Source: Nitrospirota bacterium (GTDB lineage Bacteria > Nitrospirota > UBA9217). Taken from it: a stretch of DNA of 64,000 nt. Shown one piece after another: positions 1-64,000 of the stretch. A program made the position numbers and the translations under genes. The notes under the pieces are model-generated. The model was not told where the DNA came from and ran no database searches. It was given only the letters and a program-made list of their open reading frames with translations. The DNA lies in assembly GCA_963749655.1 (NCBI GenBank), contig CAVVOB010000014.1, positions 54,199 through 118,198 of the forward strand, given 5' to 3'. Within the stretch, counting starts at the first letter, position 1, and each line of letters starts with the position of its first letter.

Positions 1-839
1 ACCCCTGAATCGGTAACTCTTTGGTAGAGGGTATAAACGTCCGCACTGCCGCTTACAGCCTCCGGCAGGTCGTAGTAGAGAACGGCATAGCTGATTTTCG
101 ATGACATTTGAACGCTGTAGGATTGTACCTGTATAGTTCCGGCTCCGCCCTCCAGAGAAATCGTCTTTGAATTCCTGACCGGTTCGCCGGGCATCGAAAT
201 TCGGAAACCGGCGCCATCAGGCGCGACATCCCGCCAGTCAGCGGCCTTGGCAATGTCCGCTGCGGGAAAAAGATTCGTCTGGCCTTTCTTGCCTATGAAG
301 ATCAGCGCTGTCAGAGCTCCGGCAACAAGACATGCGGCAACGACAGGCTTCCAGGCAAGCCCGTCGCCGTCGGTCTCCTTGTCCTTATGATAGGCGAATG
401 TGCCCCTTACGCCATTGAACAGGAAGTAGCCGAAGATCGCTGCCGCGCCTAATCCCGTATATTTACCCGTTTCTATTGTCATGAGGATCTTGCTGATGAT
501 GAAGTAGAAAAACAGCAGCAAGGCAGCAGTCCTGTTCTTTTTGTAGACACCGAACGAAAGAAGAAAAATGAAGGCCACGTCGAGGAGGTCCCAGGCCGTA
601 TGACTCAGGACCGGATAGCCCCACAGTGCGGCGATCACAAAGGCCAGGGTGACAAAACCAATGAATGTTCCCAGCTGCCAGGCCTGCCGGATGGCTTTTT
701 CCGTTGCCTCCGAGTCGCCGTCGTCCGTGGACTGCTCGTCAGCGGGCAGGTCCGGCTGTTTTGAGGGCGTCTCTCTGGACCGGGACATCCGTTCGGCTTT
801 CCAGCGTTCGTATTCATCACGGCTGTTGAATTGGGACAT
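1..839 (-). CDS. membrane protein, 3' part cut off by the window edge
   Basis: Minus-strand frame stays open from ATG 837-839 (GGAGGA 6 nt upstream) to position 1. It is absent from the ORF track because no stop lies in the window. Acidic N-terminus, then hydrophobic segments (FIGFVTLAFVIAALWGY, LLDVAFIFLLSFGV, AALLLFFYFIISKIL), then a soluble part. Confidence 0.6.
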   Translation of the reverse strand, partial: MSQFNSRDEYERWKAERMSRSRETPSKQPDLPADEQSTDDGDSEATEKAIRQAWQLGTFIGFVTLAFVIAALWGYPVLSHTAWDLLDVAFIFLLSFGVYKKNRTAALLLFFYFIISKILMTIETGKYTGLGAAAIFGYFLFNGVRGTFAYHKDKETDGDGLAWKPVVAACLVAGALTALIFIGKKGQTNLFPAADIAKAADWRDVAPDGAGFRISMPGEPVRNSKTISLEGGAGTIQVQSYSVQMSSKISYAVLYYDLPEAVSGSADVYTLYQRVTDSG

Positions 840-910
840 TGTAAGTCCTCCGGGTATGGATGGAGCGACCCTGCCGCTGCAGGCGGCACAAGGAACTAGG
901 GCTTATCGTG

Positions 911-1378
911 TTATTTCGATGTTACGCCATGATCGCCCAGAATTTTCCGTATCGCGTTGCTTATGGATTTTGTCTCTGTTCCCTCAAGGATCAGGAACGT
1001 CACTCTCTTATCGCCGCGAAACATCGGCAGCGTCACGGGTTGCGTGTGAATCTGCCTGGTGGAACCTGGGTCATGGATATCTATGTAAAACCAGATCCCG
1101 TCTGCGTCAGGATTGGGAACGCCGGAAACCCATCCGCCCCGACGTTTTGGCTCATGAGTTTTGAACTCATAGGAAATGCACAACCGGGCAGCGTCTGCGT
1201 TGTCCTTCACGGAAAAATTCTGCAATTGCGGGTACCGGTCCTTCAAAGCCTCGATATCCCGTCCGATGCCGAGGATCGCGTTTTCATGCGTTTCCTGCGC
1301 TCCAGCGAAAACACCGGAAGACAACAGCAGTGCGAAAACACATGCTGTCCCGGCGAAGGTGAACCTATCTGCAGCCAT
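911..1378 (-). CDS. secreted protein of unknown function (155 aa)
   Basis: Part of ORF 911..1438. The internal ATG at 1376-1378 is preceded by AGGAGA. Signal-peptide-like N-terminus MAADRFTFAGTACVFALLLSSGVFAGA. First gene downstream of motif promoter P1. Confidence 0.6.
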   Translation of the reverse strand: MAADRFTFAGTACVFALLLSSGVFAGAQETHENAILGIGRDIEALKDRYPQLQNFSVKDNADAARLCISYEFKTHEPKRRGGWVSGVPNPDADGIWFYIDIHDPGSTRQIHTQPVTLPMFRGDKRVTFLILEGTETKSISNAIRKILGDHGVTSK

Positions 1379-1594
1379 GAAGATCTCCTGGCGAAGGCGG
1401 AGGCGAGGCACGCTTTTCGTGTCAGTCTCGACCTGCACGCTAATGGTTTAGAACATGCTGCCGGTAAGAATTGATTTCCGGTATATAGAAACCTGCCACA
1501 TCTTTTGCTGTGTCCCAGGATTTTACTTTAGAGGAGCCCGGGCCGATGCCGGGACTCCAGCCGGGTTCATAGGTGTTAACAAAACATCGCCACA

Positions 1595-1651
1595 ACTATA
1601 TGCCTGTCATAGATGCCTGTCAATAATGACAAAAGGGTATTTTTAGGGTAG
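1595..1651 (-). promoter_or_regulatory. sigma70-type promoter P1 with upstream TACCC direct repeat
   Basis: Reverse complement reads CTACCCTAAAAATACCC-N11-TTGACA-N17-TATAGT. The -10 is at 1595-1600, the -35 at 1618-1623, and the repeats at 1635-1640 and 1646-1651. Confidence 0.55.
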
Positions 1652-1875
1652 ATAATGGTATGCCGGGGACATCGAAGCATGTCTGCGGGTCGTGTCAAAA
1701 ACTGCTGTAAGCGGACAATCAGGCCGTGGCGCCGCGGCAAAAGACCCCGGTCCTGCCCAAAATCTTCTAAAATCCTTTATACTTGAAGTGAACCCTCCGC
1801 GACTGCAAGCGGAGCGCTGGTGTTCGCGAAGGGGGACGGATTTCCTCCACGGGGAACCTGCCCAAGGACACAGCC

Positions 1876-3213
1876 ATGAGCGATCAGCTGATCCGGAACC
1901 TCGATTTTCTTCACATTCTTCTGGAAGCAGTCCCCTCCTGCCTTTTTGTCATGGATTCGGACCTTCGCGTACTGCACCTGAATTCGGCTGCTGCGCGTAT
2001 GGCGGGCTCGGATCAAACAGTGTTCATGCACCGGGGCGGCGAAGTGCTGCACTGCATCCACGCTTCGGAGACGCCCGGCGGGTGCGGTCAGGCGGTGCTC
2101 TGCCGCGAGTGCCTTATCCGCAACAGCGTGCGCAAGGCTGTAACTGGAAGCCGGATACACCGCGAAACCACGAAAATGAAGTTCATCACGCCGGAGGGCG
2201 CGTCCGAAGTTCACCTCCAGATCACCTCGTCCCCCATCATGTACGAAGGAAACAGCTATGCGCTTCTCGTCATCGAAGACATCAGCGAGCTCATGAAGAT
2301 CCAGGAGGCGCTCCAGGACAGCGAGGTCAGACTGCGGAACATTTCGTCCGTGCTCGGAGAAGGGGTCTATGTCCTTGACCGGAACAATTGCCTGACCTTC
2401 ATGAATCCGGAGGCCGAGAAGCTGCTGGGCTGGACCGAAGCGGAGCTCCTGGGAAAAAAGTGCACGACGTCTTTCACCATCAGCGGGCCGACGGCACGAG
2501 CCTGCCCGCGGCCGAATGCCCGGTGCACAATACCGTCCTGACCGGCGACACATACCGCTCCGAGGACAACACGTTCCGGCACAAGAACGGAACGCTGTTC
2601 CCGGCTGCCGTTGTCGCAACGCCGCTCCTGGAGCACGGTCGGATTCTCCGGCTCCGTGACCGTGTTCCACGACATAACCGAGCGCAAGCACGCTGCCGAT
2701 CAGCTACGGCAGCTCAACGAGCTCCTCGCGCGTCAGGCGACCACCGACCCGCTTACGGGCATCGCGAACCGGCTCAAGCTCAACGACATGCTGTCCTCTG
2801 AAATTCGCCGTTCGCGGCGCTACCATCTGCCGCTCTCGCTGATCATGTTCGACATCGACCGGTTCAAACGGATCAACGACACTTACGGACACCACACGGG
2901 CGATTGCGTGCTGAAGAAAATCGCCGGCCTGGTGACGAAGATCGTACGGATCCACGACCTCTTTGCCCGCTGGGGAGGCGAGGAATTCATGATCATGGTG
3001 ACAAACTCTCCGCTGGAGAACGCCCGTCTGTTTGCTGAAAAGCTGCGGACCCGGATGGAAGAACACGCTTTCCCCGGCGTCGGCCGGGTGACCTGCAGCT
3101 TCGGCGTGGCTCAGTTCGTCTGCGACGAAACCGACGACCTGTTCACCCGGCGCGTGGACGAAGCCCTCTACCGGGCAAAGGCCCAGGGGGGAAACCGGGT
3201 CCAGACCGGGTAA
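1876..3213 (+). pseudogene. PAS-PAS-GGDEF diguanylate cyclase, reading frame broken twice
   Basis: The protein continues across three frames (ORFs 1876..2541, 2388..2801, 2611..3213). Junction 1: ...AELLGKK then VHDVFHHQRADG. Junction 2: ...LLEHGRI then GSVTVFHDITERK. C-terminal GGDEF motif is RWGGEEF. The shifts lie at the A6 run 2454-2459 and near 2648-2653. Confidence 0.8.
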
Positions 3214-3248
3214 AGTCCTGCCATCCCTTCCCCCTTCCCCAAGAACGT

Positions 3249-3276
3249 TTGACAGACTCCGTTAGAGCTATACTTT
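3249..3276 (+). promoter_or_regulatory. candidate sigma70 promoter of the repeat lipoprotein gene
   Basis: TTGACA at 3249-3254, then TACTTT 16 nt downstream (or TATACT at 14 nt), about 30 nt before the GTG start. Confidence 0.35.
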
Positions 3277-3305
3277 AAACAGGCAGAAGTTGCGGGGAGG
3301 TAAAC

Positions 3306-4415
3306 GTGAAACCAACAGGGGCGATAGGGGTGGCTATTCTTCTCTCCCTCCTCTTTATCTCGTCCTGCGGAGGGAACGGGGGCGGAAAAACGCCGGTGAT
3401 AATTGTTAACCAGCTGGCCGTGGGTGCATCTGTGCGGGACACGGTTCCGCAGGGAGGGATCAACTATTACGCCGCAGCAGTCGTACCGGGAGCGCTGTAC
3501 AAGATCAGCATCACCGAACTGATCGACGACTCCGACCTGCTCGTCTTCGGAGCCGATGCCTCCCTGTCGCACCTCGCAACCTGCTCCATCGATACGACGC
3601 GCGTTTCCGGCACGACAACGCCGGAGGATTGCGTCATCGTTGCTTCCGCCAGTATGCTCTACTTCGGCGTTGATGGCACATATCTGACGACTGCGGGAGG
3701 GACCTATACGGTCGACATCGAGCGCCCGGGCCTTACCGGCGTCAACGCCTCCATCCCTCTCGCGGACACCGCAACGAGGACCGGACTGGGAATATACGCA
3801 GCGCCGGTCGTCCCCGGCCAGTCCTATACCATAGCAGTCACCGGACTGAACGACGATGCGGACCTTCACGTCTTCGGCGCCGACGGATCGTTCATGTCCC
3901 AGGCGTCCTGCTCCAGCGCCAACACGCAGATCATCGGGACCGCGCCGGAAGACTGCACGATCACGGCCACCGGAAGCACCCTCTATTTTGTGGTCGACGG
4001 TCTGTTCAGCTCCGCCTCGACCGTGTCCTACACCGCCATCGTTGCGTCTGCGCCGTCCGTTGCCGTTCCTGCAAATCAGGGTTCTATTGTCTCGCCCTCC
4101 AGCGTAGCCGTTGATGCTCCTCTCACCACCGGACAGGTCGGCTCGGCAGGAGACAGCTTCTACATTGTGTCCGGCCTGACATCGGGAGCGCGGTACACGG
4201 TCACGATAGCAGGCCTGACAGGCACCGCCAACCTCACCCTGTTCGGTAGCGACAGTACCTTTACAACGCCTGCCGCGTGCCTGATCGACAACACCTTCCT
4301 GGCAGGCACCTCGCCCGAGGCATGCACCCTTACTACAACAGGCGCGCTGTACTTTACCGTAGCGGCAGGTCCGAACAGCTCGGCCTATGTCGTTCTTGTT
4401 TCCCCGGGGCACTGA
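3306..4415 (+). CDS. lipoprotein with three tandem ~110-aa beta-sandwich repeats (PPC-like)
   Basis: GTG start behind GGGGAGG. Lipobox LLFISSCGG. Three repeats each carry DD(S/A)DL-x-VFGAD or TANLTLFGSD, followed by PE(D/A)C and LYF motifs. Confidence 0.7.
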   Translation: MKPTGAIGVAILLSLLFISSCGGNGGGKTPVIIVNQLAVGASVRDTVPQGGINYYAAAVVPGALYKISITELIDDSDLLVFGADASLSHLATCSIDTTRVSGTTTPEDCVIVASASMLYFGVDGTYLTTAGGTYTVDIERPGLTGVNASIPLADTATRTGLGIYAAPVVPGQSYTIAVTGLNDDADLHVFGADGSFMSQASCSSANTQIIGTAPEDCTITATGSTLYFVVDGLFSSASTVSYTAIVASAPSVAVPANQGSIVSPSSVAVDAPLTTGQVGSAGDSFYIVSGLTSGARYTVTIAGLTGTANLTLFGSDSTFTTPAACLIDNTFLAGTSPEACTLTTTGALYFTVAAGPNSSAYVVLVSPGH

Positions 4416-4589
4416 CCACGACAGGCTGGAACAAAAAAGAAACTGTGGAGTTTTTTACGGTCTTTACCCCGATATCGTCCAGGTACAGGATGGGATAAAC
4501 TTCTTCAAGCGGCCGGTTCTGCTACAGCGTAATCTCCTCAGTGACTGCATCGGTGACCTGAGCGATATGAGTGGACAAACCTGCAAAGG

Positions 4590-5726
4590 CTATCCCGACT
4601 TCCCAAAAGGACATACCGGATATCTGCACACGTCGCATTTCAGGCAGAGCCCGCCATGGCCAAGCTCAGCCAACTCGCGACGTCCGATTTTTTCTCCCGC
4701 AAGGATTCGCGGCAACAGGAGATCGAAAATCGTAGTCTTTGCGTACATGCCGCAGGCCGGAAGGCCGAGAATAGGAACGTCAACAGAGGGCAGAGTGCAT
4801 GGCGCAGAGGGCATGCTCCCTATGCTCTCTGCACTATGCGCTTTGCTCAGATACCCCACCAGGACCATGGCCCCCGGCAGGACCGCCGAGCCATAGGTAA
4901 TGTCCGTTGCACCCAGCTCGCGGATCGCGAACCGCGTGACGTCATCGGGGTCCACGGACATTCCGCCCGTGGTGATCAGCAGATCGGCCCCGGCCTTCAG
5001 CAGCTCCCGCAGCCTGTCCGCGATGAACGCCCTGTCATCGGGAGCGTAGTAGACTCCGACGATTTCCCCGCCGATATCCTCCATCTTTTTCGCAATGACC
5101 GGAGCGAAGGCGTCTTTGATCCTGCCGTTGTATACCTCATTTCCCGTGATCACGACGCCGGCACGGGGCCTGCGGATTTTCTTTACTTGAATTGTTCGCC
5201 CATTCCGCACTCCGCATTCCGCATTCCGCACGGCCTCTTCTACGATGCTTTTCTTCACCACCAGCGGAATGGCCCTCGCTCCCGCGACGGTCTGGCCTTT
5301 TTTGACAAGCGTATTTGTGTGAAGCGTTGCAGCCATGACCTCGCCCAGCATATTGAATGCAAGCAGCGCGTCACCATCTATCTTGAGGAGTCCGTCGCGC
5401 TCGGCAACAATGCTGATTTTGCCTTCCTTGGGCTCGCCTTTTATCGCGACACCTTCTCCCATGAGCGCGGTCGCGAGTGCAAAGGCCGCATCGTTTTCGT
5501 GCATCTCGTCCTCGGCGACCTGAAGCACGTAGAGATGCTCCTTGCCGAGACGCTGAAGATGACAGACGTCTTCTTCTCGGATAAGATGGCCTTTCTTGAA
5601 GGCGCGCCCCTTGAATTCGCCGGGCCTGATCTCGGTTATATCATGCGCAAGGACCGTGCCGACTGCCTGCGTTACCGGAATAGTTTTTATTGTCGAGCCA
5701 TGGGCTTCATGCGTCTCGTCACACAT
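4590..5726 (-). CDS. molybdopterin-binding domain protein (MoeA/MogA-like fold)
   Basis: 378-aa ORF with the motifs VVITGNEVYNGRIKD, LLITTGGMSVDPDD and a C-terminal Cys cluster. It lies downstream of the formate dehydrogenase accessory genes. Confidence 0.6.
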   Translation of the reverse strand: MCDETHEAHGSTIKTIPVTQAVGTVLAHDITEIRPGEFKGRAFKKGHLIREEDVCHLQRLGKEHLYVLQVAEDEMHENDAAFALATALMGEGVAIKGEPKEGKISIVAERDGLLKIDGDALLAFNMLGEVMAATLHTNTLVKKGQTVAGARAIPLVVKKSIVEEAVRNAECGVRNGRTIQVKKIRRPRAGVVITGNEVYNGRIKDAFAPVIAKKMEDIGGEIVGVYYAPDDRAFIADRLRELLKAGADLLITTGGMSVDPDDVTRFAIRELGATDITYGSAVLPGAMVLVGYLSKAHSAESIGSMPSAPCTLPSVDVPILGLPACGMYAKTTIFDLLLPRILAGEKIGRRELAELGHGGLCLKCDVCRYPVCPFGKSG

Positions 5727-5868
5727 GGAGGCCTCCCGTTCGGAGAAGTTTCAAATATCAAAGCGCAAATTTCAAAATAACAGCCAAATCCCGGGGTGAA
5801 GCGCCCAATGTCCGGTAATCCCCTTTTGGTATTCGAGATTTCCGTGCGATTTGTCTTTTATTCTTCGA

Positions 5869-6222
5869 CTAATCGAAGAATATCTCCCTGAACTTCCTGT
5901 CCACTATCTTTTGTATACCTCTCTCCAGCGCTCCGTATTTTTTCAAAAATTTTCGTGCTTCTTCGGTCAGCACTGCGCCGCCGCCGTTCTTTCCGCCTGC
6001 CTGCCGTTCGACAAGCTTCACGCCCAGCCGCTCTTCCATGGCCTTGATGTGGCTCCAGGCCTTGCGGAAGGATACATCGACTTCCTTCGCCGCCTGGTTG
6101 ATCGATCCGTGAGTGTCGATCGCTTCGAGCAGGAACCGCCGTCCCCGTCCAAACACGGGTTCCCCGCCTGCTTCGATCCATATTTTCGATCTGATGTCCA
6201 GCCCGTTATGACTTTTCTGCAT
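5869..6222 (-). CDS. ModE N-terminal-like winged-helix regulator
   Basis: ATG 6220-6222 behind AAGAGGTG. Sequence LLEAIDTHGSINQAAKEVDVSFRKAWSHIKAMEERLG matches the ModE/LysR-type HTH pattern. There is no Mop domain. Confidence 0.6.
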   Translation of the reverse strand: MQKSHNGLDIRSKIWIEAGGEPVFGRGRRFLLEAIDTHGSINQAAKEVDVSFRKAWSHIKAMEERLGVKLVERQAGGKNGGGAVLTEEARKFLKKYGALERGIQKIVDRKFREIFFD

Positions 6223-6895
6223 AGCGCACCTCTTTAAAAAAAACGCCCGTCTCCTTTGTCCGCTCCCCTGAGGGAAGCCGGGGGGGAGCCGGAGACATAT
6301 AGTATCCGCCATTGGCGCAGGGCGCGCACAGGACCTTCCCCTCCTGATGGATCTCTCTTCTGTCCTGGACCTGCTCGCCGCAGGAGTCGCACCGCACTCT
6401 TTGCAGGGGCCTGCCCGGCATGTCCTCGGGACGCATTTTGACGACGACCGCCATCATTTCGAAAAGCTCTGCGTCGTCCATGACCTTGTACGCTTCGAGT
6501 TGTCCCGCATATTTGCTCTCAACGTCGGGGAAGTATTTCTTCGCCTTCTCCCGTGACTCCTCCCTGGCGACAATTCTGATTGCTTTGTCTGTTTTGAGAT
6601 TCAGAAAGGTGGCTGCCATCTTGCCGTAGTCCATGAACTTCATGGTTCTGCGGCCGAGACTGCAGCCGGTCACCGACTGGACCGCGTCTGTGGCACACCG
6701 GTCCATCTCAACAAAGACAATGATGTTCTTCCGGTCCTTTCCTTTCGGGTCTAGAATGCCGGTTTCCCGAAGGCCAAGCATGGACATTCGGACGCCGAGC
6801 ACCTGGCCCGCGCAGAGGTGGCCGTGTATTCTGACGGATTCCGACAAGAGTCGTTGAAAATCCGGCAACCGGGTATGCAAGGGTGTCGTCTGCAT
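6206..6895 (-). CDS. FmdE family protein with C-terminal zinc ribbon
   Basis: IHGHLCAGQVLGVRM and FVEMDRCATDAVQ are typical of the FmdE domain. C-terminal CDSCGEQV...CAPC. Confidence 0.65.
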   Translation of the reverse strand: MQTTPLHTRLPDFQRLLSESVRIHGHLCAGQVLGVRMSMLGLRETGILDPKGKDRKNIIVFVEMDRCATDAVQSVTGCSLGRRTMKFMDYGKMAATFLNLKTDKAIRIVAREESREKAKKYFPDVESKYAGQLEAYKVMDDAELFEMMAVVVKMRPEDMPGRPLQRVRCDSCGEQVQDRREIHQEGKVLCAPCANGGYYMSPAPPRLPSGERTKETGVFFKEVRYAEKS

Positions 6896-6988
6896 CAGTA
6901 ATCTCCCGGTGATACCTATTTCTGTTTATCGATGATGATTGAAACCTGCGGGAAATGCAAATTCATGATTGCACCAGCCTGTGTGAGC

Positions 6989-7924
6989 TTACCGGTCGAC
7001 GCAGCCTCCCGGGTGGAACATCAGGTTCGGACCGCCTCGTGTCATGCCCGCTTCATTCATCAGCATGTCCAGGGGGAGCGTGGCCAGGTCGTCCGCCATG
7101 ACTTCCATCTGCGGGTCTTTTCCCAGGTAGAGCAATTTCAGGTAGGTATGACAGTCTCCGCAGCTCTCGATCTTGACCGCGCCGTTCGAGCCTTCCAGGA
7201 TATGGTAGTCGATCCCGCTGGTGGATTCGCAGGAGCTGCATTTGAGCCGCACCATGTGCCACTGCGAGGAGCAGAGGGAGCAGGACAAATAGCGCAGGCC
7301 CTGTTCGTTCCCGCCGCCCCGCACGATGCCTACGCTCGGCTGTGAACCGCACACGGGGCACAACCCGCCTTGTTCCAGTCTGTTGAACAAATCTTCTTTT
7401 AGCAGCGATGACGCCATATGCACCCAGTAAACCTGCAGTGCTGCTGCGACGAACGGCAGTTCCTGCGGAGAAACAGCAACCATATCTCCTGCCGATATCC
7501 GGTCTGCCGTATTCTCCAACACGGCTTCACTCGCCTGCGTCAAGCCGGCTACGGTTTCCTGTGCAGCCGACGGCAGGGCAACCTCTTTCATCAGCCACAG
7601 GATTGTCGTAAACGCCGTACGCCAGGCCGGATCCCGGCTCCAGGACCGTGCAGACAAGAGCGCCGCGCCGCGCTCGCGGCAGAGCTTCCTCTCATCAGGA
7701 CCAGGCAGAGGCGTGGCGGGAAAGAGATTCAAGGCCTCCTGCTGCGCCTCGGCAAGATGCGCCAGAAAAGCCAGGTAATCCCCCAGCGGATGATCTTTGG
7801 ACAAAGATCGAAGGCGCTCGGCGCGACGGCTGAACAGATCCCGGTGCGGGAGGAAGAGATAACGGATCTCTCCCCTGGGTGTTTCCAGCTGTCCGGGCTC
7901 GATGATGCGGGCCTCAGCGTTCAC
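6989..7924 (-). CDS. fdhE: formate dehydrogenase accessory protein FdhE
   Basis: CPVCGS...LRYLSCSLCSSQWHMVRLKCSSCES...ESCGDCHTYLK matches the E. coli FdhE Cys pattern. The GTG start 7922-7924 overlaps the fdnI stop as GTGA. Confidence 0.85.
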   Translation of the reverse strand: MNAEARIIEPGQLETPRGEIRYLFLPHRDLFSRRAERLRSLSKDHPLGDYLAFLAHLAEAQQEALNLFPATPLPGPDERKLCRERGAALLSARSWSRDPAWRTAFTTILWLMKEVALPSAAQETVAGLTQASEAVLENTADRISAGDMVAVSPQELPFVAAALQVYWVHMASSLLKEDLFNRLEQGGLCPVCGSQPSVGIVRGGGNEQGLRYLSCSLCSSQWHMVRLKCSSCESTSGIDYHILEGSNGAVKIESCGDCHTYLKLLYLGKDPQMEVMADDLATLPLDMLMNEAGMTRGGPNLMFHPGGCVDR

Positions 7925-8553
7925 TTCCCGCCTCCGGTCATCTCCCGGTACCATGCCGGGTGGTGCTGTTTAGCCCAGGCGCGCCTGACGTAGCCGTACA
8001 GCATGGCAGCTATGCTCTCCTTCATCCAGATGGCTGCATAGATGTGGAAGATGATCAGGCCGATTATGATTGCCCCGGCAGCCGCGTGCACGACTGAAGC
8101 GAAGCGGATGAGCCCGACCGGGAAGAGGAACGAGAAATAGGCGCGCCACATGACAATGCCGGACAGGATGAGCACGGCCATGCTGATAGACAGCGCCCAG
8201 AACAGGAGCTTCTGGCCGCCGTTGAACTTGCCGGCTTCCGGCATGTGACCGTCATCGCCGCCCACCAGATCGCGCACATGGTTCACCCATTCCCAATCAA
8301 TCGGAGTCATGACATTCAACTGCCGGTAATTGAAGTACTCGATGCCGAAGGAAATCGCCATCAACACCCCGATGAAAGGGTGGAGGATGCGCGTCCACGT
8401 GCCGCCGCCGAACAACTGGCTCAAGGGAAAGAAGGCCGGATGAAAGAACGAGAGCCCGGACAGCGCAAGCAGAATAAAGGTTATTGCCGTCAGCCAATGA
8501 TTGGCGCGCTCAGAAGAGGTATACCTGAGTATTTTATTCGGGTCATTTCTCAT
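7921..8553 (-). CDS. fdnI: formate dehydrogenase cytochrome b556 (gamma) subunit
   Basis: Four-TM b-type cytochrome. [19 protein letters not shown] and [12 protein letters not shown] align with E. coli FdnI. Confidence 0.85.
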
Positions 8554-9424
8554 TTTTAAACTCCTTCTCGATCTCTTCGGAGACCTCATTGGGACCCTTG
8601 GTTACATAGTGGATGAAGGCACCGAGTACACCCGCGGCAAGAGCAAAGGTGGCCAGCTGCTTGGCGCCGTCTTTCCACAGAGAGACCATCGCGCTGATGG
8701 AGGGATCTTTGGCGAGACCGCTGTAGTATTCCGGCTTGTCGGCATGGTTCAGCACGTACATCACATGGGTGCCGCCGACGCCCTGGGGGTTATAGATTCC
8801 CGCCTTGTCGAACCCCCGGCTTTTCAGATCAGCGATCCGCTCCTCGGCATGCTGCTGCATATCATCCTTTGTCCCGAATACGATCGCGCCCGTAGGGCAG
8901 GTCTTGACGCAGGCCGGCTCCAGCCCGACAGCCACGCGGTCGGAGCAGAGGGTACACTTGTAAACCTTGTTGTCCTTTTTCGACAGGCGCGGGATGTTGA
9001 ACGGGCAGCCGGTGATGCAGTAGCCGCAGCCGATGCAGTTCTCCTCATGGAAATCCACTATGCCGTTGCTGTACTGGACGATGGCGCCCGGCGCGGGGCA
9101 GGCCTTGAGGCAGCCCGGGTCTGCGCAGTGCATGCAGCCGTCCTTGCGGATCAGCCACTCAAGGCCGCGCTCGGTTTTTACTTCGCTGTAGCGCATCACG
9201 GTCCAGGAGTTCTCCGTCAGGTCCGCCGGGTTATCGTACACGCCGTGGTTCGTGCCGACGGCGTCGCGGGTGTCGTTCCACTCCATGCACGCCACCTGGC
9301 AGGCTTTGCAGCCGATGCACTTGGAGACGTCGATCAGCTTGACCACTTCCTGGGTCTGGCGCTGGCCCGGCGAGGGGGTGGATGTGGCGGAACGACGGAT
9401 GATATCAAGCGATTGAAGTGCCAT
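8543..9424 (-). CDS. fdnH: formate dehydrogenase iron-sulfur (beta) subunit
   Basis: ATG 9422-9424 behind AGGAGG. Four CxxCxxCxxxC-type ferredoxin motifs ([35 protein letters not shown]) and a C-terminal TM anchor. Confidence 0.9.
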
Positions 9425-9434
9425 GATCCGCCTC

Positions 9435-12400
9435 CTATGCCTTCTCGATGTTGACGAGGAAGGATTTGAACTCCGGTGTCTGCACGTTGGCATCTCCGAC
9501 GAACGGCGTCAGGGTGTTGGCGATGTAGCCGTTCTTGGCAATGCCCTTAAAACCCCAGTGGATCGGGATGCCTACATGATGAACGGTCTTGCCGTTCACC
9601 TGGAGCGACATAAGCCGCTTGGTCACCAGCGCCTTTGCCTTGACGAAGCCCCGCATGGACCACACCTTGATGAGGTCGCCGTGCTTGATGCCCTTCTCTT
9701 TGGCCAGCTCCTCGCCGATCTCCACGAACTGCTCGGGCTGCAGGATGGACGAGAGCTGCGTATGTTTCGTCCAGAAGTGGAAGTGCTCGGTCAGACGGTA
9801 CGTGGTGGCCGCATAAGGATAGTCCTTGCTCTTGCCGAGCATTTCCAGATCGTCCTTGAACACCCGCGCAGCCGGGTTGCTGATCACCTTGGGATGGAGC
9901 GGGTTCGTGTCGATGGGCGTCTCGAAAGGCTCATAATGCTCGGCGAACGGACCTTCCGCCATCTTATCCACGGCAAACAGCCTCGCCACGCCTTCGGGGT
10001 TCATGATGAAGGGGTTCATGGGATCGCCGGGCGGGACATCCGGTTTGAAGTCCGGCACGTCCACGCCGCCCCAGGCGGTCCCGTTCCAGCTGATGAGCTT
10101 CCGCTTCGGGTCCCACGGTTTCCCGGACGGGTCGTTCGAGGCGCGGTTGTACAGGATGCGCCGGTTGGCGGGCCAGGAGAACGCCCAGTTCAGCGTGTTG
10201 CCCAGGCCGGAGGGGTCCGAGTTGTCCCGCCGCGCCATCATGTTGCCCTTTTCCGTCCAGGAGCCCGAGAACAACCAGCAGCCGCAGCTGGTTGTGCCGT
10301 CGTCCCTGAGCTGGGCAAAGCCGTCCAGCTGCTGCCCCTTCTTTACGAGGACCTTTGTCTTGTCCTTGGGATCGGTTACGTCCTCCAGCGCCTTGCCGTT
10401 GTACTCCATCGCCAACTCCTCGGGCGCAGGCGAAAGCGGGATCTTATGGTTCCAGGTAAGGTTCAGGATCGGGTCGGGGAACGCGCCTCCCTCTTTTTTA
10501 TAAAGCTCGCGCAGCTTCAGGAAGATGCCGGCGATGATGTCGGCATCGACCTTTGCTTCTCCCGGAGGATTGGCGCCCTTGTAGTGCCACTGCAGCCAGC
10601 GGCCGGAGTTGGTGAGCGACCCGTTCTCTTCGGCGAAGCAGGTCGAGGGGAGCCTGAACACTTCGGTCTGGATCTTGGCTGGGTCCACGTTGTTGTGCTC
10701 GCCGTGGTTCTCCCAGAAGCACGAGGTTTCCGTTGCCAGGGGATCGATCACGACCAGGTACTTGAGCTTGGCCAGGGACCCGCCTACCTTGGCCTTGCAG
10801 GGGAAGGCTGCGAGGGGGTTAAAGCCCTGACAGAAGTAGCCGTTTACTTTCCCCTGGTTCATCAGCTCGAAGGTCTGGAGCACGTCGTATCCCTTGTCCA
10901 GCTTCGGTAGCCAGTCGAAGCACCAGTTGTTCTTTTTCGTTGCAGCATCGCCGAACCAGGCCTTCATCAGGCTGACATGGAACTTTTCGTAATTCTGCCA
11001 ATAGGACATCTGGCCTGGGCGCAGGGGCTTGAAGGCCCGTTTGCTGATATAGGTCTGGTAGTCTGTTTCTTTTTCGCCGGGAAGGGTGAGGTAGCCCGGC
11101 AAGAGGTTCGACAGGAGGCCAAGGTCAGTGAGACCCTGGATATTGGAGTGGCCCCTGAGCGCGTTCATGCCTCCGCCTGCCATGCCGATGTTGCCGAGCA
11201 GGAGCTGCATCATTGCCGCAGTGCGGATCATCTGCGAGCCCACGGAGTGTTGGGTCCAGCCCAGTGCGTACATGATGGTCAAGGTCCTGTCCGGCACCGA
11301 CGTGGTTGCGATGATTTCTGCCACCTTGAGGAAGGTTTCCTTGGGCGTGCCGCAGATATTGCTCACCGCTTCCGGCGTGTACCGGACATAGTGTTTCTTC
11401 AGCAGTTGGAACACGCATCGGGGATGTTTGAGGGTGGGGTCGACCTTTGCAAAGCCGTCAGCACCCATTTCGTACATCCAGCTTGCTTTATCATAGGACC
11501 GTTTTTCGGCGTTGTAACCGGAGAACAAGCCGTCATCGAAATGATAATCCTCGCGCACGATGAAGCTTGCGTCCGTGTAGGATTTCACGTATTCGTGCTG
11601 GATTTTGTCGCTACTGAGAAGGTAGTTGACCAGGCCGCCCAGGAAGGCGATGTCCGTGCCCGTGCGGAGGGGTGCATAAAGGTCTGCAATCGCCGCCGAA
11701 CGGGTGAAGCGGGGGTCTACTACGATGAATGTGGCTTTGTTATGGGCCTTGGCCTCGGTCACCCATTTGAAGCCGCAGGGGTGGGCCTCGGCGGCGTTCC
11801 CGCCCATGACGAGGATGACGTTGGCGTTCTTGATGTCAACCCAGTGGTTGGTCATCGCGCCGCGGCCGAACGTAGGGGCCAAACTGGCCACCGTGGGGCC
11901 GTGTCAAACTCGTGCCTGATTGTCGAAGGCCAGGATGCCGGTGCTGCGGACCGCCTTGTGGGTGATGTAGCCGGTTTCGTTGCTCGACGCGGAGGCTGCC
12001 AAAAATCCCGTGGTCAGCCAGCGGTTGACCGTGGCGCCGGCGGCGTTCTTCTTGATGAAGTTCTTGTCCCGGTCGTCTTTCATCAGGCGCGCGATCTTGC
12101 TGAAGGCTTCGTCCCAGGTTATGCGCTTCCATTCATTCGTCCCGGGGGCTCGGTATTCCGGGTATTTGAGCCGGTTCGGGCTGTGAACAAAGTCCACCAG
12201 CCCTGCGCCCTTCGGGCAGAGGGTGCCGCGGTTCACGGGATGGTCCGGGTCGCCCTCGATGTGAAAGATCGATGACTCGGCGTTCTTCGCCCTGTCCCCC
12301 ATGCTGTGCATGATCAGGCCGCAGCTCACCGAGCAGTAGGGGCAGGTATTGCGGGTCTCGGTGCTGCGGGTAAGCTTGAACTCGCGCACCTCAGCCTCCG

Positions 12401-12497
12401 CCTCGCGCGGGGAAAAGCCGAGGGCCGCAACGCTGGAAGCCCCCAGTCCTGCGGCAGAAACCTTGAAAAACTGTCTCCGTGTCACCTGCATTTTCAT
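9435..12497 (-). CDS. fdnG: selenocysteine-containing formate dehydrogenase catalytic (alpha) subunit with Tat signal
   Basis: ORFs 11904..12497 and 9435..11891 are one frame, joined by TGA at 11904-11906. The context [28 protein letters not shown] is the FdnG/FdoG selenocysteine site. Tat signal TRRQFFK. Confidence 0.9.
11868..11906 (-). other. UGA selenocysteine codon plus candidate SECIS hairpin
   Basis: UGA at 11906-11904 on the mRNA strand. Immediately 3' lies CACGGCCCCACGGUGGCCAGUUUGGCCCCUACG, which can form an apical GGCC-AGUUU-GGCC hairpin at the distance expected for a bacterial SECIS. Confidence 0.6.
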
Positions 12498-12619
12498 ACC
12501 TCCAGGGTTTGCATAAATGGCAATATTATTAATGTGGTGTAGATTTTCGGCGTGTGCCTTTTTCCCGGGTCCGATCGGCAGATGCGCCCTCCCGGTTCCG
12601 ATGAAAACAGTATAAAAAA

Positions 12620-12648
12620 ACCATAGCGCGCTGAAAATGCGATGTCAA
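12620..12648 (-). promoter_or_regulatory. candidate sigma70 promoter of the fdn operon
   Basis: Reverse complement reads TTGACA-N17-TATGGT. This leaves a ~115-nt leader before the fdnG ATG. Confidence 0.45.
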
Positions 12649-12757
12649 ATTTCGTCATACTTTTTTATGCCAACCAAAGTAGCATTGGCTGCACTATATA
12701 TCGGAAGAGAACAAAAAATTTTATCCGATCGGACAAGCCGGGACCAAATACATTGAA

Positions 12758-12852
12758 CTGCGAGGGCGCAAAGGTCGAGAGGAAGGCAAAGACTTCTTTG
12801 GCAAGATCCACGATCTACGCGCTTTCCTCGCGGCCCTCGCGGCTTTGCGGCA
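12758..12852. repeat. palindromic heptad-repeat intergenic element
   Basis: CTGCGAGGGCGCAAAGG... faces ...CCTCGCGGCCCTCGCGGCTTTGCGGCAG. Same architecture as the elements at 23.5, 24.8, 25.5, 36.1, 62.5 and 63.9 kb. Confidence 0.6.
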
Positions 12853-12935
12853 GAAACCCTCTATCTTTTAAAACGAATATATTTTTACCGGACCAAAAGG
12901 GTTGGACAGTATTTTTTCCGCTGCGCGAAAAGGCC

Positions 12936-14639
12936 TTATTGTTTCGATGATGCGGGGAAATAGAGAGTAAAGGAGGTTCCTGTTCCCAACGTGCTGTCAA
13001 CGTCGATGAATCCGCCGTGCCCTTCGACGACCTTCTTGGTGATCGAAAGTCCGAGCCCCGTTCCCTTCAGGATCAGCTTGGTCGTGAAAAAGGGCTCGAA
13101 GATCCTGTTTAAATTCTCCGCTGAGATCCCGGATCCCGTGTCCTGCACGGTTACCGCCGCATAGGTCCTTCCGCGCACCTGCTCCGGGTGCGTGCTGATC
13201 GTGAGCGTGCCGCCGCCGGTCATCGCGTCGACGGCATTGGAAAGAAGATTTTCCACGGCCTGCAGCATCTGCTCCCTGTTGCCGGCAACGGCGGGAACGT
13301 CGCCAGCCCTGCTTATAACTGCTACGGACCGCTCCCTGCAGACATCCTCGTACATGATCAGCGCCTTCTCGACGATCTCTCGCAGGCTGCATGCCATCCG
13401 CACGTCGGCGTCCCTGCGCGAAAAGAGCAGGACGTTCTGCAGGACGTTTTCCAGCCGGACGGACTCCTCGAAAATGAGGCCCGCGTATTTCTTCTCCTTG
13501 GTGCCCTCCGGCATCATGTCGAAGAGCCTGTTCGCGAACCCGCCGATCGCCATCAACGGGTTTTTGATCGTATGGGACACGTTCGCCGCTATGCGGCCCA
13601 GGGCCGCGAGTCTTTCCGATTCGATCAATTGCTCCCTGAGCCGGTTCTTCTCCACTTCGGCCTGGCGGCGCACGATGAGGCCGGCAAGAGCATTGGCGAT
13701 GGCGACGAGAAACTCCTCCTCTTCAGAAAGGCGCTGGTGGCTGCCCGCTACCGCCACGTTGATGATGCCCAGCGCTTGATCGCCAAACAGGATCGGCACG
13801 CAATACAACCCTCCCGCGACTGAAGCCGTATACGTATACTGGATTTCCCGCGGAATTTCGAGACAACTCGTAGCCACGATCTGGCAGGATTCCTCGTCGT
13901 GCGGGGACATGCCCTGACCGAGAGGCACGGTCTTGCAGGAGGCCACCTGGGCCACGGTAAACCCGTGCATGGCCCTGAGCATAAGCACCCCGGGGGCCTG
14001 CTCGGCAAGATAGATGCTTCCCCGTGCGCGCATCGCAAAGCTCGGGATGGTCAGGACCAGATCGAGGACGCGGCTCAACTGCTCGTCAAGGGTATCGGGC
14101 TCAAGGGATATCCGGAGCACGGAGCTGACGGCTTTCTGGATCCGGTAGTTGAGATCGATCGAGAGCTCGATGTTCTTTCGCTGCGAAACGTCCCGGACCA
14201 CGGCCATGGCTACGATCTCGCCGGCTGCCGGCAGGTAGCTCAGACTGATATCAAGGGAAAATTCCGTGCCGTCCTTTCTCAAGCCGAACAGGTCGAGCCC
14301 GCTCCCCATGGGCCGGATGTGGGGATCGGCCATGAAATCCGACACATGACCGCGATGACGGGCGCGGAAACGCTCCGGCATCAGGGTTTCCACGCTCTTC
14401 CCGAGCAATTCTTCCTTCCGGTAGCCGAACAAGGCCTCGAGCTGAGCATTGACTTGTACTATTTTGCCCCGGCGATCGATGAGCACCAGCCCGTTCGGGA
14501 GCGACTGCAGGACGCGGTCGTACTGTTCCAGCGACGGAATGAATTCAGGATCGCCCCGCCCCTCGGTCCGTACGCGGCCCCGACCTGCGTACTCCCGCTC
14601 TTCGGTATAATATTCCAAGTCTTTTCGCCGTGCCTTCAT
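12936..14639 (-). CDS. PAS-GAF sensor histidine kinase
   Basis: ATG at 14637-14639. PAS region (LIDRRGKIVQVNAQLEALFGY). H-box RLAALGRIAANVSHTIKNP. N, G1 and G2 boxes (LLSNAVDAM, DTGSGI, GTGLGLSI). Confidence 0.85.
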   Translation of the reverse strand: MKARRKDLEYYTEEREYAGRGRVRTEGRGDPEFIPSLEQYDRVLQSLPNGLVLIDRRGKIVQVNAQLEALFGYRKEELLGKSVETLMPERFRARHRGHVSDFMADPHIRPMGSGLDLFGLRKDGTEFSLDISLSYLPAAGEIVAMAVVRDVSQRKNIELSIDLNYRIQKAVSSVLRISLEPDTLDEQLSRVLDLVLTIPSFAMRARGSIYLAEQAPGVLMLRAMHGFTVAQVASCKTVPLGQGMSPHDEESCQIVATSCLEIPREIQYTYTASVAGGLYCVPILFGDQALGIINVAVAGSHQRLSEEEEFLVAIANALAGLIVRRQAEVEKNRLREQLIESERLAALGRIAANVSHTIKNPLMAIGGFANRLFDMMPEGTKEKKYAGLIFEESVRLENVLQNVLLFSRRDADVRMACSLREIVEKALIMYEDVCRERSVAVISRAGDVPAVAGNREQMLQAVENLLSNAVDAMTGGGTLTISTHPEQVRGRTYAAVTVQDTGSGISAENLNRIFEPFFTTKLILKGTGLGLSITKKVVEGHGGFIDVDSTLGTGTSFTLYFPASSKQ

Positions 14640-14827
14640 TGTTCCTGACCCGCTCCCGCGCCCGAACAGCCCCTGACCATAATTTACCACCTTTTTGGTC
14701 CTCTTTAACCACCATCCCGACACTCTTTCCGCTTCATTGTGAAAAAAAAAGAGCGGGACCGGATCATGTCCGGCCCCGCTCTGCAATGTCGAATAGAGAT
14801 CGGCCTGTAGCGCGTCGGTTCGACGGT

Positions 14828-15301
14828 CTACTTCAGTTCCCCGCGGATCTCCCCGCTCGGATACTTGTCCGTATGAACGTTCACGTAGGCGTCGCCGTCC
14901 TTGATCATCTTCAGAAGATCGTCAACCGTTTTCCCGGCAAGGGGGCCGACCAGGTCCTTATCCGTAATGGTTCCTTTTGCCAGCAATCCGCTGAACTTCC
15001 CTTCCTTCTTCGGCCCTGCAAAAAGTCCGACTACCGGCGGGCCTTCCACGCCTCTTTTGCCTGCATGGATATGGGCTGCCTTGGCATCTGCCAGATTTTT
15101 CACCTTGAGCTCATAAGTCAGCTCCTTGCCGTCCTTGCTCAGGGTAAGGATCTCCTCGCCGCTTGCCTTCGTCTTCACTGCCGGAACTTCCTCCTTGCCC
15201 GTCAATTTGGTCTTGAAATGACCGCCTGCTGCAGCCATTCCGAGCGACGTGGTAACGATTACCGCAAATAGGGCAAATAGCACTGCTTTAATGGTTTTCA
15301 T
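14828..15301 (-). CDS. secreted CHRD domain protein
   Basis: ATG 15299-15301 behind AAGGAGG. Signal peptide MKTIKAVLFALFAVIVTTSLGMAAA. AHIHAGKRGVEGPPV and YVNVHT are typical of CHRD. Confidence 0.7.
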   Translation of the reverse strand: MKTIKAVLFALFAVIVTTSLGMAAAGGHFKTKLTGKEEVPAVKTKASGEEILTLSKDGKELTYELKVKNLADAKAAHIHAGKRGVEGPPVVGLFAGPKKEGKFSGLLAKGTITDKDLVGPLAGKTVDDLLKMIKDGDAYVNVHTDKYPSGEIRGELK

Positions 15302-15419
15302 ATGATGTTCCTCCTTCATGGCAGAACGTACACTCCTGACGAATGCACTAAAACCCGCTGACCGCGCCGACGTCACGCGACTTTTTTCCGTCTTCGTCAA
15401 AAGTGGATATTCTGTTCTA

Positions 15420-15447
15420 ACTATATCTCGCCAGAAAATCATGTCAA
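15420..15447 (-). promoter_or_regulatory. candidate sigma70 promoter of the CHRD gene
   Basis: Reverse complement reads TTGACA-N16-TATAGT. It is divergent from P2. Confidence 0.4.
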
Positions 15448-15494
15448 GTTTGTCCTGTTTTGGTCGGATACAAAAGGCTTAGATGGCCATCCCT

Positions 15495-15550
15495 CTCCCC
15501 CAAAAATACCCTGTCGATTTTCTTGACAAAATCATCACTGTCTATATAAT
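15495..15550 (+). promoter_or_regulatory. sigma70-type promoter P2 with upstream TACCC direct repeat
   Basis: CTCCCCCAAAAATACCC (15495-15511), then N11, TTGACA (15523-15528), N16 and TATAAT (15545-15550). Confidence 0.6.
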
Positions 15551-15737
15551 CGAGGCAGTTCGATTTAATGATCGTTTCCTCACCGTATAGGTCCAACGGG
15601 ACCGCGCCCGGCTTCGCGACAATCTCCGTCGCAGGTCCCGTATCTTTTCTGAAGTGCATCCTGTTCCCCTCAGCGTGCGTCTAACTCGCCATAAACAGCA
15701 ATGCGCGCTTGCGCGCTACTCGACAGGAGAACATCGC

Positions 15738-16223
15738 ATGAGGACCGAAAATTATTCACGGCGGGAATTCTTAAAGACCTTCGCGCTGATATCGTCGGCG
15801 CCGCTCCTGGTCAACGTGCTTGCCGCGTGCAGTGATCCCGTGGCCGGTGCCGCATACGGACCCCCGCCGTACACCCAGGTCTCAGTGACCGGAATATACT
15901 TTCTCGACGCGCAGTCACATACCGTGAAGCTTGCGGACAATCAGAACGTGCCTGCCCACACGTCCTTTACCATCCAGTTCAACACTGCGATGAACATGGA
16001 TTCCGTTCTTACCGCGATAACGTTCGTTGACTCAGGCAACACTCCTGTTGCATTTGCCGCACTTGCGCAGGACGAGCGGACCATGGGGCTGACTCCGTCT
16101 GCCGATCTCGCGCACAACAGCACCTATACGCTGAGTGTGAACAATAACGCCGTGGATGCGAGTGGGAACTCACGGCTTCTTGTTGACGCGAATGCAACGG
16201 CAACGTTCAAGACCGGGGTCTGA
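15738..16223 (+). CDS. Tat-signal lipoprotein with a single Ig-like (SbsA/Big_5-type) domain, paralog A
   Basis: ATG 15738 behind AGGAGA. Consensus twin-arginine motif SRREFLK. Lipobox VLAACS. Its Ig-like region aligns with paralog B (HTSFTIQFNTAMNMDSV, YTLSVNNNA, ATFKTG). Confidence 0.75.
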   Translation: MRTENYSRREFLKTFALISSAPLLVNVLAACSDPVAGAAYGPPPYTQVSVTGIYFLDAQSHTVKLADNQNVPAHTSFTIQFNTAMNMDSVLTAITFVDSGNTPVAFAALAQDERTMGLTPSADLAHNSTYTLSVNNNAVDASGNSRLLVDANATATFKTGV

Positions 16224-16355
16224 AAGGACGGCGAGAGAAAACGTGTTGGTGTCTGCGACATCTGCGTAATCTGCGGAACAATATTTTCATGTTTTTCTGC
16301 AGTCCGCCGGCGCAAAAGTGACGTTGTTCAAATCGAACAGGGAGAGGCGATACCC

Positions 16356-17462
16356 GTGAACTCCATCGAGAAAAAAGTGCAGGCCCTTGAATCCTTCATC
16401 GAGCGCAAGGAGCAGCTCAAGAAGGACACTTCCCTGCGCTATCTTTTCTGGGAATCCACGCTCCGCTGCAATCTGAGCTGCCTCCACTGCGGCAGCGACT
16501 GCGTCCGCGACGACGCGAGCCAGGCAGCCGAGCTCGACGGGGAGACGATCAAACGCGAGCTCCACTCCATCGCCGGCCATTACGATCCGCGCCTGTGCAC
16601 CTTTGCGATCATCGGGGGCGAACCCCTTCTGCGCGACGACATCATCGGCGTGGGGGCCTTTGCAGCGGAGCTGGGATACAACTGGGGCATCACGACGAAC
16701 GGCATGCTCCTGAGCCGCGACAAGATCAGGCAGTTGAAGGACGCGAAGCTCCGGACGATCTCGGTGAGCCTGGACGGCCTTCCGTCTGACCATGACCGTC
16801 TGCGCTCCTGCAATGGCTCCTGGGATATCGTCACAACGGCGATCAAAAACCTTCTGGCGGACCGGTTCTTCTCCGTCTTCGACGTCATTTGCTGCGTCAG
16901 CAAGATCAACATCAACCGGCTCGGACCTTTTGTCGAAAGCCTGATCCAACTCGGCGTCCCGGCGGTCCGGTTCACACCCGTGTTCTCCCGCGGCAGAGCG
17001 GGCAGGAACAGGGACCTCATGCTGAGCAAAGATGATTACCAGAAACTGCTCCGCTTCATCGCGGAGCAGCGCGCGAAGCAGTCCGCGATTCGGATCACCC
17101 TGAGCGAGGAAGGTTACTGGGGCCCGGAATGGGAATGCGTGGTGCGCGATGAATTCCACTATTGCGGGTCGGGGATCATGATCGGCTCCATCCTGCACGA
17201 CGGCCGCGTCACCGGCTGCCCAAGCGTTTCCCGGAAGTTCATCGAGGGAAACATCAGGGAAACTCCCTTCGTGGATGTCTGGAAAAACCGCTTCACCAGG
17301 TACCGGAAGGACCGCAAGGAAACCTTCTCCGGTCTCTGCGGAAACTGCGAGCACTGGGACCTCTGCGAAGGCGGCGGGTTCCATCTTCTGGACCAGGACA
17401 ATGCCGCAGAGAGCTTTTGCTGCCTTGAAAAAATCGGCCAAAGGAGAAGATCGCATGAATAG
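16356..17462 (+). CDS. radical SAM enzyme with C-terminal SPASM/twitch Cys cluster
   Basis: GTG start behind GGGAGAGG. Radical SAM motif CNLSCLHC (Cx3Cx2C). C-terminal cysteines: YCGSG, GCPS, CGNCEHWDLCEGG, CC. Confidence 0.85.
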   Translation: MNSIEKKVQALESFIERKEQLKKDTSLRYLFWESTLRCNLSCLHCGSDCVRDDASQAAELDGETIKRELHSIAGHYDPRLCTFAIIGGEPLLRDDIIGVGAFAAELGYNWGITTNGMLLSRDKIRQLKDAKLRTISVSLDGLPSDHDRLRSCNGSWDIVTTAIKNLLADRFFSVFDVICCVSKININRLGPFVESLIQLGVPAVRFTPVFSRGRAGRNRDLMLSKDDYQKLLRFIAEQRAKQSAIRITLSEEGYWGPEWECVVRDEFHYCGSGIMIGSILHDGRVTGCPSVSRKFIEGNIRETPFVDVWKNRFTRYRKDRKETFSGLCGNCEHWDLCEGGGFHLLDQDNAAESFCCLEKIGQRRRSHE

Positions 17463-17949
17463 CGAAAATTATTCTCGGCGGGAGTTCCTCAGGACCTTCG
17501 CAATGATGTCGTCGGCGCCGCTCCTCGCAAGCATTCTTTCCGGGTGCGGTTCTTCCACCACCACGAATGAGAACAAAGTAATGTATGGTCCTTCACCTGT
17601 TCAGCCGGTTCTGGTAGTGGTAATGTCTTTCCTCGACGCGCAGTCATCTCCCGTTGAACTGTCGGGCAGCCGGAACGTGCCCGTTCATACGTCCTTTATC
17701 ATCCAGTTCAACACGGCAATGGACATGAATTCCGTCGCAGCGGCAATTTCTTTCGTTGACTCAGGTAGTAGCCCCGTCGTTTTTACTGCAAGCCCGCAGA
17801 GCGACTGGAGCATACAGGTTACCCCTTCTTCTGATCTGGCAAGCAACAGCGATTACACCCTGAGCGTGAATAATAACGCCATGAGCTCCGGCGGCAGCGG
17901 CCTCACGGTTGACGCAAAGTCAACCGCGACGTTCAAGACCGGGGCTTAA
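17455..17949 (+). CDS. Tat-signal lipoprotein with a single Ig-like domain, paralog B
   Basis: ATG 17455 overlaps the radical SAM stop by 8 nt. SRREFLR motif and lipobox ILSGCG. About half of its residues are identical to paralog A. The RBS region is also duplicated (GGAGAAgATCGCATGA versus GGAGAAcATCGCATGA). Confidence 0.75.
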   Translation: MNSENYSRREFLRTFAMMSSAPLLASILSGCGSSTTTNENKVMYGPSPVQPVLVVVMSFLDAQSSPVELSGSRNVPVHTSFIIQFNTAMDMNSVAAAISFVDSGSSPVVFTASPQSDWSIQVTPSSDLASNSDYTLSVNNNAMSSGGSGLTVDAKSTATFKTGA

Positions 17950-17967
17950 GAGGCAAAATCATATTTT

Positions 17968-18312
17968 ATGAAGGCGACCATCATAACGGTCATGCTTGGT
18001 ATACTGCTTTCGCTGCCGGCCCTTCTCTCTGCAGCCGGCGAAACTGCCGTCGAAGCAGCGCCCCCGGTCGAGCTCTTCATCGCCGACTGGTGTCCCAACT
18101 GCCGCAAGGCCATGGACTTTTTGCGCTCGCACGGCATCGAGTTCGTCGCCTATGACGTTGAAAAGAACGAGACGGCCGCTCGCAGGAAGAAGCAGCTCGA
18201 CAAACGCCGGCTGGTGCCTTTTGCGATCATCAACGGAAAAAAAGTCAGCGGGTTTTCCGAGAATGAATACCTGAAGGCGCTGGGGATTAATGAAACTCCT
18301 CAAAAGAGATAA
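17968..18312 (+). CDS. secreted glutaredoxin-like thiol-disulfide protein
   Basis: Signal peptide MKATIITVMLGILLSLPALLSAAG. CPNC active-site motif in a glutaredoxin-sized fold (FIADWCPNCRKAMDFL). Confidence 0.7.
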   Translation: MKATIITVMLGILLSLPALLSAAGETAVEAAPPVELFIADWCPNCRKAMDFLRSHGIEFVAYDVEKNETAARRKKQLDKRRLVPFAIINGKKVSGFSENEYLKALGINETPQKR

Positions 18313-18330
18313 GTCCGCCCTGACTGAAAC

Positions 18331-18356
18331 CTGGATTCCTGCCGTCGCAGGAATGA
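18331..18356. repeat. half copy of the GGAATCCAG/GTCATTCC hairpin element
   Basis: CTGGATTCCTGCCGTCGCAGGAATGA. Related to the full element at 56803-56874. Confidence 0.5.
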
Positions 18357-18440
18357 AAAGCTGATGGTGTACCCCGGCTTGTCACGTATGATTCGTTTTT
18401 GTTTCGTTTTATTGAGGCGAGTCGGTCATTTCAGTGTTTT

Positions 18441-18929
18441 ATGCTAACCGTTCTTATAAGAAAACAGCGTTTCCTGTCCGCACTCTGCGCACTCTCACTC
18501 CTGCTCCTGACCGTGGGAACCGCAGCGGCAGACAGTCTGCGCGCCTTCACGAGCGACGGCTGCAGCCTGTTCCCTGACGGAGAACTGAAGGACCGGGCGC
18601 AGTGGTGTGATTGCTGCCTGATCCATGACATCGCCTACTGGCAGGGCGGCACCAGCGAGGACCGCCAACGGGCCGATGAAGCGCTCCGGAAGTGCGTGAT
18701 CGATCGCACCAAGAGCGAAGCCCTGGCGGACCTGATGTACGACGGGGTCCGGGCAGGCGGGCACCCTGCTTTCCCCACCTGGTATCGCTGGGCATACGGA
18801 TGGCCGTATGGCAGGGGATACAAACAGCTGACTGAACAGGAACAGACGCAGGTCCGGGAGAAGATCGATGCCTATCAACGCGATCATCCTGATGGGTATT
18901 GCATCGAGCAGCACAAAACGACAAAGTAA
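18441..18929 (+). CDS. secreted protein with a PLA2-like CC-x2-HD-x2-Y motif
   Basis: ATG 18441. Signal peptide ...LLLLTVGTAAA. CDCCLIHDIAYWQGG resembles the phospholipase A2 catalytic His-Asp/Tyr signature. The family assignment rests on this motif only. Confidence 0.5.
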   Translation: MLTVLIRKQRFLSALCALSLLLLTVGTAAADSLRAFTSDGCSLFPDGELKDRAQWCDCCLIHDIAYWQGGTSEDRQRADEALRKCVIDRTKSEALADLMYDGVRAGGHPAFPTWYRWAYGWPYGRGYKQLTEQEQTQVREKIDAYQRDHPDGYCIEQHKTTK

Positions 18930-18961
18930 CGGGCGGCCTGTCAACCGCAGGAGGAAAAAGA

Positions 18962-19570
18962 ATGAACAGACTCTGTATGACCATACACGCGAACCGGTAT
19001 CGGGCCGCGATCATCGCGCTGTCGGCGCTCTTCTTGTGCGCTGCCTTCAGCTCCGGCGTATATGCAGACGCGGCGGGTGCAAACCGCCCTGCGACATGGG
19101 CTGCGCCGGTTTCCGTAAAAGGCGCGCCGAACCTGCACAAGGTTAACGACGGACTCTACCGCAGCGCACAGCCCACAAAAGAGGGAATGAAAAACCTGGA
19201 GAGGCTGGGCATCCGCACGGTCATCAACCTCCGCGCTTTCCATTCAGACTCAGATGAGCTCAAAGGGACAACACTGTTGAACTCGGAGTTGAGCATCAAG
19301 ACCTGGCACATCGAGGATGAGGATGTCGTCAAGGTCCTTCGGATCCTTGCGCACAAGGAAAACGGCCCCTTTCTGATCCACTGCCAGCACGGCGCCGACC
19401 GGACCGGCGTCATGTCCGCGATGTACCGGATCGTGGTCCAGGGCTGGTCCAAGGAGGACGCGATCGACGAAATGGTGAATGGTGGATACGGGTTCCATTC
19501 CGTCTGGTCGAACGTGATCGACTATGTGCGCAAGGTTGATATCGACAGGATCAAAAAGCAAACAGAATAG
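18962..19570 (+). CDS. secreted CX5R protein-tyrosine/dual-specificity-type phosphatase
   Basis: ATG behind AGGAGG. Signal peptide present. LYRSAQP and HCQHGADRTG (CX5R P-loop) resemble atypical DSP/Y_phosphatase families. Confidence 0.7.
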   Translation: MNRLCMTIHANRYRAAIIALSALFLCAAFSSGVYADAAGANRPATWAAPVSVKGAPNLHKVNDGLYRSAQPTKEGMKNLERLGIRTVINLRAFHSDSDELKGTTLLNSELSIKTWHIEDEDVVKVLRILAHKENGPFLIHCQHGADRTGVMSAMYRIVVQGWSKEDAIDEMVNGGYGFHSVWSNVIDYVRKVDIDRIKKQTE

Positions 19571-19765
19571 CCGCAGCTTCGGCTGTCTGCACGCCCGCCA
19601 TCTTATAAGGGCCCATGACTCGGTTTATCGAATAACCGGATTGAACAAATAAGGGAGGAGACGGGAGGTGGTTGGTACCTCAATTTTTGGACGAGGGTTT
19701 GTATTTTTTCTATGGGAAAACGATAGAGACAGCAATTTTTTTTATTTCAAACAGGAGGAATTCTC

Positions 19766-20266
19766 ATGAAAAGACTTTTGACGGCAATGCTGACGGTGGT
19801 GATGTTCGGCGCGCTCACAGCGAATGCATCTGCGGCGAACGGCCTCAAAGCTGGCGCATTTTCCTTTGGCGTGAACGTGAATGATGATTTTGTGCTTTCA
19901 GGCAAGTATTTTGTCGCGAATGACCTTGCAATTCTTGCGCTCTTCGGCCTCGGTCAGAAGGGAGGCGACGCCTCGGGCACCGACCTCGGAATCGGCGCAG
20001 GCATCAGGAAGTATCTCTCCACCGAGGACTTCGCGCCCTTTTTCGGCGGCGTCGTATCCTACCGGAGCACGCGGGACGGCGACCTGAAGGAGACAAGTAT
20101 TATGGGACTGTTCGGCGCTGAATACTTTTTTGAGAAACGCTTCAGTGTGGAAGGAAACGTGGGCTTCGGATACACCTCAACGGACACCACCACGGGGCCG
20201 ACCACGGTGACGGAGAACACCCTCGGCACCCAGCGGTTCGGTTTGAACCTGAACTTTTATTTCTGA
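19766..20266 (+). CDS. small outer-membrane beta-barrel protein
   Basis: RBS AGGAGG and a signal peptide. Alternating amphipathic strands. C-terminal LNLNFYF with a terminal Phe. Confidence 0.7.
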   Translation: MKRLLTAMLTVVMFGALTANASAANGLKAGAFSFGVNVNDDFVLSGKYFVANDLAILALFGLGQKGGDASGTDLGIGAGIRKYLSTEDFAPFFGGVVSYRSTRDGDLKETSIMGLFGAEYFFEKRFSVEGNVGFGYTSTDTTTGPTTVTENTLGTQRFGLNLNFYF

Positions 20267-20287
20267 CGAACAGACACTTTTCATCGA

Positions 20288-20320
20288 GTCCCCGGCGCCG
20301 TCTGCGCCGGGGACTTTTTT
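20288..20320 (+). terminator. rho-independent terminator
   Basis: GTCCCCGGCGC-cgtct-GCGCCGGGGAC followed by TTTTTT. Confidence 0.8.
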
Positions 20321-20386
20321 GCGGAGGGCCCGGCACCTTGCGCTTTTTACGCCAATCGATTATCATGGCTGCGGGAGATAAAAACC

Positions 20387-21439
20387 ATGTTCAGGAACAA
20401 CACTCCGGCAGCCTTGATCGTTCTGCTCTTCTCAGCTCTCGCCCTGTCGGGCTGCGCGCGACTTCCGATCCCTGCGCCGTCGGCGCCGATCGCACCCATG
20501 GCCGAGCCCTCAGTCCCCGACTCCACGATCACCATCCCGGTCGCGATCGAGGTGCCTCCGCTTGCAGCTGACCCCGACAGGGAGAATGCCTTTGCCGGAG
20601 CGATCAGAAATTTCATCGGGAGGCAGGCGGCGAAATTGGCAACCAGCGATCTTACAGGCAATCCGTTCCTTCGCCGGCAGATCGAAAAAGTATGGGACGC
20701 GCTCCAGGCCCCCTTGCCCCTCTCTGACGGCGTTTCGCTTCTTCTCGATCCGCAATCCCTCACCGCGGCGCCCCTGGAAGGGACCGGCGCGCGGACAGGG
20801 GTCGTCGTGTCGATCACTGCGCGGCCGCGGCTTATGGCGGGCGCCCTGCCGCCCCGGACCGCTTCGCGGCTGCCGTCCTTCTCCGTAGCGACGGCTGCGC
20901 CGGAAAAGGGTTTTCACCTCGCGCTGCAGACCGAGTTGTCCTTCGACTACCTGGGAAATGAATTGACAAAAAAGCTGGGAGGCACGACCTACCAGGTCAA
21001 GGGTGCGTCCTTCACTGTCGGGAAAGTGGGGGTCTTCGGCTCCGGCTGTTCGATTGTCCTGGCAGTCGGCATCAAGGGATCAGTCGGCGGCACGGTCTAC
21101 CTGACCGGCACGCCCGTCTATGACGAAGCCACGAGGTCCTTTGTCGTTCGGGATGTCGAGTATACCCTGGAAACAACGCAGGTCCTTGCAAAACTGGCCG
21201 ACTGGGTGCTTCACAGCGGGCTTCGCGACAATCTCGCCGGCCGCGCAACCTGGCCGATGGGAGACAGGATCGATCAGGCAAGAGAACGCCTCTCCCGTGC
21301 GCTGAACCGTGAGATCAATCCTCATGTGCGCATGCAGGGAGAGATCACCTCTCTCGCGACGATCGCGGTCGGGTTGACGCCCTCCTCCGTCAAGGCAGTT
21401 CTCCTGGCCGACGGAGTGGTCGAAGTGAACGTACATTAA
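20387..21439 (+). CDS. lipoprotein of unknown function (possibly DUF4403-like)
   Basis: Lipobox ALALSGC in a 350-aa ORF. The family name comes from memory of similar lipoproteins and was not verified. Confidence 0.55.
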   Translation: MFRNNTPAALIVLLFSALALSGCARLPIPAPSAPIAPMAEPSVPDSTITIPVAIEVPPLAADPDRENAFAGAIRNFIGRQAAKLATSDLTGNPFLRRQIEKVWDALQAPLPLSDGVSLLLDPQSLTAAPLEGTGARTGVVVSITARPRLMAGALPPRTASRLPSFSVATAAPEKGFHLALQTELSFDYLGNELTKKLGGTTYQVKGASFTVGKVGVFGSGCSIVLAVGIKGSVGGTVYLTGTPVYDEATRSFVVRDVEYTLETTQVLAKLADWVLHSGLRDNLAGRATWPMGDRIDQARERLSRALNREINPHVRMQGEITSLATIAVGLTPSSVKAVLLADGVVEVNVH

Positions 21440-21480
21440 TCTAGCATAGTGCATAGAGCATGGCGCAGAGGGGAAGATCT

Positions 21481-21549
21481 CTCTGCTCTCTGCTCTCTGC
21501 TCTCTGCTCTCTGCTCTCTGCTCTCTGCTCTCTGCTCTCTGCTCTCTGC
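21481..21549. repeat. (CTCTGCT)n microsatellite, about 9.9 copies
   Basis: Perfect 7-bp tandem repeat between the convergent gene ends at 21439 and 21551. Confidence 0.95.
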
Positions 21550-21550
21550 C

Positions 21551-22048
21551 TTACCTGTCGTCGCGATCATGACCGCGTCCGCGATTGCCCCGCCCTTTTC
21601 CGCGCCCTTCGTCCTGCCCTTCTCCGCGCTTGTCCCAGTGCCGGTCCTTCTCCCAGGCGCGCCAGTTCCTCCTTACATCGCCATAGGGTACGCGTTCGTA
21701 CTGAGACGGCGCCCCACGATAATGAGCAGGCACTGTCCGCACCGCGTGAGGAACTTTTTTAACGGCTTTCCAGGGGCCGTTGTACTCCGCAGAGATGAAC
21801 CACCTGCTGCGGTACGAGCGGTACCAGTAGCCGTGGTAGAACAGGATGTCGGCATCCACGTCAGGCGGATAATAGACATAAGTCCCGGGTATGACGATCA
21901 AAAAAGGTGCGGCCGGGATGACCAGGCGCGGCAGGGGAACACCGACGTGAATGTCGACATCCACGCCTGCGTCGGCCGCCGGAGCGGCGGCCATAAAAGT
22001 AAACCACGCTGCGACTGCTGCCAGTGATGCCAGAAATCTGTTGATCAT
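21551..22048 (-). CDS. secreted protein of unknown function with a basic Gly/Arg-rich tail
   Basis: Signal peptide MINRFLASLAAVAAWFTFMAAAPAADA. Aromatic-rich core (YHGYWYRSYRSRW). RGKGRGNRGRGHDRDDR tail. Confidence 0.55.
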   Translation of the reverse strand: MINRFLASLAAVAAWFTFMAAAPAADAGVDVDIHVGVPLPRLVIPAAPFLIVIPGTYVYYPPDVDADILFYHGYWYRSYRSRWFISAEYNGPWKAVKKVPHAVRTVPAHYRGAPSQYERVPYGDVRRNWRAWEKDRHWDKRGEGQDEGRGKGRGNRGRGHDRDDR

Positions 22049-22411
22049 GATGATACCTCCTTCTTTTGCCGGACGATCCGGGCAGTCATGTAACTATTCT
22101 GCCACGTCCTTTCCATAAAATCAAGGTTCTCTCCTTCTGCCCCTCCTGTTTGTCATAACCGGGCTACTTAGGTATGAAGAGTAAAGCAGCAAAGACTTTC
22201 CACGATCCTTCCCTGTCATGAGAGCCGCAAGGCGCAAATATCTGCTATCATTTTGTCATGGGGTCCTGCGTGGGAAAGCGACGGTAAGGCGACGATGATT
22301 CGACGAGAAGCGATATGACCCGCTCAGAGTCGACTGCTGTTTGTTGTCGATTCTTGTCAGCGTTCAAGGCGTCGCCCTTTTGAGTGCAGGACAGACGGAA
22401 AGGAGCACACC

Positions 22412-23473
22412 ATGCGTTATCGATTATTCGGCAACACCGGTATTTATATATCCGAGCTGACGCTCGGCACCATGACCTTCGGCGGAAAGGGCTACTGGGA
22501 GGCGATCGGACGGCTCACCCCGGCGGAAGCGGAGGCGCTCATCGGCACGGCGCTTGACGCGGGCGTGAATGCAATCGACACGGCGGACGTCTACTCCGAA
22601 GGCGAAGCCGAGAAGCACGTCGGCGCCGCCCTCGCGTCGCTGAACCGTCCGCGCCACCGGATCATCGTCGCGACAAAAGCGCGCGGCAGGACCGGCCCCG
22701 GTCCGAACGACATCGGCCTGTCTCGCGGCCATATCCTATCGGCCGTTGACGCCAGCCTGAAGCGCCTGCGGCTCGACTACATCGATCTGTACCAGATCCA
22801 CGGCACGGACCTCGATACGCCGATCGAGGAGACCATGCGCGCCCTGGACGACGTGGTCCGTGCGGGCAAGGTCCGCTACATCGGATACTGCAACCTTCCG
22901 GCCTGGCATGCGATGAAGGCGAATGCCTATGCCGAAGCGCGCGGCCTCACCCGCTTCGTGAGCGCCCAGATGTACTACTCGATAGCGGGCAGGGACATCG
23001 AGCGCGAAGTCGTGCCCTTTGCCGCGGACCAGGGCCTTGCCATTCTTCCCTGGAGCCCGCTCGCAGGCGGCCTGCTCTCGGGCAAGTTCGACCTCGAGAA
23101 GCCGGGGCCCGAGGGCGCCAGGAGAACGTCTTTCGATTTCCCGCCTGTTGACCGAGAGCGGGCGAAGAACGTGCTTGGCGTGATGCGCCCCATTGCCGCG
23201 AGCCTGGGGGTTTCGGTGGCGCGGGTGGCCCTGGCCTGGATGCTGACGCGGCCCTTTGTCACGAGCATCATCATCGGCGCGAAAACAAAGGAGCAGCTCA
23301 TGGACAACCTCGCAGCCGGCGATTTGCAGCTTTCCGCGGAGCAGGTGGCCCGCCTCGACGAAGCGGGCGCGCTCCCGAAAGAGTATCCCGGCTGGATGGT
23401 AGAGCGCCAGGACCGCGACCGCAGGCCCGTGGCGGAAGCAAACAAGGAGCCGGCAATCAAGAAGGCGGCGTAA
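22412..23473 (+). CDS. aldo/keto reductase
   Basis: GTMTFGG, IDTADVYSEGEAE, DLYQIH and IIGAKT motifs of the AKR family. Confidence 0.85.
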   Translation: MRYRLFGNTGIYISELTLGTMTFGGKGYWEAIGRLTPAEAEALIGTALDAGVNAIDTADVYSEGEAEKHVGAALASLNRPRHRIIVATKARGRTGPGPNDIGLSRGHILSAVDASLKRLRLDYIDLYQIHGTDLDTPIEETMRALDDVVRAGKVRYIGYCNLPAWHAMKANAYAEARGLTRFVSAQMYYSIAGRDIEREVVPFAADQGLAILPWSPLAGGLLSGKFDLEKPGPEGARRTSFDFPPVDRERAKNVLGVMRPIAASLGVSVARVALAWMLTRPFVTSIIIGAKTKEQLMDNLAAGDLQLSAEQVARLDEAGALPKEYPGWMVERQDRDRRPVAEANKEPAIKKAA

Positions 23474-23504
23474 ACTCGGGTCAAGCTCTGATCAAACGAG
23501 AGAC

Positions 23505-23604
23505 AAATTTTCGCGCAGAGACGCCGGGACGCTGAGAGAAAGTGCGCGTGCCTTTCCAGAGCATCTCCCTCCGCGCCTCTGCGTCTCCGCGCGGGACTAA
23601 TTTT
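23505..23604. repeat. palindromic heptad-repeat intergenic element
   Basis: CGCGCAGAGACGCCGGGACGCTGAGAG faces CTCCCTCCGCGCCTCTGCGTCTCCGCGCG, flanked by AATTTT/AATTTT. Confidence 0.6.
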
Positions 23605-23665
23605 AATCCTGCTGCATGTTAATCAATATTGTTCTATCGTTCTGATCCAGGAAGGAGCAGCATCC

Positions 23666-24637
23666 ATGAAAGCCATCAAAATTTCTAAGAACGGCGATGC
23701 CGACGTTCTGACTTTCACCGACAAGGAACCAAAACCTGTTCCGGGCAGGGGCCAGGCCCTGGTAAAGATCCACACCGCAGGCGTGAACTTTGTCGACATC
23801 TACCAGAGGCGGGGCATGTACCCCGTAAAACTTCCCTATATCCCCGGCCTGGAGGCTGCGGGTGTGGTCGAGGAGACGGGCGAAGCCGTTGCCGATCTGC
23901 ATCCGGGCGACCGGGTCTCCTATACCGGTCATCTCGGCAGCTACAGCGAGTATACGGCGATCGATGCCGAACGCCTGATCCCGCTGCCCGAGGGAATAAC
24001 ATTTTCGCAGGGGGCCGCATTCCCCCTGCAGGCCATGACCGCCCACTACCTGCTCCATGATTTCTATAAACCCGGCTCCGGCGACACGGTCGTGATCCAT
24101 GCCGCAGCCGGAGGAGTCGGCCTTCTTCTCGTACAGTGGGCCAAACACCTGGGCGCCGTGGTCATCGGGACCGTGTCCTCGGAGGAAAAAGCCCGTGCGG
24201 CCCGGGCCGCGGGCGCCGATCATGTTGTCCTCTACACGTCCCAGGATTTTGTGAGCGAGACCAAACGCCTGACGCACGGACGGGGCGCGCAGCTCATCCT
24301 GGACGGCGTAGCGAAGACCACATTCACCGGCGATCTCGAGGCGGCCGCCGTCCGAGGCCATATCGTGGTTTTCGGGTCCGCAAGCGGGCCTGCTGATCCC
24401 GTCCTGCCCAACAGCCTGGGAGCGAAATCGCTGACCATCTCGGGCGGAAGCCTGGGTAATCACATTGCCGCGCGCGAAGACCTGGTCCGCCGGTCCCGTG
24501 CCGTTCTGGGCGGCATCAAGGACGGCTGGCTCAAACTCCACATCGGCCGCGAGTTCCCGCTGTCCGAAGCGAGGGAGGCGCACCGTCTCCTGGAAAATCG
24601 CCAGAGCACGGGCAAGATCATTCTGAAGGTGGTCTAG
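23666..24637 (+). CDS. NADPH:quinone oxidoreductase (zeta-crystallin/MDR family)
   Basis: VKIHTAGVNFVDIYQRRG, AAAGGVG nucleotide-binding motif and C-terminal GKIILKV. Confidence 0.85.
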   Translation: MKAIKISKNGDADVLTFTDKEPKPVPGRGQALVKIHTAGVNFVDIYQRRGMYPVKLPYIPGLEAAGVVEETGEAVADLHPGDRVSYTGHLGSYSEYTAIDAERLIPLPEGITFSQGAAFPLQAMTAHYLLHDFYKPGSGDTVVIHAAAGGVGLLLVQWAKHLGAVVIGTVSSEEKARAARAAGADHVVLYTSQDFVSETKRLTHGRGAQLILDGVAKTTFTGDLEAAAVRGHIVVFGSASGPADPVLPNSLGAKSLTISGGSLGNHIAAREDLVRRSRAVLGGIKDGWLKLHIGREFPLSEAREAHRLLENRQSTGKIILKVV

Positions 24638-24698
24638 GCACAATCGTCCTCTCCACCTATTTCCCGGCATTGCTGTACCATATGATAAAATGAAAAGA

Positions 24699-24892
24699 TT
24701 TTTTACCGCAGAAAACGCAGAGCACGCAGAACACAACTGAGGGGACGACGCTTCGGGCCCTGAATTGGATTGGAAAGGACAAAAAACCATCTCGCGCCAA
24801 GACGCAAAGACGCAAAAAAAGATTTTGAACCCGGAATCAAGTCTTAAGAACTTCTTGCCTTTCTTGGCGGCTTTGCGCCTTTGCGCGAAAAT
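24699..24892. repeat. palindromic heptad-repeat elements (half copy plus full copy)
   Basis: Half copy: TTTTACCGCAGAAAACGCAGAGCACGCAG. Full copy: CGCGCCAAGACGCAAAGACGCAAAAAAAG ... CTTGCCTTTCTTGGCGGCTTTGCGCCTTTGCGCGAAAAT. The right arm is nearly identical to that of the 62.5-kb copy. Confidence 0.65.
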
Positions 24893-24960
24893 AGTTTTCG
24901 CTTCTTCGTTTCGATTCTATTCGAACAATCAGGCTTTCAAGACAGGAGAGGAGAAAAAAC

Positions 24961-25470
24961 GTGACCAATTTCAAAAAGACCGAACCGGAACAGCTCACGG
25001 ACAATCCCTTCAAGCTCATCGGCAAGGACTGGATGCTCATCACCGCAGGCACGACCGATTCGTTCAATACGATGACCGCAAGCTGGGGAGGGCTCGGAGT
25101 CCTGTGGGAAAAGAAAATTGCCGTCTGCTTCATCCGGCCTACACGGTACACCTTTGAATTCATGGAGCGGTCGGGAAGCTACACGCTTTCCTTCTTTGCC
25201 GAACGCCACCGCAAGGCACTTGCTTACTGCGGCAGCCATTCCGGTCGTGATGAGAACAAGATTGCAAAAGCGGGCCTGACGCCGGTTTCGGACAAGGACG
25301 TTGTGTATTTCAAAGAAGCCAGGCTTGTACTGGTCTGCAGAAAACTGTATTCTCAGGACATCGACCCCAAACGCTTCCTCGATCCGGCGATCGAAAATAT
25401 GTATCCGCAGAAGGATTATCACCGGATGTATGTGGGCGAGATCGTGTCGGTACGGAGCTCGGAGCAATAA
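24961..25470 (+). CDS. flavin reductase-like (FMN-binding split barrel) protein
   Basis: GTG start. 169 aa, with the pattern LIGKDWMLITAG...NTMTASWGGLG typical of the family. Confidence 0.7.
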   Translation: MTNFKKTEPEQLTDNPFKLIGKDWMLITAGTTDSFNTMTASWGGLGVLWEKKIAVCFIRPTRYTFEFMERSGSYTLSFFAERHRKALAYCGSHSGRDENKIAKAGLTPVSDKDVVYFKEARLVLVCRKLYSQDIDPKRFLDPAIENMYPQKDYHRMYVGEIVSVRSSEQ

Positions 25471-25490
25471 CTGTAATGCAAGCCTGACAT

Positions 25491-25575
25491 CTTTTACCAC
25501 AGAGAACATCAGGAGAAGGCAAACACCAAAACTTTTTAAATCTTTTCTCTGTGTTCTCTGTGACCTCTGTGGCAA
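25491..25575. repeat. palindromic heptad-repeat intergenic element (CTCTGTG type)
   Basis: TTTTACCACAGAGAACATCAGGAGAAGG ... TTTTCTCTGTGTTCTCTGTGACCTCTGTGG. Confidence 0.6.
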
Positions 25576-25667
25576 AGCATTTATGAGTTTTTTCTGGATT
25601 CCCGGTTTAGCCTGCATTACAACTATTCCGCCTTAATTGCGCGAGGAAGACTTGCAGAAAGGCCCTC

Positions 25668-26336
25668 ATGTGCGGACGATTCGAAATCCACAGCGCCATC
25701 GAGATCATCGCCCGGATCTTCCAGATCGACGACATCTCCTTCGATATCAGGCCGAGCTACAATGTCGCGCCGGGCCAGGATGTCGTCACCGTCGTCTTCA
25801 ATGACGGAATAAACCGGCTCATGACCTGCCGGTGGGGATTCGTGCCGCCGTGGTCAAAGGACCTGAAGAGCGGTTACCGGATGATCAATGCCCGTGAGGA
25901 GAATATCGCCGCGAGTCGCGCGTTCAGGCCGGCCTATGAACGCAGGCGCGGCATCGTCGTCGCCGACGGTTTCTTCGAGTGGAACCGGGAAAAGAAGCCC
26001 TTCTACATCCGGCTGAAGTCCGGGGCCCCCATGGGCTTTGCCGGCCTGTACAGCGTCTGGACCTCGCCCGAGGGAGAGGCTGTCCGCACCTGCGCCGTCA
26101 TCACCACCAATGCCAACGAGCTCGTCGCTCCCCTTCATGACCGTATGCCTGTGATCATGTCGGCGGATAAATACGGCCAATGGCTCGATCCGGACATGCA
26201 CGACCCGGAAAAGCTTCGAAGCCTGCTCAGGCCCTGCCCCGCCAAGGAGATCGAGCTCTACCCCGTGACCTCCCGTGTGAATTCCTTCAAGAACAACGAT
26301 CCGGAAAATATCAGGCCGCTGCGGGAAACGGCTTGA
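25668..26336 (+). CDS. SOS response-associated peptidase (SRAP/YedK family)
   Basis: N-terminal MCGRF catalytic Cys2, YNVAPGQ, INAREE and FFEW motifs. Confidence 0.9.
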   Translation: MCGRFEIHSAIEIIARIFQIDDISFDIRPSYNVAPGQDVVTVVFNDGINRLMTCRWGFVPPWSKDLKSGYRMINAREENIAASRAFRPAYERRRGIVVADGFFEWNREKKPFYIRLKSGAPMGFAGLYSVWTSPEGEAVRTCAVITTNANELVAPLHDRMPVIMSADKYGQWLDPDMHDPEKLRSLLRPCPAKEIELYPVTSRVNSFKNNDPENIRPLRETA

Positions 26337-26423
26337 GACAACCTCACCACCGCGTTCTCTCCTCGCAAACAGGGTAACGACTGTTGTAGAATGTCAGTGT
26401 GAAGCACATTTATAGGAGGGCAC

Positions 26424-27065
26424 ATGAAAACAATCCTCATTGCAACCGCACTGCTGTCGCTGATCATTGCTGTACCTGCATTCGCTGCTGACGACGCTCT
26501 GGCGACTGATACTCAAAGCCAGGCCGTTGTGATCTTTGAGCAGGGAAGCAGCTTCCTTCTGGACAAGAAGTATGAAGAAGCTAAAAAAGCTTTCCGCGAA
26601 GCGATCGCTCTGGACCCGAACTACGTGGAGGCATACGATAGCCTGGGGAAGATTCTGGTGCAGCAGCAGAAGTACAACGAAGCGGTAAAAGAGTTCTCCA
26701 AGGCCCTCGAGCTTTCGTCCGGTGACTTCACGGCGTACTTTAACCGCGGTGTCGCCTTGTATCACCTGGGGAAGCTGGACGACGCGATCCGTGATTTCAC
26801 CGAGGTCATTCGAGTCTACCCGAAGAACCAGGCTGCGTACAATATCCGCGGCATTGCCAAGTTCGAGCAGGGGAAGATCAACGAGGCGATCGAAGACTAC
26901 ACGAAGGCCATCCAGCTCAATCCTGGTTACGCCAAGGCATTCAACAACCGGGCGATCGCCTATCTGAAACAGGGCATGAACGCCGAAGCGGCGCGTGATT
27001 TCGCCAAGTCCGGACAGGCCATGCCCGAATCTACGGAAAAACGTCCCAGCCAGTGTGCCTTTTAA
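26424..27065 (+). CDS. secreted TPR repeat protein
   Basis: Signal peptide, then about five 34-aa TPR units (AIALDPNYVEAY, AYFNRGVALYHLGK, YNIRGIAKFEQGK, FNNRAIAYLKQG). Confidence 0.8.
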   Translation: MKTILIATALLSLIIAVPAFAADDALATDTQSQAVVIFEQGSSFLLDKKYEEAKKAFREAIALDPNYVEAYDSLGKILVQQQKYNEAVKEFSKALELSSGDFTAYFNRGVALYHLGKLDDAIRDFTEVIRVYPKNQAAYNIRGIAKFEQGKINEAIEDYTKAIQLNPGYAKAFNNRAIAYLKQGMNAEAARDFAKSGQAMPESTEKRPSQCAF

Positions 27066-27299
27066 ATGGAGGACTAGGACCGGCGTTTCGGGCCTGAGGC
27101 GCAGGGCGCTGCGAATTTTCCGCACATTCCCGCATGAAAACGCTCTCCGGTTGCCAAATAGTGCGTTTTGTAAACGAATTGCAAAAAGCTTTGCTATACT
27201 ATAGTCACAGGTTCGCATTCACTGCTGAAAGGCGCACAAAAAAACTGTCCGCAACTTGGATGAGGCGATGATTTCGTCACGAGAGACCGAGGAGGGACT

Positions 27300-27467
27300 A
27301 TGAAACATTTCATGTTTATCGAGGACTTGTTCTCCAAACGGCTTGAACCCGTGCAGGAAGAGACTGATTTTCTCGGGTTTGAGGCTTTTTCGAGGCCGAA
27401 CGAGAGGAACGACAGCTCGACGACGACCTCCGCTCCCGACAATAAAGAGATTTCGAAGGCAGCCTGA
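27300..27467 (+). CDS. possible small acidic protein (55 aa)
   Basis: ATG behind GGAGGG, with a promoter-like TTGCAA...TATAGT about 100 nt upstream. Below the ORF-track size cutoff and without a recognisable family. Confidence 0.25.
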   Translation: MKHFMFIEDLFSKRLEPVQEETDFLGFEAFSRPNERNDSSTTTSAPDNKEISKAA

Positions 27468-27579
27468 TTTCCCGCTTCTACGGCAGGTTTCTGATCAATC
27501 ACCGCCCAACGTGTTTGCTATTGTTTTTCCTCTCCATTTTCCAAGCCTTTCCCGCAGCCGCAACATCCAAACACAAATT

Positions 27580-28245
27580 TCAGTTGTACTTGAGCCCGAC
27601 AAGGTACGTACCGTCTGCCAGCCTGCTTACCCAGCGGACCGCTGCGGCGGGAGAGGCGATGGACAATTTCGTATGCACCCGTATTTGCTGCTCAGTCAGG
27701 AGCGGCATGGCAAGCTTGAGGCACAGTCCGGACCTGCTGCTGTTGACGGCGGTAACATCCATGATCTTGTCGCCCAGAAGGACGAGACAGGGAATTTCCT
27801 GAGAGTAGACATACCGTTCTTCTTTCCGCGGCGCGGCAAGCGGCCGCGACAGGTCCGTTCTTTGTTCGCATTCCGCGATCCATTCCTCGAGATCGTCTCT
27901 GTCCACAGGCTTTTCGAAAAAGGCGCATCCCAGTTCGAGCGCCTTTTGCCTGACCTTTTCCTGCCCTGATATCAACGCTTTATTTTTCATCGGCAGGCTG
28001 CACCCGTGCCCGCTTTGCGCTCTGAGCAGGTCCAGGCCGTTCATGCGGGGCATTGTGTAATCGGTGATCAGGATGTCGGCGCACGGGTCAAGTCCCGTGG
28101 CTGCTTCCGCGTTCTCGGCATGGATCGGACAGATGACGGGTTCGGAATAAGCGAGCACGTCATATCCTTTCGACAGGAACAGGTCTGAATAGAGGCGCAG
28201 CTGAAGCGCTTCGTCCTCGAAAATAATGGCTCTTCGCTTTCTCAT
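27580..28245 (-). CDS. response regulator receiver fused to a PilZ domain
   Basis: REC motifs (IIFEDE, ILITDYTMPRMNG, FFEKP). C-terminal RKEERY...DVTAVNSSRSGLCL fits the PilZ RxxxR/DxSxxG pattern. Confidence 0.75.
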   Translation of the reverse strand: MRKRRAIIFEDEALQLRLYSDLFLSKGYDVLAYSEPVICPIHAENAEAATGLDPCADILITDYTMPRMNGLDLLRAQSGHGCSLPMKNKALISGQEKVRQKALELGCAFFEKPVDRDDLEEWIAECEQRTDLSRPLAAPRKEERYVYSQEIPCLVLLGDKIMDVTAVNSSRSGLCLKLAMPLLTEQQIRVHTKLSIASPAAAVRWVSRLADGTYLVGLKYN

Positions 28246-28553
28246 AGTTGTTCTCCCGTTCTTTGATCGCGACCGCCGCTTGCAGCACTATTTAAACTAT
28301 AGAGCCCGCCTGGATGTCAGTCAAGTGGACACTTTGTTTCTAAAAATTCCAGCGACTATCATGATATTTAAATCCGGCCGCGTCTGCACTTCGCCCCTCT
28401 CGAATACATTCGTTTTGTCGCCTTAATGCGCCTCGGGCACAAAGTATCTCCTTGATTTTACAAACACAATAATGGTAAGATCATCCCAGTCGACGCAATT
28501 GCCTCGGGGGGGGCGAGATGCACAATGACCACGATCGCCGGAAAACCGGCTGC

Positions 28554-29394
28554 ATGCCGGGCCTTATGAACCGCCTCCACGTCCGCGCTCTCGCCATACT
28601 CATCATCCTCTGCTTCAGCATCCCGCAGGCAGCACCAGCAGCAGAACACCTCACCGCAAGCGGCTGTTCCGTCAGCAATGTAGGATACCTTACAGCGCTC
28701 GCCCAGGAATACGAGCGTCGCACCGGCGTGAAGATCTTCGTCCGGGGGGGCGGCAGCGTCGTGGGAATCGAGGACCTGCGCAGCGGCAAGGTCGACTTCG
28801 CCGCAGCCTGCCGGCCCCGGGGCGCAGGCGACCCGCAGGAGATCGAGTTCGTTCAGGTCGCCTGGGACGCCCTCGTGTTCATCGTCCATACATCAAATCC
28901 CGTCACCAACATTACCCTCGATAACGTCCGGTCGATCTACGCCGGCAGGATCACCGACTGGCGGGAGCTCGGCGGCCCCGCCGCGCCGATCAAAGTCTTC
29001 GTTTCCCGGACGAGGCAGGGTCTTTCGGGCGTTGAAGCGTCCACCAAAGCCCTCGTATTGAAGGGTGAAGATCCCGTCGAGTCGCCGAACATGCTCTTTG
29101 CAGCGTCCTCGGGCATTGTCGAGCAGCTGGTAGAGGAGACCCCTGCCGGTTTTGCGACGACGGGGATCACGCAGCGCACGGAAGCGGAAGGTCGCCATGC
29201 TGAAGGTGAACGGCGTCGCCCCCACGAACAAGGCCATTATCCGCGACCGCTATCCGATGAAGCGGCCGCTTTTCCTGCTGGTCCCGAAAAAGGCAAAGCC
29301 GGAAGTGAAGCGCTTCGTCGATTTCGCCCTGAGCGGCGAAGGCCAGAAATATCTCCGTTCCCTCAATGTCATCTCGCTCCGGGACATTCCATGA
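28554..29394 (+). pseudogene. PstS-like periplasmic binding protein, frame broken once
   Basis: The N-terminal part lies in the frame of ORF 28518.. (GGGSVVGIEDLRSGKVDFAAACR). The C-terminal 80 aa lie in ORF 29152..29394 (KVAMLKVNGVAPTNKAIIRDRYPMKRPLFLLV). Shift near 29165-29180. The stop overlaps the kinase ATG as ATGA. Confidence 0.7.
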
Positions 29395-31621
29395 AAGCGT
29401 CTCTCCAGACAAAGGTCTCCGTCTTCGTCACGCTGACCATTCTCTTCATCAGCTCTTTCGGCACCTACCTCTTCACCTCGGCCCACCACCGGAGCAAAGA
29501 GCGTGAATTCACCGTGCGGGGATCGGCGCTCGCGTACGCGCTCTCCAAGGCTGCCGAGGAAGGCCTTATCAAGGAAGACCTCAACCTCATTAAAAAAGCG
29601 TCGTCGGTCATCAAGGCGCCCGACGTCACACGGGCGCAGGTCTATTCGAACATCTGGGATGCCGTGGATGCATTCCCCCTGGTGGAGCTGAAAACGCCGC
29701 CGGCGCCCGAAGCGATCCGGCATTTCCAGAACTCCACCGAGCCCTTCGTCAGGGTGATCGCCCATGGCTATGACTTCTACCAGCCCATCTTTTTCAGGGC
29801 CTTTGACAATTCCGAGCCCACCACCATCGGGTTCGTCCGCATCACCCTGTCGTCGTCCTCTTTCGAGCAGGAGCTGAACAACATCGCCGTCACCAACATC
29901 ACGGCTTCCCTAGCCATGACGCTCTTGGCGATCCTTGCGATCAACCTGCTGATCCGGCGACTCGTGGTCCGGCCCATCATGTCCCTCCATCAATCCGTCG
30001 CGCAGTTCAAGGATGGAAACGCTCCCGGGGAAGAGGCCCTGGTCCCGGAATCGACGCGCGAGCTCCAGGAGCTGGCCGATGCGTTCCGCGCGATGTTCAT
30101 ATCGGTCAGGGAAAACGAATCGAAGCTCATCGAATCGGACCGCAGGATCCGGTCGCTCTTTGAACGGGTGGAGCACGCGATCTTCCGGATCGACGAAAAC
30201 GGCGCGATCCGTGAATCCAACGGCCGGTTCGGGCAGCATGTTCGGCGGCGTGACCGAGCTGTGCGACATCCTGATCGGCGACATGAGCGCCTCCACTTGC
30301 CTCAAGCGGGCCGCGGAAACGAACCTGCATATCGAGGACAAGGCCATTACGCGGAACGGCGAGGAGATCGTCATCTCGTTCTCCCTGTACGCGGAACGCA
30401 ACGACGCGAAGGAAATCGTCGGCTTTGACGGCTATATCATCGACATCACGGACAAGAAGAGGCTGGAAGAGCGGCTGATGCGCTCGCAGAAGCTCGAAGC
30501 GGTCGGCACCCTTGCCGCCGGCATGGCCCATGACTTCAATAATCTGCTGACGGCGATCCTCGGCTATTCCGGCATCATGCTCAAGGTGACGAAGGAGGAC
30601 GACGCCTTCCACCGGCCCATCACCGTGATCCACGAGGCCGCAAAGCGCGGCGCCGCGCTGGGGAAAAAGATCCTCACCATCACCCGCAAAGAGAAGATGG
30701 AAGCAAAGCCCGTGGACATCAACGACATCGTCCGAAACGCCGTGGACCTGCTTCAGTCGAGCATGCCGAGGAACATCGAGATCGTGATGCGGCTCGACGA
30801 CGTCGCTTCCCCGGACGACGGCGGACCCGTCGCAGCTGCACCAGGTCGTCATCAACCTCGCGGTGAACGCGCGCGACGCCATGCCCGACGGCGGGAAGCT
30901 GACCCTGGAAACGTCGCTCGCCAATCCGGCGAACGGCCTGAGCGGCATCGTCCCTCCCGGAGGTCCGGGCTTCATCAAGTTCTCGGTCTCCGACACCGGT
31001 ATGGGCATCGACACCACGATGCAATCCAAGATCTTCGACCCTTTCTTCACGACCAAGGACGTGGGCAAGGGCACCGGACTGGGCCTGTACATCGTCCATT
31101 CCATCGTGAGCAACCACGGCGGCTACATCAACGTCTACAGCGAAAGGAAACAGGGGACGCGCTTCAACATCTACCTGCCGATCACGGCGGGCGCTGCCGC
31201 TGAAGCGCAGCCCGAGACCATGGACATCGCGGGCACGGAAACGATCCTCGTGATCGACGACGAGCCTGATGTCAGGGAACTGTGCAAGGACATGCTGACG
31301 CCGCTGGGCTACACGGTCCTGCTCGCGGAATCAGGCAGCGTGGGCATCAACCTCTACCGCGAGAAGCGCAGCGAGATCGCCCTCGTCATCCTGGACATGA
31401 TCATGCCCAGGATGGGTGGGAACGAAGTCTTCCACGCCCTGCGGACGATCAAGCGTGACGCCTGCGTCCTCCTCTACTCCGGCTACAGCCACAGCAATTT
31501 CGCCGGCATCAGCGACCTGATGCAGAGCGGCGCCTCGGGCTTCGTCCAAAAACCCTTCTCCCTCCAGGACCTCGGCGTGGCCGTGCGAAAAGCCATTGCC
31601 GGCCGCCCGGCGGGAGCGTAA
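29391..31621 (+). pseudogene. hybrid sensor histidine kinase (TM-HAMP-PAS-HisKA-HATPase-REC), frame broken twice
   Basis: The protein continues across the frames of ORFs 28518.., 30013.. and 30863... Shifts lie near 30228-30240 and 30812-30826. H-box AAGMAHDFNNLL, N box NLAVNARDAM, G boxes, and REC ILVIDDEPD...LVILDMIMPRMGG. Confidence 0.8.
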
Positions 31622-31638
31622 GCCCCGGGCAGGATCCC

Positions 31639-32112
31639 ATGGCTCGCAAGGAATTGCAGAGACATTTAACGAAAGACCGGATGGAGCATCAAAATTCTCC
31701 CGACATGAATTTGGCAGGCCCCTGCGGGTTTTATTGCGGTACCTGCAGACATTACCTCGCACGAGCAAAAGGATTGTTAAAGGAAAAGAATCTCAAGCAC
31801 GGCTGTAAAGGCTGCCGAGTACAGGATAAAAACTGCGCATGGATCAAAAGAGACTGCGCATCCGTAAGAAGGAAGCAAATAGAGTTTTGTTTTGAATGCG
31901 GAAATTTCCCCTGTGCCAATCTCAAAAAACTCGACCAACGTCATCGTCACGACGATAACGTAAGCCTTATTGACAATCTGCTGCGGATAAAATTGGTCGG
32001 CGCAAGGCAATGGCTCAAGGAGCAGGAAGACAAATGGAGGTGCTCCCGATGCGGAGGAAGCATATGCATCATAGACAGGGAGTGTTATGATTGCGGAAAT
32101 AAGATCGATTAA
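31639..32112 (+). CDS. Cys-rich DUF3795-like protein
   Basis: CGFYCGTC, CKGC, CFECGNFPC and CSRCGG clusters. The family name is from memory of the Cys pattern. Confidence 0.6.
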   Translation: MARKELQRHLTKDRMEHQNSPDMNLAGPCGFYCGTCRHYLARAKGLLKEKNLKHGCKGCRVQDKNCAWIKRDCASVRRKQIEFCFECGNFPCANLKKLDQRHRHDDNVSLIDNLLRIKLVGARQWLKEQEDKWRCSRCGGSICIIDRECYDCGNKID

Positions 32113-32223
32113 AAAAGGGGGCAGTCAGTTACGCTGAGCGCGTAGAGCGTGAACCCCGGCATGGTTGACGAGGGGCCGTACGGCGGCAAAACGCGACCCG
32201 ACCTGCCGGCTGCCGACCCCTAT

Positions 32224-32324
32224 TCCCCCAAAAATACCAGGTTGCAGTCTGATTTGAATTCCCCGCAATACCCTTAAAATACCCCATCAAGGACGTTGAC
32301 ATTTTCTCAGGCCGCGCCTATATT
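32224..32324 (+). promoter_or_regulatory. sigma70-type promoter P3 with three to four TACCC repeat copies
   Basis: Distal TTCCCCCAAAAATACCA at 32224-32239. Proximal ATACCC at 32268-32273 and 32279-32284, then N11, TTGACA (32296-32301), N17 and TATATT (32319-32324). Confidence 0.6.
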
Positions 32325-32386
32325 CGACCCGATACCGCAGGTGATTCCTAGACCCTTTGGATAATGTGCAGCACTTCGAGAATAGC

Positions 32387-35300
32387 ATGACGAAGCCGAC
32401 TATTGCAAAAATCACCCGCCCGCGTCCTGCCAGATTGTTCCTGCGCAGGCGTCTCTTCCGCCAAATCGACAGGGAGCGGGACCGGCCGATCGTCTGGGTG
32501 GCCGCGCCTGCGGGATCAGGCAAGACCACGCTCGTCACGAGCTGGCTCGACGAGCGTAAAATGCCCTGTCTGTGGTACCAGGTGGACGCAGGCGACGGCG
32601 ATCTTGCCTCGTTTTTCTACTACCTGAACAAAGCCGTAAACAAAGCGGCCCCGCGTCACAGAAAAGCGCTGCCCCTCCTCACGCCGGAATACCTGCAAGC
32701 TCTCCCTCTCTTTACGAAACGCTATTTCGAAGAAGCATTCCACCGCCTCAAGTCCCCTGCCGCGGTCGTATTCGACAACTTCCAGGATGCGCCGCAGGAG
32801 TCCGGCTTTCACGAGATGCTCGCCCATGCGCTTGAATCCGTTCCCCCCGGCGTAACGGTCTTTATCCTGAGCCGTAGCAGTCCTTCCCCGCAGTTTGCGC
32901 GGCTGCAGGCAAACAACAGACTGCAGGTGCTGGGATGGGACGAAATCCGTTTTACTCTCCAAGAAACGAAGGCGTTGGTGAAAATCGGGGGGCGAACGCG
33001 CCTGTCCGGCGAATCCCTCGCCCTTCTTCATAAAAAATTCGAGGGGTGGGCAGCCGGGCTGGTACTGCTTATCGCGGGAAAAAAATTCAAAGCGCTCGGG
33101 CAAGACCTTGAAGAAAGCTTCGAACCGGCGAACGTGTTCGATTATTTCGCGAGCGAGATCTTCGAAAAGACCGATGAAACGGTCCGGTCTTTTCTCCTCA
33201 GAACCTCGTTCCTGTCCAGGATCGGAGCGGAGATTGCCGGACGTCTGACCGGCAACAACCAGGCCGCGCAGGTCCTGGACAGGCTCAGCCGCAATCATTT
33301 TTTCACCAACAAGCACCGTGACGGCGCCGCGGTGTTTTACCAATATCATCCGCTCTTCAGGGAATTCCTGCAGGCCAGGGCCGAGGCGGTTTTTCCCCCG
33401 GAGGAAATCAATGCCGTCCGCATGCACGCCGCTCTAATCATTGCTGATTCCGGGCAAACCGACGAGGCAATCGACCTCCTGCTTCTTTCCGGCCGATGGG
33501 ACGAAGCCACCAGGCTGATCCTGGCAAACGCTCAGGCGGTCACCGCGCAGGGCAGAAACAAAACTCTCGAAGGATGGCTCAGGCGGCTGCCAGCCGAGCG
33601 CGTGATGCAAGACCCATGGTTGGGTTACTGGCTTGCTCTGTGTCGGATGCTCTTCAATCCGATCGAGGCTCGCCTGCTCCTCGAAAAGGCATTTACGCAG
33701 TACAACGAACATGACGACGCCATGGGCTTGTATCTGACCTGGGCCGGGATCGTCGATACGTATTTTCTTGCCTGGAATGGGTTCAGCCCGCTTGCGGAGC
33801 GCTGGATTCCCGAGTTCGAGACGTTGTCCAAAAGACATCCCTCCTTCCCGTCGTTGGAAATGGAGGCGCGTGTGACACTCAGTTTCTTCATGGCGCTGTT
33901 CTACGCGAACCCGCAGTATTCCGATCTGCCGAAGCTGGCGAAGCGCCTCACCCAGATCATGCTCGACAGCGACACCCATTCTTTGCGATTTGCTATCGGG
34001 AGCAACCTCGTCATGTATCACGCCTGGATGGGGCCCAGTGCCGGCGCTGAGTTCATCATTGACCTTCTGCAACCGGCCGTCCGGCGCTCCGACATCGACC
34101 CGCTGGCATTGCATTACTGGTTCGGCATGACGGCGGTATATGCGTCGCTTTCCGGCGACCACGAGGCCTGTCTCGCGAGCATCGCCCGGGGCATCGCGCT
34201 CGGCGAGAAAACGGGCGTGCGTCCGTTCGAGCATACCCTCTGTGCACAGGGCGCCTTCTGCGCCATGACACAGGGGGACATGGCGGAAGCGGACCGTTTT
34301 ATTGCAAAAGTCGCAGCCATTGATTCACCCCGCAGCCTGGACAAGGCCCTTTATCATCACCTCGTCGCCCTGGCGGCATGGCATCGGGGCGATTGGAAGA
34401 GCGCGGCCGAACATGGCGAACGGGCATTGCGTTTATCCGAGAAGGACGCTTTTCCCATAACGATTGCGTTTACGCGCCTCGATCTCGCCGTCACCTGGTT
34501 CGAGATGGGGCGCATATCGGAGGCGGAGCAGGCTCTGGCGCGCGCGCTTACGGAAAGCATCGGCATTATGCGCGTGGAATTCGCCTGCCGGCTGTTCCAG
34601 TCCTGGTTTGCGTTTGAACAGGGCGATGAAGCGCGCGGTATTGCTTCGCTGCGGCAGGCGCTTGCCATCGGCGCCAAGCAGGGCTTTGTCAGCTTCTGGC
34701 GCTGGCACCCGAAGATCATGTCGCGCATCTGCGCACGGGCGTTGGAGGAGGGCATCGAGACGGACTACGTCAGGGATCTGATTCGCAGACGCAGTCTTCT
34801 TCCCGAAGGACTGCTGACGGACGGCGAACAATGGCCCTGGCCCGTGAAGATCAATACGCTCGGCCGCTTTGAGATATTCAAGGACGGGAAGCCCTTCCGC
34901 TTTTCCCGGAAGGCGCCCAAAAAGCCCATCGAGCTGCTCAAGACGCTCATTGCGTTCGGCGGACGAAACGTAAGTGAAACCAGGTTGAACGACACGCTCT
35001 GGCCCGACGCGGCCGGCGACGCGTCGCACCGGGCGTTCAATATCACCCTCATCCGTCTCAGGGAGTTGCTCGGTCTGAAGGAAGCGATCCTTCTCAGGGA
35101 CGGGTGCGTTACGCTCGACGAGCGGTATTTTTGGATCGACGTCCGGGTGTTCGAGAGCCTGCTGAATGAAGCGGTCGAAAAAGCGGAACGCGAGCGGTCC
35201 TCAGCCGTCAGGCGTTCATTCGAGAGCGGACGCCGGAGTGTGAAACCCGAACAGGGTCCCGGCTTTTTGCGCAAAGCCTTCAACATCTACAAAGGACCGT

Positions 35301-35629
35301 TTCTTCCCGATGAGAAGGGGCTGTGGGCGATATCCCTGCGCGAAAGACTGAGGGGCAAGTTTCTCGCCCTGATCGAGAAATCAGGCCGCTCCTGGGAAGA
35401 CCAAAGGAAATTTCCGAAAGCGCTCGAGTGCTACCAAAAGGGGCTCGAATGCGACGACTTGTTCGAGGAATTCTATAAACGGACCATGATCTGCTACCTG
35501 CGACTGGGCCGCAAGGCGGAAGCCGTCTCCACCTACCGCAGATGCAAAAAAACGCTCGGCGCCCACGGTCTCGACCCGTCTCTTGAAGCTGAAACAATCT
35601 ACAACAAGCTGATTTCTGAGAAAAAATAG
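32387..35629 (+). CDS. STAND-type P-loop ATPase with helical/TPR-like middle region and C-terminal SARP-type winged helix plus BTAD
   Basis: ATG 32387. Walker A APAGSGKTTLV (32510-32527 region). Walker B-like AAVVFDNFQD. C-terminus LGRFEIFKDGKPF...LLKTLIAFGGRNVSETRLNDTLWPD (OmpR/SARP wHTH), then YKGPFLPDE...YLRLGRKAEAVSTYRRCKKTLGAHGLDPSLE (BTAD). Confidence 0.8.
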   Translation: MTKPTIAKITRPRPARLFLRRRLFRQIDRERDRPIVWVAAPAGSGKTTLVTSWLDERKMPCLWYQVDAGDGDLASFFYYLNKAVNKAAPRHRKALPLLTPEYLQALPLFTKRYFEEAFHRLKSPAAVVFDNFQDAPQESGFHEMLAHALESVPPGVTVFILSRSSPSPQFARLQANNRLQVLGWDEIRFTLQETKALVKIGGRTRLSGESLALLHKKFEGWAAGLVLLIAGKKFKALGQDLEESFEPANVFDYFASEIFEKTDETVRSFLLRTSFLSRIGAEIAGRLTGNNQAAQVLDRLSRNHFFTNKHRDGAAVFYQYHPLFREFLQARAEAVFPPEEINAVRMHAALIIADSGQTDEAIDLLLLSGRWDEATRLILANAQAVTAQGRNKTLEGWLRRLPAERVMQDPWLGYWLALCRMLFNPIEARLLLEKAFTQYNEHDDAMGLYLTWAGIVDTYFLAWNGFSPLAERWIPEFETLSKRHPSFPSLEMEARVTLSFFMALFYANPQYSDLPKLAKRLTQIMLDSDTHSLRFAIGSNLVMYHAWMGPSAGAEFIIDLLQPAVRRSDIDPLALHYWFGMTAVYASLSGDHEACLASIARGIALGEKTGVRPFEHTLCAQGAFCAMTQGDMAEADRFIAKVAAIDSPRSLDKALYHHLVALAAWHRGDWKSAAEHGERALRLSEKDAFPITIAFTRLDLAVTWFEMGRISEAEQALARALTESIGIMRVEFACRLFQSWFAFEQGDEARGIASLRQALAIGAKQGFVSFWRWHPKIMSRICARALEEGIETDYVRDLIRRRSLLPEGLLTDGEQWPWPVKINTLGRFEIFKDGKPFRFSRKAPKKPIELLKTLIAFGGRNVSETRLNDTLWPDAAGDASHRAFNITLIRLRELLGLKEAILLRDGCVTLDERYFWIDVRVFESLLNEAVEKAERERSSAVRRSFESGRRSVKPEQGPGFLRKAFNIYKGPFLPDEKGLWAISLRERLRGKFLALIEKSGRSWEDQRKFPKALECYQKGLECDDLFEEFYKRTMICYLRLGRKAEAVSTYRRCKKTLGAHGLDPSLEAETIYNKLISEKK

Positions 35630-35739
35630 CCTTATCTCCAAGTCCCCCCGTCAGTTCGATTCTCCCCCAATCCGTATACGATCCGTATATTCCTCCGGGG
35701 TACACTGTGTGAAAGTTCCACTGCCTGCGGAGGAATGCC

Positions 35740-35931
35740 TTGGAAAGCTACATCGTGCGCATTTACCGGAATGCCCCGAAAAACTTGCGCGACATTGTCG
35801 GCGTCGTGGAAATTGTTGGCGCTGAAGAAAAAAAGGGATTTACGAACATAGACGAGTTGTGGGGCATCATCAACCCGCGCAAAAAAGGAAGACGCCGGGT
35901 GAAGACCGGGCGCGGAAAACCGAGGAGGTGA
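35740..35931 (+). CDS. small protein with a strongly basic tail (63 aa)
   Basis: TTG start 5 nt after GGAGGA. ESYIVRIYRNAPKNLRDIVGVVEIVGAEEKKGFTNIDELWGII, followed by KKGRRRVKTGRGKPRR. Confidence 0.5.
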   Translation: MESYIVRIYRNAPKNLRDIVGVVEIVGAEEKKGFTNIDELWGIINPRKKGRRRVKTGRGKPRR

Positions 35932-36079
35932 TGATCAGCCGATTGTTCGAACAGTGCGGCACCTGTACATGACAGGTTCCACTTTACCACTTCAGTCTGT
36001 GGAAAAATAATCGTTTTGAATGTGCGGTAAGCTGCCGGAAATGGGCTATCAGCAGTACGATGAAAAGTGAAGCATTTCT

Positions 36080-36193
36080 GCCACGAATTTCACGAATTGA
36101 CACGAATTAAATGAATCAAAAGCAAAAGAGAATACAAAATTGCAGAAGCCATCTTTCGCAACTCATTCGTGAAAATTCGTGTTAATTCGTGGC
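36080..36193. repeat. palindromic repeat element with triple CACGAAT units
   Basis: GCCACGAATTTCACGAATTGACACGAATTAA faces TTCGTGAAAATTCGTGTTAATTCGTGGC across a ~50-nt spacer. Confidence 0.7.
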
Positions 36194-36290
36194 AGGATAT
36201 GATTGAGGGTTTTTATGAAGATCATCGATTCGCAGCAAGCCGTTTAATCCCGTTCTTTCAACGGGAAACTTTAAAACAGGGAGGAAGAGC

Positions 36291-37371
36291 ATGAAAAAGA
36301 TCATGGCAATAGCAAGCATTGTGTTCGCGGTCGCGGCTCTGCTGTTCGTCGCATGCAGCAGCGGCGACAGCAGCAGCGACAGCAGCGAATCCGACTACCA
36401 CGAGGAATTACCTGGGCACCCAGAGCCCGGGCGACGTGTGGTCCTGGACGATCATCACGGACGCGAAGCGGCAACGGAACGTTCACGGCTACGAATGAGA
36501 CGCTTAGCAAGGACTACTCAGGAACCGTTTCCACACTGCCGAACAAGTTTCTGAAACTGCTCGTGACCGTGACCACGGACACTCCGTAACGGTGCCGGCC
36601 CCGGTCTATGCCCTGGAGGTGCCGGATACGGTGCTTGTCGTGAAACCGGCGAAGGAAGACAGCAACGTTATTGTTGCTGTCGCACTGGGCAATTGCCCGA
36701 CGCAGCCGGCGACATACAACATGGTTGAAATGACAATGCCCGCATGGAGCGCCACGGTGAATTCCTCGTATTCCGTCGCCACGACCACAAACTTCAGCGG
36801 TTCCGTGTTCGATGTCGATGTGCAGTCATATCTCCTGAGCGGGGCCACGGATACGACAAAAACGATAACGGGTTTTTCCTGTTCGAACGGCCGGATCACC
36901 AACCCCGATGGGGGGACGATGACGATCACGCCCTCGGGCATGGTCATCAACGATAACGGACCCGGACAGGGCGGCGCGTCCGGCATGCAGTCGCCCGCAG
37001 CGAACGTCGATCTGAACGACGTGGTCCTGTCGGGGCGCGAGTACCGCGCCGTGTCGTTCGTAAACGCGAATGTCTCCGGCACCGAAGATGTCAAGCCCCA
37101 TTGGGCGAGGTCGAACGGAACGGGCGGGATGACCGGAGGCGATTATTCCGATTTCGAGGCGGGTATCGAGGACGACTTGTCAACGACCTCTACGATCACG
37201 TTCGGCGCTCAGAGCCACCCCGGAGTCGTGAACGGCACGTTCACGGAATCAAGCGGAAACACAACGAACGGCGTGTTCATGATGAACAGGATCAACGGCA
37301 AATATTTCGTTTATGGGATCAAAGAAGAAAGCAACGGCATGGCCGGGATATTCATCGCGATAGAGCAGTAG
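36291..37371 (+). pseudogene. lipoprotein gene with at least three frame changes in its first 300 nt
   Basis: Signal and lipobox LLFVACSS lie in frame 1. NYLGTQSPGDVWSWTIITDA lies in frame 2. GNGTFTATNETLSKDYSGTVSTLPNKFLKLLVTVTTDT lies in frame 3. The rest (ORF 36592..37371) returns to frame 2. Confidence 0.6.
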
Positions 37372-37379
37372 TTTCAATA

Positions 37380-37413
37380 ATCCGGGAGCGGGCTTGCGGG
37401 CCTGCTCCCGGAT
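37380..37413 (+). terminator. terminator-like hairpin
   Basis: ATCCGGGAGC...GCTCCCGGAT with a GC-rich stem and a weak T tract (TTCTCC). Confidence 0.45.
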
Positions 37414-37600
37414 TTCTCCAACCGTATTTGTAGCTTACAACGAGTGAATCGCGCTGCTGATTCAGACTTGCAGTCTGAACCACCCTTTAAAGTTTGGTTC
37501 AGTCTGCAAGATTGAACCAGCGCAGGGACTATGAAACCGGGTTCTGATACGAACAGCGCTTTTCGAACAAAACTCACCATTTTCGAAAGGAGTGATTATT

Positions 37601-39703
37601 ATGAGAAGACCGATCAAGGTTCGTATGCAGGGAAGCGCGAGCAATCTATGGCTGTTCTTGATTGTTTTGTTGCTGTCGGCCATGACCGCATGCAGCAGCG
37701 GCTCCTCGGGAGGCCAGGAAAGCACCACCTCCGCAACTGTTGCGATTTCCATTGATTCATCGTCTCAAGCAGGAAAACTTTCGCCTTTTCTCGGCACTAT
37801 CGACGACATCACGTCCATTACCGTGGATGTTGCGAACGGAGGCGTCTCCGTCATTAGCGACCAGCAGTTGACCTACAGCGGCGGCGTCTGGAGCGGCGCC
37901 CTGCAAGGCCTGCCGATCGGTCCGTCCCTGACTTTTACCGGCCATGCGTACAATGCCTCGGCTGTTGAAATATTCACTGGCACCACGGTACAAACAATGA
38001 CCGGAAGCGGCGATGCAGTCAGCATCATCATGACGCCGGTTTCGAACGGGACCGCCCAGATGTATCCCAGGATAACCAGGATCGTTGTTCCTTCGCAAAT
38101 TTTGACATCAAATACCGTGACCGTCGGCATATCTCTGGAAGGAAACGACGGAGAGACACTTACTTATGCAACAGCGGCCGCGAACCTGGGAGGCAGCTTC
38201 AGCCCGTCAACCGGCACGATCGACCTGAGCGGGACCGCCGCCACCCTTGTCCTCAGCTATACCGCTCCGTCCACGGCCGGGACCTATACCCACTCCATCC
38301 GGGTGACAAACAGCCAGGCGAACTGGGTGGAGACGGGCTTCAGTACGGTGGTTTCAGCCACCGCCAATCCATCCCCGACCGTGCAGTTTGCTCCCGTGAT
38401 CACGGCGCTGGGCGCCGGCAGAAGCGGGTCCCGCGTGACCTTTACCGCGGAAATCAGCGATGCAGGGCCGCTGAATGAGCTGACCTATTCGTGGGTGTTC
38501 GACGGCGGACTAGCCTTCGTCAACAACGCCGCAAACCCCGCCGTGCTGCAGGGATACGATGAAACAAAATCAGGGACCGTGACCTTGACCGTCGCGAACG
38601 GCGCGGGAGGCACAACCACGGTCTCATCCTTTCTCGCGCCGGGACTTTTCCCGGACACGGTGGTTGTAATCCATTCACAGAAAGGAGGGGCGATCCAGGG
38701 GAATAATCTGGACCTCAGCGCGGTGGTTTCGACCTTGACAGGTTCGCCGTCGCAAGTGGGGTGGGCCGACGGAACCGGAGCCGCGGCGAGATTCTACTAC
38801 CCCGCCGGTATAACAACGGACGGAACTAATCTTTATGTCGCGGATTCATCCACTTCGGTCATCCGGAAGATCGTCATTTCCACGGGTGAAGTTACGACCC
38901 TGGCGGGCACTTCGCAAGTGTACGGTTCTGATGACGGGACCGGAGCAGCGGCGCTCTTTTATACTCCCTATGGCATCACGACGGACGGCGCGAATCTTTA
39001 TGTTGCCGATTCCGGCAATCACACCATCCGGAAGATAGTCATTGCCACGGGAGCGGTCACGACTCTGGCAGGGGCTGCGGGCAGTCCGGGTTGGGCTGAT
39101 GGGACCGGGGCGGAAGCGCGTTTTGACTTTCCTTATGGAATCACCACGGATGGGACCAATCTTTATGTTGCCGATTCCACGAACAGAGTCATCCGCAAGA
39201 TCGTGATTGCCACCGGAGCGGTTACAACCTTGGCAGGGACCGCAGGCAGTTCGGGCTGGTCAGACGGGACCGGGCCAATGGCGTGCTTCAGCGTGCCTGC
39301 AGCCGTGACATCGGATGGAACTTATCTGTATGTGGTCGACAGCGGCAATCACACCATCCGGAAGATCGTGATTTCCACGGGTGAGGTTACGACCCTGGCA
39401 GGGACTGGAGGCGTGTCGGGTTCGACTGACGGAACTGGAGCGGCGGCGCTCTTTAATACGCCCTATGGCATCACGATGGACGGCACGAATCTTTATATTG
39501 CCGACAGCGGCAACTTTACCGTCCGGAAGATCGTCATCTCCACGGGAGCGGTCACGACCCTGGCAGGGACTGCCGGCGTGCATGGTCCGGTCGACGGGAC
39601 CGGAGCAGCGGCAAGCTTCTACTCCCCCTGGGGCATCACCACGGATGGAATCGACCTTTATGTTACGGACTATCTCAACAGCACGATCCGGAAAATAAAA
39701 TAA
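37601..39703 (+). CDS. lipoprotein with N-terminal Ig-like modules and a six-bladed NHL-repeat beta-propeller
   Basis: ATG 37601 behind AAAGGAG. Lipobox LSAMTACS. Six repeats of the form GITTDGTNLYVADSxNxxIRKIVIxTGxVTTLAGxxGxxGxxDGTGAxAxF. Confidence 0.8.
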   Translation: MRRPIKVRMQGSASNLWLFLIVLLLSAMTACSSGSSGGQESTTSATVAISIDSSSQAGKLSPFLGTIDDITSITVDVANGGVSVISDQQLTYSGGVWSGALQGLPIGPSLTFTGHAYNASAVEIFTGTTVQTMTGSGDAVSIIMTPVSNGTAQMYPRITRIVVPSQILTSNTVTVGISLEGNDGETLTYATAAANLGGSFSPSTGTIDLSGTAATLVLSYTAPSTAGTYTHSIRVTNSQANWVETGFSTVVSATANPSPTVQFAPVITALGAGRSGSRVTFTAEISDAGPLNELTYSWVFDGGLAFVNNAANPAVLQGYDETKSGTVTLTVANGAGGTTTVSSFLAPGLFPDTVVVIHSQKGGAIQGNNLDLSAVVSTLTGSPSQVGWADGTGAAARFYYPAGITTDGTNLYVADSSTSVIRKIVISTGEVTTLAGTSQVYGSDDGTGAAALFYTPYGITTDGANLYVADSGNHTIRKIVIATGAVTTLAGAAGSPGWADGTGAEARFDFPYGITTDGTNLYVADSTNRVIRKIVIATGAVTTLAGTAGSSGWSDGTGPMACFSVPAAVTSDGTYLYVVDSGNHTIRKIVISTGEVTTLAGTGGVSGSTDGTGAAALFNTPYGITMDGTNLYIADSGNFTVRKIVISTGAVTTLAGTAGVHGPVDGTGAAASFYSPWGITTDGIDLYVTDYLNSTIRKIK

Positions 39704-39713
39704 TATCCCGCAA

Positions 39714-39746
39714 CGAGGGAGCAGGCTTGACGTCCCTGCTCCCTCG
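39714..39746 (+). terminator. terminator-like hairpin
   Basis: CGAGGGAGCAGG-cttgacgt-CCTGCTCCCTCG with no clear T tract. The stem sequence is related to the hairpin at 37380-37413. Confidence 0.4.
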
Positions 39747-39945
39747 CTATATCCGCATGAGACAAAACTGCACCGAAGAGATATTCCTCAGGAATCCGCG
39801 ACACTGAATGCCGGGCATTCTGGGGCCAGATCCTTACTAAAATTGTTAAAGCTGCATTTCCTTGGAATGCATCAAGTTGCGTTCGGCTCTCTTTTACCGT
39901 GCTCGCTGGTTCATCGATGGCAATTCGCTGATGGTGAAAAACGAA

Positions 39946-39974
39946 TTGACTTGACGAACCGCTTAACGTATACT
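39946..39974 (+). promoter_or_regulatory. candidate sigma70 promoter of the Fic gene
   Basis: TTGACT-N17-TATACT, 22 nt before the ATG. Confidence 0.45.
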
Positions 39975-39996
39975 AAACGAACAAAAACGGGCAATC

Positions 39997-41007
39997 ATGG
40001 TATATACGCCGAAATATAAAATTACGTCCCGTCTGGCAGGCCTGCTTGAGAAGATCGCCGAGCTGCGGACGAAGGTCGAATTATCACCAATTTCCGTCCA
40101 GTGGATGCCGCGTTTGGAAAGAGACGCATTCGCCCGCCTTGCCCATACCTCGACTGCCATTGAAGGCAATCCCTTAACGCTCAAGGATGTGGAGATCCTG
40201 TCACAGGGAGTAGACCTCCCGATGGTTCAGCGCCGGTTCAAAAACGAGGTGCTTAACTATCTTGCCGCGCTCCGGCATATCACCGATCATTCCGGAAAGC
40301 GGACTATTGCCGTGAAGGACGTTCTCCGGCTGCACAGCATAGTAGGCAAGGATGCGCTCGAACGGGAGCCGATCGGGGCATTCCGGGACTATCAGGTGGT
40401 AATCCGACAGCATAAACCGCCGAGATATCAGGATGTAATGCGTCTGGTCACTGAGCTTATGGACTGGCTTAATTCCGAGGCGCGGGATCTACCCGCCGTC
40501 ATATCCTCGGCCATCCTGCACTACCAGTTCGAGCATATTCACCCCTTCGGCGACGGAAACGGCAGGGTGGGCCGGCTTCTATCCACATGGGAGCTATACC
40601 GCAGGAAGATCGACACCTATCACATCTTTTCCATTGACGAGGTCTATTGGGAAAAACGCGAGAAATATTTCTCCGCGATTCGTTCTGTCCAGGAGACGGG
40701 AGGAGATTTAACCGGATGGATCGAGTTTGTCGCAGATGCTGTCGTAGTTTCACTGGAAAAGGCATGGAAAAGAATAGAGGTGATCCGGGGCGACACCGCG
40801 GCGGACGCGGAAGAGCTGATTTTGACGCCGAAACAGGAGAGACTCCTGACTCTCCTTCGTCACGCGCCGCTCGGGATCAACGATATTATGAAGGAGCTTC
40901 GCGTTAAAACGCGGGCTGGGGCACACTATATAATTAAACCGCTTATTGAACATAAACTAGTGGCAAGAAAGGGAGGCCATAAAACAGGCAGATACATTAT
41001 CGCATAG
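39997..41007 (+). CDS. Fic family protein with N-terminal inhibitory-helix motif and C-terminal winged helix
   Basis: Fic motif HPFGDGNGRVGR at 40540-40575. S-x3-E-G motif STAIEG at 40150-40167. C-terminal ...KELRVKTRAGAHYIIKPLIEHKLV. Confidence 0.85.
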   Translation: MVYTPKYKITSRLAGLLEKIAELRTKVELSPISVQWMPRLERDAFARLAHTSTAIEGNPLTLKDVEILSQGVDLPMVQRRFKNEVLNYLAALRHITDHSGKRTIAVKDVLRLHSIVGKDALEREPIGAFRDYQVVIRQHKPPRYQDVMRLVTELMDWLNSEARDLPAVISSAILHYQFEHIHPFGDGNGRVGRLLSTWELYRRKIDTYHIFSIDEVYWEKREKYFSAIRSVQETGGDLTGWIEFVADAVVVSLEKAWKRIEVIRGDTAADAEELILTPKQERLLTLLRHAPLGINDIMKELRVKTRAGAHYIIKPLIEHKLVARKGGHKTGRYIIA

Positions 41008-41261
41008 ATACTGTGAGGAAATTCTGCGTCTCGCCGTCACTGCTTTTTCACTCATTCGTCCAAATCTGAAACTACTTCCTGTAGTCAACGATTTCGTTCC
41101 CCTCAAGAATATTGCATTGTTCACTCCGTAACTGATAACCGCCTCTGTCGCTCCATCTCCTGTTGCCCTCTCCTTTTCAATTCAGGCCGACTATACTGTG
41201 AAATATATGAGCTTCTCCCTTTCTTGAAACCCCAGAGGCAGTTCCGTAAAGGAGGATCATT

Positions 41262-42057
41262 ATGAATATGACAGAAGCTATCCATGTTTTTAAGCAGCAG
41301 CATTTAATCGCGCTAAAAAACCGCACGGGAATAAGTTATGCATCCATCTTGGAACGTCTCCAGAAAGATTTTGCTGATCGTCCTGTTGAATCAATAAAGC
41401 CGGATGATATCGTCCACTTCCTTGATTTGTTCACTTCCGGACGGCCAAGAGCACACGCCGATTAAGGTATGCTCAGACCAAGGCATTCTTTAATTTCATT
41501 ATTAATGAATGCGAAGTGGACCTGAAGAATCCCTCGCCTACCCTTTGATCGCTAAACAGTTCAAGAATCCCAAACAAGCAGCACGAAAGATCCTGGACAA
41601 GGAGGTCGTTGATGAAATAATCTATAGCGCAAGATCACCGAGGGACAGGCTGATCCTGGAACTTCAGGCATGATGCGGTCTCAGAATAGGCGAGGTGTTG
41701 AAGTTAAAAGCATCAGACGTTTCGGACAGAAAACTTACGATCCAGGAGCCTAAATCCGGAAAGGAGAGCGAGCTTACTTTTATGCCGGAGCAAATCGCAA
41801 AACGCTTATCCGAGTATATTACCGCGACCAGCATTGGGCCAGAGGAGAGGCTATTTCCGATTTGCTATTCAACTGTACGAGCGTTAATAAAAAAAACTTT
41901 CGGACAAATTCCGAATAAACATTTCCCCTCACGACTTCAGGCGCCATTCAGCAACATATGCCAGCCGCAATGGGTGCCATTGGAAATCGTCTCGAAAGTA
42001 CTTTTGAGACATAACGATCTAAAAACAACCCAAGTTTATTCTGGGCAAGATCACTGA
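41262..42057 (+). pseudogene. tyrosine recombinase/integrase remnant
   Basis: Integrase segments are spread over several frames: RDRLILELQA-TGA(41671-41673)-CGLRIGEVLKLKASDV, then HDFRRHSATYASRNG, then VPLEIVSKVLLRHNDLKTTQVY. There are several frameshifts plus an in-frame stop. Confidence 0.75.
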
Positions 42058-42240
42058 TTCTGAAGCAATCCGCTGGCTTGATATATTGCACGGGAAATAG
42101 ATTGATGGAGGACAGAACAACGCCTCTGGGTTTATTATGCCTTTTTATCATCGTTAAGAATATTTCGCACTCTCGTATTAGATTCGCAATAGCAAATATT
42201 GTGCAAAATAGTGTGATTTTTTTCTTTAAAGTATGATTTT

Positions 42241-42297
42241 ATACCCCAAAAATACCCCGCCTAGGCCATTGACAGGAATTCCATATTACTATATTAA
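42241..42297 (+). promoter_or_regulatory. sigma70-type promoter P4 with upstream TACCC direct repeat
   Basis: ATACCCCAAAAATACCC (42241-42257), then N11, TTGACA (42269-42274), N17 and TATTAA (42292-42297). TATATT at N15 is an alternative -10. Confidence 0.6.
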
Positions 42298-42469
42298 TGC
42301 TTCATCGTAACGCGACATGTCTGAACTGACCCCCTCCGTTTGGACAGTCGTATGCCCTAATCTCTCTGAGTCCAATTATCCTAGAAAAAAAGAAACAATA
42401 CGTGTGGACTTTTTAGGGAGCTGTATTTACGGCGGGTCAATATTATGGCTGCGCCTCAGGAGGATGAAA

Positions 42470-45400
42470 ATGAGTTTACGTCTATTTTCAGTCACGCGTA
42501 TTTTTCTTTTTTCCGTCTTTATAACCGCGGCAGCTGCCTCGCCGGCGCTCTCTTTTGATACGGTCAAAGTAGTGCAAGCAGACGGATTCTTCACATTCCT
42601 GAATGCCAGGCAAATCGTCCGGACATCCTCAGGAAGAATCTACTATTTCACTGGAAGCGGAGCTGGAACGGGTCGCAGCGGATGGATTATGGTGAATACC
42701 TCGGTTGATGGCCAGACGTGGAATCTGCTTGAAAATCATTCATCATGGTATGAGCCTTCCGGCGTCGGTGTCGGCGTGGACAGTCGAAATATCATACATA
42801 TGATAGCGTTTGACGGAACCAAAATACCTTATTACCAGAAATACAACACATTGGACAGCCCCAAGGGCGACGGTTCCTGGGAACCGGTTGAACCACTGGA
42901 GAGTACTGCTGCTCTCTACGGCGCCTGGCAATGCGCTCTCGCATTGGATGCGAACGATGTCCCGCATGTCGTATATCAGTTGTCTGAAAGATACAAGGGA
43001 GAGTATAGAGGGGTCGTCTATTATGCAAACAAGGTCGGCGGAACATGGCATAAGACTGCGATTTGGCCGAAAGAGATTGGCAGCTTTGTGGACAGCGCCA
43101 CCATCGCCGTGGGGCCGGACAATATTCCTTATGTTCTCATGGGTACAAAGATCCTGAAAGGAAACGCGAACGACCCGACCGTTTTCGAATCTCAAGATCT
43201 CGGAGGCGGCAATTCTTTCGTGATCCACCAGAACGGAGATGTCAGAGTGGCATTGACGTTGAATGGTAACTATGCCAATTATCTTCACGACAACACGCAG
43301 GCGTGGACTTCAGGGTGGACAATGTCCGATTCCGGATCCCCGGACGCAGGCGGGCCGCTGATTCTGGTTGACGACGTTCCCTATGAAATAGAACTTCTCA
43401 GCGACGGCATCTGGCTGCGGAAGGAATTCGAAGCTCCTTTTCTTTTTTCAGCGAGAACAGGATATTCTAACTGGTGGAGCGTGACCACGAGATGGAGCTT
43501 CTATAATCACTATGACCCCGGAATGATTGATATCGGAACTCTTGGTCAGGACTCCTATAACTTGGGTTATTTCTATTTGTATGCGAACAATGTCCAGGTT
43601 ACGCCTCCCGATCCCCCTCCGGTGCCGACGGTGATTGATTTCAGCGGAGCCCCCTTGAAGTGGGTTACACCGGTCTATGCTGTATTCGCGGATAAGTCGA
43701 CTTTTCCGGCCGGCAGAACCGCTGTCTCTTGGGCATGGGACTTTGAAAACGATGGGACTGTGGATTCCACAGTGCAGAATCCCACGCACGTCTATACGAC
43801 ACCCGGAACCTATTCCGTCAAGCTGACGGTAACCGATTCGAGTGGAGAGGTGAACTCGAAGGTGAAGGCCGACTATATCGTGGTCGAGACAGATACAGAC
43901 GGTGACCGCTACGGCGATTCGCAGGACAATTGCCCGACCGTTTACAATCCCGATCAGTCTGACATGGACAACGACGGTATCGGCGACGCCTGCGATCAAA
44001 ACCAGGACCTCGTGAAACAAGCGGTTTACCGCACCGGGCTCAAGAAGGAGACTGCGAGCGAGGGTGCCGGAACCGACGTTGCCGCGATCATGATAGACGG
44101 GCTGTACACTGTCGCGAAGCGAATTCAGAAATCCACGGCAGGATACGACATACTGAGCTTCCGGTCCGATCTGGAGTCATCTCGTCTTGCCCAGTGCAAG
44201 ATAAAGCTTTATGTAAACGCCCTCTACAACAATGCTCCCCAGACGGTCCATGTTTATGCATACGCATCTGATGGTCTCGCGGTCCAGACGGGCACGGTGC
44301 TTAATTTCACTCTTTCCCCGGGCTGGAATACCCTAGATTTGAAGTCCCTTCTGGCGTCTATGGATGGTTTCGGCTTCATGAAATTCCGCGTTGCAGCGCC
44401 GGCGAACTGGATCGATATTTCGGAAGGGTCGATAGCGGCCGCGTATAGAGACACATGGGAAATGTCCGTTTCGCCCACGAGCATTGACTTCGGGAGCATC
44501 GAAACTGTCGGCTCCCAGGCGCGCAGGGTCATCGTGAAAAACGTCGGTACGGGGGACCTCATCGTCGGATCCTTTCCATCGCTGGCGGCGCCTTTTTACC
44601 TCAAGTCTGATGAGTGTTCGGGCATGACGCTCGGATCGGGTTTATCGTGCAAGGTATTCGTCAAGTTCGCGCCCACATCGAACGGAACGTACACGGCTTC
44701 CTTGACCGTTACTTCGAATGATGCCGATCATCCGGAGATCGGGATTTCGCTGACAGGGACGGCGGTCAGCGGATCCGGCATTACGGGCACGGTCGCGGAC
44801 GCATCCACAGGCCTCCCCCTGTCCCAGGCCGATATCACTTTCACGATGAAAAGACCGGGAAGTTCGAATCCGGATGACTACTATTACATGTATGGTAACG
44901 CGGTGTCCGCCATTGATCCGGACACTGATCTGGGGTTGTCTTTCACCGCAACGGAGGCCGGCGCTGTTCAGAAAAATGATGAGAGCAAGGTCGTCATCGA
45001 TGGCTCGTTGCTGCTTAAATTCAGAAATCCCTACAACGTCTCCGACCGGGTGAAGTTGACCTGGAACGGACTGGGGGGATATCATGCCAGCGAGGTAACG
45101 GGCCAGAGCTTTGTGTCGGGCATGACGGGAACGCTCACCAAGGTAAGTATTCCTCTCCTACGTAATTTCAGCGTCGACTCCCTGACCGGTACGGTCGTCC
45201 TCTATCTCAAGTCCGCCCTAGGCGCGGAGCAGTCCGCGATCCTCGCGGCAAGCGACCCCGTCGATGTCAACGAACTGTCTGACAGCGTTCCCGCGTGGTT
45301 CGACTTCACGTTCTCAACACCCGCACGCGTTACGAGCGGACAACCTTATTACCTGGAGTTGTACGATACAGGCAGGTACTGGGGAACGGGCAGCGCTTTT

Positions 45401-48400
45401 GATTACGCCAAAGTCTCCTGGCCCTATGCCTATCCCAGTCCCTACCGGAACGGGCGGGGCTACATTCGAACGGACGGACTGTGGAACACGACCTACGGGT
45501 CCATGACCGATTGGTCCTTTGCCTTCAAAACGTATGTCGATTTCCAGCTCGATCAGGATCAAGCATCGTTCTGCTGCCAGGATATGTACGTCCAGGGGGT
45601 GGAAGGGCAGGAGTATGTACTGGCAAGATTCAACCGGCCTGCGGCAGGATGGGAATGGGCTGCATGGACCAATTCGGCAAACGGTTATGATGATACGACC
45701 TTGGAAACAACGTTGAGCGGGAACATGGGGAACTATTATAACGTAGACGGGTGGATCTCTGCGCGTGTGTACAACTACCAACCTTACATCTCAGGATCGA
45801 TATATACACCGTATCTTGCAACTGATCAATTCAGCGTCGAATTCGAAGGAGACAGGACGGTCCGCACAGACGGCGCAGGAGCTTTTTCCCTGTCATCCCT
45901 GCCGAGCGGGACCTACTCGGCCGTCGTGTCTGCACCAGGCTACGCTCCGCAGACGGTAAGCGGCACCCTGGTCCCGGGCCAGACCCAGGTCCTGAGCGTG
46001 AGGCTCACTCCCAATCCGCAGCTCCTGCTCGAGATCACCTCTCCGGCCAACGGAGCCATGCTAAGCGGGACCTTCGTCCAGGTGACGGGCAGGGTGACCA
46101 ATGACGCGTCCGTTACCGTGAATGGCACAGCGGCTTCCGTGTCGAATGGATCATTTGCGGTGGTTATCTATCCCGTCGACGGACAGAATACGATCACGGT
46201 CAATGCCCTGGATCAGTACGGCCAGACGGCAACGCAGACCCTGACCATAACGTGCAGCACCACGTCGAGGATGCTCCTGAACTACACGCTGCTCGATTTC
46301 GGCAAGATAACGAGCGGAACCACGAGCACTCGCGACATAACGGTAGAGAACAACAGTACAACCGCACTCTCCCTCGGCACGGTATCCCGGCCGGCTGATC
46401 CTTTCTGGGTCATCGCAGACACCTGCTCCGGTAAGCTCATTTCTCCGGCCGCAACCTGTACAATCAGCGTTGAGTTTGCCCCCACTTCGGATGGAACCTG
46501 GTACGGGACCCTCACCATTCCGTCAAACGACAGCAACCAGCTTCCCGTGAGCGTAGCTCTGCAGGGGGAAGGGGCGGCTTTTAGCGGCTACTATCTGCCT
46601 GACACGGGCGAACAGAACAATTACCACACCATGAATCCCATGGCCTTTGTCACGACTGCGGTCTCGGCATCTGACAGGAACACGGGGCTCACGTGGCAGC
46701 GGCAGGACGATGCTTCACTCAGGATCTGGACCGAGGCCCAGGGCTACTGCGACAACATGGTCCTGGATGGCTTCGACGACTGGAGGCTTCCTACTGCCCT
46801 TGAACTGACCACGATCGTTGATTACGGAAAGACGGGAACAGTCATCGATGGACAGGTCTTTCCGAATGCTCATGCTGCGGACTATTGGACCGTCATTTCC
46901 CAGACCGATACTGCCTGGGCAGTGAACTTCAGCCTGGGCACCGGGTCCGCGATCTCGTCGTCATCCAAAGCCTATACCCGCTGTGTCCGCGGCACGCGGC
47001 TGTCCCAAGGGTACTTCGAGAACTATGGCAACGGCATAAGGCAAGACAGTTATTCCGGGCTCATGTGGCTCGAGACCTACTTGACCGCGGGAGACAATTC
47101 GATTTCAACGGCACTGAGCACCTGCGACGCCGTCACCTACGGCGAATATTCGGACTGGCGTCTTCCGAATATCAAGGAACTCATCTCCAACACCTATACG
47201 GCCTGCTATCTCAACGATTGTGCCAACTGGTCCTCAACGACGGTGCAGGCGGATACCAACAAGGGCTATACGTATAACGGCTTTGCAGGGACGGACAACA
47301 AAAGCGCTTCGCATGTTTTCCGGTGCGTGCGCGGAGGGAACGTTCGGCCCGCGGATGAACAGGCCCTTGCCCTCACCCCCGCGGTTGCCGACTTCGGGTC
47401 TATTGAGACCGGTTCGGCTGGGTCAGTAAGTGTTACCCTGACGAACAAGGGAACAGCCTCGCTCGTCATCGGTTCGCTTTCTGCGCCAGTATCACCATTC
47501 ACGATGATGTCCGACGGATGCTCAGGTCGCATGCTCGCTGCGAACGGATTCTGTTCGTTCACGCTGGGCTTTGCTCCCACTGTAGCCGGCGTCGTTTCAG
47601 CGACTGTTACCGTACCGTCAAACGACACAGACAATCCGTCAGAGGCCTATTCTTTGATCGGTACCGGCACTTCGCCCAATGCCGTTCTCCAGGGCACGAT
47701 CACAGACGCCCGAACGGGGGCTGCCGTGGACTCTGCGCTCCTTTCCCTGACCGACGGACATTCGACGGTCCATTCTGCAACAACATTATCAAATGGAACT
47801 TTCTCCCTGGGGAGCATTGCCGCAGGAGCATATACCGGCAGCGTATCAAAAGATGGATATGCCCAGTACACCTTCTCGGGAATTATGGCTTCCGGCCAGA
47901 CAGTCGTGATGAACATGCTGTTAACGCCGCTCCCGCCGGTCATAAGCAGCGTCGTTGCGAGCAACCCGACTACTACTTCCGTTGTCATCACCTGGACCAC
48001 GGACAAGGCTGCGAACAGCACTGTGGATTACGGCACAACGACTGAATACGGAAGTACGGTGACTGATACGGCTTACGTCACGAGCCACAGTGTTGCAATA
48101 TCCGGCCTGACACCGTCAACAGCCTACCACTTCAGGGTCACCTCAACCGAGCTGAGCGGCCTCACAACCACGTCGACGGACAACACCTTCTCGACCTTGA
48201 ACCCGATTTCTATTACAATACAAACACCCCAGAACAATGGCACAATATCCCGGCCCGATGTCATGGTGACGGGAACCATAACGAACAGCACCGGAAATGA
48301 GACTGGGATCACGGTGAACGGCATGGTAGCGACAATGGAAGGAAATCAATTCATCATAAACCACGTGCCATTGACCGAGGGCGCGAATACCATATCCGTC

Positions 48401-64000: not shown

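What the first reader, a model, noticed from the sequence alone, without database searches (positions are those of the whole stretch)
15495..18312. Radical SAM/SPASM enzyme sandwiched between two paralogous Tat-exported single-Ig lipoproteins, under a TACCC-repeat promoter
Downstream of P2 lie four genes:
- A 161-aa lipoprotein with a textbook twin-arginine signal (SRREFLK) and one SbsA/Big_5-like domain.
- A Cx3Cx2C radical SAM enzyme with a C-terminal SPASM-type Cys cluster.
- A second copy of the lipoprotein, whose start overlaps the enzyme stop by 8 nt.
- A secreted CPNC glutaredoxin-like protein.

The duplication includes the ribosome-binding region (GGAGAAnATCGCATGA at 15727 and 17444).

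Tat export of a cofactor-less Ig domain is unusual. It would make sense if the protein is folded or modified in the cytoplasm. SPASM enzymes are known to modify peptides and small protein subunits before export, for example QhpD on QhpC and anSME on sulfatases.

The mature lipoproteins contain no Cys apart from the lipobox, so any chemistry would not be thioether formation.
Basis: partly seen in the sequence, partly recalled or inferred. Interest (0 to 1): 0.75.

Follow-up and report, generated by a model that had tools for sequence, protein, structure and literature searches.

The report
Radical SAM enzyme with Tyr-Gly-tagged lipoproteins
A radical SAM/SPASM enzyme sits between two exported lipoproteins that carry a short Tyr-Gly-Pro tag in their flexible tether; the same enzyme-plus-tagged-partner pairing recurs across many bacterial phyla, so the enzyme most likely modifies that tag chemically before export.

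Summary
The four genes are real and mostly as described:
- lipoA, 15738-16223
- rSAM/SPASM, 16356-17462
- lipoB, 17455-17949, with an 8-nt overlap onto the enzyme gene
- a secreted CPNC glutaredoxin-like gene, 17968-18312

A perfect sigma-70 promoter lies at 15523-15550. No TACCC repeat exists.

The enzyme is a divergent relative of NCBIfam TIGR04133 "rSAM_w_lipo". It scores 304.6 bits, below the cutoff of 425. In Bacteroidales, TIGR04133 is paired with TIGR04134 "radical SAM-associated putative lipoprotein". That pairing was defined by computation, and I found no experimental paper on it.

In loci fetched through the enzyme, an exported partner gene lies next to it in about 9 of 10 cases. The partner's folded domain varies: Big_5 here, Pal/OmpA, TIGR04134, an unknown domain, or none. 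So does its export route (Tat or Sec, lipobox or not). What stays constant is one or more X-Y-G-(x)-P motifs after the signal peptide: AAYGPPP in lipoA, VMYGPSP in lipoB. In the lipoA model the motif lies in the disordered tether.

XYG is also the recognition motif of tyramine-excising spliceases. That chemistry is my leading guess (about 0.3) and is untested. The "sandwich" layout and the glutaredoxin gene are not conserved.

Verdict: a new variant of a known but uncharacterised system, with a clear test.

The parts
15523..15550 (+). Sigma-70-type promoter, TTGACA-16 nt-TATAAT, about 188 nt upstream of the lipoA start codon
   Evidence: 12 of 12 consensus matches. No Rfam element lies in the long leader.
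15738..16223 (+). lipoA: a 161-aa Tat-signal lipoprotein with one Big_5 Ig-like domain. It is the extra upstream copy of the partner gene.
   Evidence: ORF and translation. Big_5 E = 3.6e-14. In the AF2 model, residues 19-41 are disordered and the beta-sandwich starts at about residue 48. The fold is a generic Ig-like one.
15756..15776 (+). Twin-arginine motif S-R-R-E-F-L-K of lipoA. It is followed by the family-conserved F-L-x-x-F-A stretch.
   Evidence: Read from the sequence. Alignment of partner signal peptides. A 52%-identical homologue carries Pfam TAT_signal PF10518.
15819..15830 (+). Lipobox L-A-A-C31 of lipoA
   Evidence: Read from the sequence. C31 is invariant in the partner alignment.
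15855..15869 (+). Y40-G-P-P-P: the proposed modification motif of lipoA, preceded by A-A
   Evidence: Y40, G41 and P42 are invariant among homologues. The motif lies in the low-confidence tether just before strand 1. It recurs in partners of the enzyme across phyla.
16261..16287 (+). Weak terminator-like hairpin plus T-rich tail between lipoA and the rSAM gene. It may act as an attenuator or set stoichiometry.
   Evidence: Pattern scan only: 6-pair stem with 3 G-C pairs. The number of such sites in the region is not above the shuffled expectation.
16356..17462 (+). Radical SAM/SPASM enzyme, 368 aa, with no RiPP-recognition (RRE) domain. It belongs to the TIGR04133-like family.
   Evidence: Radical_SAM plus SPASM. 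TIGR04133 scores 304.6 bits at E = 7.6e-91, and the next-best family scores 125 bits. Homologues are 57-81% identical across phyla. AF2 gives pTM 0.82, an N-terminal helix at residues 3-24, and no winged-helix domain. The nearest solved structures are SkfB, SuiB, anSME, PqqE and ChlB.
16467..16490 (+). C38-x3-C42-x2-C45, the site of the radical SAM [4Fe-4S] cluster. An invariant C49 follows, giving the family signature C[LR]HCGSDC.
   Evidence: Invariant columns. Pattern used.
17163..17420 (+). SPASM region: C270-x12-G-x4-C288, C328-x2-C331-x5-C337-x3-G341, then C355. The fourth Cys of the canonical CX2CX5CX3C is replaced by an invariant Gly (family signature HWxLCEGGG).
   Evidence: Invariant columns. 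SPASM Pfam hit at residues 278-332. The comparison with the canonical SPASM pattern is from memory.
17455..17949 (+). lipoB: a 164-aa Tat-signal lipoprotein with a Big_5 domain. It is translationally coupled to the enzyme through an 8-nt overlap and holds the ancestral partner position.
   Evidence: The same 8-nt overlap of rSAM and Big_5 partner occurs in L084, L085, L086 and L087.
17584..17598 (+). Y44-G-P-S-P: the proposed modification motif of lipoB, preceded by V-M
17968..18312 (+). Secreted glutaredoxin-like protein (CPNC). It starts 18 nt after lipoB and is probably co-transcribed, but it is not a conserved member of the system.
   Evidence: Glutaredoxin Pfam E = 5.3e-11. YruB-family hit below the cutoff. 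No homologue in any of the 91 related loci.

Best explanation
This is a two-component protein-maturation system.

The proposed sequence of events:
1. The radical SAM/SPASM enzyme (16356-17462) acts in the cytoplasm on the unprocessed precursors of the two flanking lipoproteins.
2. Its target is the short X-Y-G-(x)-P motif: A-Y40-G-P-P in lipoA and M-Y44-G-P-S-P in lipoB. The motif lies in the flexible tether between the lipidated Cys and the Ig-like domain.
3. The modified proteins are exported by the Tat pathway, lipidated at C31, and anchored in the envelope.

The conserved signal peptide (R-R-x-F-L-x-x-F-A) probably also serves as the docking or "leader" element for the enzyme, which has no RRE domain.

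What is shown: the gene anatomy; the family-wide linkage of enzyme and partner; the motif; and the motif's position in a disordered segment.

What is inferred: that the motif is the substrate site; that modification comes before export; and the chemistry.

My committed guess for the chemistry is splicease-type excision of a tyramine unit from Tyr. [quoted passage not shown] I put about 0.3 on this. Another Tyr-centred reaction takes most of the remainder: epimerisation, beta-hydroxylation, or a Tyr cross-link. The confidence given below is for the general statement that the enzyme modifies its partners at the YG motif.
For: 1. Family. The best NCBIfam match is the full-length TIGR04133 "rSAM_w_lipo" (E = 7.6e-91), against 1e-36 or weaker for every other SPASM family. 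Canonical Bacteroidales members score 578 bits, and their neighbours match TIGR04134 "radical SAM-associated putative lipoprotein" at 75-161 bits.

2. Linkage.
- By a strict automatic filter, 71 of 88 loci have an adjacent same-strand ORF with YG(P|xP). The rate is 8 of 296 (2.7%) for distant genes in the same loci.
- Counting only the 83 loci fetched through the enzyme, the figure is 66 of 83.
- Nine of the 17 misses do have a partner that the filter skipped.
- Four more phylum-diverse loci all have one.
- Every lipoA homologue with context lies directly after the enzyme with the same 8-nt overlap.

3. The motif emerges without being asked for. MYG, YGP, EYG and YGT are the most enriched tripeptides next to the enzyme, at 27x, 6.7x, 6.6x and 5.4x.

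4. The motif is independent of the folded domain:
- Big_5 (window, L082-L088, L091)
- Pal/OmpA (L002)
- the TIGR04134 domain (Bacteroidales)
- an unknown domain of about 200 aa (L089)
- no domain at all, or Pro-rich repeats carrying 3-5 motif copies (L001, L005, L006, L027, L060, L074)

5. AF2 places Y40-G41 in the segment with pLDDT below 50, just before the first strand.

6. Splicease parallel.
- Spliceases are rSAM/SPASM enzymes that act on XYG (PMC11414181).
- The PlpA2 splice tag is PIRP-LYGLP-I, which is also YGxP (PMC10533398).
- Binary spliceases lack an RRE partner and use a leader helix instead.
- TIGR04103 is the highest-scoring peptide-maturase family after TIGR04133. From memory, it is the PlpX family.

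7. No RRE. The enzyme has only a 24-residue N-terminal helix before the core. It aligns over its full length with anSME, another RRE-less enzyme that modifies proteins.
Against: - There is no experimental evidence of any modification.
- The enzyme is unusually conserved for a peptide maturase, at 57-81% identity across phyla.
- Its next-best family matches are the tetrapyrrole enzymes AhbD and NirJ.
- One well-flanked close homologue, L081 (77% identity), has no partner nearby.
- Two Bacteroidales loci, L014 and L019, have Y-M-A in place of Y-G.
- Against splicing specifically: the score against TIGR04103 (119.8 bits, cutoff 725) is no better than generic SPASM similarity. Glu, the commonest residue before Tyr in the Bacteroidales partners, resembles the DYG site that the splicease RcsX left unmodified (PMC11626197).
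Confidence: 0.7

Rival explanations
1. The enzyme does modify the partner proteins, but within the folded Ig-like domain or at another residue. On this view the YG motif is only a recognition or structural element.
For: Big_5 partners are the rule in the closest clade. Some residues inside the domain are invariant among near homologues.
Against: Across the family the domain is replaced by unrelated ones or is missing. Domain-less partners as short as 48-95 aa contain little besides the signal peptide and the motif (L001, L073, L074). The motif is repeated 3-5 times in low-complexity partners.
Confidence: 0.1
2. The enzyme makes or alters a small molecule or cofactor, in the manner of AhbD or NirJ. 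The neighbouring exported proteins bind or use that product, so the gene linkage reflects a shared pathway rather than an enzyme and its substrate.
For: AhbD, NirJ2 and AhbC are among the next-best family hits, at 115-125 bits. The very high conservation across phyla is typical of metabolic enzymes.
Against: No other biosynthetic genes are conserved around the enzyme. The partners share no folded domain that could form a common binding site. The only shared features are the export signal and the YG motif. The overlapping stop and start codons indicate translational coupling. TIGR04133 outscores the tetrapyrrole families by about 180 bits.
Confidence: 0.1
3. The adjacency has no functional meaning. 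The YG-Pro stretch is just a common linker composition in exported proteins, and the rSAM gene happens to lie nearby.
For: Pro-rich tethers are common in lipoproteins. The motif is short.
Against: The rate is 2.7% in control genes against at least 80% in neighbours of the enzyme. MYG is enriched 27-fold. The linkage persists across at least seven phylum-level groups with different flanking genes. NCBIfam curators reached the same pairing independently.
Confidence: 0.03

Closest known systems
NCBIfam TIGR04133 (rSAM_w_lipo) / TIGR04134 (radical SAM-associated putative lipoprotein) pair of Bacteroidales
   Same: - The enzymes are homologous over their full length, at 37-41% identity.
- They share the signatures C[LR]HCGSDC and HWxLCEGGG.
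- Each has an adjacent same-strand exported lipoprotein.
- The partners share the X-Y-G-x-P motif a few residues after the lipobox Cys.
- One to three partner paralogues per enzyme is common in both.
   Different: - The window enzyme scores 304.6 bits, below the 425 cutoff.
- Its lipoproteins do not match TIGR04134 even at E = 10.
- The partner domain here is Big_5.
- Export here is by Tat rather than Sec.
- The residue before Tyr is small or hydrophobic (A, M) rather than mostly E or M.
- The known family is itself only a computational definition. My literature searches found no experimental paper.
Tyramine spliceases and spliceotides (PlpX/PlpY/PlpA, RhaX/RhaA, RcsX, RasX)
   Same: - Both are rSAM/SPASM enzymes.
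- The substrate motif is X-Y-G, often followed by x-P (the PlpA2 tag is LYGLP).
- The motif can occur several times in one precursor.
- Proteins as well as peptides can be substrates.
- Binary systems work without an RRE protein and use an N-terminal helix of the precursor.
   Different: - The window enzyme is not a member of TIGR04103 (119.8 bits against a cutoff of 725).
- The precursors here carry export signals and lipoboxes, not Nif11 or NHLP leaders.
- No protease/exporter gene is present.
- The products would stay attached to a protein and a lipid anchor.
- The chemistry is untested here.
- The survey that typed 939 predicted splicease systems (cited and summarised) is not in the library. 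I therefore cannot tell whether this family was already included.
Anaerobic sulfatase-maturating enzyme (anSME/AtsB)
   Same: - It is an RRE-less rSAM/SPASM enzyme of about 370 aa.
- It modifies one residue in a short Pro-containing motif of a whole protein, in the cytoplasm, before export.
- It aligns structurally over its full length with the model of the window enzyme.
   Different: - TIGR03942 scores only 64 bits against a cutoff of 349.
- The target motif C/S-x-P/A-x-R and the sulfatase domain are absent.
- anSME substrates are enzymes that need formylglycine. Here the partners have no catalytic domain.
QhpD/QhpC, MftC/MftA and PqqE/PqqA (SPASM maturases of small subunits or peptides, several of them Tyr-directed)
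   Same: - SPASM enzymes encoded next to their protein or peptide substrate.
- MftC and PqqE both act on a Tyr residue (from memory).
   Different: - The family scores are low: TIGR03906 52.7, TIGR03962 98.4 and TIGR02109 61.2 bits, all far below their cutoffs.
- There are no Cys residues for thioethers, no C-terminal Tyr, and no Glu-x3-Tyr.
- No PqqD-like RRE is present.

Membership tests
TIGR04133/TIGR04134 rSAM-lipoprotein system | The enzyme scores above the TIGR04133 curated cutoff (425 bits) | tested here: not met
   304.6 bits at E = 7.6e-91. It is the best hit by about 180 bits and spans the full length (profile positions 2-348 of 350), but it is below the cutoff. The Phocaeicola control scores 578 bits.
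TIGR04133/TIGR04134 rSAM-lipoprotein system | The adjacent lipoprotein matches TIGR04134 | tested here: not met
   lipoA and lipoB give no hit even at E = 10. Bacteroidales partners score 75-161 bits against a cutoff of 39.8.
TIGR04133/TIGR04134 rSAM-lipoprotein system | A same-strand, adjacent gene for an exported lipoprotein | tested here: met
   lipoA lies 132 nt upstream and lipoB overlaps by 8 nt. Both have a signal peptide and a lipobox.
TIGR04133/TIGR04134 rSAM-lipoprotein system | Shared sequence signatures: C[LR]HCGSDC and HWxLCEGGG in the enzyme, X-Y-G-x-P after the lipobox in the partner | tested here: met
   The window enzyme has CLHCGSDC and HWDLCEGGG. The partners have AAYGPPP and VMYGPSP. 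Bacteroidales partners have EYGTPS and similar. I derived these signatures here; they are not part of the curated family definition.
Tyramine spliceases (spliceotide maturases) | Radical SAM core plus a SPASM auxiliary-cluster domain | tested here: met
   Pfam Radical_SAM and SPASM.
Tyramine spliceases (spliceotide maturases) | Membership of the PlpX family model (TIGR04103 / IPR026482) | tested here: not met
   119.8 bits against a cutoff of 725. Later-described binary splicease types may lie outside this model, and I could not test that.
Tyramine spliceases (spliceotide maturases) | One or more X-Y-G motifs in the co-encoded precursor | tested here: met
   The motifs are A-Y-G in lipoA and M-Y-G in lipoB. 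The motif is conserved and often repeated across partners.
Tyramine spliceases (spliceotide maturases) | A Nif11/NHLP-type leader, or a PlpY-like RRE partner (type I systems) | tested here: not met
   No such domains occur in the four genes. The partners carry Tat or Sec signal peptides instead. Binary systems without a Y protein are known.
Tyramine spliceases (spliceotide maturases) | [quoted passage not shown] | not testable with these tools
   This needs co-expression and MS/MS. The value is taken from PMC11626197.
Anaerobic sulfatase-maturating enzymes | TIGR03942 membership and a C/S-x-P/A-x-R motif in a sulfatase partner | tested here: not met
   64 bits against a cutoff of 349. The partners are Big_5 proteins with no Cys or Ser motif of that form.
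Tat-exported lipoproteins | The twin-arginine consensus S/T-R-R-x-F-L-K, followed by a hydrophobic region and a lipobox Cys | tested here: met
   lipoA has SRREFLK...LAAC and lipoB has SRREFLR...LSGC. The motif is conserved in homologues. PF10518 is recorded for homologue P0125. Actual export by Tat has not been tested.

The most novel reading that the evidence does not exclude
The whole TIGR04133-like family, including the gut Bacteroidales members and this Tat-linked branch, consists of protein spliceases. On this reading they excise tyramine from X-Y-G motifs in the tethers of exported lipoproteins and install electrophilic alpha-ketoamide residues. Ketoamides are a protease-inhibitor pharmacophore, and here they would sit on envelope-anchored proteins. 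The signal peptide would serve a second role as the maturase's leader. This would be a native case of backbone splicing of full-size, lipid-anchored proteins rather than of secreted peptides.
Probability: 0.3. Interest if true: 0.85.

Novelty: new variant of a known kind. Interest (0 to 1): 0.62.

Why it matters
The TIGR04133/TIGR04134 pairing is widespread, including in common human-gut Bacteroidales, yet my literature searches found no assigned chemistry or function for it.

This window shows that the pairing reaches well beyond Bacteroidetes. It also shows that the folded domain of the partner is irrelevant. The constant features are an export signal and a Tyr-Gly-(x)-Pro tag in a disordered tether.

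That narrows a vague "rSAM next to a lipoprotein" annotation down to a specific residue pair. A single co-expression and mass-spectrometry experiment can test it.

If the chemistry is splicease-like, bacteria would be displaying ketoamide warheads on their envelope proteins. That bears on protease defence and on host-microbe and microbe-microbe interactions. It would also offer compact new tags for protein engineering. If the chemistry is something else, it is a new Tyr-directed radical SAM modification of proteins.

Tried and rejected
- **TACCC-repeat promoter.** No repeat was found. The promoter itself is a perfect sigma-70 consensus.
- **5' leader RNA element.** No Rfam match in 15400-18500.
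- **Glutaredoxin or DsbA as a system component.** The window's glutaredoxin-like protein has no homologue in 91 loci. The DsbA-like neighbour in L084/L085 has no signal peptide and no CxxC. Rejected.
- **Peptidase_C1 upstream of the enzyme in L084 as a partner.** It is cytoplasmic, and its only YG lies within its N-terminal region, with no signal peptide before it. Not a partner.
- **BLAST of lipoA/lipoB against the 80 genome loci.** It found nothing. This first suggested that the pairing was not conserved. Inspecting the neighbours showed partners with different domains but the same motif.
- **Foldseek of the lipoA model.** It gave only generic Ig-like matches such as SbsC, Ldt BIg and CopC.
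- **PDB sequence and fold searches with the enzyme.** They place it among the peptide- and protein-modifying SPASM and twitch enzymes, but they cannot tell the chemistry apart.
- **Literature.** I found no paper on TIGR04133 or on the rSAM-associated lipoprotein. The single TIGR04134 hit was a T9SS review, which I did not open. The key splicease survey (Scott et al., Chem 2022) is not held.


Full report
**1. What is in the window**

Four co-directional genes follow a 12/12 sigma-70 consensus promoter, TTGACA-16-TATAAT, at 15523-15550.

| Gene | Coordinates | Size | Main features |
|---|---|---|---|
| lipoA | 15738-16223 | 161 aa | Tat signal, lipobox, Big_5 domain |
| rSAM/SPASM enzyme | 16356-17462 | 368 aa | CX3CX2C, C-terminal SPASM Cys cluster |
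| lipoB | 17455-17949 | 164 aa | Tat signal, lipobox, Big_5 domain |
| Glutaredoxin-like | 17968-18312 | 114 aa | signal peptide, CPNC |

- Pfam confirms Big_5, Radical_SAM plus SPASM, Big_5 and Glutaredoxin in that order.
- Both lipoproteins begin with a textbook twin-arginine motif (SRREFLK in lipoA, SRREFLR in lipoB). Each has a lipobox ending at C31 and no other cysteine.
- The two are 58% identical over their full length.
- They share the 16-nt block GGAGAAnATCGCATGA around the start codon, at 15726 and 17443.
- The lipoB start codon lies 8 nt before the end of the rSAM stop codon.
- The "TACCC repeat" in the finding's title could not be found. There is one TACCC at 15507-15511 and no repeat family.
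- The 188-nt leader has no Rfam match.

**2. What the enzyme is**

- Against NCBIfam, the enzyme's best match by far is TIGR04133 "rSAM_w_lipo": E = 7.6e-91, 304.6 bits, full length. This is below the curated cutoff of 425.
- Every other SPASM family scores 125 bits or less. These include AhbD, the Nif11-class maturase 3 (TIGR04103), NirJ, MftC, anSME, PqqE and QhpD.
- Homologues are abundant and strikingly conserved, at 57-81% identity. They are labelled Nitrospirota, Deltaproteobacteria, Calditrichota, Chloroflexi, Alpha- and Betaproteobacteria.
- A second tier at 37-41% identity is mostly Bacteroidales and Fibrobacteres.
- A Phocaeicola member of that tier scores 578 bits on TIGR04133. Its neighbour scores 139-161 bits on TIGR04134, "radical SAM-associated putative lipoprotein".
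- The window therefore holds a divergent branch of a pairing that NCBIfam curators had already noticed in Bacteroidetes. My searches found no experimental paper on it.

Enzyme anatomy:
- The AF2 model (pTM 0.82) shows a single long helix at residues 3-24 before the barrel. There is no winged-helix RRE domain.
- The nearest solved structures are the peptide- and protein-modifying enzymes SkfB, SuiB, anSME, PqqE and ChlB. The RRE-less anSME aligns over its full length.
- The SPASM cysteine pattern is one residue short of canonical. In CX2CX5CX3C the last Cys is an invariant Gly, giving the family signature HWxLCEGGG.
- C49, C179 and C180 are additional invariant cysteines. The comparison with the canonical pattern is from memory.

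**3. The partner proteins**

BLAST with lipoA and lipoB found nothing in the 80 genome loci. Inspecting the neighbours told a different story. Almost every locus has one to three small exported proteins directly beside the enzyme on the same strand, but their folded domains differ:

| Partner domain | Where seen |
|---|---|
| Big_5 | window clade, a Chloroflexi locus and others |
| Pal/OmpA-like | Telmatospirillum (L002) |
| TIGR04134 domain | Bacteroidales |
| Unknown, about 200 aa, three tandem copies | Calditrichota (L089) |
| None: short proteins or Pro-rich low-complexity proteins | L001, L005, L006, L027, L060, L074, L003/L090 |

The export signal also varies:
- Tat plus lipobox
- Tat without a Cys
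- a Sec lipobox (Bacteroidales)
- a Sec signal with a signal-peptidase-I site

The invariant feature is a motif X-Y-G-(x)-P located 0-70 residues after the signal peptide, often in several copies.
- Examples are AAYGPPP and VMYGPSP here, three copies of VYGPPP in L005, four copies of [EV]YGVEP in L088, and EYGTPS in Bacteroidales.
- The residue before Tyr is E, M, L, V, K, C or A.
- Pro occupies position +3 in 73 of 87 distinct sites.

**4. Is this more than chance?**

- A strict automatic criterion (same strand, gap of 200 nt or less, YG followed by P or xP) is met at 71 of 88 loci. It is met by 8 of 296 (2.7%) control genes more than 2 kb away in the same loci.
- Leaving out the window and the four loci fetched through the lipoprotein, the count is 66 of 83.
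- Of the 17 misses:
  - nine have a partner that the filter skipped, because of a larger gap, an overlapping start or a contig end (L005, L006, L016, L021, L043, L059, L061, L064, L082);
  - four are cut by contig ends (L008, L031, L018, L029);
  - L014 and L019 carry a Y-M-A variant;
  - L049 has VYGVG;
  - only L081 (77% identity) is well flanked and has no partner.
- Four further loci chosen for phylum diversity all have a partner.
- An enumeration with no motif supplied, over all frames flanking the enzyme, ranks MYG (27x), YGP (6.7x), EYG (6.6x) and YGT (5.4x) as the most enriched tripeptides.
- In the other direction, every lipoA homologue with usable context lies immediately after the enzyme with the same 8-nt overlap.
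- Within the 64-kb window, only lipoA and lipoB combine an export signal with the motif.

**5. Where the motif sits**

- AF2 of lipoA (mean pLDDT 79) gives a confident Ig-like sandwich from about residue 48.
- pLDDT is below 50 for residues 19-41.
- Y40-G41 therefore lies in the flexible tether just before the first strand.
- The fold itself is a generic Ig-like one.

**6. Mechanistic reading**

The simplest account of a domain-independent, repeatable, disordered motif tied to a SPASM enzyme is that the motif is the enzyme's substrate site.

Radical SAM enzymes are cytoplasmic, so modification must come before export. This fits the Tat signals kept throughout the clade with 56% identity or more, including on partners with no folded domain (L005). 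There, Tat cannot be explained by a need to export a folded domain.

The signal peptides show conservation beyond the Tat consensus, in the form x-F-L-x-x-[FYW]-A. This stretch survives in two Burkholderiales loci that have lost the RR pair. Bacteroidales partners share their own signal-peptide signature, LLGF-x-x-C, and LGF is 3.5-fold enriched. I infer that the signal peptide also acts as the enzyme's docking element. This would parallel the leader helix that activates binary spliceases (PMC11414181). It remains an inference.

**7. Chemistry**

X-Y-G is exactly the site used by tyramine spliceases.
- One natural splice tag, PIRP-LYGLP-I, even has the YGxP form.
- Splicing works on full proteins. 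In binary systems it needs no RRE protein.
- Spliceotides tested in vitro inhibit serine and cysteine proteases.

No conserved cross-link partner residue accompanies the motif here. The invariant Gly suggests chemistry at the backbone.

Against this:
- The enzyme is not a member of the PlpX model (119.8 bits against a cutoff of 725).
- Glu is the commonest residue before Tyr overall, mainly in the Bacteroidales partners. An acidic D-Y-G site was not processed by one characterised splicease.

I put tyramine splicing at about 0.3. Other Tyr-centred radical chemistry takes most of the remainder. The general claim, that the enzyme modifies its partners at the YG motif, I put at about 0.7.

**8. 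What is not part of the system**

- The glutaredoxin-like gene is probably co-transcribed, since the gap is 18 nt. It has no homologue in any related locus.
- The DsbA-like and Peptidase_C1 neighbours in L084 are cytoplasmic and unrelated.
- The lipoprotein-enzyme-lipoprotein "sandwich" is specific to this window. lipoB holds the ancestral, translationally coupled position. lipoA is an extra copy that took 16 nt of the ribosome-binding region with it.

**9. Novelty and verdict**

It is also not experimentally resolved.
- The window's branch fails both curated models, uses Tat export, and uses a different partner domain.
- The family-wide YG tether motif gives the system a concrete target that can be tested.
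- The large splicease survey mined YG-rich neighbours of all SPASM proteins (as summarised). It is not in the library, so I could not check whether it already included this family. That uncertainty lowers the novelty claim.
- I classify the finding as a new variant of a known, uncharacterised kind, with interest 0.62.

Noticed in passing
window 17337-17378 (rSAM residues 328-341); alignment A2: The SPASM motif lacks the fourth Cys of CX2CX5CX3C. An invariant Gly takes its place (HWxLCEGGG). C49, C179 and C180 are extra invariant cysteines. One auxiliary cluster may therefore have an unusual ligand or an open coordination site.
   Followed up: partly
L081:5001-6125: This close homologue (77% identity) is the only well-flanked locus with no YG partner nearby. 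Its signature reads CEGEG instead of CEGGG, and the flanking DNA is AT-rich with no long ORFs. It may be an orphan or a decaying copy.
   Followed up: partly
L014:4593-4988 and L019 (about 1-330): Here the Bacteroidales partners carry C-L-A-Q-Y-M-A in place of the Y-G motif. This natural variant could show what the enzyme really needs.
   Followed up: no
L084:2004-2801: A cytoplasmic papain-like Peptidase_C1 gene lies 13 nt upstream of the rSAM gene in one close relative. C1A proteases occur in some RiPP clusters (PMC10885120). It is absent from the window.
   Followed up: partly
window 15702-15717: A tandem TGCGCGCT TGCGCGCT, which forms a GC-only hairpin, lies about 10 nt upstream of the lipoA ribosome-binding site. 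It could affect translation or mRNA stability.
   Followed up: no
window 14828-15442 (- strand) and 15420-15447: A secreted CHRD-domain protein (Pfam E = 3.7e-29) is transcribed divergently from an 11/12 sigma-70-like promoter. That promoter lies back to back with the lipoA promoter.
   Followed up: no
window 18899-19570; L087:372-1367: A DSP/Y_phosphatase2-type phosphatase gene lies near the rSAM locus in both the window and relative L087. This is probably lineage synteny rather than shared function. The adjacent 176-aa Cys-rich ORF at 18399-18929 has no Pfam match.
   Followed up: no
L003:6103-6520 and L090:3604-3993: These Burkholderiales partners have lost the twin arginines (QGKFLLRYA and VDPFLKKYA) but keep the F-L-x-x-Y-A stretch. 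This suggests that part of the signal peptide is conserved for a reason other than Tat targeting.
   Followed up: partly

Follow-up and report, generated by a model that had tools for sequence, protein, structure and literature searches.

Five sites in the window (the whole 64-kb stretch of DNA analysed here) are sigma-70-type promoters that share a protein-type operator phase-locked to the core promoter, and the evidence supports their membership in a regulon. The shared element, given its phasing to the core promoter, is very probably the operator of a trans-acting factor. These uncultured Nitrospirota are relatives of Sulfobium and the Thermodesulfovibrionia from soil, groundwater and sediment, and our literature search brought up nothing relevant on promoter motifs of Nitrospirota or on STAND regulators with a C-terminal SARP unit. 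A near-invariant operator of 17–21 nt with a rigid geometry makes the regulon readable from the genome.

Five phased promoters in the window

A sequence-only reading of this DNA had listed five sites; their coordinates and sequences were all reproduced in the window (Table 1), as was the 11-bp phasing of the repeat units, TACCC-N6-TACCC. The claim that the window holds no further match was also borne out, with exact TACCC-N11-TTGACA occurring four times, at P1–P4, and P5 carrying the variant TTGCAA. With up to one mismatch, TACCCNWAAAATACCC-N11-TTGMMA retrieved exactly these five sites and gave no match in any of 100 dinucleotide-preserving shuffles. The repeat TACCC-N6-TACCC, again with up to one mismatch, matched seven times in the window against 1.26 expected, and five of the seven are P1–P5. 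Scoring by position weight matrix (PWM) also came out in favour of the earlier reading: a PWM trained on about 199 sites outside the window scored P1–P5 at 20.9–34.2 bits and the next real window candidate at 2.8 bits, and over 50 shuffles the per-shuffle maximum averaged 7.0 bits, with a highest value of 16.

All five sites have TTGACA-like −35 and TATAAT-like −10 hexamers separated by 16–18 nt, the arrangement of sigma-70-type promoters, and a promoter scanner found the P3 core, TTGACA-N17-TATATT, with 11 of 12 matches. In these promoters the operator occupies roughly −62 to −47, 11 nt 5′ of the −35. Besides the starts given for P1 and P3 in Table 1, starts are predicted near 15557 for P2, 42304 for P4 and 52594 for P5. 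The extra degenerate copy near P3 is 44 nt, or four helical turns, 5′ of the P3 operator; a full tandem operator copy in the same orientation is present at another locus, L178. An inverted 7-2-7 heptamer pair, for which the window was searched, is absent at all five sites. The 430-nt leader of P5 matches no Rfam family or riboswitch and its folding is not unusual.

The genes downstream fit the earlier claim that, the regulator apart, the products are exported: signal-peptide or lipobox N-termini and Big_5, PKD, Lcl_C and Ig-like domains were found. The signal peptide of the P4 product follows an internal Met. Lcl_C proteins are motif targets also at loci L054, L028, L078, L108 and L138.

Table 1. 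Promoters, operators and downstream genes in the window (PWM, score of the position weight matrix)
Feature	Positions	Strand	Description
P1	1595..1651	-	operator TACCCTAAAAATACCC at 1650-1635; PWM 28.0 bits
P1 core	−35 TTGACA 1623-1618; −10 TATAGT 1600-1595	-	predicted start ~1588
P1 target	911..1438	-	175 aa; no Pfam family; internal Met, then signal-peptide-like segment FAGTACVFALLLSSGVFAGAQE
P2	15495..15550	+	operator TCCCCCAAAAATACCC at 15496-15511, one mismatch in distal heptamer; PWM 20.9 bits
P2 core	−35 TTGACA 15523-15528; −10 TATAAT 15545-15550	+	N16 spacer
P2 target	15654..16223	+	Big_5 (bacterial Ig-like); twin-arginine-type signal SRREFLK; lipobox-like LAAC
Extra degenerate operator copy	32224..32239	+	TCCCCCAAAAATACCA; no −35 after it; PWM 10.4 bits, marginal alone
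P3	32268..32324	+	operator TACCCTTAAAATACCC at 32269-32284, then CATC; PWM 34.2 bits
P3 core	−35 TTGACA 32296-32301; −10 TATATT 32319-32324	+	predicted start ~32331
P3 target	32387..35629	+	1080-aa STAND regulator with C-terminal SARP unit
P4	42241..42297	+	operator TACCCCAAAAATACCC at 42242-42257; PWM 32.2 bits
P4 core	−35 TTGACA 42269-42274; −10 TATTAA 42292-42297	+	
P4 target	42317..49033	+	2238 aa, surface/adhesin-like; Lcl_C, HYDIN/VesB Ig-like, PKD, CarboxypepD_reg, fn3
P5	52531..52587	+	operator TACCCTAAAAATACCC at 52532-52547, then CAT; PWM 30.7 bits
P5 core	−35 TTGCAA 52559-52564; −10 TACAGT 52582-52587	+	
P5 target	53023..55092	+	689-aa lipoprotein MMKKLLSLAVSVLLLTALSAC; PKD-like domain

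Clade-wide distribution, geometry and targets

Scanning 185,579 species genomes for the exact pattern yielded 69 matches, 62 of them in 32 MAGs labelled Nitrospirota or Nitrospirae (counting one mislabelled bin) and seven in other phyla; by our own calculation about nine matches were expected by chance, against these seven outside Nitrospirota. Strict matches number a handful per genome, with up to five or six in other MAGs. Metagenomes, scanned with no −35 demanded, contributed more than 100 further sites, for a total of about 195–200 non-redundant promoters with the operator in one uncultured Nitrospirota lineage.

The operator consensus is A-TACCC-t-W-AAAA-TACCC-caTCg, with ATACCCTAAAAATACCCCATCG as a representative form. 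It consists of two NarL-type heptamers (TACCCnW) in direct repeat with an invariant A4 between them, a 7-4-7 arrangement with 11-bp phase. In the distal heptamer TACCC is followed by T or C and then by A or T, the proximal heptamer is TACCCCA, and position 7 is often A, not T. Because the collection scans fixed most motif positions, the variability of the heptamers and of the A-tract is underestimated in these data. Beyond the positions fixed by the search, A-T-A before CCC, CATCG 3′ of the repeat and the −10 at N17 are conserved, and conservation drops sharply at the motif edges. The spacers, which the sequence-only reading took to be unrelated between sites, are so inside the window, but clade-wide N11 is non-random, with CATCG preferred right after the repeat, or GGGTA/GGTGA at the end of N11. 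TACCC direct repeats have a 6-nt spacer in 203 cases and any other given spacing in zero to two, and inverted TACCC/GGGTA pairs also peak at a 6-nt spacer (14 cases). Within N11, GG[GT][TG]A occurs at position 6 only, in 20 of 195 sites.

The distances to the core promoter are rigid. When the search left out the −35, 56 of 106 sites had a −35-like hexamer (at least five of six matches) at offset 11, and at most three had one at any other given offset. The −10 offset peaked at 33–34 (40 of 106 sites), with a second peak at 23 (eight sites), and sites with a poor −35 hexamer still keep a −10. Class 1, which includes all window sites, has heptamers at −62 and −51 followed by the −35; in class 2 the whole repeat is 11 bp, one helical turn, closer and takes the place of the −35, and the −10 is TGn-extended. 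The positions of the operator thus form phased 'slots' spaced by one helical turn. The −40 slot, too, is taken at 20 of the 195 sites, by an inverted heptamer GGGTA whose register never changes, and this creates a 7-2-7 palindrome centred near −43.5. At L016, L018, L043, L104, L141 and L165, c-di-GMP-I riboswitch aptamers start 2–8 nt past the predicted transcription start; this indirect, riboswitch-based support for the start comes from six related loci outside the window.

Other architectures were considered and rejected. A sigma-54 −24/−12 element lies 3′ of the motif in just three or four of 86 sites and is not general, and an IHF site within N11 proved on inspection to be out of register. 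MraZ-type TGGGN repeats, read on the opposite strand, appear to fit neither in period nor in gene set.

The regulon targets are exported and surface proteins together with many signalling genes, namely c-di-GMP enzymes, receptors and riboswitch-controlled genes, receiver proteins and STAND-SARP regulators. Receiver proteins are the largest target family (21 of 192 sites) and include a 207-aa GerE-type regulator. Nitrate-respiration genes are absent from the targets. The target set suggests a master switch for a surface or biofilm lifestyle.

If the repeat were instead a lineage-specific UP-like element read by RNA polymerase, through α-CTD or an RNAP-associated general factor and with no dedicated regulator, its rigid position relative to the −35 and the consensus core promoters at many sites would be expected. 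In class 1 the A-tract falls at about −56 to −52, the position of the distal UP subsite, and in class 2 at about −45 to −41, that of the proximal one. Nevertheless, this explanation is improbable. The invariant C-triplets and an information content of some 26-plus bits go beyond what minor-groove contact by α-CTD needs, an inverted heptamer variant exists, and strict sites are few per genome. The targets belong to the envelope and to signalling, with no rRNA, tRNA or ribosomal-protein promoter among about 195 sites, and the sites go with weak, activator-type core promoters.

It has also to be considered that the similarity might stem from a copied promoter cassette, in the form of a duplicated or mobile segment, and that no binding site has been under selection. 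In about 27 of 195 sites, all in front of unrelated genes, the similarity extends some 85 nt further upstream and the −35/−10 spacers are alike; a conserved divergent gene was rejected as the source of this upstream block, in which no ORF cluster was found. We consider copying highly improbable, since flanks and spacers are unrelated in the window and at most sites while the 17-mer is invariant, conservation ends sharply at the motif edges, and the operator is found in either of two phased registers and, at some sites, with a third heptamer in inverted orientation. There is little likelihood, too, in the broader alternative of either a lineage-specific third core-promoter element, used in two registers by α-CTD or an RNAP-bound general factor, or a modular cassette spreading by duplication. 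Were the cassette real, the repeat, the ~85-nt block and the conserved spacer would wire new genes into one circuit, including horizontally acquired low-GC surface-protein genes.

Candidate binding proteins

If the element is the operator of a trans-acting factor, the nearest plausible candidate is the product of the P3 gene, and the sequence-only reading had proposed that it binds the motif and regulates itself. The N-terminus of this protein contains a P-loop NTPase (AAA_16, NPHP3_N), a MalT-type winged helix (PF25873) and a MalT-like TPR. The winged-helix (wHTH) domain that the reading had placed in the C-terminal ~260 aa is indeed there, as part of a SARP unit (wHTH plus BTAD; Pfam BTAD E = 6e-14), and the AfsR SARP domain 8hvr_I aligns with it over 250 residues (50–299 of the last 310 aa; E = 9.5e-4). 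On this proposal the protein would bind the TACCC repeats through its C-terminal wHTH-BTAD and activate P1–P5, including its own promoter, as a local autoregulated regulon. Besides the true SARP unit, it has in its favour that SARPs bind 11-bp-phased direct repeats (PMC10936776), that the window is unusually dense, with five sites in 64 kb around the gene, and that two more STAND-SARP genes, at L037 and L112, are preceded by the motif.

Comparison of homologues tells against it, and we regard it as very unlikely. A homologue at 76% identity, its recognition helix unchanged, lacks the motif over the 477 nt 5′ of its gene, and conserved STAND-SARP autoregulation was rejected on finding no motif upstream of the 76%, 47% or 45% homologues. 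The motif is nearly invariant, yet the 32 motif-bearing genomes contain no orthologue above 50% identity; the homologues in motif-bearing Nitrospirota MAGs are at 41–45%, the level of paralogues, and their recognition helices differ. With more than 4,500 matches, the family shows a large expansion in metagenomes of Nitrospirota and Geobacteraceae. A gene of this kind lies within 4 kb at just one of the 69 genome loci. The three motif-bearing STAND-SARPs share only 24–38% identity with each other and have different recognition helices; they look like targets. Promoter geometry points the same way. SARP promoters have direct repeats spaced 11 or 22 bp apart. Their 3′ repeat sits 8 bp from the −10, where it overlaps a poor −35 or stands in its place (PMC10936776). 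The SARP target geometry invoked in the earlier reading is present in its 11-bp direct repeat but not in its placement, the 3′ repeat here being 33–34 (or 23) nt from the −10. We therefore judge this protein, from sequence comparison, to be a member of the regulon and not the binder of the operator. For annotation, the lesson is that the nearest plausible regulator need not be the cognate one.

The operator may instead be bound by a conserved 207-aa NarL/FixJ-type response regulator encoded elsewhere, and this is the assignment towards which we lean. Its gene is absent from the 64-kb window. The protein (its sequence includes MRLIIVEDDPLLLENL and THTVHTHIKKIYEKLQ) is a GerE-type receiver protein found in more than 120 clusters at 82–100% identity, all named sources being Nitrospirota or Nitrospiraceae; its recognition helix is invariant, and among solved structures E. 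coli NarL (1a04, E = 4e-29) is the best match. In each of the nine lineages compared, the operator precedes the ATG of this gene at one fixed position; the −35 there is poor, the −10 is of the TGn type, and the ATG follows the −10 by 6–7 nt. Every site in front of this gene has the 7-2-7 element, for example TACCCCG-CG-CGGGGTA, and a second operator lies 3′ of the gene. In L037 (JBLMWN01), the sole MAG labelled 'Betaproteobacteria' with a true site, an orthologue of the regulator is present in the same synteny. A multi-PAS HisKA_3 kinase is encoded next to the regulator.

Several observations weigh on the other side. The dominant arrangement of the operator is a direct repeat, whereas NarL-family dimers classically favour inverted 7-2-7 sites. 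In the alignment with NarL, K188 is replaced by H and V189 by T, and K192 is kept; two of these three residues, which we take to be the base-contacting ones of NarL, thus differ in the candidate. Because other orthologous targets (RR-PilZ, Lcl_C proteins and an SGNH-like cluster) keep their sites too, site conservation alone does not separate a binder from a target.

The retention of the site by many orthologous targets besides the regulator would also suit a different arrangement, in which another lineage-specific factor, either an OmpR/PhoB-type winged-helix protein or a two-HTH MarA/AraC-like monomer, binds the operator and the NarL-type regulator is a conserved target. Winged-helix regulators classically recognise direct repeats in 11-bp phase, and rigid class I/class II placement resembles that of MarA/SoxS. 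We think this unlikely. The OmpR/PhoB-type geometry proposed in the earlier reading found no counterpart in gene content: no Trans_reg_C-type gene occurs near any of about 70 sites, and tblastn searches using the C-terminal domains of PhoB and OmpR gave none in the window or in L001–L069 (sequence near sites). The inverted 7-2-7 variant and the NarL-like heptamer suit a GerE-type dimer better, and no second conserved DNA-binding protein recurs among the targets.

Should the 207-aa response regulator be the binder, it would be phosphorylated by the adjacent multi-PAS HisKA_3 kinase and would then occupy the heptamers on one helical face, either dimeric or as monomers in tandem. The bound regulator might recruit or stabilise RNA polymerase through α-CTD or sigma region 4, and would also drive transcription of its own gene, whose promoter would be internal, leaderless and activator-dependent. 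We infer that the transcriptional effect is activation. P1–P4, with their consensus −35 and good −10, should be active even in the absence of an activator, and the effect of the factor there might be to modulate or even to repress. The analysis names a specific two-component system as the likely controller and provides precise promoter predictions for metatranscriptomics.

Comparison with known systems

The operator occupies the same place relative to the −35 as an UP element (−40 to −60), with its A-tract at the distal or proximal subsite, but it differs in its high-information G/C positions, its restriction to certain non-housekeeping genes and its inverted-heptamer variant. OmpR/PhoB boxes, such as the pho box and the cyanobacterial RpaB HLR1, have half-sites one turn apart and a position-dependent effect. 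The Nitrospirota half-sites are likewise one helical turn apart and lie 5′ of or overlap the −35; unlike the OmpR/PhoB case, no winged-helix response regulator is found at the sites, and the half-site and its inverted variant suit a GerE-type HTH better.

Tandem direct repeats with 11-bp phase are shared with SARP operators (AfsR afs box, ActII-ORF4, DnrI), and a SARP-domain protein with a STAND NTPase and TPR is encoded beside P3. In contrast to SARP operators, the Nitrospirota repeat is 33–34 (or 23) nt from the −10 and usually 5′ of a −35 that fits the consensus. The window protein has its domains in the order NTPase-TPR-SARP, opposite to that of AfsR, the SARP unit being C-terminal here and N-terminal in actinobacterial SARPs. 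The protein resembles MalT/LAL STAND activators in its N-terminal STAND NTPase, MalT-type winged helix, TPR sensor and C-terminal DNA-binding output, although this output is a SARP wHTH-BTAD and not a LuxR-type HTH.

The heptamer consensus of NarL/NarP is TACYYMT, and the Nitrospirota half-site, TACCC(C/T)n, is a heptamer of this type. An engineered high-affinity NarL site is TACCCCTAAAGGGGTA, with heptamer TACCCCT, and 7-2-7 sites for activation by NarL lie at −40 to −49 (napF) and −38 to −47 (yeaR) (PMC4549865). Unlike NarL/NarP sites, those described here are mostly direct 7-4-7 repeats whose A4 spacer does not vary, and a good −35 follows at a fixed distance of 11 nt; the kinase of the candidate is multi-PAS and not NarX/NarQ-like, and the regulon lacks nitrate-respiration targets. 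Of the 195 Nitrospirota sites, 20 have an inverted partner 2 bp past the heptamer, with a centre near −43.5, and the candidate is, like NarL, a NarL/FixJ response regulator, with NarL as its nearest structure and a HisKA_3 kinase as its partner.

Operator distribution

All five promoters described in the sequence-only reading (P1 to P5), each with a TACCC direct repeat 11 nt upstream of a −35 hexamer, are present exactly as claimed. The exact TACCC-N11-TTGACA form occurs only four times in the window, at P1 to P4 (P5 has TTGCAA). When up to one mismatch was allowed, a search for TACCCNWAAAATACCC-N11-TTGMMA returned exactly P1 to P5 in the window and nothing in any of 100 dinucleotide-preserving shuffles. 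We also scanned with a weight matrix trained on sites outside the window. P1 to P5 scored 21 to 34 bits, the extra operator copy at 32224-32239 scored 10.4 bits and the rest of the window scored at most 2.8 bits, while maxima in shuffles averaged 7 and peaked at 16 bits. No operator copies were found within plausible coding regions of the window. The description of the downstream genes as exported holds for the four non-regulator targets.

Tandem operators in the same orientation lie upstream of some promoters, spaced by about three or four helical turns (34 nt for the pair in L178, 44 nt for 32224-32239 and 32269-32284 in the window), suggesting cooperative occupancy at some targets. P4 and P5 lie in a stretch of the window (about 40000-54000) with a G+C content of 46-50% versus about 57% elsewhere, which also contains a Fic-domain gene (39997-41007) and a 2238-aa adhesin-like gene. 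This stretch may be an acquired island, yet it uses the lineage-specific operator.

We scanned one genome per species (185,579 species) with CCCNWAAAATACCC-N11-TTGACA. Sixty-two of the 69 matches are in 32 genomes labelled Nitrospirota or Nitrospirae (counting in one bin labelled Betaproteobacteria) and the other seven are spread across unrelated phyla; about nine matches are expected by chance (calculated from 18.5 specified bases and 1.2e12 positions). Several positions left free in the pattern are nevertheless conserved among the Nitrospirota matches: the first CCC is preceded by A-T-A, the second TACCC is followed by CATCG, and 17 nt past the −35 there is a TATAAT-like hexamer. A metagenome scan without the −35 (ATACCCNWAAAATACCCCATC) yielded at least 120 loci. 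Most motif positions were fixed in all of these collection scans, which therefore underestimate how much the motif varies. The operator is shared across a clade and is no local peculiarity.

Promoter geometry and target genes

Among 106 non-redundant sites from the metagenome scan, 56 have a −35-like hexamer (at least five of six bases as in TTGACA) at offset 11 from the repeat, and no other offset accounts for more than three. The −10-like hexamers show a main peak at offsets 33-34 (40 sites); a separate sharp peak of eight sites stands at offset 23, nearer by exactly one helical turn. Since the search pattern lacked a −35, these results indicate that the reported lock between operator and core promoter is real, persisting without ascertainment bias and in two phased registers.

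The heptamer slots form a phased series, about −62, −51 and −40 from the predicted start. Class 1 promoters, including all five in the window, have the first two slots filled, and class 2 promoters (offset 23) have the last two filled, lack a −35 and carry a TGn-extended −10 (e.g. ctgcTATAAT). Some promoters have an additional inverted third heptamer, and some further copies keep the −10 but have a weak −35 (TATACA, TTTACT, TGCGCT). TACCC pairs occur essentially only with a 6-nt spacer (203 direct and 14 inverted), and GG[GT][TG]A is found within the N11 in one register only (20 of 195 sites) and nowhere else. That RNA polymerase reads the element directly, in an UP-like manner, we consider improbable. 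Class 2 architecture is also kept at orthologous secreted SGNH/GDSL-like genes (L100, L149, L184 and L011 3883-3898), and because these retain it in several lineages, the register itself is conserved at orthologous promoters.

About 27 loci carry an extra conserved block of about 85 nt directly 5' of the operator, with a GTTGA-N12-14-TCAAC inverted repeat showing apparent compensatory variants. These sites have a common −35/−10 spacer and precede unrelated genes in different genomes; neither an ORF nor an Rfam family was found in the block. The block may bind a second factor, contain a divergent promoter or belong to a promoter cassette that duplicates. For the operator itself, an origin as a copied promoter cassette is extremely unlikely in our judgement. 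At L004, L029 and L030 (and, in weaker form, L006) a sigma-54 −24/−12 element (TGGCAT-N5-TTGC) lies 78 nt after the motif start, at a fixed distance past the sigma-70 promoter, so that promoters of two sigma classes stand in tandem.

Targets were examined by Pfam analysis of 40 downstream ORFs and clustering of 192 sites. They include envelope or exported proteins (lipoproteins, CsgG, PEGA, Lcl_C, OMP barrel, fn3, CarboxypepD_reg, PQQ propeller, DUF4124, MscL and Band 7), signalling proteins (GGDEF, GGDEF-EAL, RR-PilZ at seven sites, RR-HD-GYP, eight single-domain receivers, CheA, PAS kinase and PAS-LuxR) and three STAND-SARP regulators. With 21 of the 192 sites, receiver-domain proteins make up the largest family, and Lcl_C, the family of the P4 target, recurs at five other loci. 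No rRNA, tRNA or ribosomal-protein promoters were seen among the sites. At six loci a c-di-GMP-I aptamer starts 2-8 nt past the start predicted from the −10. Aptamers lying directly after predicted starts independently support the predicted promoters and, together with the GGDEF, EAL, HD-GYP and PilZ targets, suggest that this regulon and c-di-GMP signalling are interwoven.

Two further RNA elements were seen. A HEARO RNA (HNH endonuclease-associated RNA) shares the L141 contig and is unrelated to the regulon. A SECIS_3 element in the window, where two ORFs on the same strand meet (9435-11891 and 11904-12497, −), indicates a predicted selenocysteine-containing protein, perhaps formate-dehydrogenase-like, with an in-frame UGA read through.

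Positions of RNA elements, regulator promoters and example loci with the conserved block
Feature	Locus	Positions	Strand	Remark
c-di-GMP-I aptamer	L016	662-741		Rfam
c-di-GMP-I aptamer	L018	3059-3138	−	Rfam
c-di-GMP-I aptamer	L043	6336-6415		Rfam
c-di-GMP-I aptamer	L104	332-412	−	Rfam
c-di-GMP-I aptamer	L141	12611-12690		Rfam
c-di-GMP-I aptamer	L165	3903-3981		Rfam
207-aa regulator promoter, predicted leaderless	L198	5939-6003		in kinase-gene 3' end
207-aa regulator promoter, predicted leaderless	L196	5939-6003		in kinase-gene 3' end
207-aa regulator promoter, predicted leaderless	L134	1964-1899	−	in kinase-gene 3' end
207-aa regulator promoter, predicted leaderless	L201	3672-3737		in kinase-gene 3' end
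~85-nt block	L004	2355-2470
~85-nt block	L027	558-673	−
~85-nt block	L030	666-781
~85-nt block	L034	3997-4112
SECIS_3 element	window	11851-11909	−	81 bits
HEARO RNA	L141	201-436		125 bits

Candidate regulators

The product of the ORF at 32387-35629, downstream of P3, had been proposed to bind the operator and regulate itself. This STAND NTPase-MalT-WHD-TPR protein carries its SARP unit at the C-terminus, and its homologs, its paralogs and SARP geometry make the proposed role very unlikely. Just two members of the STAND-SARP family, which exceeds 4,500, are above 50% identity to it. A 76% homolog with an identical recognition helix has no motif in the 477 nt upstream, although this evidence is weak alone because its 4.9-kb contig may belong to an organism that is not in the clade. 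Homologs in motif-bearing MAGs are 41-45% identical and their recognition helices differ, whereas the motif is invariant. The three motif-preceded STAND-SARPs (window, L037 and L112) are 24-38% mutually identical, have different recognition helices (SHRAFNITLIRLR, QRANLASLIYRVR and AHTSFNTTLHRLR) and appear to behave as targets. Moreover, the 3' repeat of SARP promoters lies 8 bp from the −10 and overlaps a poor −35 (PMC10936776), but here it lies 34 or 23 nt from the −10. No OmpR/PhoB-type regulator genes were found near the sites. C-terminal-SARP STAND regulators (NTPase-WHD_MalT-TPR-wHTH-BTAD; the window ORF and protein matches P0002-P0120) have their domains in the opposite order to AfsR and form a very large, uncharacterised family (>4,500 matches at E ≤ 1e-20) from Nitrospirota, Geobacteraceae and other 'Deltaproteobacteria' metagenomes.

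Judged from sequence, a better candidate than this neighboring regulator is a 207-aa NarL/FixJ response regulator encoded downstream of three metagenome sites. Its best 120 clusters are 82-100% identical, with named sources all Nitrospirota or Nitrospiraceae, and its recognition helix is invariant. The closest solved relative is E. coli NarL; the NarL heptamer consensus is TACYYMT. In a conserved synteny, aconitase, rubrerythrin, Usp and a multi-PAS HisKA_3 kinase precede the regulator gene, and in nine of nine lineages compared the operator occupies the same position before its ATG, within the 3'-terminal part of the kinase gene. A second operator lies downstream of the regulator gene. The promoter has a poor −35 (TGGAAT, TAGATT, TGGTAA and others), a TGn-extended −10 and an ATG 6-7 nt past the −10; it appears to be of an activator type, with a predicted leaderless mRNA. 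Because the N11 ends in GGGTA, the proximal heptamer becomes a 7-2-7 palindrome (TACCCCG-CG-CGGGGTA), centred at about −43.5. This palindrome resembles the engineered high-affinity NarL site, TACCCCTAAAGGGGTA, and its position is that of the 7-2-7 sites from which NarL activates napF and yeaR (PMC4549865). Binding of the operator by some other factor is possible but rather unlikely.

MAG281, labelled 'Betaproteobacteria bacterium' (L037, JBLMWN010000075.1; L201, JBLMWN010000001.1), is the single genome with a true site that lacks a Nitrospirota label. Besides the Nitrospirota-specific operator, it has a STAND-SARP gene and Nitrospirota-type kinase/regulator synteny. Since JBLMWN01 encodes the 207-aa regulator in the same synteny, the label is probably wrong (the bin being mislabelled or chimeric) and the co-occurrence of operator and regulator holds.

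Proposed activation and comparison with known operators

A phosphorylated NarL-type regulator would occupy the heptamers on one helix face and contact RNA polymerase; from −54.5 it would do so through alpha-CTD, from −43.5 through sigma region 4 plus alpha. Such contact would activate transcription, and the regulator would amplify itself via its internal leaderless promoter. Given the near-consensus core elements of P1 to P5, the window promoters may depend on the factor only modestly, or it may affect them differently.

We found no earlier description of the operator in the literature searched. The regulon is clade-wide in an uncultured lineage, well supported and provided with a concrete candidate regulator; the finding is useful and testable and involves no new principle. 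Judged by position, the feature that defines SARP-type operators, the element is not one of them. It likely works like a NarL/NarP-type heptamer operator, with a regulator of that family, but three features set it apart from NarL/NarP operators: the direct 7-4-7 repeat with its unvarying A4 spacer predominates, the coupling to the −35 is rigid, and the gene set is different.

Follow-up and report, generated by a model that had tools for sequence, protein, structure and literature searches.

The known MalT-type STAND regulators have LuxR-type effectors. The gene at 32387..35629 (+ strand, as are all features below) of the window, by which we mean the whole 64-kb stretch of DNA analyzed here, was initially annotated as a STAND ATPase ending in a SARP module, which raises the question of how such a protein is built, which DNA site it may bind and which gene it may control. 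In the literature, SARP modules are N-terminal domains of actinobacterial antibiotic regulators and are grouped into small, medium and large SARPs (PMC10972967).

Architecture of the regulator and its family

The open reading frame is unbroken, opening with a TTG codon at 32357 and ending with the TAG stop codon at 35627-35629. Since homologs start at the ATG at 32387 (MTKPTIAKITRPR), the length of the protein is given as 1080 aa. Matches to profiles, structures and homologs identify it as a STAND-SARP regulator. Profile searches, an AlphaFold2 model (mean pLDDT 87.9) and Foldseek all confirmed the three-part architecture that the initial annotation had proposed: a MalT-type STAND NTPase, an all-helical arm and sensor, and a C-terminal SARP module made of an OmpR-type winged helix and a BTAD (bacterial transcriptional activator domain).

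The nucleotide-binding oligomerisation domain (NOD), comprising an NBD, a helical domain and a winged helix, occupies residues 8-335 (32408..33391). Residues 8-428 match the NCBIfam MalT profile with an E-value of 9.6e-63 (aligned to MalT 6-430), and residues 8-418 match the solved MalT NOD, PDB 8bob (E 2.9e-31). A precomputed WHD_MalT domain (PF25873) closes the NOD as in MalT, and the motif YQYHPLFREFL aligns to MalT. Both Walker A (APAGSGKT, residues A40-T47, 32504-32527) and Walker B (VVFDN, VVFD130-N131, 32762-32779) are present, in agreement with the P-loop NTPase of MalT/LAL type recognized earlier, and G43, G45, K46 and D130 were invariant among the 46 homologs compared. In the regulator, Asn takes the place of Asp/Glu (Asp in MalT) as second Walker B residue, and ATP hydrolysis may therefore be weak or absent. 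The Pfam search of the regulator gave no match at E<=1 to either NB-ARC (PF00931) or the GerE/LuxR HTH, and no match to the phospho-receiver Response_reg.

The arm and TPR-like sensor region covers residues 338-801 (33398..34789); the AlphaFold2 model is helical throughout approximately 338-801, and the TPR_2, TPR_12 and TPR_16 profiles match this middle region. TPR_MalT scored 23.8 bits, under its cut-off of 45. These results are in keeping with the TPR-like character assigned earlier to the middle of the protein and put its length at about 465 aa of repeats, or at about 550 aa when the NOD's helical domain and winged helix are included.

The SARP module fills residues 816-1077 of 1080 and is C-terminal, not N-terminal, as had been noticed. 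Its OmpR/SARP-type winged helix-turn-helix (residues 816-917, 34832..35137) was assigned from the model, Foldseek and a family profile and contains the recognition helix GDASHRAFNITLIRLRELL (residues 877-895, 35015-35071); the BTAD follows at residues 918-1077 (35138..35617), with matches to Pfam BTAD and to AfsR/EmbR by profile. In the model, this C-terminus folds into a beta-sheet, three helices, a beta-hairpin wing (901-910) and then further helices. The searches support the earlier placement of a winged helix and a BTAD in this part: Pfam BTAD matched residues 953-1074 with E 6.4e-14 and was found in 14/14 family members searched, and Trans_reg_C, which was sub-threshold on the regulator alone (E 0.059), matched nine of the 14 members, at best with 1e-5. 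The family profile covers the entire SARP module of AfsR (E 1e-15, AfsR residues 45-283) and also matches EmbR (E 2.7e-7), and Foldseek aligned the regulator model with the AfsR module at a TM of 0.67-0.68. AfsR was not retrieved by a profile of the winged helix-turn-helix only or by single-sequence search.

As originally noted, this domain order is unlike that of every characterized relative, since AfsR-type regulators and SARP-LAL proteins carry the SARP module at the N-terminus (PMC10972967) and MalT ends in a LuxR-type HTH. It is not a peculiarity of one gene: the best 120 database matches all share the architecture (BTAD plus WHD_MalT, 88-100% coverage). Nitrospirota, Geobacteraceae and sediment metagenomes together contain more than 120 full-length relatives (40-76% identity), every one of them machine-annotated, for example as "BTAD domain-containing putative transcriptional regulator" or "MalT/SARP family". 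The relatives make up a large non-actinobacterial family that combines a MalT chassis with a SARP effector; its parts are known, and no characterized member with a MalT NOD and a C-terminal SARP was found in the literature searched (BTAD/SARP with MalT, STAND NTPase, Geobacter, Nitrospirae and Desulfovibrio).

A predicted operator and the small downstream gene

A 22-bp direct repeat with an 11-bp period begins 40 nt past the stop codon of the regulator. Its two 11-bp units, AATCCGTATAC and GATCCGTATAT (35669..35690), both carry the core ATCCGTATA, and the site occurs exactly once in the 64-kb window. Loci of about 90 relatives were compared for operator and partner (86 for the repeat count, 80 metagenome loci for the partner). 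Five loci with regulators that share the helix HR(A/S)FNITLIRLR and are otherwise 42-76% identical overall were aligned, and the sole invariant non-coding block was CAATCCGTATAC-ATC-GTATATTC, which contains the repeat, plus the -10. The only near-identical locus fetched (L004, 86% DNA identity to the window) is 89% identical in the region between the regulator and the next gene.

A predicted -10 hexamer, TACACT (35701..35706), lies 10 nt after the repeat and agrees with the family consensus. No -35 hexamer is present at this promoter, and a sigma-70 promoter search called none there. Across 53 loci, the family shows an extended -10, G-n-T-A-n-n-n-T, at a fixed distance (A 96%, T 77%, T 71%, G 69%). 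An extended -10 without a -35 hexamer is a hallmark of activator-dependent promoters. SARP operators consist of direct repeats overlapping the -35 region, with their end approximately 8 nt from the -10 (PMC11301090, PMC10972967). Reckoned from the predicted -10, our repeat would span approximately -44 to -23 and ends 10-11 nt from the -10 versus 8 nt for SARPs, with an 11-bp register that is arbitrary within a few bases; this predicted geometry appears to fit the SARP rule.

An ATCYGT-type tandem repeat (nATC[CT]GTnnnn, period 11) was detected in the 600 nt that follow the regulator's stop codon in 58 of 86 family loci and was missing, under the criteria used, in the other 28. The corresponding rate was 0.6% in shuffled sequence and 0/87 inside the coding region, and 55 sites fell in 48 kb of target space versus 40 in the other ~950 kb. 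No tandem repeat was found downstream of two paralogs, P0104 (L074) and L040. A related downstream repeat, ATCTGTA, was seen at another paralog, P0008 (L075).

The repeat also varies with the protein that adjoins it. The position of I889, the residue before RLR in the recognition helix, co-varies with the first operator base after GT. With shared ancestry ignored, the mutual information between helix residue and base is 1.17 bits, which was reached by 0/2000 permutations. With each distinct helix counted once (45 helix types), and again ignoring shared ancestry, R or K occurs with C in 6/7 helices versus 1/38 (p 6e-6), S with G in 4/6 versus 2/39 (p 0.0014), and H, I, L or F with A in 28/30 versus 1/15 (p 1e-8). 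A pairing of Q with T is based on a single clade. Taken from sequence comparison, the repeat at 35669-35690 is the likely operator of the regulator.

Downstream of the predicted promoter is the small basic-tailed open reading frame pointed out earlier, which proved to be real: it encodes 63 aa (35740..35931) and is preceded by a GGAGGA ribosome-binding site (35729..35734) located 5 nt ahead of its TTG start. The product, MESYIVRIYR...VGVVE...F.NIDELW.I.NPRKK with a basic tail, belongs to an unnamed family of 1984 clusters. Members of this YIVRIYR family lie downstream of the regulator in 36/80 metagenome loci, in all five loci with the same recognition helix, and in 38 of the 58 repeat-bearing loci; in the remaining 20 either the contig stops or a different gene comes next, often one that encodes a secreted protein. 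Contigs inspected for a relative of the small ORF, P0127, contained neither an adjacent regulator nor a tandem repeat, showing that the pairing of regulator and small ORF is not universal. The small ORF is a conserved partner and probable direct target of the regulator, as judged from gene neighborhood and promoter. Some members fused to PilZ, which is c-di-GMP-binding, also lie behind tandem repeats, in their case ATCTGTGAC.

The nature of the small protein bears on who reads the repeat. Pfam search assigned it no family and PADLOC gave no match; its AlphaFold2 model is of moderate quality (pLDDT 66.5), with three strands and one helix, and Foldseek returned no match to it below E 0.6. By Pfam, model and Foldseek, it has no recognizable DNA-binding fold, which argues against a reading in which the repeat is a promoter feature of the YIVRIYR family recognized by another factor, be it the small protein or an OmpR-family response regulator, while the STAND-SARP protein acts elsewhere and is a neighbor by mere synteny. 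Such an arrangement would accommodate family members without a visible STAND-SARP neighbor (L077/L078) and PilZ-fused members on short contigs, where repeats are present and a regulator is not visible. However, it would not explain why the variable repeat bases track the recognition helix of the regulator across 45 helix types, or why repeats also lie ahead of other genes beside regulators without the small ORF, and we consider it improbable.

Proposed activation and a separate TACCC promoter element

We consider it quite probable that the regulator is a one-component activator of the MalT plan whose SARP module binds the repeat at 35669-35690 and switches on the small ORF. In such a scheme, activation would be nucleotide-gated in a protein composed of NOD, arm, helical-repeat sensor and C-terminal DNA-binding effector, with the LuxR-type HTH of MalT swapped for a SARP module. 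Studies of AfsR have shown that its SARP module is held in check by the NOD and TPR, that ATP binding relieves this inhibition (PMC10936776), and that the BTAD is an activation domain contacting RNA polymerase (PMC10936776, PMC11301090). By analogy with MalT and AfsR, NOD and sensor may keep the SARP module inactive until the sensor is occupied by a ligand and the NOD by ATP. Two SARP modules could then bind side by side on the two repeat units, like AfsR on the afs box, replace the missing -35 contact, recruit RNA polymerase and in this way turn on the gene for the 63-aa YIVRIYR-family protein (35740-35931).

Binding of the same site could also serve repression, with the regulator blocking RNA polymerase over the -35 region until a signal arrives. 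The position of the site, covering approximately -44 to -23, would permit this, and GSU1771, a receiver-SARP of Geobacter, was a largely negative regulator in mutant transcriptomes (PMC10599522). Repression is nevertheless difficult to reconcile with a promoter that conserves an extended -10 and is missing its -35 hexamer, with the activating contact of the AfsR BTAD to RNA polymerase and with the activator role of MalT-type STAND proteins, and we regard it as unlikely.

A different candidate site lies on the other side of the gene. The initial annotation had described a TACCC repeat promoter upstream of the regulator, and this promoter is present: a perfect TACCC-N6-TACCC pair (32269..32284; TACCC at 32269 and 32280) is situated 11 nt upstream of the -35 hexamer of a sigma-70-type promoter (32296..32324; TTGACA at 32296, 17 nt, TATATT at 32319; 11/12 consensus matches), and a degenerate pair, TCCCC-N6-TACCA, was found in the sequence at 32224..32239 (units at 32224 and 32235). 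A pattern scan of the window gave seven matches at <=1 mismatch versus 1.26 expected. One could suppose that the regulator binds TACCC-N6-TACCC, autoregulating its gene and controlling the other TACCC promoters of the window, which precede genes for an adhesin-like giant protein and PKD/Ig-like secreted proteins. The 11-bp period of the pair is as expected for tandem winged-helix binding, both a perfect and a degenerate pair precede the regulator gene, five such promoters occur within 64 kb, and the element is found upstream of three STAND-SARP genes (window, L040 and L100).

These three genes, however, have three different recognition helices, and four loci that share the helix of our regulator (L004, L001, L079 and L080) are missing the element upstream of the regulator. 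In a genome scan for TACCC-N6-TACCC-N11-TTGACA, Nitrospirota accounted for 64 of 69 exact matches, and many Nitrospirota genomes contain several copies ahead of unrelated genes. The element also lies upstream of a consensus -35 hexamer and not in its place, TACCC bears no resemblance to the family core ATCYGT, and another repeat, conserved and co-varying with the helix, adjoins the gene. The proposed link between regulator and TACCC is unsupported, and TACCC as operator was rejected in view of the genome-wide scan, the downstream genes, the orthologous loci and the comparison of recognition helices; we hold this reading to be very unlikely and take the element, on sequence grounds, to be a Nitrospirota-wide promoter element and not the operator of the regulator. 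Transcription of the regulator itself would start from this separate near-consensus sigma-70 promoter with its TACCC element, presumably read by another factor. Two regulatory layers that were merged at first, the Nitrospirota-wide element and the predicted operator, are now distinct.

Least credible is an anti-phage STAND protein (Avs/bNACHT-like) with a DNA-binding effector in place of a housekeeping-type regulator, which we rejected: defense systems often contain STAND NTPases with TPR sensors, but PADLOC gave only two weak "TPR protein" matches at residues 819-917 (E 1.3e-4 and 2.8e-3) and left the NTPase unmatched, the NOD is MalT-type, its effector is a full transcription-activation module, a predicted cognate promoter adjoins the gene, and the neighboring genes are not defense genes.

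Relation to known regulators and significance

The preferred reading, an activator acting at the downstream repeat, can be compared with four known types of regulator. MalT has the same N-terminal NOD, including the WHD_MalT domain, the same order of NOD, arm, helical-repeat sensor (putative in our regulator) and C-terminal DNA-binding effector, and presumably the same logic, in which inducer and ATP binding lift autoinhibition. It differs in ending with a LuxR/GerE HTH instead of an OmpR-type winged helix and BTAD, and in using arrays of MalT boxes, whereas the predicted target here is one 11-bp direct-repeat pair over the -35 region. SARP-LAL regulators of Streptomyces (PimR, SanG, FilR) likewise join a SARP module to an ATP-binding region of LAL type within a single polypeptide and act on promoters with direct repeats of 10-11-bp periodicity (PMC10972967). 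In contrast to our regulator, their SARP module is N-terminal, and they are actinobacterial and cluster-situated in antibiotic pathways, whereas members of the present family are found in Nitrospirota, Geobacteraceae and other anaerobes, with a small unnamed protein as partner.

AfsR and other large SARPs have a SARP module of similar structure (TM 0.67; profile E 1e-15) and are also STAND proteins with a TPR-like sensor, and the predicted operator resembles the afs box, in which two repeats on one DNA face overlap the -35 and lie near the -10. AfsR has an NB-ARC NOD and an inverted domain order by comparison; the NOD of our regulator, with its best matches to MalT, falls in the MalT clade, and the regulator is not linked to serine/threonine kinases or antibiotic clusters. 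A studied precedent for a SARP module C-terminal to an input domain is GSU1771 of Geobacter sulfurreducens, a non-actinobacterial anaerobe; this protein, placed here with the COG3947-type "SAPR" response regulators, is of receiver-wHTH-BTAD order (PMC10599522), and its input is a phospho-receiver of approximately 120 aa; ours is an 800-aa STAND NTPase and sensor.

Since each regulator adjoins its own predicted operator, the family offers a site, a code and a lead on the small protein. For an anonymous class of proteins of ~1,000 aa, which abound in Nitrospirota and Geobacteraceae, it supplies a candidate DNA site together with a candidate target gene, and it gives a lead on ~2,000 clusters of small proteins without annotation, some of them PilZ-fused. 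The natural series of helices and operators may be useful for reading the recognition code of SARP/OmpR-type winged helices, testable by single substitutions. We tentatively suggest, with rather less confidence than for the activator itself, that the STAND-SARP regulator, the tandem-repeat promoter that co-varies with it and the small protein of the YIVRIYR family, PilZ-fused in some cases, could form a widespread undescribed three-part cassette with a readable residue-to-base code, in which the small protein might be an output or feedback partner of the sensor. If this is true, the cassette would span anaerobic sediment bacteria, with the residue before RLR setting the base after ATCYGT, and the family would represent natural orthogonal, reprogrammable activator/promoter pairs.

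Domain architecture and relatives of the regulator

The regulator gene is a single open reading frame on the forward strand, open from 32357 to the TAG stop at 35627-35629. Its start was placed at the ATG at 32387 (MTKPTIAKITRPR), where the homologues begin, giving a protein of 1080 amino acids. The initial annotation had described a MalT-type NTPase, a helical region and a C-terminal winged helix-turn-helix (wHTH) with a BTAD domain. The NCBI MalT model matches residues 8-428 (E 9.6e-63), and the solved MalT NOD (8bob) matches with E 2.9e-31. Both Walker motifs are intact (A, APAGSGKT, residues 40-47; B, VVFD130), and G43, G45, K46 and D130 do not vary among 46 homologues. Asn follows D130 in nearly the entire family (D130-N131, window positions 32774-32779), where MalT has Asp.

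An AlphaFold2 model built from 46 sequences has high confidence (mean pLDDT 87.9) and shows an alpha/beta NTPase followed by helical and winged-helix subdomains, then unbroken helical repeats at residues ~338-801. C-terminal to these are a four-stranded sheet, three helices and a beta-hairpin wing (901-910), with a helical bundle last; residues 877-895 form the recognition helix. The regulator sequence matches the Pfam BTAD model with E 6.4e-14 and Trans_reg_C with only E 0.059, and among 14 family members these models match 14/14 and 9/14, respectively. The wHTH was recovered by a profile of 14 C-terminal modules, which matches the whole SARP module of AfsR (residues 45-283, E 1e-15) and also EmbR (E 2.7e-7). 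MalT ranks first in a Foldseek search with the regulator model, and the tail aligns with the SARP module of AfsR at TM 0.67-0.68. The domain matches, the model, the AfsR and EmbR profile alignments and the Foldseek alignments therefore confirm the architecture read initially from the sequence.

A protein search with the regulator returned 4668 matches at E<=0.001. The best 120 of these span 88-100% of the regulator sequence with identities of 40-76%; they are ~1050-1100 aa long, all carry BTAD and WHD_MalT, and come from Nitrospirota, Geobacteraceae, ‘Deltaproteobacteria’ MAGs and sediment metagenomes. Three STAND-SARP paralogues adjoin one another in a single Nitrospirota genome (L074, 623-13258), one of them split into NOD and BTAD pieces. 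Relatives bear machine-made names such as ‘BTAD domain-containing putative transcriptional regulator’, ‘DNA-binding SARP family transcriptional activator’ and ‘MalT/SARP’, and a literature search for a MalT-type NOD with a C-terminal SARP module found no paper on any member. Databases already contain this architecture, so it comes as less of a surprise; the novelty lies in a predicted operator assignment, a candidate target gene and an apparent recognition code.

Three kinds of studied protein come closest. SARP-LAL proteins of Streptomyces contain the same two blocks in reverse order (PMC10972967). The order in AfsR is SARP, NB-ARC, TPR (PMC10936776, PMC11301090), and that in GSU1771 of Geobacter is receiver, wHTH, BTAD (PMC10599522). 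Each named family has one defining feature that is missing in the regulator. Unlike MalT/LAL regulators it has no LuxR HTH, unlike SARPs and AfsR-type large SARPs it does not have its SARP module at the N-terminus and its NOD is of another type than NB-ARC, and unlike the GSU1771 type it has no receiver domain. Its way of working is most likely MalT-like on the input side and AfsR-like on the output side.

The TACCC promoter element

The TACCC promoter consists of TACCC-N6-TACCC, 11 nt, TTGACA, 17 nt and a TATAAT-like hexamer. Five promoters of this design occur in the window, with their TACCC pairs at 1635-1650 on the reverse strand and at 15496-15511, 32269-32284, 42242-42257 and 52532-52547 on the forward strand. 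Within the window, these promoters precede Ig-like, PKD and adhesin-like surface proteins, including a 2238-aa adhesin-like protein with Lcl_C, HYDIN/VesB-like Ig, PKD, CarboxypepD_reg, fn3 and TSP_3 domains (42317-49033, forward strand) encoded directly 3' of its promoter. Elsewhere in the window, an 81-bit SECIS_3 element (11851-11909, reverse strand) lies inside an apparently split molybdopterin oxidoreductase (ORFs 9435-11891 and 11904-12497, reverse strand), which is most likely one selenocysteine enzyme with the TGA read through.

The initial annotation had hinted at a connection between the regulator and the TACCC repeat of its promoter, which the comparative data do not support. A 20-base TACCC pattern has 69 exact sites in the species-representative genome collection (L005-L073), with ~1 expected by chance; 64 of the 69 are in Nitrospirota MAGs, at no more than six per genome. 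Downstream genes are varied and include CheY-like receivers, lipoproteins and PAS sensors, with c-di-GMP-I riboswitch leaders behind the promoters in three contigs (L020, L023, L046). No such element lies upstream of the regulator in four loci sharing the recognition helix of the window protein (L004, L001, L079, L080), and the three STAND-SARP genes that do have TACCC upstream (window, L040, L100) encode three unrelated recognition helices. Moreover, the TACCC pair lies upstream of a consensus -35 hexamer and not in its place. This spread, the absence from same-helix loci, the helix mismatch and the intact -35 make TACCC very unlikely as the operator of the regulator, and we conclude from these sequence comparisons that it is a lineage-wide promoter element, presumably with another reader.

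The TACCC-preceded gene in L040 (1277-5008) encodes a distant STAND-SARP paralogue, 25% identical and with another recognition helix, and its TACCC promoter is perfect; this contig was assigned to a Betaproteobacteria bin but may be misbinned Nitrospirota DNA. In L080, where the regulator has the same helix as in the window, a TACCC promoter (7255-7287) lies between the small ORF and a second ORF of 56 aa, so that both types of promoter occur in the same lineage but at different places. Sigma-54-like TGGCA-N-TTGC boxes, noted by eye ~60-90 nt downstream of TACCC promoters in L009, L021, L051 and L057, suggest dual promoters.

A predicted operator that co-varies with the recognition helix

The spacer between the regulator stop and the small ORF is 110 nt long and 89% identical between the window and L004, whose regulator orthologue is 76% identical. 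It contains the predicted operator, a direct repeat of 11-bp period at 35669-35690 (AATCCGTATAC GATCCGTATAT), with the core ATCCGTATA common to both units. The 64-kb window has no other site of this kind. Five regulators (window, L004, L001, L079, L080) share the helix HR(A/S)FNITLIRLR and are elsewhere only 42-76% identical; the sole invariant non-coding block in their loci is the 22-mer repeat plus a -10-like TA(A/C)ACT ten bases on. Sigma-70 promoter calling gave no match with a -35 hexamer at the predicted operator; with the -10 placed at -12 to -7, the repeat would span about -44 to -23 and transcription is predicted to begin near 35713.

Searching metagenomes with the C-terminal profile added 80 loci, on short contigs. 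Together, new and earlier loci with >=120 nt after the regulator stop made a test set of 86, of which 58 have a tandem repeat downstream (nATC[CT]GTnnnn, period 11, within 600 nt; thresholds set after the first examples were seen). Controls gave 0.6% in shuffles and 0/87 inside coding sequence. There were 55 repeat sites in 48 kb of target space against 40 in the other ~950 kb, and several of these 40 are additional same-type sites that lie 1-2.4 kb past a regulator or divergent from it. In L103, L108, L109, L127 (+27, +2037, +2365 from the regulator stop), L089 and L131, two or three same-type predicted operators lie within 2.4 kb, or one lies divergently upstream; a regulon can therefore include more than the adjacent gene.

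Alignment of 53 distinct loci on the repeat shows a T-rich tract, two units and, exactly 10 nt later, G-n-T-A-n-n-n-T, with the -10 motif conserved as A 96%, T 77%, T 71% and G 69% and no -35 consensus. This geometry resembles that of SARP targets, which are direct repeats of 11-bp periodicity over the -35 region, with a few bases left between their end and the -10 (PMC10972967, PMC11301090).

Three to four bases 3' of ATCYGT vary by locus and track the recognition helix. Mutual information between the first base after GT and the residue that precedes the invariant RLR (I889 in this protein) is 1.17 bits, a value reached in 0/2000 permutations, and the next two bases co-vary with positions 1, 4 and 5 of the helix. 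With one count for each of the 45 distinct helix types and shared ancestry ignored, R or K before RLR goes with C after GT in 6/7 types versus 1/38 with other residues (p 6e-6), S with G in 4/6 versus 2/39 (p 0.0014), and H, I, L or F with A in 28/30 versus 1/15 (p 1e-8). Q pairs with T in one clade only. The R/K and S classes each span helix types differing at several other positions. It is mainly because of this co-variation that we assign the repeat to the regulator and not to another factor.

The small protein and a possible mode of activation

The small ORF (35740-35931) starts with TTG, five bases behind GGAGGA, and encodes MESYIVRIYR...VGVVE.VG...F.NIDELW.I.NPRKK plus a basic tail. An ORF of this family lies 3' of the regulator in all five same-helix loci and in 36/80 metagenome loci, and in 38 of the 58 loci with a repeat; the other repeat-bearing loci either have a different gene next, frequently one for a secreted protein, or stop at the end of the contig. 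A YIVRIYR profile found 1984 clusters at E<=0.001 (468 at E<=1e-10) among 1.84 billion representatives, and no Pfam model was found for this family (P0121-P0277). The small-protein model, of moderate confidence, has three strands and a helix, with no fold match in the PDB. Some family members carry a C-terminal PilZ domain, and two of these (L161, L162) follow ATCTGTGAC tandem repeats, four units in L162.

We observed the architecture, its intact ATP-binding motifs, a conserved repeat adjoining the gene across the -35 region, and co-variation of repeat and helix. By analogy with AfsR and MalT, the NOD and sensor would hold back the SARP module in the resting state, and an inducer on the sensor together with ATP on the NOD would release it. 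ATP binding and not fast hydrolysis has been shown to matter in MalT and AfsR (PMC10936776), and the family-wide Asp-Asn Walker B suggests the same here. Two SARP modules may then sit on the same DNA face, one per repeat unit, replacing the missing -35 contact, with winged helix and BTAD contacting sigma region 4, the beta flap and the alpha C-terminal domain as in AfsR (PMC10936776, PMC11301090). The output would be transcription of the small protein, which may serve as an effector or else as a partner that feeds back on the sensor.
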